Position numbers and translations under genes: made by a program
Notes under the pieces: generated by a model
Databases searched by the model: none
Told to the model about the DNA's origin: nothing
Seen by the model: the letters and a program-made list of their open reading frames with translations, nothing else
In this document: in pieces, positions 1 through 10,087 of the stretch
How positions within the stretch are numbered: position 1 is the first letter of the stretch
How the letters are laid out: the number at the start of each line of letters is the position of its first letter
DNA from: a virus
Lineage: Duplodnaviria; Heunggongvirae; Uroviricota; Caudoviricetes
DNA: 10,087 bases
Strand: one strand, 5' to 3'
Virus record (IMG/VR): IMGVR_UViG_2734482790_000005
Span: 1 to 10,087 of that record

Positions 1-1653
1 GGGTTAGCCGGTGCTGCCGGCTACGGACTGAAACAGGTCGCTTATGGATTTCGGGAGGCATCCCGTCAGGCCTATAATCTTGATGTCTCGGCAAAAAATG
101 CGGGAATGCGCGTTGACGATTTTACCCGACTTTCCGGGGCAATGCGTATTCTTGGGGCAGACAGCGAGAGCGCTAATGCATCAATAGAAGGTATTTTCAA
201 AGCATTCAATGAGGCTGCCAGTGGTAAAAACGAGGGGGTTATGGCAGCGATGGCGCAAATTGGTGCTCAAATCCAAAAAAACAGCGATGGTTCAGTAAAT
301 ACCCTTAAAACACTGGAGTCTATCGCAAAAATTTTTCCAACCTTGCGACCTGAACAGCAGAAGTCCGCCGCTGATGCACTTGGGCTGACGCCCGAATTGC
401 TGGCGCTAATGCGTGACGGTGAGCGCATGAAAAAGCTGCTGGCGAAATCGGATGAATTTGGTCTGACTGTGGATCCGGCACTAAATCAGCAATTGAGTGA
501 AGTGAACGGCACTATGAATGAGCTCAGCGCATCCTGGGATGGTCTGTGGCAACGTTCAAAAAACAAGGCACTTAAGACCATTCTTTCGGATGGTTCAGTC
601 AAAGACGGCCTTGAAGGTGTTACCGATCTGTTCACTAATGGTGATTTTACTGGGCTGTCTCATGCTCTCGGTTTTATCAACAGCAATGATGCTGAGAAAC
701 TACGGCGCATTCAGAACGATAAGGAACTTTATAACAGCTTACCCCGCAGTGAACGTGGGCAGGTTGACGCGGGTTTCATGACTGATGCTGTAAGAAAGCG
801 GTACGATGCGAATTACCGCGCGACCGATTCTGCGATTCAATTGCAGAATGACTTATCCGCTATCAGCCAGCCACAATCCAACGTTGCACGCGGCAATGTT
901 CCTTACGGGGAAACAAGGAATAACGCAATTGGCTTCAGAAATAATAATCCCGGTAATTTGAGAGTTGCAGCAAACGCAACGGGTAAAAATGGCGGATTTT
1001 CTACCTTTGCGAATGATGCCGACGGAAGAACTGCAATGGCGAGACAGCTGATGTTGTATGGTGACAGGGGGAATAATACTCTGGATGGGATTATTCATAC
1101 CTATGCTCCGCAATCAGAGAATAATACTCGTGCATATATTGACTCCGTCTCAAAAGCCACTGGATATGGAGCCAAAGAGCAAGTAAATCTGCACGATCCG
1201 GAAACATTAAAAACGATAATGGCAGCCATGATTAAACATGAGAATGGCGCACAACCTTATACTGAGGAACAACTGCTAAACGCCATCCAGACCGCCATTA
1301 CTGATGATCGGTGGTCAGGGAAGAGAAATCCGGATGTGCTGGCCCAGCAGCGGTATGACATTATCTCAGGTTCGCAAACTGGAAATCGTGACTCCAGCAC
1401 TCTTAGTAACCCGAGTGATGAAACTGATATTCTCTCAGGCTCGCAGAACAGAAATCGGGAATCCATCATTCTGAGTGATACGGGTAAGAAAAGTGATGAA
1501 AGTGTACTCGGCGACAATCTGGCTAAGTCTCTTAAAGAGGCAATGTCAGAACAACCACTTAAGCTCGAAATCACAATGGTTAATGATAAGGGTGAGCGAA
1601 AAACCTATAATGCGGAAAATAATGGCAGAATAACAACGGCCATGAATTACTGA
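1..1653 (+). CDS. Probable tail tape-measure protein, 3' part (5' end lies outside the window)
   Basis: Frame 1 is open from base 1 with no stop (codons ggg tta gcc ... read through to the ATG at 106), so the gene starts upstream; stop TGA at 1651-1653. Position immediately upstream of the DNA-circulation/baseplate block matches Mu-type gene order. Low-complexity helical-looking N-proximal part, then a distinct C-terminal region. Not confirmed by search. Confidence 0.6.
   Translation, partial: GLAGAAGYGLKQVAYGFREASRQAYNLDVSAKNAGMRVDDFTRLSGAMRILGADSESANASIEGIFKAFNEAASGKNEGVMAAMAQIGAQIQKNSDGSVNTLKTLESIAKIFPTLRPEQQKSAADALGLTPELLALMRDGERMKKLLAKSDEFGLTVDPALNQQLSEVNGTMNELSASWDGLWQRSKNKALKTILSDGSVKDGLEGVTDLFTNGDFTGLSHALGFINSNDAEKLRRIQNDKELYNSLPRSERGQVDAGFMTDAVRKRYDANYRATDSAIQLQNDLSAISQPQSNVARGNVPYGETRNNAIGFRNNNPGNLRVAANATGKNGGFSTFANDADGRTAMARQLMLYGDRGNNTLDGIIHTYAPQSENNTRAYIDSVSKATGYGAKEQVNLHDPETLKTIMAAMIKHENGAQPYTEEQLLNAIQTAITDDRWSGKRNPDVLAQQRYDIISGSQTGNRDSSTLSNPSDETDILSGSQNRNRESIILSDTGKKSDESVLGDNLAKSLKEAMSEQPLKLEITMVNDKGERKTYNAENNGRITTAMNY
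1357..1494 (+). repeat. Two tandem imperfect 69-bp (23-codon) repeats inside the tape-measure CDS
   Basis: Unit 1 (1357-1425) encodes DIISGSQTGNRDSSTLSNPSDET; unit 2 (1426-1494) encodes DILSGSQNRNRESIILSDTGKKS. Shared DI(I/L)SGSQ..NR(D/E)S..LS pattern, in frame with the CDS. Confidence 0.6.
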
Positions 1654-1684
1654 TCACTGTCGTCATTTCGTTAAGGAAGAAGTT

Positions 1685-1933
1685 ATGAATGAAAAAGTTT
1701 TTGGAGCAAAAGCCATTTAGACTCCAAAGGTTTTTGCGCTTGTTTACCTGGTAATTGGCATTTTCCTCGTTTTTTCTGTTGTCTCAATGAATTTCACGGC
1801 GATTACGATATCGGTGGTAAGTGCATTGCTTTTACGTGTGCTTTATGAGTTCCTAATGAACTCATTCAAGGCGACTGAGCATCTTTACAGGATCGCCGAA
1901 TCTCTTGACCGTAATGGATCCAGCGATAAATAG
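1685..1933 (+). other. Candidate small ORF in an AT-rich insert: strong SD + ATG, in-frame TAG after 11 codons, then a ~70-codon hydrophobic open frame ending at a second TAG
   Basis: AGGAAG at 1674-1679, 5 nt before ATG 1685; reads MNEKVFGAKAI then TAG at 1718-1720; same frame continues TPKVFALVYLVIGIFLVFSVVSMNFTAITISVVSALLLRVLYEFLMNSFKATEHLYRIAESLDRNGSSDK to TAG 1931-1933. The internal ATG at 1787 has no recognisable SD. Hydrophobicity may partly reflect T-richness. Confidence 0.3.
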
Positions 1934-1956
1934 ATAAGTCATTTCAGTGCATATGT

Positions 1957-1983
1957 AAACCGCCGACATGGCGGTTTTTTTAT
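1957..1983 (+). terminator. Rho-independent terminator (+ strand)
   Basis: Stem AAACCGCC (1957-1964), loop GACAT (1965-1969), stem GGCGGTTT (1970-1977), running into a T-tract TTTTTTTTATTT from 1975. On the opposite strand the hairpin is preceded by A-run, so it is unidirectional. Confidence 0.75.
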
Positions 1984-1996
1984 TTCCGGAGGCGTG

Positions 1997-3400
1997 ATGC
2001 CGTCAATTATCCAGGACGCAATAACTTCTCTTTTGGGGGGAGATACCAGCGATGACTGGCAGGGGCAGTTACGGCCCAGCTCATTCAGAGGTGTGCCATT
2101 TGCAATTGTTGCTGAGGAAGGGAGCCACGGCCGACGCCAGGCGGTACATGAATATCCCTACCGTGATACAGCCTGGATAGAGGATATCGGGCGGGCAACA
2201 CGGCGATTTGTTATTCGCGGTTTCTTGATCCAGAACAGCCAGGTTTACGGCGGCGGCGATGCTATCACGCAGCGCCAGTCACTGATTGAAGCCTGTGAAC
2301 AAAAAGGTAGCGGTACGCTTGTCCATCCGACACTGGGCGAATTAACGGTTTCCATCCCTGAGAATGGTTTGCGTATTTCCGGTTCGATGGAGAACGGGCG
2401 AGTATTTGAATTTACCCTGATGGCAATTGAATCAGGGCTTAAAGTGTTTGCTGTCACGGGCAGTACCGTTGCAGGCGCCACGGTGAAAACCAACTATCTG
2501 AAACTGGTCAGCACTGCTGTGCTGAGCACGATTGCCAGAGTTAAGAGTGAAATCCGCGGTGTCACACAGGCTATAAACACCATCAGAGGCACGGTCACGT
2601 TCTGGACTAACATGGTTGACAGCACCATCAGTCAGGTCACGAATCTCAGCAATGTCCTGAACTCCACGTTCGGGAATACCCGGTACGGACGTTACAGTAA
2701 AGGCTCTGTGGGCGGTAGTTCCTCTGCTGTTGCTGGCAAATCGTCAGTTGCTGATGTGGATGATGAGAGAGCACTGGCTGACAAGGTAACAGCCCAGTCG
2801 GTAATGGACCGGAAAAATGTTACCGACAGGTCGAGCCAGCTTAGCAGCTCCAACACACCTGATGAGTTTGTCCAGGGCGTCGCCGACGTGGTAAACGCAA
2901 TTCTTAACAGCGCCGGCAGCGTTAATGACCGAATCACAGCGCTGGAAAAACTGGCTAATTCAATCAGCACGGAGTACCAGCAGTCCGACAGCAGCAAAGC
3001 GATTTCGGCGACCATGAACACGCTGATTGTTGTGCTATGTACTGGTGCCATGACCAGTGCCGCTGCGGACTCCAGACCAGCCAGTACAGACGAGGCAGAA
3101 GAGTTAACTCAACGAGTTTCTGTGCAACTTGATACGGCGCTGGTTCTGGCTGGAGACCGCGCAGACGATGATATGTATAACGCGCTTCTCGCCGTCAGAT
3201 CGGCATTCCTTTCTACGATGAGTGAGCGTGCTTCTGGTCTGAGCGAGCTTCTGCAGGTTACTACCGCTCAGCCGCTTCCGGCGCTGACGCTGGCAAACCG
3301 ATTATACCAGGATGCCACCCGTGCAGATGAACTGGTACAGGAAGCGCGCGTACCGCATCCGGCGTTTATGCCGACAACCATGAAGGTACTGAGGCAATGA
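1997..3400 (+). CDS. DNA circulation protein (Mu gpN / gp43-like)
   Basis: N-terminus carries the SFRGVPF ... HEYPYRD ... EDIGR pattern typical of the Mu N family; size (467 aa from ATG 1997) and position before the baseplate hub fit. GGAGG at 1988-1992 precedes ATG 1997; GTG 1994 is the alternative start given in the ORF track. Confidence 0.8.
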   Translation: MPSIIQDAITSLLGGDTSDDWQGQLRPSSFRGVPFAIVAEEGSHGRRQAVHEYPYRDTAWIEDIGRATRRFVIRGFLIQNSQVYGGGDAITQRQSLIEACEQKGSGTLVHPTLGELTVSIPENGLRISGSMENGRVFEFTLMAIESGLKVFAVTGSTVAGATVKTNYLKLVSTAVLSTIARVKSEIRGVTQAINTIRGTVTFWTNMVDSTISQVTNLSNVLNSTFGNTRYGRYSKGSVGGSSSAVAGKSSVADVDDERALADKVTAQSVMDRKNVTDRSSQLSSSNTPDEFVQGVADVVNAILNSAGSVNDRITALEKLANSISTEYQQSDSSKAISATMNTLIVVLCTGAMTSAAADSRPASTDEAEELTQRVSVQLDTALVLAGDRADDDMYNALLAVRSAFLSTMSERASGLSELLQVTTAQPLPALTLANRLYQDATRADELVQEARVPHPAFMPTTMKVLRQ

Positions 3401-4482
3401 ATGCAGACAGCGATCTGGATGTTGTTTCTTTGACGGTCGACGGCAAAATCATCGAGGGGTGGGATTCTGTCCGGGTAACGCGGGGTATTGAGCGTTTTCC
3501 CTCTGATTTCGATCTTGGGCTAATGGATTACTTCCCTGGCAACGAAGATCGTCAACTCGTTGAAGAGGGAATGTCTTGTGAAGTTCGTATCGGAGATGAT
3601 CTGACACTGACGGGATATGTTGATGACTGGGAACCCGCACTATCGCGCTCCCGCCATGAGGTCCGCGCCACGGGCAGGAGCAAATGTCAGGACCTGGTGG
3701 ATTGCTCAGCCGAGTGGCCTAACAACGTCATCAATGCCAGTAATGCGCTTGAAATTGCTTCTCGCCTGGCATCCTACTACGGCATCACCGTAACCACGGA
3801 TGTTGATGAACTTGTGAAGGTACCCCAGTTCACTCTGAACTGGGGTGAGTCTCCGCAAGAAGTCATCGATCGGGTGGCCAGATGGTCTGCTCTGCTTTAC
3901 TACGATCAGCCCGATGGAAACCTGTTACTGACCCGGGTGGGAACACGTCGTGCGGCAAGTGGGATAGCCGAAGGGGTAAATGTCGAGCAGGCATACTACC
4001 GCAAATCGATGGCTGACAGGTTTTCAGATTATGTCGGTGTATCAATGAGCGTTTCTCCAATTGCAGGGTATTCGCCTGATACGGCCTATGACGCTGTGAC
4101 TCTGGCAACGGCGAGAGATCCGGAGGCCGCCCGCATGCGGTACCGAAAACATATATCGATTGTGGAAAGTACCCTGATGGCTACTCAACAGGCACAAAGT
4201 GCGATCGACTGGGAAATGAACCGGCGGTACGGACGTTCAAAACAGCTCTCGGTAACCATCGATTCCTGGCGGGATAAAGACGGGAAACTGTGGGAACCAA
4301 ACACATTGATCCCCGTTGATCTTCCCACCTTACGGTTGCCGAAGACTGAATTGCTACTGGCAGAAGTCACCTATATGCGCGATGACTACGGCACCCATGC
4401 ACGCATGACGCTGATGCCGCCTGAAGCATTCTCCGTTCAGCCATATGCCTTCTACCAGAACCTGGCGGGATTCAATACATGA
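3397..4482 (+). CDS. Baseplate hub protein (Mu gp44 / P2 gpD-like)
   Basis: 361 aa, start overlaps the upstream stop in an ATGA motif (3397-3400); position in the conserved Mu-type order N-hub-spike-wedge-J-gpI. Confidence 0.75.
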   Translation: MNADSDLDVVSLTVDGKIIEGWDSVRVTRGIERFPSDFDLGLMDYFPGNEDRQLVEEGMSCEVRIGDDLTLTGYVDDWEPALSRSRHEVRATGRSKCQDLVDCSAEWPNNVINASNALEIASRLASYYGITVTTDVDELVKVPQFTLNWGESPQEVIDRVARWSALLYYDQPDGNLLLTRVGTRRAASGIAEGVNVEQAYYRKSMADRFSDYVGVSMSVSPIAGYSPDTAYDAVTLATARDPEAARMRYRKHISIVESTLMATQQAQSAIDWEMNRRYGRSKQLSVTIDSWRDKDGKLWEPNTLIPVDLPTLRLPKTELLLAEVTYMRDDYGTHARMTLMPPEAFSVQPYAFYQNLAGFNT

Positions 4483-5063
4483 AGCAACTATTTAAACATG
4501 CAGCGACCAGGATCGCCGGCATGCTGGGGATTGGCCGGATCACGGCTATGAAAGATGGTGGGGTGGTGCAGTCTATCCAGTACCAGACTCCGCTGGAGGT
4601 GGCCAGCGCTCCGCGGATGGCAGAATTTGGCTTTTCATCCGGCCTGCCGTCAGGGACTGACGTGGTTCTGGCTTTTATTGGCGGTGATCGTTCCAGCGCG
4701 GTGGTAATTGCGTCCAACCATCAGGGGTTCCGTCATACAGGCCTGAAAGCGGGCGAAACGGTCATGTATAACCAGTGGGGCCTTAATATTCTCCTGACGG
4801 AGAAGGGGATCTTCCTGGATGCAAAGGGCCAGAATGTTGAGGTCAATAACGCCACTAACGTGACCATCAATGCCAGCCAGGGGATCCTTGCAAATACCCC
4901 GATCCTGAGGTGCACGGGTGACATTGTTGATAACTGTGAAACCAATACCCGAACACTGAAAGAGCTGCGGGATGCACATAATGACCATGATCATGTGGTT
5001 AAAAATGCCCAGAGTGGCAATGACAATATCCGCAGCCAAAAAACAGAGGATCAGGTGACATGA
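4479..5063 (+). CDS. Baseplate spike / assembly protein V (Mu gp45 / P2 gpV-like)
   Basis: 194 aa; ATGA overlap with upstream stop (4479-4482); C-terminal His/Asp cluster AHNDHDH (codons 4974-4994) of the kind that forms the metal-binding apex in gpV-type spikes. Confidence 0.75.
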   Translation: MKQLFKHAATRIAGMLGIGRITAMKDGGVVQSIQYQTPLEVASAPRMAEFGFSSGLPSGTDVVLAFIGGDRSSAVVIASNHQGFRHTGLKAGETVMYNQWGLNILLTEKGIFLDAKGQNVEVNNATNVTINASQGILANTPILRCTGDIVDNCETNTRTLKELRDAHNDHDHVVKNAQSGNDNIRSQKTEDQVT

Positions 5064-5497
5064 GTGACATCGCTTCATTCTGGAATGTGGATGAGATGTT
5101 TGCTGACTGGCAGAAAGGGCTGGGTGAACTCACCACGGGGAACGATTTACAGACTGCAATACTGGACAGCCTGTTTACCGACAGGCTGGCGCGCGCTGAC
5201 GATGATTATGAGGATAGCGATCGCCGCGGCTGGTGGGGGGATTCCGGGGAGGAATCCCAACTGGGATCCCGGCTGTGGCTGCTACGGCGGAAAAAACTGA
5301 CCCCGGATGTAGCAAAAAAAGCGGAGGAATACTCGAGTGAAGCGCTCAACTGGTTAAAGGTTGATGGCGTTGTCAGCGAGGTTATTCCTGTTGCAAGGAT
5401 CGTCCTGCCTGACCGGCTCAATCTCATTATCCGCTATCAGGCACCGGGGAAGGACTGGCAGGAATTCAGGTTTTACTGGATATGGGAGCAACGTTAA
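5060..5497 (+). CDS. Baseplate wedge protein (Mu gp46-like, GPW/gp25 functional equivalent)
   Basis: 145 aa; ATGA overlap at 5060-5063; size and position fit the Mu gp46 slot. Confidence 0.7.
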   Translation: MSDIASFWNVDEMFADWQKGLGELTTGNDLQTAILDSLFTDRLARADDDYEDSDRRGWWGDSGEESQLGSRLWLLRRKKLTPDVAKKAEEYSSEALNWLKVDGVVSEVIPVARIVLPDRLNLIIRYQAPGKDWQEFRFYWIWEQR

Positions 5498-5498
5498 T

Positions 5499-6641
5499 AT
5501 GCCGTTTAAACGACCGACGCTGAGCGAACTCCGCGACGGAAACCGGAAATTTATGCAGGCGGAGCTTGAGGATGTTGGTGCGCTCCTGCGCTTCGCGAAC
5601 CTGAAGGTACTGGCTGACATGGATGCGGGGATGGGGCATCTGCATTACGCCTACCTTGACTATATTGCCCTGCAGACAAACCCGTTTACCTCTACCGATG
5701 AGTATCTCGCCGGGTGGATGGCCCTTAAGCAGGTATTCAGAAAACCAGCTGCAGCGGCGAAGTCGCCTGCGGTACAGGCTAGTGGCAGTGTTGACTGTAT
5801 TATCCCTGTTGGCTCGATCATTAACCGCGGGGACGGATACCAGTACCGGACGGATGCAGATCTTAAAATTCAGGCAGATGGATTTGGTATCGTCGCGGTG
5901 ACGGCCATACTGCCGGATATTACCAGTGATGTAACGGGTGGAGGCGCGCGCGGTAACGCTGATGCCGGGACCATAATGACCCTGGACGCGAATATTGCTG
6001 GCGTGGATCCACAGGTAACGTTACTGTCCGCTGCGACCGGCGGAGCCGATATTGAAACGGAAGAGGATTTTCGCAGTCGTGGCTTGCTGGCATGGCAGAA
6101 TCCGCCTCAGGGTGGAAGCGACGCCGATTATAAAAAATGGGCGCTTGAGGTTTCGGGCGTCACCCGCGCGTGGGTAAAGCGGCGTCTGAACGGGGCCGGG
6201 ACCGTTGGCGTGTATATCATGTGTGATCGGAATGACAATGGTGGGTTTCCGGTCGGTACCGACGGAATATCCCAACTTGAGGACTGGGGGGCTGTTAAAG
6301 CCACCGGAGACCAGCTCGCTGTCGCCGACCACATCTATCCGCAGCAGACAGACACTGCCATTGTTTTCGTATGTTCCCCGATCAAGAAAGTCATCAATAT
6401 TGAAATCTCTGGGATCAAAAATGCCGACAGCACCACAGTTCAGGGGATAAAAGACGCGCTGACGGCGCTGTTTTTTGATGAAGCTAACCCTGATGGTTCC
6501 GGGAAAGTTTACCTCTCTGATATTAACGGGAGTATCGGCGGTGTTAGCGGCACGACGGGCTATATTCTTAACTCTCCGACGGCCAATATCACCTTTGCTG
6601 TTGGCGAAATTCCGGTGCTTGGCGGGGTGAATTTTGTATGA
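5499..6641 (+). CDS. Baseplate J-like protein (Mu gp47 / P2 gpJ-like)
   Basis: ATG 5499 lies 1 nt after the upstream stop (TAA 5495-5497) and is in frame with the 5361 ORF in the track; the 5361 start would overlap the upstream gene by 137 bp so 5499 is preferred. 380 aa. Confidence 0.8.
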   Translation: MPFKRPTLSELRDGNRKFMQAELEDVGALLRFANLKVLADMDAGMGHLHYAYLDYIALQTNPFTSTDEYLAGWMALKQVFRKPAAAAKSPAVQASGSVDCIIPVGSIINRGDGYQYRTDADLKIQADGFGIVAVTAILPDITSDVTGGGARGNADAGTIMTLDANIAGVDPQVTLLSAATGGADIETEEDFRSRGLLAWQNPPQGGSDADYKKWALEVSGVTRAWVKRRLNGAGTVGVYIMCDRNDNGGFPVGTDGISQLEDWGAVKATGDQLAVADHIYPQQTDTAIVFVCSPIKKVINIEISGIKNADSTTVQGIKDALTALFFDEANPDGSGKVYLSDINGSIGGVSGTTGYILNSPTANITFAVGEIPVLGGVNFV

Positions 6642-7231
6642 GCCTCTTTTCAAAAAATGATTATGCCGATGCGCTTGGTGCGCTGCTACCGACGGGCAGG
6701 GCGTGGCCCCGGTCGCAAAGAACGGTACAGGCTGCGGTATTACGGGCACTGGGCAGCGCGTTTCAGCGTTCTGACAACGATGCGCAAAGCCTGATTACTG
6801 GTGCTTTTCCCCCTACAGCGACGGTAATGTTGTCAGAATGGGAAAGCTCTCTGGGGTTACCAGATGATTGTGCGATTGGTGAATCCGGTGGCGTCAGCGA
6901 TCGCCAGCGCGCCGTGGTGGCAAAGTTAATCAGCACCGGCGGCCTGAACCGCGATTATTACATCCGGGTGGCTGCAGCTCTTGGTTATACCATCACTATC
7001 ACACAGTTCCGGCCCGCTATGAGTGGCATGTCAGTATGCGGTGATGCGCTTAACGGTGACGAGTGGCCATTTACCTGGCGGATAAATGCGCCACAAACAA
7101 CGATCAAGTATTCGCTTGCTGGCGCGTCCTACTGCGGAGATCCGCTCGCATCGTGGGGCAATAAACAACTGGAGTGTTCAATCAACAAAATTGCCCCATC
7201 CCATCTGAACATCATTTTCAATTATTCATAA
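6638..7231 (+). CDS. Tail protein, P2 gpI / Mu gp48-like (YmfQ-type)
   Basis: 197 aa; ATGA overlap at 6638-6641; sits between baseplate J and the tail fibre as in Mu, P2 and e14. Confidence 0.7.
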   Translation: MSLFSKNDYADALGALLPTGRAWPRSQRTVQAAVLRALGSAFQRSDNDAQSLITGAFPPTATVMLSEWESSLGLPDDCAIGESGGVSDRQRAVVAKLISTGGLNRDYYIRVAAALGYTITITQFRPAMSGMSVCGDALNGDEWPFTWRINAPQTTIKYSLAGASYCGDPLASWGNKQLECSINKIAPSHLNIIFNYS

Positions 7232-7282
7232 CTGATATTTCCCCCTCTGATTTTATCGCTTAACACTAAGTGAGGATTAACT

Positions 7283-7918
7283 ATGCTCCGAATCGGGCAA
7301 GTCGAAGCCACTGCAACGCAGGATGGCAAATATACTGATGGAAGTGTTGCTGGTGGTATTGCCGCAACGAGGCTGCGGGCAGCAGCGTTTAATGCCATGC
7401 AGGAAGAGTTAGCGCATATCGTAGAGTCAGCAGGATTGGCGCTCGACATTAACGATATGACTCAGGTTTTAAAAGCCATTCAAAAACTCACACTGAGCCG
7501 TGCAAACCCATTTGCCGATATCAAATCAGATGGTGCAGCGGCGATTTCTACGGCTCTCACAAACCTTGGTTTGGGAGAAGCGGCTAAAAGAAATGTAGGG
7601 ACAGGGGCGAATCAGATACCTGATATGGGTAGTTTTATGCTTTCTGCTTCAGTTCCTGGATATCAAAAATTGCCATCCGGTTTAATTATTCAATGGGGGC
7701 CAATTGATGTTCCGCTGACGCCTCAGGACACAGTAACCTATTTTCCGATTGCATTTCCGAATAGATGTCTGCGGGTATTTGCGACTCAGGATTACACTCC
7801 CGGCAGTGCAAATGTTGGCTATATAGCTTGTGCCGGTTATAACCAGGACCCGGTGAAATTTATTTCCAGAGCAGGCGTACCCGGTATCGGTGCTTCATTT
7901 TTCGCATTAGGGTGTTAA
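7283..7918 (+). CDS. Tail fibre protein, currently expressed form (constant N-part 7283-7567 fused to variable C-part 7568-7918)
   Basis: GAGGA at 7270-7274, 8 nt before ATG 7283. The 26-bp invertase crossover site lies inside the gene at 7554-7579, so the first ~95 codons are constant and the rest is inside the invertible segment. Followed by a tail-fibre assembly gene. Confidence 0.8.
7554..7579 (+). other. Left crossover site for the serine invertase (gix/hix/pix-like)
   Basis: CTCTCACAAACC TT GGTTTGGGAGAA: two 12-bp half-sites around a 2-bp core (7566-7567). Half-sites resemble the Hin/Gin half-site consensus TTATCAAAAACC (9/12 each, from my recollection of that consensus). Its inner half is the exact reverse complement of the inner half of the right site. 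Confidence 0.8.
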
Positions 7919-7944
7919 TTTCTTTTAACTTTATGGAGTGAAAA

Positions 7945-8385
7945 ATGAATTACATATATTCCGCGACTACAAACTCTTTCTATCCCTTGGAGATGAAAGA
8001 GGATTACACGCAAGCTGACTCATGGCCAGATGATGCTGTTGAAGTTGATGAGCAAGTGTATATTGAGTTTTCCGGATTACCGCCGAAAGGAAAAATCCGT
8101 ATCGCTGGAGAAAATGGTTTTCCTGCATGGTCTGAAATTCCACCACCAACACATGAGGAACAGATTGCTGCAGCCGAACTGAAAAAGCAGCAATTGATTA
8201 ATCAGGCCAACGATTATATGAACAGTAAACAATGGGCTGGTAAAGCGGCTATTGGTCGTCTGAAAGGTGAGGAACTGGCGCAATATAATTTGTGGCTGGA
8301 TTATCTGGACGCACTGGAGCTGGTCGATACTTCCAGTGCGCCAGATATTGAATGGCCTACTCCTCCGGCAGTTCAGGCCAGATGA
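7945..8385 (+). CDS. Tail fibre assembly protein (Mu U / Tfa-like), partner of the currently expressed fibre
   Basis: 146 aa; N-terminus MNYIYSATTNSFYPLE and C-terminal LDYLDALELVDTSSAPDIEWP motif are typical of Tfa chaperones; GGAG at 7935-7938 precedes ATG 7945. Confidence 0.85.
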   Translation: MNYIYSATTNSFYPLEMKEDYTQADSWPDDAVEVDEQVYIEFSGLPPKGKIRIAGENGFPAWSEIPPPTHEEQIAAAELKKQQLINQANDYMNSKQWAGKAAIGRLKGEELAQYNLWLDYLDALELVDTSSAPDIEWPTPPAVQAR

Positions 8386-8959
8386 CATCCGGCGCGGTGC
8401 TGGTATCTGTTGCCGTCACCGCGTCAATGTAATCCAGCACAGTGTTAAGTCGGGAGGTCTCTGCCTGCATCAGCTCCCGCCCAGCCCGTAATTTCAGTTG
8501 AATCAGACTAATGGAAGCCATTGCAGTATCAATCAGTGACTGACGCTGTGCTTCTGCCGCGTCTACTGCGGCGTGATGCTGTGCCTCAGTATCGGTCACC
8601 CATTTCTCACCATCCCATTTATCGTATGGCGTTAATGGGGCGATAGTGGTTGTATTTTCGGGGTAATCACCCGGAGTTGTGATTTCTTTGGCGTCTCCCG
8701 TTTCGGTGTTATAGACGATTTCTCCGCGATGGTCTGGCACATATTCCCATGAGTTTAAATCCGCAGAGCGGCAGATGGCATAACCAGCTTTATATGTTCC
8801 TGGTGCATCTAAACAGGAACATGCCGGAATACCGACACCAACAGCAAGATATTCAGTTGATGTGGAAATATATTCTCGTGTTTCACCATTATAATTATAG
8901 ACAGTAATATCCCCCGCCTTCGTGGCAATAAACTCGCTATTTAATACGGCATTATCCAT
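8357..8959 (-). CDS. Tail fibre assembly protein, alternative (Mu U' / TfaE-like)
   Basis: 200 aa; N-terminus MDNAVLNSEFIATKAGDITVYNYNGETREYISTSTEYLAVGVGIPACSCLDAPG and C-terminal LDYIDAVTATDTSTAPDVIWPELPEE are typical of Tfa proteins; start overlaps the upstream stop in TAATG. Confidence 0.85.
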   Translation of the reverse strand: MDNAVLNSEFIATKAGDITVYNYNGETREYISTSTEYLAVGVGIPACSCLDAPGTYKAGYAICRSADLNSWEYVPDHRGEIVYNTETGDAKEITTPGDYPENTTTIAPLTPYDKWDGEKWVTDTEAQHHAAVDAAEAQRQSLIDTAMASISLIQLKLRAGRELMQAETSRLNTVLDYIDAVTATDTSTAPDVIWPELPEE

Positions 8960-9486
8960 TATGCAGCCCTCACGATGTAATTAAATGAAAGGTTACGAGG
9001 GCGCATTGATATCCATGCCCCGGTAAAATTATCCTCCGCTGTCCTTTGAGTACCCGTTATGGAGTTATCTGCTGATGCAGGAACATAATCGCTATTATTT
9101 CCTGCTTTAGGATTAGCTGGGTTTCCAACAGTTATAACAGAATCAGCAGTAGCAAAAGCGATACCTACTTTGACATTAGTATTCAGATCGTAACCGTAAT
9201 AATCCTGCAAAGCTGTACGAATAAATGTTGCAGCCTGACCACTTAGCAATGAACGCCCCGTATCAATCCCTCTAGAATCATCCCAGCCACGAATAAACTC
9301 ACCACGTAAATCAGGCAATTTATTTGTCGGGTAAGCCTTTGCCAGTACCGGGTATTCTTCAGCAGAAAAAGCTGCTCCGTTGCATTTCAGCCAGCCTGTT
9401 GGCGGAGTGGCGGAAGGCCACGGAACAGGCACACCAACGGGTAATGCCGAACCTTCTCCCAAACCAACCTTTTTTATAACCATCAA
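8959..9486 (-). CDS. Alternative tail-fibre C-terminal segment (S'v-like), silent in this orientation
   Basis: Contains tail-collar-like motif PVGVPVPWPSATPPTGWLKCNGAAFSAEEYPVLAKAYP. Its first codons (9468-9486) lie in fixed DNA outside the segment and have no SD, so it is not an independent gene; after inversion codons from 9465 downward would fuse in frame to the constant part 7283-7567. Confidence 0.75.
   Translation of the reverse strand: MMVIKKVGLGEGSALPVGVPVPWPSATPPTGWLKCNGAAFSAEEYPVLAKAYPTNKLPDLRGEFIRGWDDSRGIDTGRSLLSGQAATFIRTALQDYYGYDLNTNVKVGIAFATADSVITVGNPANPKAGNNSDYVPASADNSITGTQRTAEDNFTGAWISMRPRNLSFNYIVRAA
9454..9479 (+). other. Right crossover site for the serine invertase
   Basis: TTCTCCCAAACC AA CCTTTTTTATAA; core AA at 9466-9467 equals the left core TT when inverted; reverse complement TTATAAAAAAGG TT GGTTTGGGAGAA shares one identical half-site with the left site, the same arrangement as hixL/hixR. 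Confidence 0.8.
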
Positions 9487-9507
9487 AAATCTGGTGATGC
9501 TTCGCCG

Positions 9508-9534
9508 TTTCTCCTGTTTTCATAACAGGAGAAA
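9508..9534 (+). promoter_or_regulatory. Perfect 11-bp-arm palindrome covering the invertase ribosome-binding site
   Basis: TTTCTCCTGTT (9508-9518), spacer TTCAT, AACAGGAGAAA (9524-9534). The right arm contains AGGAG (9527-9531), 7 nt before the invertase ATG at 9539. No T-tract on either side, so not a terminator. Confidence 0.6.
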
Positions 9535-9538
9535 TCCC

Positions 9539-10087
9539 ATGATTTACGGTTATGCCCGAGTATCAACAAACCACCAGGACACTGAATTGCAACTAACGGC
9601 GCTCAAGTCAGCGGGTTGTGAGAAAATTTTTGAAGAGCATGCCAGCGGGAGGAAATCGAATCGGCCGGTTCTAAAACGGCTCATCGCCACTATGCAGCCG
9701 GGGGATGAACTGGTGGTCTGGAAGCTGGACAGGATAGGCCGCAACGTTCTGCATGCGCTGTTGATGTTCCAGCAGTTACAGGAAAAGGGTATCAACTTCC
9801 GCAGTATTACCGATGGCGTGGATCTCAAAACAGCCAGCGGCCGCTATAACTTTCGTAACATCCTTTCCGCAGCACAATATGAATCTGATCTTAATAGCGA
9901 ACGTACCTTAGCAGGGCTGGCCGTAGCCAGGGCAAAAGGGCGAGTTGGTGGTCGCAGGCCTAAGTTCACGGATGAGCAATGGCGGGAAATGGGGGAGCGG
10001 ATGGCAACCGGTGAATCACGACAAAGCGTATCAAAAACGTATGGAGTAGGGCTCTCAACTCTGTATAAAAAGTTTCCAGCTAGCTGA
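9539..10087 (+). CDS. Serine DNA invertase (Gin/Hin/Cin/Pin family)
   Basis: 182 aa; N-terminal GYARVST with the catalytic serine at residue 10, VVWKLDRIGR resolvase-family motif, GRVGGRRPK hinge and C-terminal helix-turn-helix (SVSKTYGVGLSTLYKK). Start 9539 preferred over 9380 in the track because of the SD and family length. Stop TGA at 10085-10087. Confidence 0.9.
   Translation: MIYGYARVSTNHQDTELQLTALKSAGCEKIFEEHASGRKSNRPVLKRLIATMQPGDELVVWKLDRIGRNVLHALLMFQQLQEKGINFRSITDGVDLKTASGRYNFRNILSAAQYESDLNSERTLAGLAVARAKGRVGGRRPKFTDEQWREMGERMATGESRQSVSKTYGVGLSTLYKKFPAS

Follow-up and report, generated by a model that had tools for sequence, protein, structure and literature searches.

An Enc34-type peptidoglycan hydrolase domain, probably a virion-associated lysin, embedded in the tape-measure protein of an Escherichia coli prophage

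What is a compact, apparently globular region doing inside a phage tail tape-measure protein (TMP)? The question is raised by the first gene of the window, by which we mean the whole stretch of 10,087 nt analysed here (IMG/VR record IMGVR_UViG_2734482790_000005). A preliminary description, made from the letters alone, had noticed that the TMP gives way towards its end to a region opening with the motif NNAIGFRNNNPGNLR, and that motif is encoded exactly where it was placed, at nt 919-963 in frame 1. As judged by sequence comparison, the region clearly belongs to the Enc34-endolysin (PHA02564) family of peptidoglycan hydrolases. It is likely to act as a virion-associated lysin, digesting murein locally during DNA injection.

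The carrier reading frame is open at the window's 5' end. The part within the window is 100% identical to WP_001548479.1, a CDS in E. coli NZ_AP021894 that has 642 aa in its entirety and is labelled "hypothetical protein" in RefSeq; adding 92 to a residue's number in the window gives its full-length number. We accept the predicted product as a tail tape-measure protein on the basis of its gene neighbours, its match to phrog_2276 ('tail length tape measure protein') and the orthologues annotated as TMP in BZS1 and in Citrobacter phage phiNP. The tail genes of NZ_AP021894 run from sheath to tube, tail assembly chaperone, TMP gene, DNA-circularization gene (Mu gp43-like) and baseplate genes, and the order is identical in BZS1 and phiNP; the gene thus lies after the tail-tube and assembly-chaperone genes and before those of the baseplate, as a TMP gene does. 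The profile phrog_2276 matches the part within the window at E 4.6e-121 and the full-length protein at E 1.3e-155 (over residues 1-564), while phrog_8125 and phrog_12506 match the body only and so identify a TMP independently of the enzyme domain. That the carrier is a TMP, as first supposed, is borne out by its place, with the tail-assembly chaperone on one side and the Mu gp43-like gene on the other, and by phrog_2276 at 1e-155. Pfam PF10145 (PhageMin_Tail) matches the window fragment weakly, at 13.1 bits against a cut-off of 33.2, and a precomputed PF10145 match is present in some close homologues; beyond PF10145 at 13 bits, Pfam and NCBIfam scans of the whole TMP returned only spurious PrpD and WXG100 at E>0.005. 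Mu gp42 was considered as a relative of this TMP and rejected, since it has no similarity to it and lacks an Enc34-type domain, so that 'Mu-like' here covers the tail module and not the TMP.

Chromosomal prophages of several E. coli genomes contain nucleotides 1-1700 at 100% identity, 32 of 5,426 complete genomes having a match, and megablast of the same nucleotides against the sequenced-phage collection gave zero nucleotide-level matches. Outside prophages the element is not known. The prophage in NZ_AP021894 has early and lysis genes of lambdoid type, with a Q antiterminator, two holins and a GH19 endolysin; its head module is lambda-like and its contractile tail module Mu-like. Within it, the part of the TMP gene that lies in the window is laid out as follows.

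1..1653, plus strand: tail tape-measure protein (TMP) gene, 3' 551 codons, with the stop codon at 1651-1653
1..873, plus strand: tape-measure body (full-length residues 93-383); of the body and domain profiles only the TMP-body profiles phrog_9858, phrog_12506 and phrog_8125 match, with 68% identity to the phiNP TMP
874..918, plus strand: linker between body and enzyme domain, QSNVARGNVPYGETR, the 5' junction of the exchangeable cassette; pLDDT <50 at model residues 1-11, and the phiNP alignment breaks here
919..1308, plus strand: predicted Enc34-type (PHA02564) peptidoglycan hydrolase domain, full-length residues 399-528
1309..1518, plus strand: post-domain stretch, a conserved RWSGKRNPDVLAQQR followed by a Ser/Asn/Asp-rich low-complexity linker, read from the translation; pLDDT <50 in the single-sequence model
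1363-1428 and 1432-1497, plus strand: imperfect duplication of ~22 residues in the Ser/Asn-rich linker, read from the translation
1519..1650, plus strand: conserved C-terminal TMP module, helix and beta-hairpin (..LKLEITMVNDKGERKTYNAENNGRITTAMNY), 35% identity to the phiNP TMP C-terminus

Three signs place a boundary just upstream of NNAIGFRNNNPGNLR. The PHROG matches split, with phrog_9858, 12506 and 8125 on window aa ~19-276 and phrog_873, 7694 and 7182 on ~300-450. An AlphaFold2 model built on nt 880-1320 with a 20-sequence alignment shows a compact domain, predicted to fold on its own (mean pLDDT 84.1, pTM 0.79), and consists of five helices and a small hairpin, with the first helix starting at query residue 17; its ordered part comprises residues ~14-143, that is nt ~919-1308, nt 880-912 are disordered, and the predicted fold is the all-helical one of the Enc34 catalytic domain. 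Finally, the similarity to the phiNP TMP ends at nt ~873. Because separate PHROG profiles match body and domain, the boundary near nt 874-918 is a true one, and the suggestion of an appended compact globular domain is upheld by all three signs. Its placement within the 'C-terminal ~150 residues' has to be corrected: the domain is internal (nt 919-1308) and ends ~115 residues before the stop codon at 1651-1653. A channel-forming or membrane-inserting region, also considered, was rejected, as the region has no hydrophobic segment and the fold is that of a soluble enzyme; across the TMP we found zero signal or transmembrane segments, and the top 19-residue Kyte-Doolittle mean was 0.85.

Directly after the domain comes the stretch RWSGKRN..QQR, of which RWSG..QR is kept in the TMP relatives P0034-P0041. 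The duplication in the linker is seen at the protein level only, TRF having found zero nucleotide tandem repeats in the C-terminal linker. The C-terminal module is kept in the same relatives and more loosely in P0044 and P0055; it is modelled as a helix and two strands in a poor single-sequence AlphaFold run over nt 850-1653 (pLDDT 48.5), used merely as a hint for this helix and hairpin.

Assignment of the domain to a family begins with a phmmer search of PDB sequences, which gave two specific matches, 9vvp_L (E 1e-19) and 7q47_A (E 1.3e-8). The first is core protein Gp29 of podovirus phage E1004, whose N-terminal ~116 residues are 98-99% identical to Kayfunavirus gp16-type proteins, and the second is the Enc34 endolysin. 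In PHROG, the domain matches phrog_873 'endolysin' at E 3e-41 and also phrog_7182 'tail injection transglycosylase'. No Pfam or NCBIfam model exists for it (zero Pfam matches at E<=1), and it is not recognised as an SLT/GH23 domain (PF01464), by contrast with the cassette of phiNP, which scores 2.6e-26; a distant, circularly permuted structural kinship between Enc34-type and SLT enzymes has been proposed (PMC8943055). In experiments, a version of Enc34 ORF39 lacking the C-terminal transmembrane domain lysed E. coli, P. aeruginosa and H. alvei cells whose outer membrane had been permeabilised (PMC8943055). The cell-wall action that the preliminary description had raised as a possibility is therefore made credible by membership, predicted from sequence, in an experimentally muralytic family.

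Within this family the residues proposed to carry out catalysis can be located by alignment. Glu131 has been proposed as catalytic in Enc34, with Tyr95 and Trp79 positioning the substrate, the role of Glu131 resting on structural superposition and not on mutagenesis (PMC8943055). The equivalents in the TMP domain lie at these positions.

931..963, plus strand: signature motif GFRNNNPGNLR; family consensus G-[IL]-R-N-N-N-P-G-N-[IL]-R
1102..1104, plus strand: Tyr460 (full-length), aromatic equivalent of Enc34 Trp79, from the alignment column HTYAP versus ERWAP
1105..1137, plus strand: motif A-P-x-x-E-N-N-T-x-x-Y, in which A461, P462, N466 and Y471 are invariant in 74 representatives
1117-1119, plus strand: Glu465 of the A-P-x-x-E-N-N-T-x-x-Y motif
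1135-1137, plus strand: Tyr471, equivalent of Enc34 Tyr95 by alignment
1240..1242, plus strand: Glu506 of the K-H-E-N-G motif, equivalent of the proposed catalytic Glu131 of Enc34, by phmmer and MAFFT alignment to the HENG of 7q47

The Glu131 equivalent thus stands in the same H-E-N-G context, and the equivalents of Tyr95 and Trp79 are both present, as Tyr and Tyr. In the signature motif, the alignment shows G, R, N, N, P, G and N invariant among TMP, gp16, endolysin and stand-alone members. Eight residues (N408, P409, G434, A461, P462, N466, Y471 and E506) show no variation among 74 full-length representatives, which were taken from the 148 nearest clusters (<=50% identity), and by this comparison they are the signature of a conserved active site. 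Position 460 is Tyr or Trp in all aligned members. That the Trp79-equivalent aromatic is Tyr here counts against a lysin and in favour of a catalytically silent, peptidoglycan-binding derivative that would anchor or orient the ejected TMP in the periplasm without cutting the wall, as does an allele in E. coli ECONIH4 in which the residue beside the catalytic Glu is changed (HENG to HESG). However, the proposed catalytic Glu, the Tyr and the NNNPGN and AP..EN.T..Y signatures are invariant across 74 diverged representatives, and the orthologous slot in phiNP holds a bona fide SLT domain with intact motifs, which implies that an enzyme is wanted there. We consider such a silent binder quite unlikely.

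The comparison with phiNP bears on the domain as a whole. The two TMPs share 68% identity as far as full-length residue 381 (phiNP residue 383), the point at which the similarity ends, and 35% over the last ~80 residues; in between, the phiNP slot holds an SLT lytic transglycosylase (PF01464, 2.6e-26) with E-S and GLMQ motifs intact. SLT is likewise present in several further proteins that are close homologues of this TMP body, at 65-80% identity. The same exchange is seen in podoviruses, where Kayfunavirus gp16 and T7 gp16 are 52% identical from residue 132/159 to the end and differ at the N-terminus, Enc34-type in the one and SLT in the other; the SLT domain of T7 gp16 is needed for genome entry where murein is highly cross-linked (PMC8954989). 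Because two sequence-unrelated modules fill one slot in two injection proteins, the pattern indicates that the slot probably calls for a murein-cleaving enzyme, and there is good comparative evidence that Enc34-type and SLT enzymes are functionally interchangeable for entry. These observations also bear on a role in tail assembly, in which the domain would be a lumen plug or spacer, or a hub-docking element, retained for its size or shape. TMP length contributes to tail length, and the domain adjoins a conserved C-terminal module that would be expected to touch the hub in contractile tails. Yet the slot is filled by two unrelated sequences with one biochemical target, the Enc34-type domain also works as a free endolysin, and a steric function alone would not hold active-site residues invariant, and so we judge a purely structural role very improbable.

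If the domain is an enzyme, when does it act? Family members in Enc34, chi-like phages and Casadabanvirus are true endolysins, and a second endolysin, supplied at the end of the cycle by unassembled TMP, could be imagined in place of a function in entry. Against this, the prophage already encodes two holins and a GH19 endolysin, a canonical lysis cassette, because of which the domain is not needed for lysis; it is embedded in a 642-aa structural protein without a signal or transmembrane segment; and the parallel with the gp16 ejection proteins points to entry. We hold a contribution to lysis to be extremely unlikely. The three alternatives (silent anchor, steric or assembly element, second endolysin) are disfavoured because of the invariant active-site residues, the substitution by SLT and the separate lysis cassette. 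The preferred reading remains a virion-associated lysin, and at the level of genes the arrangement is that of this class: a predicted murein-hydrolase domain within the TMP and a separate GH19 endolysin in the same prophage.

How might such a lysin work in this virion? That the TMP has its C-terminus at the hub, and the order in which it leaves the tail, are carried over here from general knowledge of contractile tails. For the present protein we infer the tail topology, the timing, the enzymatic activity and the bond cleaved. The domain would constitute an exchangeable peptidoglycan glycosidase cassette, flanked by the helical body and the conserved C-terminal module, in a TMP belonging to a Mu-like contractile tail. 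The TMP would occupy the lumen of the tail tube, its C-terminal end placed at the baseplate hub. Sheath contraction would push the spike through the outer membrane, after which the TMP would be expelled C-terminus first, and the enzyme domain, being near the expelled end, could then cleave glycan strands locally. By analogy with Enc34, Glu506 would serve as general acid and Tyr471 and Tyr460 would hold the substrate in position; the authors of the Enc34 study argue for an N-acetylglucosaminidase by analogy with GH73 (PMC8943055), and a glucosaminidase specificity for the TMP domain would be proposed through that analogy only. Tube and TMP would then reach the inner membrane, and DNA would pass. 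Several copies of a ~130-residue globule are hard to fit in a tail-tube lumen, which counts against the lysin; a folded enzyme of 130 residues would have to cross the lumen or be stored there unfolded. Such an activity is inessential for Mu-like tails generally, because Mu's own TMP is unrelated and has no such domain.

The cassette also varies between close relatives. The ECONIH4 allele is 100% identical to the window over nt 1-873, over nt 1513-1650 and over the intergenic 1654-1993, and all 69 nucleotide differences fall in a single tract.

964..1335, plus strand: mosaic tract relative to the E. coli ECONIH4 allele, holding all 69 nucleotide differences

The 49 differing codons comprise 25 synonymous and 24 non-synonymous ones; 38 of them (18 synonymous, 20 non-synonymous) lie within the domain and 11 (7 synonymous, 4 non-synonymous) just past it, and the 24 amino-acid changes span window aa 322 to 445 and include the HENG to HESG change. 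In the one allele pair compared, this is a recombination tract confined to the enzyme cassette, and it fits the modular nature of the locus. Since the ECONIH4 differences are confined to the domain and the residues just past it, and since orthologous TMPs bear either an Enc34-type or an SLT module, one may ask whether the slot near the C-terminal end of the TMP is an exchangeable 'enzyme cartridge' under diversifying selection. We regard this extension as doubtful. If it were true, the diversity could be the outcome of an arms race against modified host murein or lysozyme inhibitors in the periplasm, and the TMP lysin would be a host-range determinant and not a mere helper.

The domain is widespread, and its matches among cluster representatives (50% identity), 8,554 at E<=1e-3 and 2,415 at E<=1e-10, are on sequence grounds far beyond chance. 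Architecture statistics were taken from the exhaustive search of representatives, an ordinary homologue search having given mostly short or partial proteins. The nearest 148 representatives include 110 proteins of 441-700 aa in which the domain sits about two-thirds along; 74 were scanned with profiles, and 43 of these have, in addition, matches to TMP-body profiles that leave out the domain. Because of these TMP-type lengths and TMP-body matches, the TMP-embedded form is a major habitat of the Enc34-type domain and no oddity. Among sequenced phages, 790 records match the domain. The module is an endolysin in chi-like phages and Seuratvirus, and it forms the N-terminus of Kayfunavirus gp16, annotated 'internal virion protein with endolysin domain'; it is also part of a T6SS effector (PMC13340143). 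Structure matches in BFVD carry the names 'virion protein', 'internal virion protein D' and 'tail-fiber/lysozyme'. The check proposed at the outset, for homologues standing alone or fused to other virion proteins, turned up both: stand-alone proteins of 138 aa in Casadabanvirus and Salmonella, and fusions or virion components in podovirus gp16 and PM2 P5.

TMP-borne lysins, the Enc34-type fold family and its use on ejected virion proteins (in phage annotations) were already known. What is new, relative to the searchable literature, is the presence of an Enc34-type domain in TMPs, where Pfam, NCBIfam and RefSeq do not recognise it. In that literature we found no paper connecting Enc34-type domains with tape-measure or ejection proteins, none on PDB 9vvp, and no experiment on this TMP or on any TMP-borne Enc34-type member; the paper on BZS1, the phage with the nearest TMP, does not mention the domain. 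The RefSeq label "hypothetical protein" follows from a very large family being without a Pfam or NCBIfam model, and giving the domain a name would put right thousands of annotations in phages and prophages. The exchange of Enc34-type and SLT modules in a myovirus TMP and in podovirus gp16 offers a natural system in which to test the contribution of virion lysins, and small, soluble, Gram-negative-active domains of the Enc34 type are candidate enzybiotics. A TMP-borne Enc34-type lysin is nonetheless the kind of feature to be expected, and current understanding is not overturned.

Indeed, TMPs are established carriers of virion-associated lysins, with T5 Pb2 and the TMPs of mycobacteriophage TM4 and S. 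aureus phage phiIPLA35 as examples (review PMC6116005). These three belong to the class proposed here, having a muralytic module in the TMP that aids entry, but their modules are of other catalytic families, they are found in siphovirus tails and none has been reported as Enc34-type. Lysin mutants of the TM4 TMP, like those of T7 gp16, show their defects on stationary-phase or cold-grown cells. The phiNP TMP is an orthologous carrier, with shared gene order, a shared C-terminal module and a murein-cleaving cassette in the equivalent slot, although that cassette is SLT (GH23), whose sequence does not align with that of the Enc34-type domain. Enc34 ORF39 (PDB 7q47; PHA02564), like M4Lys of Salmonella phage BSPM4, shares the catalytic-domain family. 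It differs in layout, its domain being N-terminal and followed by a two-helix transmembrane domain, whereas the TMP domain is internal and has no membrane segment, and the Enc34 domain has two insertions missing from the TMP. It differs also in setting, since ORF39 is a lysis-cassette gene whose product acts from within at lysis, while here the domain sits in a virion TMP. Structural protein P5 of the Pseudoalteromonas phage PM2 (Vinavirales) shares the domain family (tblastn 2e-11) and is likewise a virion component, for which an Enc34-like fold with a W/Y/E triad has been predicted (bioRxiv 10.1101/2022.07.18.500477); PM2 is a tailless, membrane-containing virus, and P5, in contrast to the TMP, involves no fusion with a tail protein. 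By sequence, the closest solved relative is the Kayfunavirus gp16-type internal virion protein D of the DNA-ejectosome (9vvp chain L), and the homologue in Kayfunavirus EcpYZU01 is 41% identical to the TMP domain in alignment. There the carrier is a podovirus core protein of ~1,300-1,500 aa with the domain at its extreme N-terminus, whereas here it is a myovirus TMP with the domain ~80% along, but the two share a catalytic module, which in gp16 is borne on a protein that is ejected into the cell envelope before the DNA follows.

The alleles of the tail tape-measure protein (TMP) in the window and in the E. coli ECONIH4 locus are identical except within nt 964-1335, an interval that lies within the Enc34-type peptidoglycan hydrolase domain and the few residues beyond it. 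On allele comparison, 964-1335 is a sharply bounded recombination tract, within which the ECONIH4 allele carries HESG in place of HENG, a change adjacent to the proposed catalytic Glu. Neither the length nor the sequence of the Ser/Asn-rich linker that follows the domain is constant across TMP relatives. In the window, nt 1363-1497 of this linker encode a stretch of ~22 residues that is imperfectly duplicated (ISGSQTGNRDSSTLSNPSDETD / LSGSQNRNRESIILSDTGKKSD), for which no tandem repeat was found at the nucleotide level.

In P0044 and P0055, more distant TMP relatives with the same enzyme domain, the tail beyond the enzyme domain is much shorter, and long Gly/Ala-rich hydrophobic stretches lie immediately upstream of the domain. 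No comparable hydrophobic segment is present in the E. coli TMP, where the top 19-residue Kyte-Doolittle mean is 0.85. Because of this difference in hydrophobic stretches, the mode of TMP engagement with the inner membrane may differ within the family. The 642-aa TMP (nt 19725-21653 of the E. coli NZ_AP021894 prophage locus, nt 125-2053 of the ECONIH4 locus) is labelled 'hypothetical protein' by PGAP in all listed E. coli genomes, whereas SLT-carrying orthologues are labelled 'lytic transglycosylase domain-containing protein'; this annotation gap arises because the Enc34-type domain has no Pfam or NCBIfam model.

Between the TMP stop codon and the DNA-circulation gene is a 340-nt AT-rich gap (nt 1654-1993; GC 0.37-0.43, against ~0.5-0.55 in the flanks), where the phages BZS1 and phiNP, which have orthologous TMP genes, have just ~35 nt. 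The gap is 100% conserved in E. coli ECONIH4 and contains two features:

1787-1933, + strand: unannotated small ORF of 48 codons, product MNFTAITISVVSALLLRVLYEFLMNSFKATEHLYRIAESLDRNGSSDK, with a hydrophobic N-terminal helix
1957-1977 plus tail: terminator-like hairpin with a T-run tail, 3' of the small ORF

The only Pfam match of the small ORF, to DUF4282, is sub-threshold (22.6 bits, cut-off 27). With its small ORF, the gap looks like a moron insertion. HK97 gp15 is a superinfection-exclusion moron, and by analogy the predicted small membrane protein encoded beside the TMP gene recalls it.

At the right-hand end of the window, an assembly gene and an alternative fibre C-terminus on the minus strand oppose a plus-strand fibre and assembly pair, and 36-nt inverted repeats with core AAACCTTGGTTTGGGAGAAG mark the segment boundaries:

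7283-7918, + strand: tail-fibre gene
7945-8385, + strand: assembly gene
8357-8959, - strand: inverted assembly gene
8959-9486, - strand: alternative fibre C-terminus
7545-7580 and 9453-9488: inverted repeats
From 9539 (probable start ATG) past the window end: Gin/Hin-type serine invertase, after the inverted-repeat segment

Strain 2018-10-1CC, which is identical to the window over nt 1-1700, instead has a fibre gene, an assembly gene and an acyltransferase at the corresponding region. Nt 7283-10087 of the window resembles a Mu G / P1 C-type invertible segment for host range.

Follow-up and report, generated by a model that had tools for sequence, protein, structure and literature searches.

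Among the closest described systems is gp15 of phage HK97, an inner-membrane superinfection-exclusion moron (YebO-like) that is dispensable for growth, has its own terminator and is absent from related phages (PMC3594210). By family, the gene considered here falls with Pfam DUF4282 (PF14110), for which a full-text literature search gave no paper and no published function was found. The locus lies in a 10,087-nt stretch of viral DNA (IMGVR_UViG_2734482790_000005:1-10087, one strand, 5′ to 3′), hereafter the window, that belongs to a lambdoid prophage with a Q antiterminator, a lambda-like head and a Mu-type tail, integrated beside tRNA-Pro and yejM. A preliminary description had drawn attention to an AT-rich block between the tail tape-measure (TMP) gene and the Mu N-type gene, in which a small hydrophobic ORF is interrupted by an amber codon, and had offered three readings of it: a nonsense mutation has inactivated the gene, the gene relies on amber suppression, or there is no gene. 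As set out below, the block very probably holds a genuine accessory gene with an ancestral TGG at the amber position, of which the window allele is a null through TGG to TAG; this strength attaches to the identity of the gene and to its null status, not to its function.

Results

An optional AT-rich cassette between the tape-measure and N genes

The 3′ part of the tape-measure gene, which begins before the window does, fills positions 1–1653 of the + strand; one of its regions is transglycosylase-like. It matches PHROG 2276 (E 9e-110, 'tail length tape measure protein'), ends in TGA 1651–1653 and corresponds to a 1929-nt CDS in the PGAP annotation that likewise stops at 1653. The TMP is probably muralytic, because residues 266–437 of the protein (roughly nt 900–1420) match 'endolysin' and 'tail injection transglycosylase' PHROGs and because Pfam SLT is matched by the TMPs of diverged relatives. 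The downstream neighbour is the Mu N-type DNA circularisation/baseplate gene (PF07157, E 2.8e-30; + strand, 1997–3400), which PGAP starts at ATG 1997 and not at GTG 1994 as first supposed. Between the two genes, the interval 1654–1993 has a GC content of 0.406, vs 0.535 for the N and baseplate genes.

The preliminary description took TMP and N to abut normally, with a 340-bp AT-rich block set between them here. The low GC content of the block holds, but the cassette begins earlier, within the last 60 TMP codons; likewise the block is indeed absent from relatives, but those that lack it (prophages OW1E2 and AW1.7) keep a 68-nt TMP–N gap with the same terminator. When the tail region was compared in 33 complete E. 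coli genomes, the block was present in 22 and absent from 11. OW1E2 is close to the window, with few substitutions, until ∼1473 and is of the AW1.7 type from there on; the AT-rich cassette therefore spans roughly 1474–1956 and includes an AT-rich alternative set of the C-terminal 60 TMP codons (1474–1653, + strand, GC 0.40) that travels with the insert. An 8-bp direct repeat, GTCATTTC, is found at 1662–1669 and again at 1938–1945, and the 276-nt spacing of its copies agrees exactly with the length of the segment that OW1E2 and AW1.7 lack.

The small gene is followed by an intrinsic terminator at 1957–1985 (+ strand; stem-loop 1957–1977 with a 9-bp stem and a 3-nt loop, then a T run) that marks the TMP/N boundary. 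It is kept in most of the diverged loci scanned as well as in the insert-less prophages, which suggests that the tail operon of this phage group has a set point at which a transcription unit ends, although Q antitermination presumably overrides it; in lambdoid phages, Q-modified late transcription reads through terminators. The small gene is the last of a sheath–tube–chaperone–TMP unit, directly before the terminator. A candidate sigma-70-like promoter (ATGATA-17-TATAAT, 1583–1611, + strand) matches at 10 of 12 positions; two such sites were found vs 1.4 expected in shuffles, and promoter scans of four diverged loci gave neither a counterpart of the 1583–1611 site nor a conserved promoter. Autonomous 'moron' transcription is therefore not established. 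In the Juhala/Hendrix sense of the term, the block does lie between genes that are adjacent in related phages (22/33), and its base composition (GC 0.40 vs 0.535) is unlike that of its neighbours. The label 'moron-type' given to it at the outset fits an optional block of differing GC; the promoter-like site is at chance level and unconserved, and the terminator is not insert-specific.

Within the block, the amber-interrupted gene occupies 1685–1933 (+ strand). A Shine–Dalgarno (SD) sequence, AGGAAG (1674–1679, + strand), unchanged in all alleles compared, precedes ATG 1685 with a 5-nt spacer, and the frame then runs for 11 codons (MNEKVFGAKAI) to TAG 1718–1720 and for 70 further open codons to TAG 1931–1933, all in agreement with the preliminary description. 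The overlapping +1-frame ORF from ATG 1689 (1689–1754, + strand, 21 codons, MKKFLEQKPFRLQRFLRLFTW), whose start lies 9 nt from the same SD, was confirmed too. ATG 1787, which had been named as the sole internal ATG and as lacking an SD, indeed has none (TCTGTTGTCTCA ATG), but in-frame ATG 1856, GTG 1814, GTG 1838 and TTG 1826 also exist; ATG 1856 is likewise without an SD (the internal starts inspected for one being ATG 1787 and ATG 1856). From ATG 1787 runs the longest canonical ORF left in the window allele, 48 aa in length (1787–1933, + strand), which would encode the second transmembrane (TM) helix and the C-terminal helix. An imperfect 14-nt inverted repeat (1693–1706/1722–1735, 79% complementary) brackets the first TAG and takes in a run of five T's (T5, 1731–1735, + strand); it is probably a by-product of coding for the KVFG and TPKVF motifs. 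On shuffling of the 340 nt, 22% of shuffles yield at least 70 open codons in some frame, so that ORF length is not above chance and the status of the gene rests on homology instead.

Homology and predicted structure of the small protein

The read-through product matches DUF4282 at an E-value of about 1e-4 (22.7–23 bits), and P0001, an intact homologue from Enterobacter roggenkampii, scores 20.9 bits, both below the gathering score of 27. The relation is made transitively through intermediates: a profile of 9 intact homologues retrieves relatives, and PF14110 is matched by 21 of 25 aligned family members at E ≤ 1e-3 (best E 9.7e-12). A profile search of 1.84 billion cluster representatives gave only 24 relatives of the small gene. 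PHROG 12129 matches both P0001 (E 3.4e-11, residues 6–77 on profile positions 2–77 of 79) and gp19 of Edwardsiella phage GF-2 (E 2.4e-37). To judge from these profile matches, the gene family is a narrow, mostly phage-borne divergent branch of DUF4282, namely PHROG 12129. The homology crosses the stop, PHROG 12129 covering residues 6–77 and GF-2 gp19 aligning from residue 7.

The intact homologues found by database search are 79–83 residues long and occur at the same junction in related phages. P0001 and P0002 (E. coli) are the closest, both 96% identical and with Trp at the amber position, and those of 51–73% identity (P0007, P0012, P0013 and P0014) all lie between TMP and N in the same Mu-type tail module. 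Among homologues, pS is 0.7–0.98, i.e. synonymous sites are saturated, whereas pN is 0.24–0.36, and omega is about 0.12–0.17 where calculable; saturated pS with low pN implies that the intact gene is real and under purifying selection. Two of the diverged relatives have a further gene between TMP and the small gene (L019 3366–3944, L021 3375–3941), of ∼190 aa and without a match in Pfam, and the TMP/N junction therefore accumulates accessory genes. The block DNA had no match among 50,697 phage records, and tblastn against phages found GF-2 alone. Sequence searches of NCBIfam and the PDB yielded nothing of note; in a Foldseek comparison with viral structures no hit reached E ≤ 0.001, and what came up were generic helical hairpins; and the minus-strand ORFs of 20–35 aa in the block have no homologues.

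The family alignment conserves F-x-F-x-x-(I/L/W)-T-P-K, Y21, R51, E55 and F-K-x-x-E-x-L-x-R-I. The product of the intact gene combines a conserved motif near its N-terminus, F-G-x-K-x-I-W-T-P-K, with two TM helices of variable sequence and a C-terminal helix that is again conserved (LRVLYEFLMSSFKATEHLYRIAE). The two hydrophobic stretches first noticed in the read-through product are borne out by the AlphaFold (AF2) model, a helical hairpin of H3–34 and H37–76 (mean pLDDT 81), and by a hydropathy peak over residues 15–45. The N-terminus carries a net charge of +2, and both the inter-helix loop, of 5 residues, and the C-terminal tail are neutral; this charge distribution suggests that both termini are probably cytoplasmic. 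Homology, allele comparison and the AF2 model together point to an 82-residue DUF4282-like two-helix membrane protein, the gene for which would be a pseudogene in the window allele.

Alleles at the amber codon

Alignment to related prophages, as had been proposed, gave a sense codon, TGG, at 1718–1720 in near-identical loci. Over the block the P0001 loci differ from the window at three positions only, namely 1719 (A/G, i.e. TAG vs TGG), 1860 and 1919, the last two differences being non-synonymous; because these loci carry TGG (Trp12), the stop goes back to one G>A transition at a Trp codon. The codons found at this position in relatives are TGG, CTA or ATT (Trp, Leu or Ile), and TAG is confined to one shallow clade.

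The 22 insert-bearing complete E. coli genomes are all at least 99.7% identical over the block, and 21 of them are amber: 14 are 100% identical to the window, and the other 7 are single-mismatch genomes called amber by inference from the one read among them (MLI104K1, TAG). The remaining genome, NCTC9040, has TAT (Tyr) and is the sole one of the 22 in which PGAP annotates a CDS. The IMG/VR census combined an exact-flank scan, which is biased to the window haplotype, with a C-terminal peptide-pattern scan that gave the same picture, and its 32 loci comprise 24 TAG/T5, 1 TAG/T6, 3 TAT, 2 TGG and 2 diverged but intact; the Citrobacter youngae type strain is TAG/T5. The TAT alleles have AAC at 1860 and TCC at 1919, the markers of the amber clade, and occur on two different upstream haplotypes; because of these markers, they derive from TAG and not from TGG. 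The Enterobacter-type T6 allele (P0006) has one extra T in 1731–1735 and is otherwise identical to the window; the contigs that bear it, at least 19 in number, come from Enterobacter cloacae and from metagenomes. With the additional T the TAG is avoided, because the ATG-1689 frame, the first 15 codons of which form the new N-terminus, is joined to the body of the gene in an 81-aa ORF without the conserved N-terminal motif.

The window also carries an invertible tail-fibre segment of the Mu G/P1 C type, with 36-nt inverted repeats (7545–7580 and 9453–9488) that have an AAACC..GGTTT core. On the + strand (7283–8385) it carries the C-terminal end of a gp53-like fibre together with a gene for tail-fibre assembly, on the − strand (8357–9486) an alternative assembly gene and a collar-domain fibre end, and a resolvase/invertase gene (PF00239, 9380–10087) follows. 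In strain ECONIH4 the segment has the opposite orientation and a different content. Outside the window, at L052 5277–7213, the prophage gene for a DNA cytosine methyltransferase is frameshifted and a gp53-like fibre fragment is truncated, and several accessory genes have therefore decayed in the ECONIH4 copy of the prophage. An internal TAG (..TGG ATC TAG CGG..) also interrupts a second small prophage gene, near the tRNA-Pro end and again outside the window (L052 37374–37613; NZ_CP026399.1 5042373–5042612); PGAP flags it as 'internal stop', and relatives have GAA there. Strain EC2641 has the amber block and an intact second gene, and the two ambers are thus unlinked. Systematic amber suppression and a common 5-methylcytosine deamination origin of both TAGs were each considered in view of this second gene and rejected, since its TAG replaces GAA, which needs two changes, and is unlinked to the first.

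Constraint in the amber clade

In the amber clade (28 loci), the small ORF has five variants, all of them non-synonymous and none synonymous: 1720 G>T, 1764 T>A and T>G, 1874 A>T, and 1931 T>C, by which the normal stop is lost. For N plus P in the same loci, the synonymous variants number 34 and the non-synonymous ones 17 (Fisher p = 0.0069 vs the small ORF; p = 0.046 when the reversion and the stop-loss are left out). The 0:5 spectrum indicates relaxed constraint; it rests on few events, and could alternatively reflect diversifying selection. Nucleotide diversity is alike in the three genes (0.002–0.005), and because pi is only about 0.004, an intact downstream frame is expected from the youth of the allele alone. 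Moreover, because N and P stay under purifying selection in these loci, the phage lineage is viable without the protein.

Discussion

We conclude that the window gene is an ordinary decaying accessory gene and not a recoding signal, its allele being null or near-null and in neutral decay. A G>A change has turned Trp12 (TGG) into an amber codon (TAG) in the window lineage, and ribosomes starting at ATG 1685 would therefore release an 11-residue peptide, the membrane protein being absent, or made in traces by read-through only. Carried by a successful prophage lineage, the null allele has become widespread in E. coli, Citrobacter and Enterobacter and probably now evolves without constraint, some descendants having regained an ORF by TAG>TAT or by a +T frameshift that recruits ATG 1689. 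Since amber is by far the commonest allele, trace read-through or the 48-aa remnant could be relevant. In favour of a small membrane-protein gene inactivated by a nonsense mutation, the first of the three readings in the preliminary description, are the intact 82-aa alleles with TGG, the purifying selection on homologues, the homology that crosses the stop and the absence of the block from some prophages.

Each of the competing accounts has some observations on its side. An amber codon that acts as an expression throttle, with UAG read-through (context UAG-A) or a host suppressor giving enough of the 82-aa protein, would fit the prevalence of the TAG allele across genera and the intact SD, ATG and downstream frame in 24/24 TAG/T5 IMG/VR loci. 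Stop-codon read-through is documented in bacteria, where it depends on the +4 base, with UAG intermediate between UGA and UAA (PMC5289835). The position is nevertheless a sense codon (Trp, Leu or Ile) in close and distant relatives, so that the stop is not conserved, and Tyr revertants exist; a tRNA search of the window and the rest of the prophage gave only the tRNA-Pro at the attachment site, and hence no suppressor tRNA. UAG read-through is normally low, the 0:5 variant spectrum, stop-loss included, looks unconstrained, and the intact downstream frame is accounted for by allele age. We therefore regard a throttle as unlikely, and dependence on amber suppression, the second of the original readings, finds no support. 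A programmed −1 frameshift or transcriptional slippage at the T5 run, yielding low levels of an 81-aa protein as in the T6 alleles, draws on the exact overlap of the ATG-1689 and main frames at the T run, on the fusion that a genomic +T gives in at least 19 contigs, on the 9-nt distance of ATG 1689 from the SD and on the weak hairpin (1693–1706/1722–1735) around the site. G-UUU-UUG, however, is not a canonical X-XXY-YYZ heptamer, five T's are probably too few for slippage to be efficient, the fusion puts other residues in place of the conserved FG.K.IWTPK motif, the hairpin arms are unconserved in diverged loci as read from the alignment, and gain of a T at one of ∼four homopolymer runs would be a neutral indel of an ordinary kind, all of which makes such a mechanism highly improbable. 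For programmed recoding of either kind, the stop or shift site is unconserved in relatives, and neither a canonical slippery heptamer nor a suppressor tRNA was found.

The 48-aa product from ATG 1787, comprising TM2 and the conserved C-terminal helix, is very unlikely to be the active one: its ORF (1787–1933) is intact, keeps the most conserved segment (LRVLYEF...HLYRIAE) and is called by gene callers on 16 contigs (P0011), but it has no SD, is without TM1 and the nearly invariant TPK motif, and takes in both the non-synonymous change 1874 A>T and the change 1931 T>C that abolishes its stop. That the block is non-coding, i.e. a spacer, a regulatory RNA or a gene-less insertion remnant, is scarcely credible, although PGAP annotates nothing there in two amber genomes inspected feature by feature, the blastn hit tables for the remaining 19 amber genomes are likewise empty of features at the block, and ORF length is, as noted, no argument. 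Against it stand the PHROG and Pfam relationships and the intact homologues under purifying selection at the same junction, which refute 'not a gene at all'; in an Rfam search no family reached threshold, the best match being the terminator resembling an sRNA model (29 bits vs a gathering score of 51). A bolder account, which we consider doubtful, would see repeated off/on switching under selection, and not plain decay, in the series TGG to TAG to TAT or +T, and in the DUF4282-type hairpins that follow TMPs (Mu-, E217- and siphovirus-type tails) an unrecognised, widespread TMP-linked class that blocks or modulates injection.

Returning to the reading of a decaying accessory gene, the role of its intact product can be approached from gene position. 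Relatives repeatedly sit directly after unrelated TMP genes, and because of this the intact protein might have an inner-membrane role tied to tape-measure-mediated DNA entry, with exclusion of related phages like that of HK97 gp15; we offer this tentatively, as the likeliest single role but at distinctly less than an even chance, the rest of the probability being shared by other lysogenic-conversion or late-cycle accessory roles. P0020 lies directly 3′ of a TMP_3 gene in a siphovirus-type module, P0019 directly 3′ of a TMP_3 gene in an E217-like tail, and GF-2 gp19 starts at the base right after the TMP stop codon, with P0021, in a baseplate module, and P0025, in a non-phage context, as exceptions to the linkage. 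An exclusion role is read from position, and the predicted topology, with both ends cytoplasmic, does not obviously fit a periplasm-facing block; the PADLOC defence models gave no hit at E ≤ 0.1. The small gene does resemble the known tail-region morons, because it is dispensable, membrane-embedded, AT-rich and variably present.

The locus is a documented case of prophage accessory-gene decay in which one transition made a null allele that then became the majority form in E. coli, at a gene that annotation pipelines neither call nor flag as a pseudogene. Prophages that are nearly isogenic carry the natural alleles TGG, TAG, TAT and +T, which form a ready-made allelic series, and the recurrence of phage DUF4282/PHROG 12129 downstream of unrelated TMPs provides a concrete candidate for a TMP-linked exclusion or injection function.

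Among known systems, the Tab tail-assembly blocker was rejected as an analogue, since its gene lies between terminase genes and no membrane segment is mentioned in its paper. Class II holins share the two TM helices, the charged C-terminus and the length of about 80 aa, whereas the present gene lies outside the lysis cassette, the lysozyme and lysis protein of the prophage being encoded elsewhere, downstream of the antiterminator Q gene; its family membership is DUF4282, and there is no significant fold match. Like HK97 gp15, it is a gene for a small inner-membrane protein beside TMP in the tail operon, followed by a terminator and variably present, a likeness known here from sequence and position. 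However, gp15 has 62 aa and one TM segment and is encoded upstream of TMP, whereas the window gene encodes 82 aa with two TM segments, lies downstream and is a null allele; the two proteins have no detectable homology (hhalign probability 0.6%). GF-2 gp19 is a true homologue (36% identity over 77 residues, E 6e-11), likewise encoded directly after a TMP or 'lytic tail protein' gene, but is intact, with Ile at the amber position and no gap after TMP; the GF-2 TMP is unrelated, and the accessory genes Arc and Ant follow gp19. With scores of 21–23 bits, under the gathering score of 27, the window product and its closest intact relative stand apart from core DUF4282, whereas with DUF4282/PHROG 12129 at large they share the length of ∼80 residues, the F-x-F-x-x-(I/L)-T-P-K-I motif, the two TM helices and the C-terminal helix R..E...F-K-N-N-E-Y-L-R-R-I-A-E.

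Follow-up and report, generated by a model that had tools for sequence, protein, structure and literature searches.

Is the right end of this E. coli prophage a working switch between two tail fibres, and if so, which enzyme operates it? The prophage, whose baseplate is Mu-like, occupies the phi80 attachment site, adjoining yciI and tonB; the window (the whole stretch of DNA analysed, 10,087 nt) holds the switch parts, all of them intact ORFs (Table 1). Very probably the region is a functional tail-fibre switch that depends on a serine invertase and belongs in one group with the Mu G, P1 C and e14 P segments. A sequence-only reading had placed it in this known class, and rightly so: an invertase, two sites, and two in-frame fibre C-termini with their own chaperones are in place. 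The flipping mechanism is in kind ordinary, having entered the textbooks with Mu G, P1 C and e14 P, and the locus is a new example only.

Table 1. Positions of the switch components and associated features in the window.
Feature	Position	Strand	Remarks
Constant N-terminal fibre part	7283-7567	+	95 codons; last codon CTT, whose final two bases are the left core
Left 26-bp crossover site	7554-7579	-	TTCTCCCAAACC AA GGTTTGTGAGAG on the minus strand; core 7566-7567
Invertible segment	7568-9465		1898 bp from core to core; contains both fibre C-termini and both chaperone genes
Variable fibre C-terminus A	7568-7918	+	Gp53-like_C; expressed as assembled, completing the 211-aa fibre (7283-7918)
Tail-fibre assembly chaperone A	7945-8385	+	146 aa; Caudo_TAP (PF02413, E=2e-38); downstream of the fibre as assembled
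Tail-fibre assembly chaperone B	8357-8959	-	200 aa; Caudo_TAP (E=4e-31); would follow the fibre gene once inverted
Variable fibre C-terminus B	8959-9465	-	168 codons; Tail-Collar domain; silent as assembled, 263-aa fibre after inversion
Right 26-bp crossover site	9454-9479	+	TTCTCCCAAACC AA CCTTTTTTATAA; core 9466-9467
Perfect 12-bp hairpin	9507-9535	+	covers the invertase Shine-Dalgarno sequence AGGAGA (9528-9533)
Serine DNA invertase PinL	9539-10087	+	182 aa; catalytic Ser9; PinL of phi80-type phages
Stretch homologous to the annotated Cin enhancer	9557-9628	+	corresponds to nt 19-90 of cin

The two inverted 26-bp sites each consist of two 12-bp half-sites flanking an identical 2-bp core. 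Inner half-site and core agree at 14/14 positions, as the sequence-only reading had it, and the whole sites at 20/26. The perfect inverted repeat between them is 15 nt long (7566-7580 vs 9453-9467), and the site pair is the highest-ranked inverted repeat of the region; the exact inner 12-mer has only two copies in the window, one per strand, and with up to two mismatches it has 4 matches, against 0.92 expected. Over these 14 nt both sites match the P-segment sites of e14 in E. coli K-12 exactly (for the left site, L004 4779-4804), and the e14 P segment has been experimentally shown to invert at the repeats matched here (PMC12529663; PMC4272514). The claim that the sites could be read directly from the letters therefore holds as a reading but not as a novelty, since their inner half-sites and core are known e14 sequence. 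The outer half-site of the right site (CCTTTTTTATAA/CCTTTTTAAAA) lies at the same offset upstream of the invertase start codon in the closest relatives, from other genera. With no more than 15 nt identical between the repeats, homologous recombination of the RecA type was rejected as an explanation.

The crossover falls inside the fibre ORF, and its placement relative to the codons is the same on both strands. The left core, TT at 7566-7567, forms bases 2-3 of codon CTT (7565-7567) and is followed by GGT TTG GGA GAA G; on the minus strand, the right core forms bases 2-3 of GTT (9468-9466), followed by the identical 13 nt. Because both cores are codon bases 2-3 with the same GGT TTG GGA GAA after them, the 95-codon constant part joins either C-terminus in frame. 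In silico inversion of 7568-9465 meets no stop codon and gives an uninterrupted 263-aa ORF, compared with 211 aa as assembled, while also exchanging the chaperone gene downstream of the fibre. The in-frame swap, the constant part of about 95 codons, and the fibre lengths of 211 and about 263 aa, the longer with a tail-collar-type C-terminus, had all been proposed, and all prove accurate. Pfam identifies Gp53-like_C (PF21882, E=1e-17) in the C-terminus as assembled; the alternative C-terminus contains Collar (PF07484, E=3e-15) and is 58% identical to e14 StfE. About 25 complete E. coli genomes with the same prophage share the constant part at 100% identity, and the exact 211-aa fibre protein is found on 5 NCBI E. 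coli contigs. Each C-terminus has its own chaperone gene, the two genes overlapping convergently by 29 nt: chaperone A has 61% identity over 102 aa to e14 TfaP, and chaperone B, 87% identical to e14 TfaE, immediately follows the 263-aa fibre gene, in the same direction, in L023, L024 and L007. Together with the adjacent invertase, these make up the complete set of elements of a Gin/Cin/Pin-type tail-fibre switch.

Is the opposite orientation found in nature? The sequence-only reading implied that some population should carry it, and comparison between assemblies of different E. coli genomes came out in its favor. Decisive was the public assembly L023, identical to the in silico inverted window at 6304/6305 nt; when it is aligned with the uninverted window, the breaks lie at 7566-7580 and 9453-9467, exactly at both sites; L024 has 99.56% identity to the inverted form. 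Homology search found the predicted 263-aa product, with one substitution, in E. coli (P0031 and P0032); the exact product is absent from a collection of 15 billion proteins, in which the closest entries are one residue off. KMi029 shares the backbone and the invertase but holds a related cassette, in the flipped orientation; a 263-aa fibre is annotated there. Complete genomes were compared by junction queries, because none from E. coli combines exactly this backbone with exactly this cassette as assembled (0 records with coverage of at least 80%): the junction of constant part to collar occurs on the same backbone in 15 of them, and a gp53-like fusion in others. In the near-identical yak E. 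coli genomes LS4 and NQ3, cassettes 99.8-99.9% identical to the window's lie in opposite orientations; the 2.5-kb flanks on each side are 100% identical, the 1905-nt middle is inverted, and the outer half-sites stay with the backbone. More generally, similarity of the window to many E. coli genomes begins and ends at the two sites. The same prophage is thus documented in both orientations with nucleotide-exact breakpoints, so that the 211-aa and 263-aa fibres can safely be annotated as two states of a single gene.

The adjacent gene encodes a small serine recombinase with an N-terminal catalytic serine and a C-terminal helix-turn-helix (Resolvase PF00239, E=4e-39; HTH_7 PF02796, E=1.5e-9), matching the Gin structure 3uj3 without gaps over residues 1-181 (E=1e-56); NCBIfam gave sub-threshold matches only, to unrelated serine recombinase models. 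The protein is 100% identical to that of mEp237 and 99.5% to phi80 PinL and that of HK225. Its clade, a sister group with 45-57% identity to Hin, Gin and PinE, has members in Kluyvera, Trabulsiella, Citrobacter, Morganella, Erwinia and other genera, and is a little-studied side branch of the invertase family. Several points were counted against reading the locus as a functional switch: the clade is divergent and its invertase activity putative, the phi80 copy is annotated as truncated and has a single site, the exact 263-aa product is missing from the protein collection, a canonical two-site Fis enhancer signature is lacking, and promoter-like matches do not exceed chance. PinL presumably catalyzes the inversion, a qualification needed because other resident Pin-family invertases could act in trans.

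How likely is it that the segment flips, with classical Pin/Gin-type invertases of other prophages and not PinL doing the work? Such cross-action is on record, the Qin-prophage PinQ inverting the e14 P segment (PMC12529663); in P2-like prophages (LS4) it is a classical invertase that serves this cassette, the inner half-sites being identical, a single E. coli genome can have up to 7 similar places, and the phi80 PinL is an orphan with one site only, its copy annotated as truncated (173 aa). Against this, catalytic and structural residues (the catalytic Ser, Arg43 and Phe106) are invariant in 14 PinL-clade members from several genera, the closest relatives keep the gene at an unchanged spacing from a right site that has the clade-typical outer half-site, and the exact protein is found on at least 1000 contigs, which suggests purifying selection; an outside catalyst is therefore judged unlikely. 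Less likely again is a frozen relic, in which the database orientations would reflect old events or horizontal exchange of cassettes, with no ongoing switching. Decayed versions do exist (Z22-6 has a truncated fibre, and 2018-10-1CC has foreign DNA and a right site that is a hybrid), and phi80-type phages retain remnants only, but every switch part here is intact, and the single nucleotide that separates the window from L023 over 6.3 kb, inversion aside, together with the identical flanks of LS4 and NQ3, points to very recent events.

That the difference in orientation is an assembly artefact, or the repeat a product of chance, is barely credible. In relatives, draft contigs frequently stop 165-930 bp upstream of the invertase gene, as an artefact might lead one to expect, but 15 nt of repeat are too few to lead an assembler astray, both orientations are present in independent complete genomes, and the exact 12-mer, the same as the e14 inner half-site, occurs at the two sites only; the LS4-NQ3 and L023 comparisons already contradict either version. 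A further proposal concerns who profits: inversion could chiefly serve the bacterial host, by making from the invertase-side ORF a short chimera that blocks adsorption of other phages. The precedent is the e14 chimera StfE2, which is reported to inhibit T2 adsorption (PMC12529663), and an analogous short leader ORF here (ATG at 9483, MVIKKV-GLGE...) reads into the right site. A scan for sigma-70 promoters and terminators around the switch gave matches at chance level, so that no promoter is claimed, and none was found driving the leader ORF; domain search finds the baseplate and fibre genes intact in the window, with sheath and tube genes in relatives, unlike the defective e14. Host protection as the main benefit seems improbable, and would in any case be a possible added role, not an alternative mechanism.

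For the phage-borne tail-fibre switch itself, inversion would begin with an invertase dimer binding each 26-bp site and the two sites synapsing. Cleavage of all four strands at the identical AA/TT cores, staggered by 2 nt, would be followed by a 180-degree rotation of one subunit pair, and religation of the ends would leave 7568-9465 inverted. The first state would produce the 211-aa Gp53-like fibre followed by the 146-aa chaperone, the second the 263-aa Tail-Collar fibre followed by the 200-aa TfaE-like chaperone; with two C-termini, a lysogen population would therefore yield particles of two receptor specificities, and the alteration of the fibre would presumably change host range.

Supply of the invertase may be held low by the hairpin over its ribosome-binding site. 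The segment 9490-9550 has a folding energy of -22.7 kcal/mol (z=-4.1), relatives from five other genera have exactly the same stem, and the structure is annotated as IR3 in the phi80 record. The hairpin probably limits translation of the invertase, or else may be an operator.

Regulation by Fis was expected as well, through an enhancer in the first 150 bp or so of the invertase gene, but in its canonical form this expectation is unsupported. A plain scan for the Fis consensus (G-N13-C with an AT-rich center) proved too noisy, giving no consistent pair of sites even in gin and pinE. Synonymous-codon identity and boundary bases, anchored on the annotated cin enhancer, were compared instead in 11 classical and 14 PinL-clade genes. 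In the classical genes, identity peaks at codons 7-13 (0.78) and 24-30 (0.62) over a background of 0.43, and all 11 have the boundary G at nt 71 and C at nt 85. The PinL-clade genes have the first peak only (0.75), with codons 24-30 at background (0.41); nt 71 is C in 14/14, and nt 85 is C in 7/14. In the window, a proximal-site-like 15-mer (GTATCAACAAACCAC) lies at 9560-9574, and the distal position (9609-9623) is without the boundary G and C. By this synonymous-site test, which detects the signature in all 11 classical genes, the distal-site signature of the canonical two-site enhancer is absent from the 14 PinL-clade genes; Fis sites being degenerate, the result excludes the canonical element, not every Fis site.

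Residue numbers for Hin refer to what we take to be its sequence, checked only against the residue names in PMC4513852 and PMC3798978. Hin contacts Fis and the enhancer through K47, R48 and K51 and through Q151, R154 and L155 (PMC3798978), positions at which the window's invertase has K, R, A and E, E, R. Positions 51, 151, 154 and 155 vary across the PinL clade; the 11 classical invertases all have R154 and differ only conservatively at the remaining three (K/R, Q/R, L/M). From sequence comparison, these differences may be functionally meaningful. The helix-E gating residues of Hin (F104, F105, H107, M109, L112, M115) keep the dimer inactive until activation by Fis (PMC4513852); every PinL-clade member has Y, N, R, I, A, Y instead. 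The Asn thus stands at the position of Hin Phe105, and Hin F105N inverts more quickly in vivo and promotes Fis-independent inversion. Because the distal Fis-site signature and the Fis-contact patch are lost, and Asn occupies Hin position 105, the PinL clade could conceivably represent a naturally occurring Hin-family branch that needs no canonical Fis-bound enhancer to invert pix-type sites, flipping frequency then being set by invertase supply via the conserved hairpin and not by Fis or growth phase. The idea is tentative and rather more doubtful than probable, but a conserved sister clade of DNA invertases without sequence marks of Fis/enhancer control has at least been flagged; if experimentally true, it would be the natural counterpart of the laboratory Fis-independent mutants of Hin and Gin, and PinL would be a simpler invertase for synthetic biology.

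Among known systems, the P segment of e14 with PinE has a gene order and strands identical to the window's (in K-12, ymfQ-stfP-tfaP-tfaE-stfE-pinE), including a YmfQ/Mu gp48-like gene upstream. The 12-bp inner half-sites and AA core are identical, crossover occurs at the same GLGE codons, the constant part of stfP has 97 codons compared with 95 here, and TfaE is the close relative of chaperone B noted above. However, PinE is only 55% identical to the invertase here and belongs to a different clade, the fibre N-termini are 39% identical, the outer half-sites differ, and variable part A is Gp53-like here, with a different chaperone; the upstream baseplate genes are intact here, whereas the e14 module has decayed (jayE is a pseudogene). 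The layout of Mu G/Gin, Sc/Sv-U-U'-Sv' and then the invertase gene, is matched as well, with a gp44-48-like baseplate also upstream, and both Mu G/Gin and P1 C/Cin have in common with the window the 26-bp type of site and a recombinase of Gin fold. They differ in the gix and cix sequences, in the longer constant part of Mu (Sc, about 170 codons), and in the Fis enhancer at nt 19-90 of the gene (annotated for cin), whose signature the 11 classical invertases have and PinL does not.

Two further groups are close. Fibre switches in P2-like prophages of E. coli (for example LS4/NQ3, and the P2-like loci of EPEC, PMC4272514) have the 1.9-kb cassette at 99.8-99.9% identity, with the same inner half-sites and in both orientations; their constant part is P2 H-like and of about 350 codons, and their invertase is classical and Pin-like, 85% identical to PinE, unlike PinL. 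In phi80, mEp237 and HK225, it is the invertase that is all but the same (99.5-100% identical), along with the ribosome-binding-site hairpin (IR3), a right site with the same inner half-site and core, the attP-proximal position and the yciI/tonB integration site. These phages are lambdoid, with a lambda-type tail, fragments only of the cassette and no left site in the fibre gene, leaving PinL an orphan; the window, in contrast, has the complete switch on a Mu-like tail module, and so identifies the intact switch of which the orphan pinL of phi80 is a remnant.

The inversion-switch anatomy of 7554-9479 is confirmed, and its reading as a tail-fibre switch is supported. As the sequence-only reading had it, the two crossover sites lie in inverted orientation with identical 12-bp inner half-sites and an identical 2-bp core. 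Perfect inverted identity extends over 15 nt (7566-7580 and 9453-9467), making this the longest inverted repeat in the region, and the exact inner 12-mer occurs only twice in the 10-kb window, both times in a crossover site. The frame of the fibre ORF makes 7565-7567 a CTT codon, so that the core TT supplies codon bases 2-3; in the minus-strand ORF ending at 8959, 9468-9466 is a GTT codon, and GGT TTG GGA GAA G directly follows both, bearing out the codon positions claimed for the cores. The constant part, put at about 95 codons, counts exactly 95. In-silico inversion of 7568-9465 leaves an open 263-aa frame, in agreement with the proposed in-frame change from 211 to about 263 aa, and the silent C-terminus, described earlier as tail-collar-type, does carry that Pfam domain.

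Features of the tail-fibre region (gene domain assignments from Pfam)
Feature	Position	Strand	Site sequence or source
Mu gp44 (GpP)-like baseplate hub	3397-4482	+	Pfam
Baseplate J-like protein	5361-6641	+	Pfam
Mu gp48/YmfQ-like protein	6638-7231	+	Pfam
Fibre, Gp53-like_C at residues 129-211	7283-7918	+	Pfam
Left crossover site	7554-7579	-	TTCTCCCAAACC AA GGTTTGTGAGAG
Caudo_TAP chaperone	7945-8385	+	Pfam
Caudo_TAP chaperone	8357-8959	-	Pfam
Silent C-terminus with Tail-Collar domain	8959-9486	-	Pfam
Right crossover site	9454-9479	+	TTCTCCCAAACC AA CCTTTTTTATAA
Invertase, Resolvase + HTH_7	9539-10087	+	Pfam

Absence of the inverted orientation from every population had been named as what would count against the switch; an inverted copy is present in a public assembly. 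The predicted 263-aa product, used as a query, returned two E. coli fibres (P0031 and P0032), both of 263 aa with one substitution each, encoded on contigs L023 and L024, which bear the same prophage as the window. Once inverted in silico, the window agrees with L023 at 6304 of 6305 nt across 3783-10087, whereas the alignment of L023 to the window as assembled breaks at 7566-7580 and 9453-9467. Window positions 1-7553 are 99-100% identical to a prophage adjoining yciI and tonB in 31 complete E. coli genomes, none of which has the exact window cassette in the assembled orientation. A query joining the constant part to the collar C-terminus matched 15 complete genomes (83-91% coverage, 94-98% identity). 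The KMi029 annotation corresponds exactly to the alternative state predicted: on the plus strand a fibre of 263 aa and then tfaE, next on the minus strand the second chaperone and a gp53-like fragment, and after these the same invertase and yciI.

Independent support comes from a P2-like prophage with a 99.8-99.9% identical cassette, found in opposite orientations in the yak isolates LS4 and NQ3 (genomes of 5,196,956 and 5,196,957 bp). Between the two, flanks of 2515 and 2520 nt are 100% identical and the 1905-nt middle is inverted, the outer half-sites remaining with the backbone. More widely, 3230 of 5426 complete E. coli genomes have some match to window 7200-10087, and similarity to the best-matching genomes begins and ends at both crossover sites (window 7555-9472). 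The same 1.9-kb cassette sits on a 95-codon constant part in the window and on a P2 H-like part of about 350 codons in LS4 and NQ3, so the GLGE junction serves as a universal joint through which unrelated tail modules exchange cassettes.

Altered copies were also seen. In strain 2018-10-1CC the same prophage has different DNA from the left site up to the invertase (L002, 11554-14912): a collar-type fibre end, one chaperone gene, one acyltransferase gene, a DinI-like gene, and capsid and integrase fragments. A hybrid site, ACCAATTAAACC AA CCTTTTTTATAA, forms its right junction, as though the invertase had recombined the segment with a secondary (quasi) site belonging to other prophage DNA. The Z22-6 copy (L003, 11554-11620) is a decayed switch: the inner half of its left site is altered (GGTTTGAGAGAA), and the fibre gene, truncated just past it, is annotated as a pseudogene. 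In five draft assemblies from Trabulsiella, Kluyvera and Shimwellia (L008, L009, L011, L017, L020) the contig ends 165-930 bp upstream of the invertase, one contig being only 426 bp long; such breaks are to be expected where a segment occurs in both orientations or has copies in several prophages.

The switch itself is of low interest, its kind being already known; the regulation of its invertase, PinL, is a testable side question of modest weight. PinL and Gin (PDB 3uj3) give a gapless alignment over residues 1-181 (E=1e-56). PinL shares 55% identity with PinE, 51% with Gin and 46% with Hin, whereas those three share 65-85% with one another. Relatives at 62-89% identity occur in Trabulsiella, Kluyvera, Pseudocitrobacter, Shimwellia, Apirhabdus, Citrobacter, Morganella and Erwinia. 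A Fis-binding enhancer had been expected within the invertase gene, as in the P1 record, where the Cin enhancer is annotated at nt 19-90 of cin. Synonymous-codon identity and boundary bases were compared between 11 classical (Hin/Gin/Cin/Pin-type) and 14 PinL-clade genes. Against backgrounds (codons 31-135) of 0.43 and 0.41 respectively, identity is 0.78 and 0.75 at codons 7-13, and 0.62 and 0.41 at codons 24-30. The boundary base at nt 22 is G in all 11 and all 14; nt 36 is C in 10/11 and 7/14, nt 71 is G in 11/11 classical genes and C in 14/14 of the PinL clade, and nt 85 is C in 11/11 and 7/14. In the classical set, both 15-bp positions are marked by the two peaks and by conserved boundary bases, and the distal site keeps its +7 C even though the codon there is one for Leu, Gln or Arg. 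The 14 PinL-clade genes have the first peak only, in a stretch that doubles as coding for the catalytic serine. With the distal-site signature missing, the expected canonical element is not demonstrable.

Judged by sequence, the protein residues depart in the same direction. Hin K51, Q151, R154 and L155, described as conserved among Fis-dependent invertases with an implied part in Fis or enhancer contact (PMC3798978), correspond to A, E, E and R in the window's PinL and vary across its clade. The helix-E residues F104, F105, H107, M109, L112 and M115 do not vary among the classical invertases; throughout the PinL clade their places are taken by Y, N, R, I, A and Y. The inactive Hin dimer is locked by Phe105, and Hin F105N gives faster in vivo inversion, promotes Fis-independent inversion and causes strong SOS induction (PMC4513852). 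These tests do not support placing PinL in the Fis/enhancer-dependent Hin/Gin/Cin/Pin subfamily; it is better described as a sister clade, for which Fis-independence is a reasonable supposition.

Another candidate for regulation is a perfect 12-bp hairpin (9507-9535) covering the AGGAGA Shine-Dalgarno of the invertase gene, labelled merely "IR3" in the phi80 record. The surrounding 61 nt (9490-9550) fold at -22.7 kcal/mol (z=-4.1; 0/200 shuffles as stable), and the stem is identical in relatives of five other genera, with variable adjoining sequence. Since the stem never varies there is no covariation, and its role is thus one that we infer: it could put a brake on invertase translation or serve as an operator.

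PinL shares 100% identity with the mEp237 invertase, from a lambdoid phage, and 99.5% with phi80 PinL and the HK225 invertase. (Within the phi80 region concerned, L026 4416-5189, the CDS is annotated as 173 aa, without the last part of the HTH.) All that these three phages retain is the right site (TTCTCCCAAACC AA CCTTTCAAATAT) together with cassette fragments, with no left site in the fibre gene; their PinL is an orphan and a relic of a window-like switch, whereas the window's prophage has the full switch. L023 is homologous to phi80 from pinL as far as the attP core ends. The integration site of phi80 is the yciI locus, where pinL comes to adjoin tonB (PMC5727415). This places the window's prophage in the phi80 attachment site, next to yciI and tonB; its tail module is Mu-like, while its pinL-att end is of phi80 type.

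The closest parallels are the e14 P region of K-12 (ymfQ, stfP, tfaP, tfaE, stfE, pinE) and Mu (gp48, S, U, U', S', gin), both with the gene order and strands of the window. The convergent 3' ends of the window's chaperone genes overlap by 29 nt (8357-8385), as do e14 tfaP and tfaE (L004 5518-5546). A short leader, MVIKKV (minus-strand ATG at 9481-9483), reads into the right site in frame with either invertase-adjoining cassette, with no promoter-like site found for it; it is analogous to the e14 stfE leader, which gives rise to StfE2, a chimera with reported anti-T2 action. In MG1655 the e14 sites are TTCTCCCAAACC AA GGTTTTCGAGAG and TTCTCCCAAACC AA CGTTTATGAAAA, with the window's inner half-site and core. 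Kirigo et al. give the e14 repeats as TTGGTTTGGGAGAAGG and CCTTCTCCCAAACCAA, at which a 1797-bp P segment inverts via PinE and PinQ, as followed by sequencing and qPCR (PMC12529663); in the window, CCTTCTCCCAAACCAA is present at 9452-9467 and TTGGTTTGGGAGAAG at 7566-7580. Clonal MG1655-derived cultures contain both e14 orientations side by side (Goldberg et al., PMC4272514). The element was earlier assigned to a known class of switch, and it works like a tail-fibre inversion switch of the G/C/P type and by anatomy is one.

Follow-up and report, generated by a model that had tools for sequence, protein, structure and literature searches.

A conserved palindrome over the ribosome-binding site of a phage DNA invertase gene as a candidate brake on invertase translation

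The stretch of DNA analysed here (10,087 nt; hereafter the window) comprises the last part of a Mu-like module of tail and baseplate genes. Its products include a DNA-circularisation protein N domain, a gp44/GpP-like hub, baseplate J and Mu gp48; after these come a tail-fibre gene whose C-terminus is gp53-like, two opposed tail-fibre chaperones and, likewise opposed, a fibre tip with a Collar domain. Similar modules are found in E. coli chromosomes, where the adjoining genes are annotated as YmfQ, tfaE and 'recombinase family protein'. An invertible segment of about 1.9 kb is delimited by two 26-bp crossover sites in inverted orientation: the left site (7554-7579; CTCTCACAAACC TT GGTTTGGGAGAA) lies within the tail-fibre gene at 7283-7918, and its inverted partner, the right site (9454-9479), is composed of an inner half-site TTCTCCCAAACC, the core AA at 9466-9467 and an outer half-site CCTTTTTTATAA. 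Tail-fibre tip and chaperone genes stand between the two sites in two opposed sets, which is the setting of a Din-family invertase. The invertase itself is encoded on the plus strand at 9539-10,087, a serine DNA invertase of Pin/Gin type with 182 aa and with Pfam matches to Resolvase and HTH_7 (E = 3.6e-39 and 1.5e-9, respectively). Because the Resolvase match begins at residue 2, the ATG at 9539 is the true start of the gene. The protein is identical (100%) to the invertase of mEp237 and 99.5% identical to PinL of phi80, but shares only about 52% identity with Cin and Gin, and therefore represents a separate branch of the invertase family. A Fis-dependent recombinational enhancer, which Din-family invertases have in the 5' part of the gene, is annotated in P7 cin.

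The DNA that separates the right crossover site from the start of the invertase gene contains an inverted repeat (9508-9534) of 11 bp without mismatch, its arms 5 nt apart, as a first-pass annotation of this DNA had stated; a repeat search found the arms to be 100% complementary. The left arm (TTTCTCCTGTT, 9508-9518, plus strand) forms the anti-Shine-Dalgarno (anti-SD) strand and has no coding or SD role of its own. It is followed by the loop TTCAT (9519-9523), which reads TTCAC, TTTAC or TTTAT among relatives, and by the right arm (AACAGGAGAAA, 9524-9534, plus strand). The AGGAG of the invertase was said to be part of the right arm, and it is indeed read there, at 9527-9531, 7 nt ahead of the ATG (9539-9541). 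In RNA, the left-arm strand UUUCUCCUGUU pairs with the right arm and a closing pair G9507·U9535 extends the eleven perfect pairs, so that the leader stem-loop on the plus strand (9507-9535) has a stem of 12 bp. Of 400 shuffles of the 10-kb window, only 1% contained, at any position, a perfect inverted repeat this long (11 bp or more) with a loop of 3-10 nt. One other perfect 11-bp inverted repeat is present in the window, at 3822-3846 (ACCCCAGTTCA ctc TGAACTGGGGT, 3-nt loop), inside the baseplate-hub gene (3397-4482). Isolated copies of the arm motif TTCTCCTGTT with one mismatch are found within coding regions at 353-362, 1235-1244 and 8873-8882, none of them palindromic; the motif has five matches in total in the window, with 0.5 expected.

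The stem-loop is predicted to be very stable. The hairpin alone folds at -15.4 kcal/mol in the window type and at -14.9 kcal/mol in the variant of phi80. Folding of the region 9480-9560, in line with the hairpin postulated earlier, gave -25.5 kcal/mol (z = -4.2), and none of 200 shuffled sequences folded as well; the main stem is still present in a fold of 321 nt. At temperatures from 25 to 45 °C, the computed probability of an unpaired SD is about 1e-5 to 8e-4. Forcing the region from -15 to +13 open costs 21.2 kcal/mol at the invertase, compared to 6.3-16.4 kcal/mol at eight other gene starts of the window, and this computed cost falls to 9.6 kcal/mol in a mutant with a scrambled left arm. 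We thus find an SD inside a stable local stem of the sense strand, at functional spacing from a true start, which is the arrangement of an SD-sequestering hairpin. An RNA thermometer would melt within 30-42 °C, usually by way of mismatches or non-canonical pairs. The stem is not a thermometer, because the SD is predicted to stay paired from 25 to 45 °C: it is perfect, and the probability of an unpaired SD is still below 1e-3 at 45 °C.

Several other identities of the palindrome were considered and rejected. An intrinsic terminator would require a U-tract, which is absent on either strand; the main stem has 4 G-C among its 11 pairs and is followed by AUCCCAUG. A LexA box (CTGT-N8-ACAG) has a spacer of eight nucleotides, whereas CTGT (9514-9517) and ACAG (9525-9528) are separated by seven. 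Crossover sites of the Din family have 26 bp, as two inverted 12-bp half-sites with AAACC beside a 2-bp core, whereas the palindrome spans 25 bp from one distal end to the other, is centred on a single bp and lacks AAACC. No Rfam family scored above threshold; the best match, SAM-SAH with 18 bits against a threshold of 40, lies on the other strand at 9373-9408 and is a chance match. A leader peptide or translational coupling is excluded by the lack of ATG, GTG or TTG in the frame that ends with TAA at 9523-9525. A minus-strand ORF starting from the loop CAT (9523) is not conserved, because the loop varies. A further ATG at 9497-9499 stands in frame 14 codons upstream of the invertase start, in a frame that stays open as far upstream as 9380. 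Leaders of phi80 type and GGCGA type either lack this ATG or have it out of frame, and it is probably meaningless.

The palindrome belongs to a mobile cassette. Homology to the invertase cassette of HK225 and phi80 begins at the right crossover site (9454-9479); past the crossover point, the DNA shares 99.7% identity with phage HK225, 96% with mEp237 and 93% with phi80 pinL. Citrobacter phage Omnitron and SKA5, a P2-like phage, carry the cassette as well. The outer half-site, the leader and the invertase travel as one unit between Mu-like, P2-like and lambdoid phages, so that an RNA element acting in cis would need no partner. The element and its invertase were found in Escherichia, Citrobacter, Serratia, Morganella, Yokenella, Salmonella and Kluyvera, and a scan of 5,426 complete E. 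coli genomes found the leader in 72. The GenBank record of phi80 (JX871397) labels two arms upstream of pinL, CTTCTCCTGTT and AACAGGAGAAG, as repeat_region 'IR3'; they stand 5 nt apart, the second ends 5 nt before pinL, and the record gives the label only. Judged by sequence and position, phi80 IR3 and the palindrome of the window are one and the same element, so that the repeat was already annotated, with no function given there. In phi80 and HK225 the cassette lies beside attP and int, with remnants of tail-fibre genes and an invertible segment that is not intact, although leader and invertase gene are; the invertase of these two phages is an orphan, since no intact invertible segment accompanies it.

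Among 80 viral loci with invertases of 79-100% identity, the palindrome is present in all except one chimeric group. In this mEpX1-type group (six loci), the first approximately 60 residues of the invertase and the leader are Gin/Pin-like, while the rest is identical to the protein of the window, which implies recombination within the invertase gene. A genome scan of the nearest relatives outside the clade (71-74% identity) found other leaders in place of the palindrome. A pattern scan on ATGATC-type starts recovered only two clade members, among unrelated recombinases.

The conservation of the arms is striking when compared to their surroundings. Among 38 haplotypes, 3 of the 22 arm columns vary (mean minor-allele fraction 0.008), in contrast to 134 of 200 columns at codon positions 1 and 2 of the invertase (0.063) and 96 of 100 at position 3 (0.26). 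The loop varies in two of its five columns, and the spacer just 5' of the palindrome in all 13. By this comparison, both arms are under strong purifying selection and far more conserved than codon positions 1 and 2 of the invertase itself. Variation in the left arm is about 30-fold lower than at third codon positions; with neither a coding nor an SD function of its own, this arm must owe its conservation to its partner or to something that recognises it. A scan with a pattern placed outside the palindrome recovered 118 copies, all with the stem, and differences among them are limited to the loop, the spacer between SD and ATG, the outermost pair and one variant with a C·A mismatch. The outermost pair of the window type is T-A, as in the commonest variant (56 copies), and the phi80 type has C-G there (46 copies). 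Leaders from Serratia, Morganella, Yokenella, Salmonella houtenae, Citrobacter and Kluyvera have the identical stem, and Yokenella keeps it though the sequence just upstream is replaced.

Covariation, on the other hand, is thin. Nine of the 12 pairs of the main stem are invariant, and the changes amount to one compensatory substitution (T-A to C-G) and one from G·U to G-C; the closing G·U is kept in 18 of 19 sequences, and the G-C occurs in one further variant (loci L578 and L579). Pair counting over the main helix and a small upstream helix found 98.5% of cells paired. Seven of the 11 perfect pairs are U-A and could drift via U·G to C-G, but only the terminal pair did so. This conservation beyond the needs of pairing suggests either sequence-specific recognition or a very finely tuned stability. 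The claim of the first-pass annotation that the hairpin occludes the SD and keeps invertase translation low agrees with the computed stability, the high opening cost and the conservation of the arms, although covariation is thin and the low translation itself would be a predicted consequence of the structure.

The small upstream hairpin (GGTGA-TGCT-TCGCC, 9493-9506, plus strand; -5.2 kcal/mol) overlaps the best -10 candidate as well as a CGCCG stretch that is conserved ahead of the main hairpin, and is absent in Yokenella. Its third pair is C-G in 13 sequences and U·G in six, and one change from G-C to G·U is seen at the first pair; these changes are compatible with a plus-strand RNA and incompatible with a minus-strand RNA. 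Together with the T-rich left arm, it was flagged as a weak terminator.

A consensus scan of 9300-9700 found no promoter on the plus strand. The best plus-strand sigma-70 candidate of a weight matrix (9473-9501) combines TTTATA (9473-9478) and GATGCT (9496-9501) at a distance of 17 nt; it reaches 4.5 bits, which is under the median best score of random tiles (4.9), and occurs at the same position in four of five variant leaders. A transcript from it would start at about 9507-9509, the foot of the hairpin. The -10 hexamer TATAAC that had been suggested previously is present at 9475-9480, but as a promoter it scores 1.2 bits compared to the 4.5 bits of this candidate, and the consensus scan of the plus strand gives it no backing. 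The late operon of the tail fibre (7283-8385, plus strand) runs into the leader without a strong terminator; a weak terminator-like hairpin was flagged at 9492-9507. The left arm would therefore be part of the RNA either way, through its own candidate promoter or through read-through from the tail-fibre operon.

A comparison with other invertase leaders, to which the first-pass annotation had pointed, gave a divided answer. In several of them the SD can pair with an upstream pyrimidine tract. The mEpX1 group, with its Gin-like N-terminus and different leader, pairs UUCACC with the SD GGGUGAA, and pro483/P2-type leaders pair (AUC)AUCUCC with GGGGGAU(GAU); in a Kluyvera relative GGGAG is buried in another stem (all in MFE folds), and in the SfMu leader AUUUCC can be matched by inspection with GGGGAAU. 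However, pairing of the SD in the canonical Gin/Pin/P2 leaders does not significantly exceed that of shuffles matched in composition (4 of 29 at <=0.05), and a consensus fold of these 29 leaders contains no shared SD helix, only a GCAU:AUGC clamp. Pairing of the SD as a theme across unrelated invertase leaders is suggestive only. Canonical Gin/Pin/P2-type leaders (including SfMu and Fels-2) carry, about 30 nt upstream of the start, an invariant TGGCAT(C/G)AT, whose GCAU is able to pair with AUGC or GUGC of the start region and which also resembles an extended -10.

We regard it as somewhat better than an even chance (a probability of roughly 0.55) that the palindrome acts as a hairpin of the leader mRNA that works in cis, hides the SD and holds translation of the invertase very low in any transcript that carries it. 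The structure of the palindrome, its stability, its position over the SD and the purifying selection on both arms are observed; from these we infer that the left arm is transcribed, that translation is cut by orders of magnitude and that the hairpin sets the frequency of inversion. In such a mechanism the left arm would pair with the right arm into the 12-bp stem-loop and bury the SD, and initiation by the 30S subunit would be restricted to the rare moments in which the stem is open. The output of invertase would then be very low and roughly constant, regardless of whether the transcript comes from the weak promoter of the gene or from read-through of the tail-fibre late operon, and the little enzyme present would lead to infrequent inversion of the tail-fibre segment. 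A counterpoint to this model is that a stem of -15 kcal/mol would seem too stable for enough invertase to be made, and that it has no evident opening mechanism, be it coupling, an sRNA or a protein.

The excess conservation of both arms would also be expected of a DNA operator, an alternative already raised in the first-pass annotation. Here a dimer, most plausibly of the invertase, which is the only protein that the cassette encodes, would bind the palindrome as a pseudo-crossover site and repress its own gene, possibly together with the RNA hairpin. The palindrome has TTCTCC…GGAGAA (9509-9514 and 9528-9533) as distal hexamers, which are identical to those of the inner half-sites (9454-9459 and 7574-7579) and stand 13 bp apart, compared to 14 bp in real 26-bp sites; pro483-type leaders have the same geometry (ATCTCC-N13-GGGGAT), and the symmetric change at the outermost position is just as compatible with an operator. 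Should the weak TTTATA-17-GATGCT promoter be real, the palindrome would span about +1 to +27 and could block transcription. Nevertheless, the core-proximal AAACC that three of the four half-sites of the window possess (AAAGG in the fourth) is absent from the palindrome, in addition to the spacing that is off by 1 bp. Four of the six shared hexamer bases follow from the SD itself, and any pair of anti-SD and SD is bound to resemble TTCTCC/GGAGAA, whereas the outer half-sites, which the enzyme must also bind, have quite different distal hexamers (TTATAA and ATATTT). The arms of Type A (TTCCTG-N7-CAGGGA) and Mu-type leaders are too close for a dimer, the arm motif recurs elsewhere in the window as isolated one-mismatch matches inside genes, and the conserved closing G·U, with G-C in one variant, is meaningful only in RNA. 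The conservation and the shared arm ends lend the operator some weight, but the missing AAACC and the spacing leave it unlikely in our view. We consider it less likely again that the palindrome plays a dual part, as a 25-bp relic of a crossover site whose GGAGAA arm was taken as a ribosome-binding site. Recognition by the enzyme, rather than mere pairing, would then explain why the arms are more conserved than the codons of the invertase: the DNA would bind an invertase dimer non-productively, like an accessory site of res, and cause autorepression, and the RNA would silence transcripts of the late operon.

Read-through from that operon is the starting point for another explanation, in which the hairpin is selective as in IS10: the invertase's own mRNA would start inside or after the left arm and be translated, and read-through transcripts alone would be silenced. 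Protection from outside transcription would be useful to a cassette that occurs in many genomic contexts and is entered by a late operon without strong terminator, and the extended -10-like TGGCAT(C/G)AT of canonical leaders would, if functional, start an RNA within or just after the left arm. This explanation seems distinctly doubtful for the window, in which the best promoter candidate starts at about 9507-9509 and includes the whole left arm, and in which no -10-like hexamer is placed to start an RNA at 9519-9526 while keeping the SD; the change of the closing G·U to G-C (L578 and L579) likewise suggests that the foot of the helix is present in RNA. Control by an antisense RNA, in which the palindrome would give sense and antisense hairpins with complementary loops able to kiss, as in RNA-IN and RNA-OUT of IS10, appears very improbable, even though the sole match of the promoter scan in 9300-9700 lies on the minus strand in the first codons of the invertase (TTGATA at 9566-9561, 16 nt, AATCAT at 9544-9539). 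This site has 9 of 12 matches with 0.2 expected, scores 8.5 bits, above the 90th percentile of random tiles, and 8.5-9.4 at the same position in many relatives, and its RNA would start near 9532 and cover the leader. Both hexamers, however, are reverse complements of conserved invertase codons (ATG-ATT, and GTA-TCA-A of the catalytic RVST motif), and their conservation is therefore explained by coding. Moreover, one locus with an intact palindrome (L066) scores 4.5, genes with a GTG start score 3.5-4.1, and a conserved minus-strand terminator is absent.

There is equally little to recommend a terminator or insulator, a mere stabiliser of the mRNA 5' end or a functionless hitch-hiker with the SD. 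Stems at the 5' terminus protect mRNAs, and a start at G9507 would put the stem at the very 5' end, but a pure stabiliser need not contain the SD. The small upstream hairpin and the T-rich left arm were flagged as terminator-like, yet the main stem is followed by no U-tract on either strand. Hitch-hiking fails to explain a left arm about 30-fold less variable than third codon positions next to a spacer that varies freely.

The SD-hiding hairpin, which we prefer, would be a mechanism of a familiar kind: sequestration of the SD is already known and would not surprise a specialist. Its interest lies in what it would control. The flip rate of the tail fibre sets how phage and prophage hedge between hosts, and this rate depends on the amount of invertase; a portable module of 29 nt, found in at least seven genera, appears to set the supply of the enzyme at the level of translation. 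If this is confirmed, mutations in the arms would offer a simple handle on inversion frequency, and the module might serve as a low-leak translational clamp for genetic switches based on recombinases. Studies of Gin, Hin, Cin and Pin have dealt mainly with the chemistry of recombination and the Fis enhancer. The control of invertase supply is much less described: a literature search found no paper on it and no description of this hairpin, the phi80 genome paper being outside the scope of that search.

Among known systems, the leaders of the canonical Din invertases (Gin of Mu and SfMu, P2/pro483-type and Fels-2-type) are alike in place: they too lie between the outer half-site and the start codon, and their purine tract with the SD is able to pair with a pyrimidine tract across a U-rich loop. 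They differ from the palindrome in their unrelated sequence, in stems of 6-9 bp that are imperfect and variable, and in the invariant TGGCAT, which is absent in the window. The likeness to Tn3/gamma-delta res, where bound resolvase represses tnpR through accessory binding sites, consists of sites of dimer type with non-catalytic spacing upstream of a serine recombinase gene, the palindrome having 25 bp between its distal ends and the crossover sites 26 bp. The palindrome, however, lacks the core-proximal bases of a half-site, and binding to it would be hypothetical. Din invertases are not known to use accessory sites. RNA thermometers such as ROSE and FourU also hold the SD in a hairpin, whereas the stem of the palindrome is perfect and predicted to be closed at 45 °C.

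The two remaining systems resemble the palindrome in mechanism. De Smit and van Duin reportedly set out the model of translational control with mutants of the coat-gene stem of phage MS2. As in that type of stem, a local structure holds the SD in the palindrome and would act in cis and need no partner, and expression would be expected to drop steeply with stability; at -15 kcal/mol, the palindrome is far beyond the range that still gives measurable translation there. Davis, Simons and Kleckner are said to have described in 1985 a fold-back inhibition of transposase translation in IS10 and IS50. The likeness extends to an enzyme that rearranges DNA at the edge of a mobile cassette, to a ribosome-binding site in the 3' arm of an inverted repeat and to a possible protection from outside transcription. 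An equivalent of the IS10 RNA-OUT would be hypothetical for the element of the window. The defining feature of IS10, furthermore, is a start inside the repeat: the 5' arm lies upstream of the start of the transposase promoter, so that its own mRNA escapes, whereas the best candidate start of the invertase mRNA would include the 5' arm.
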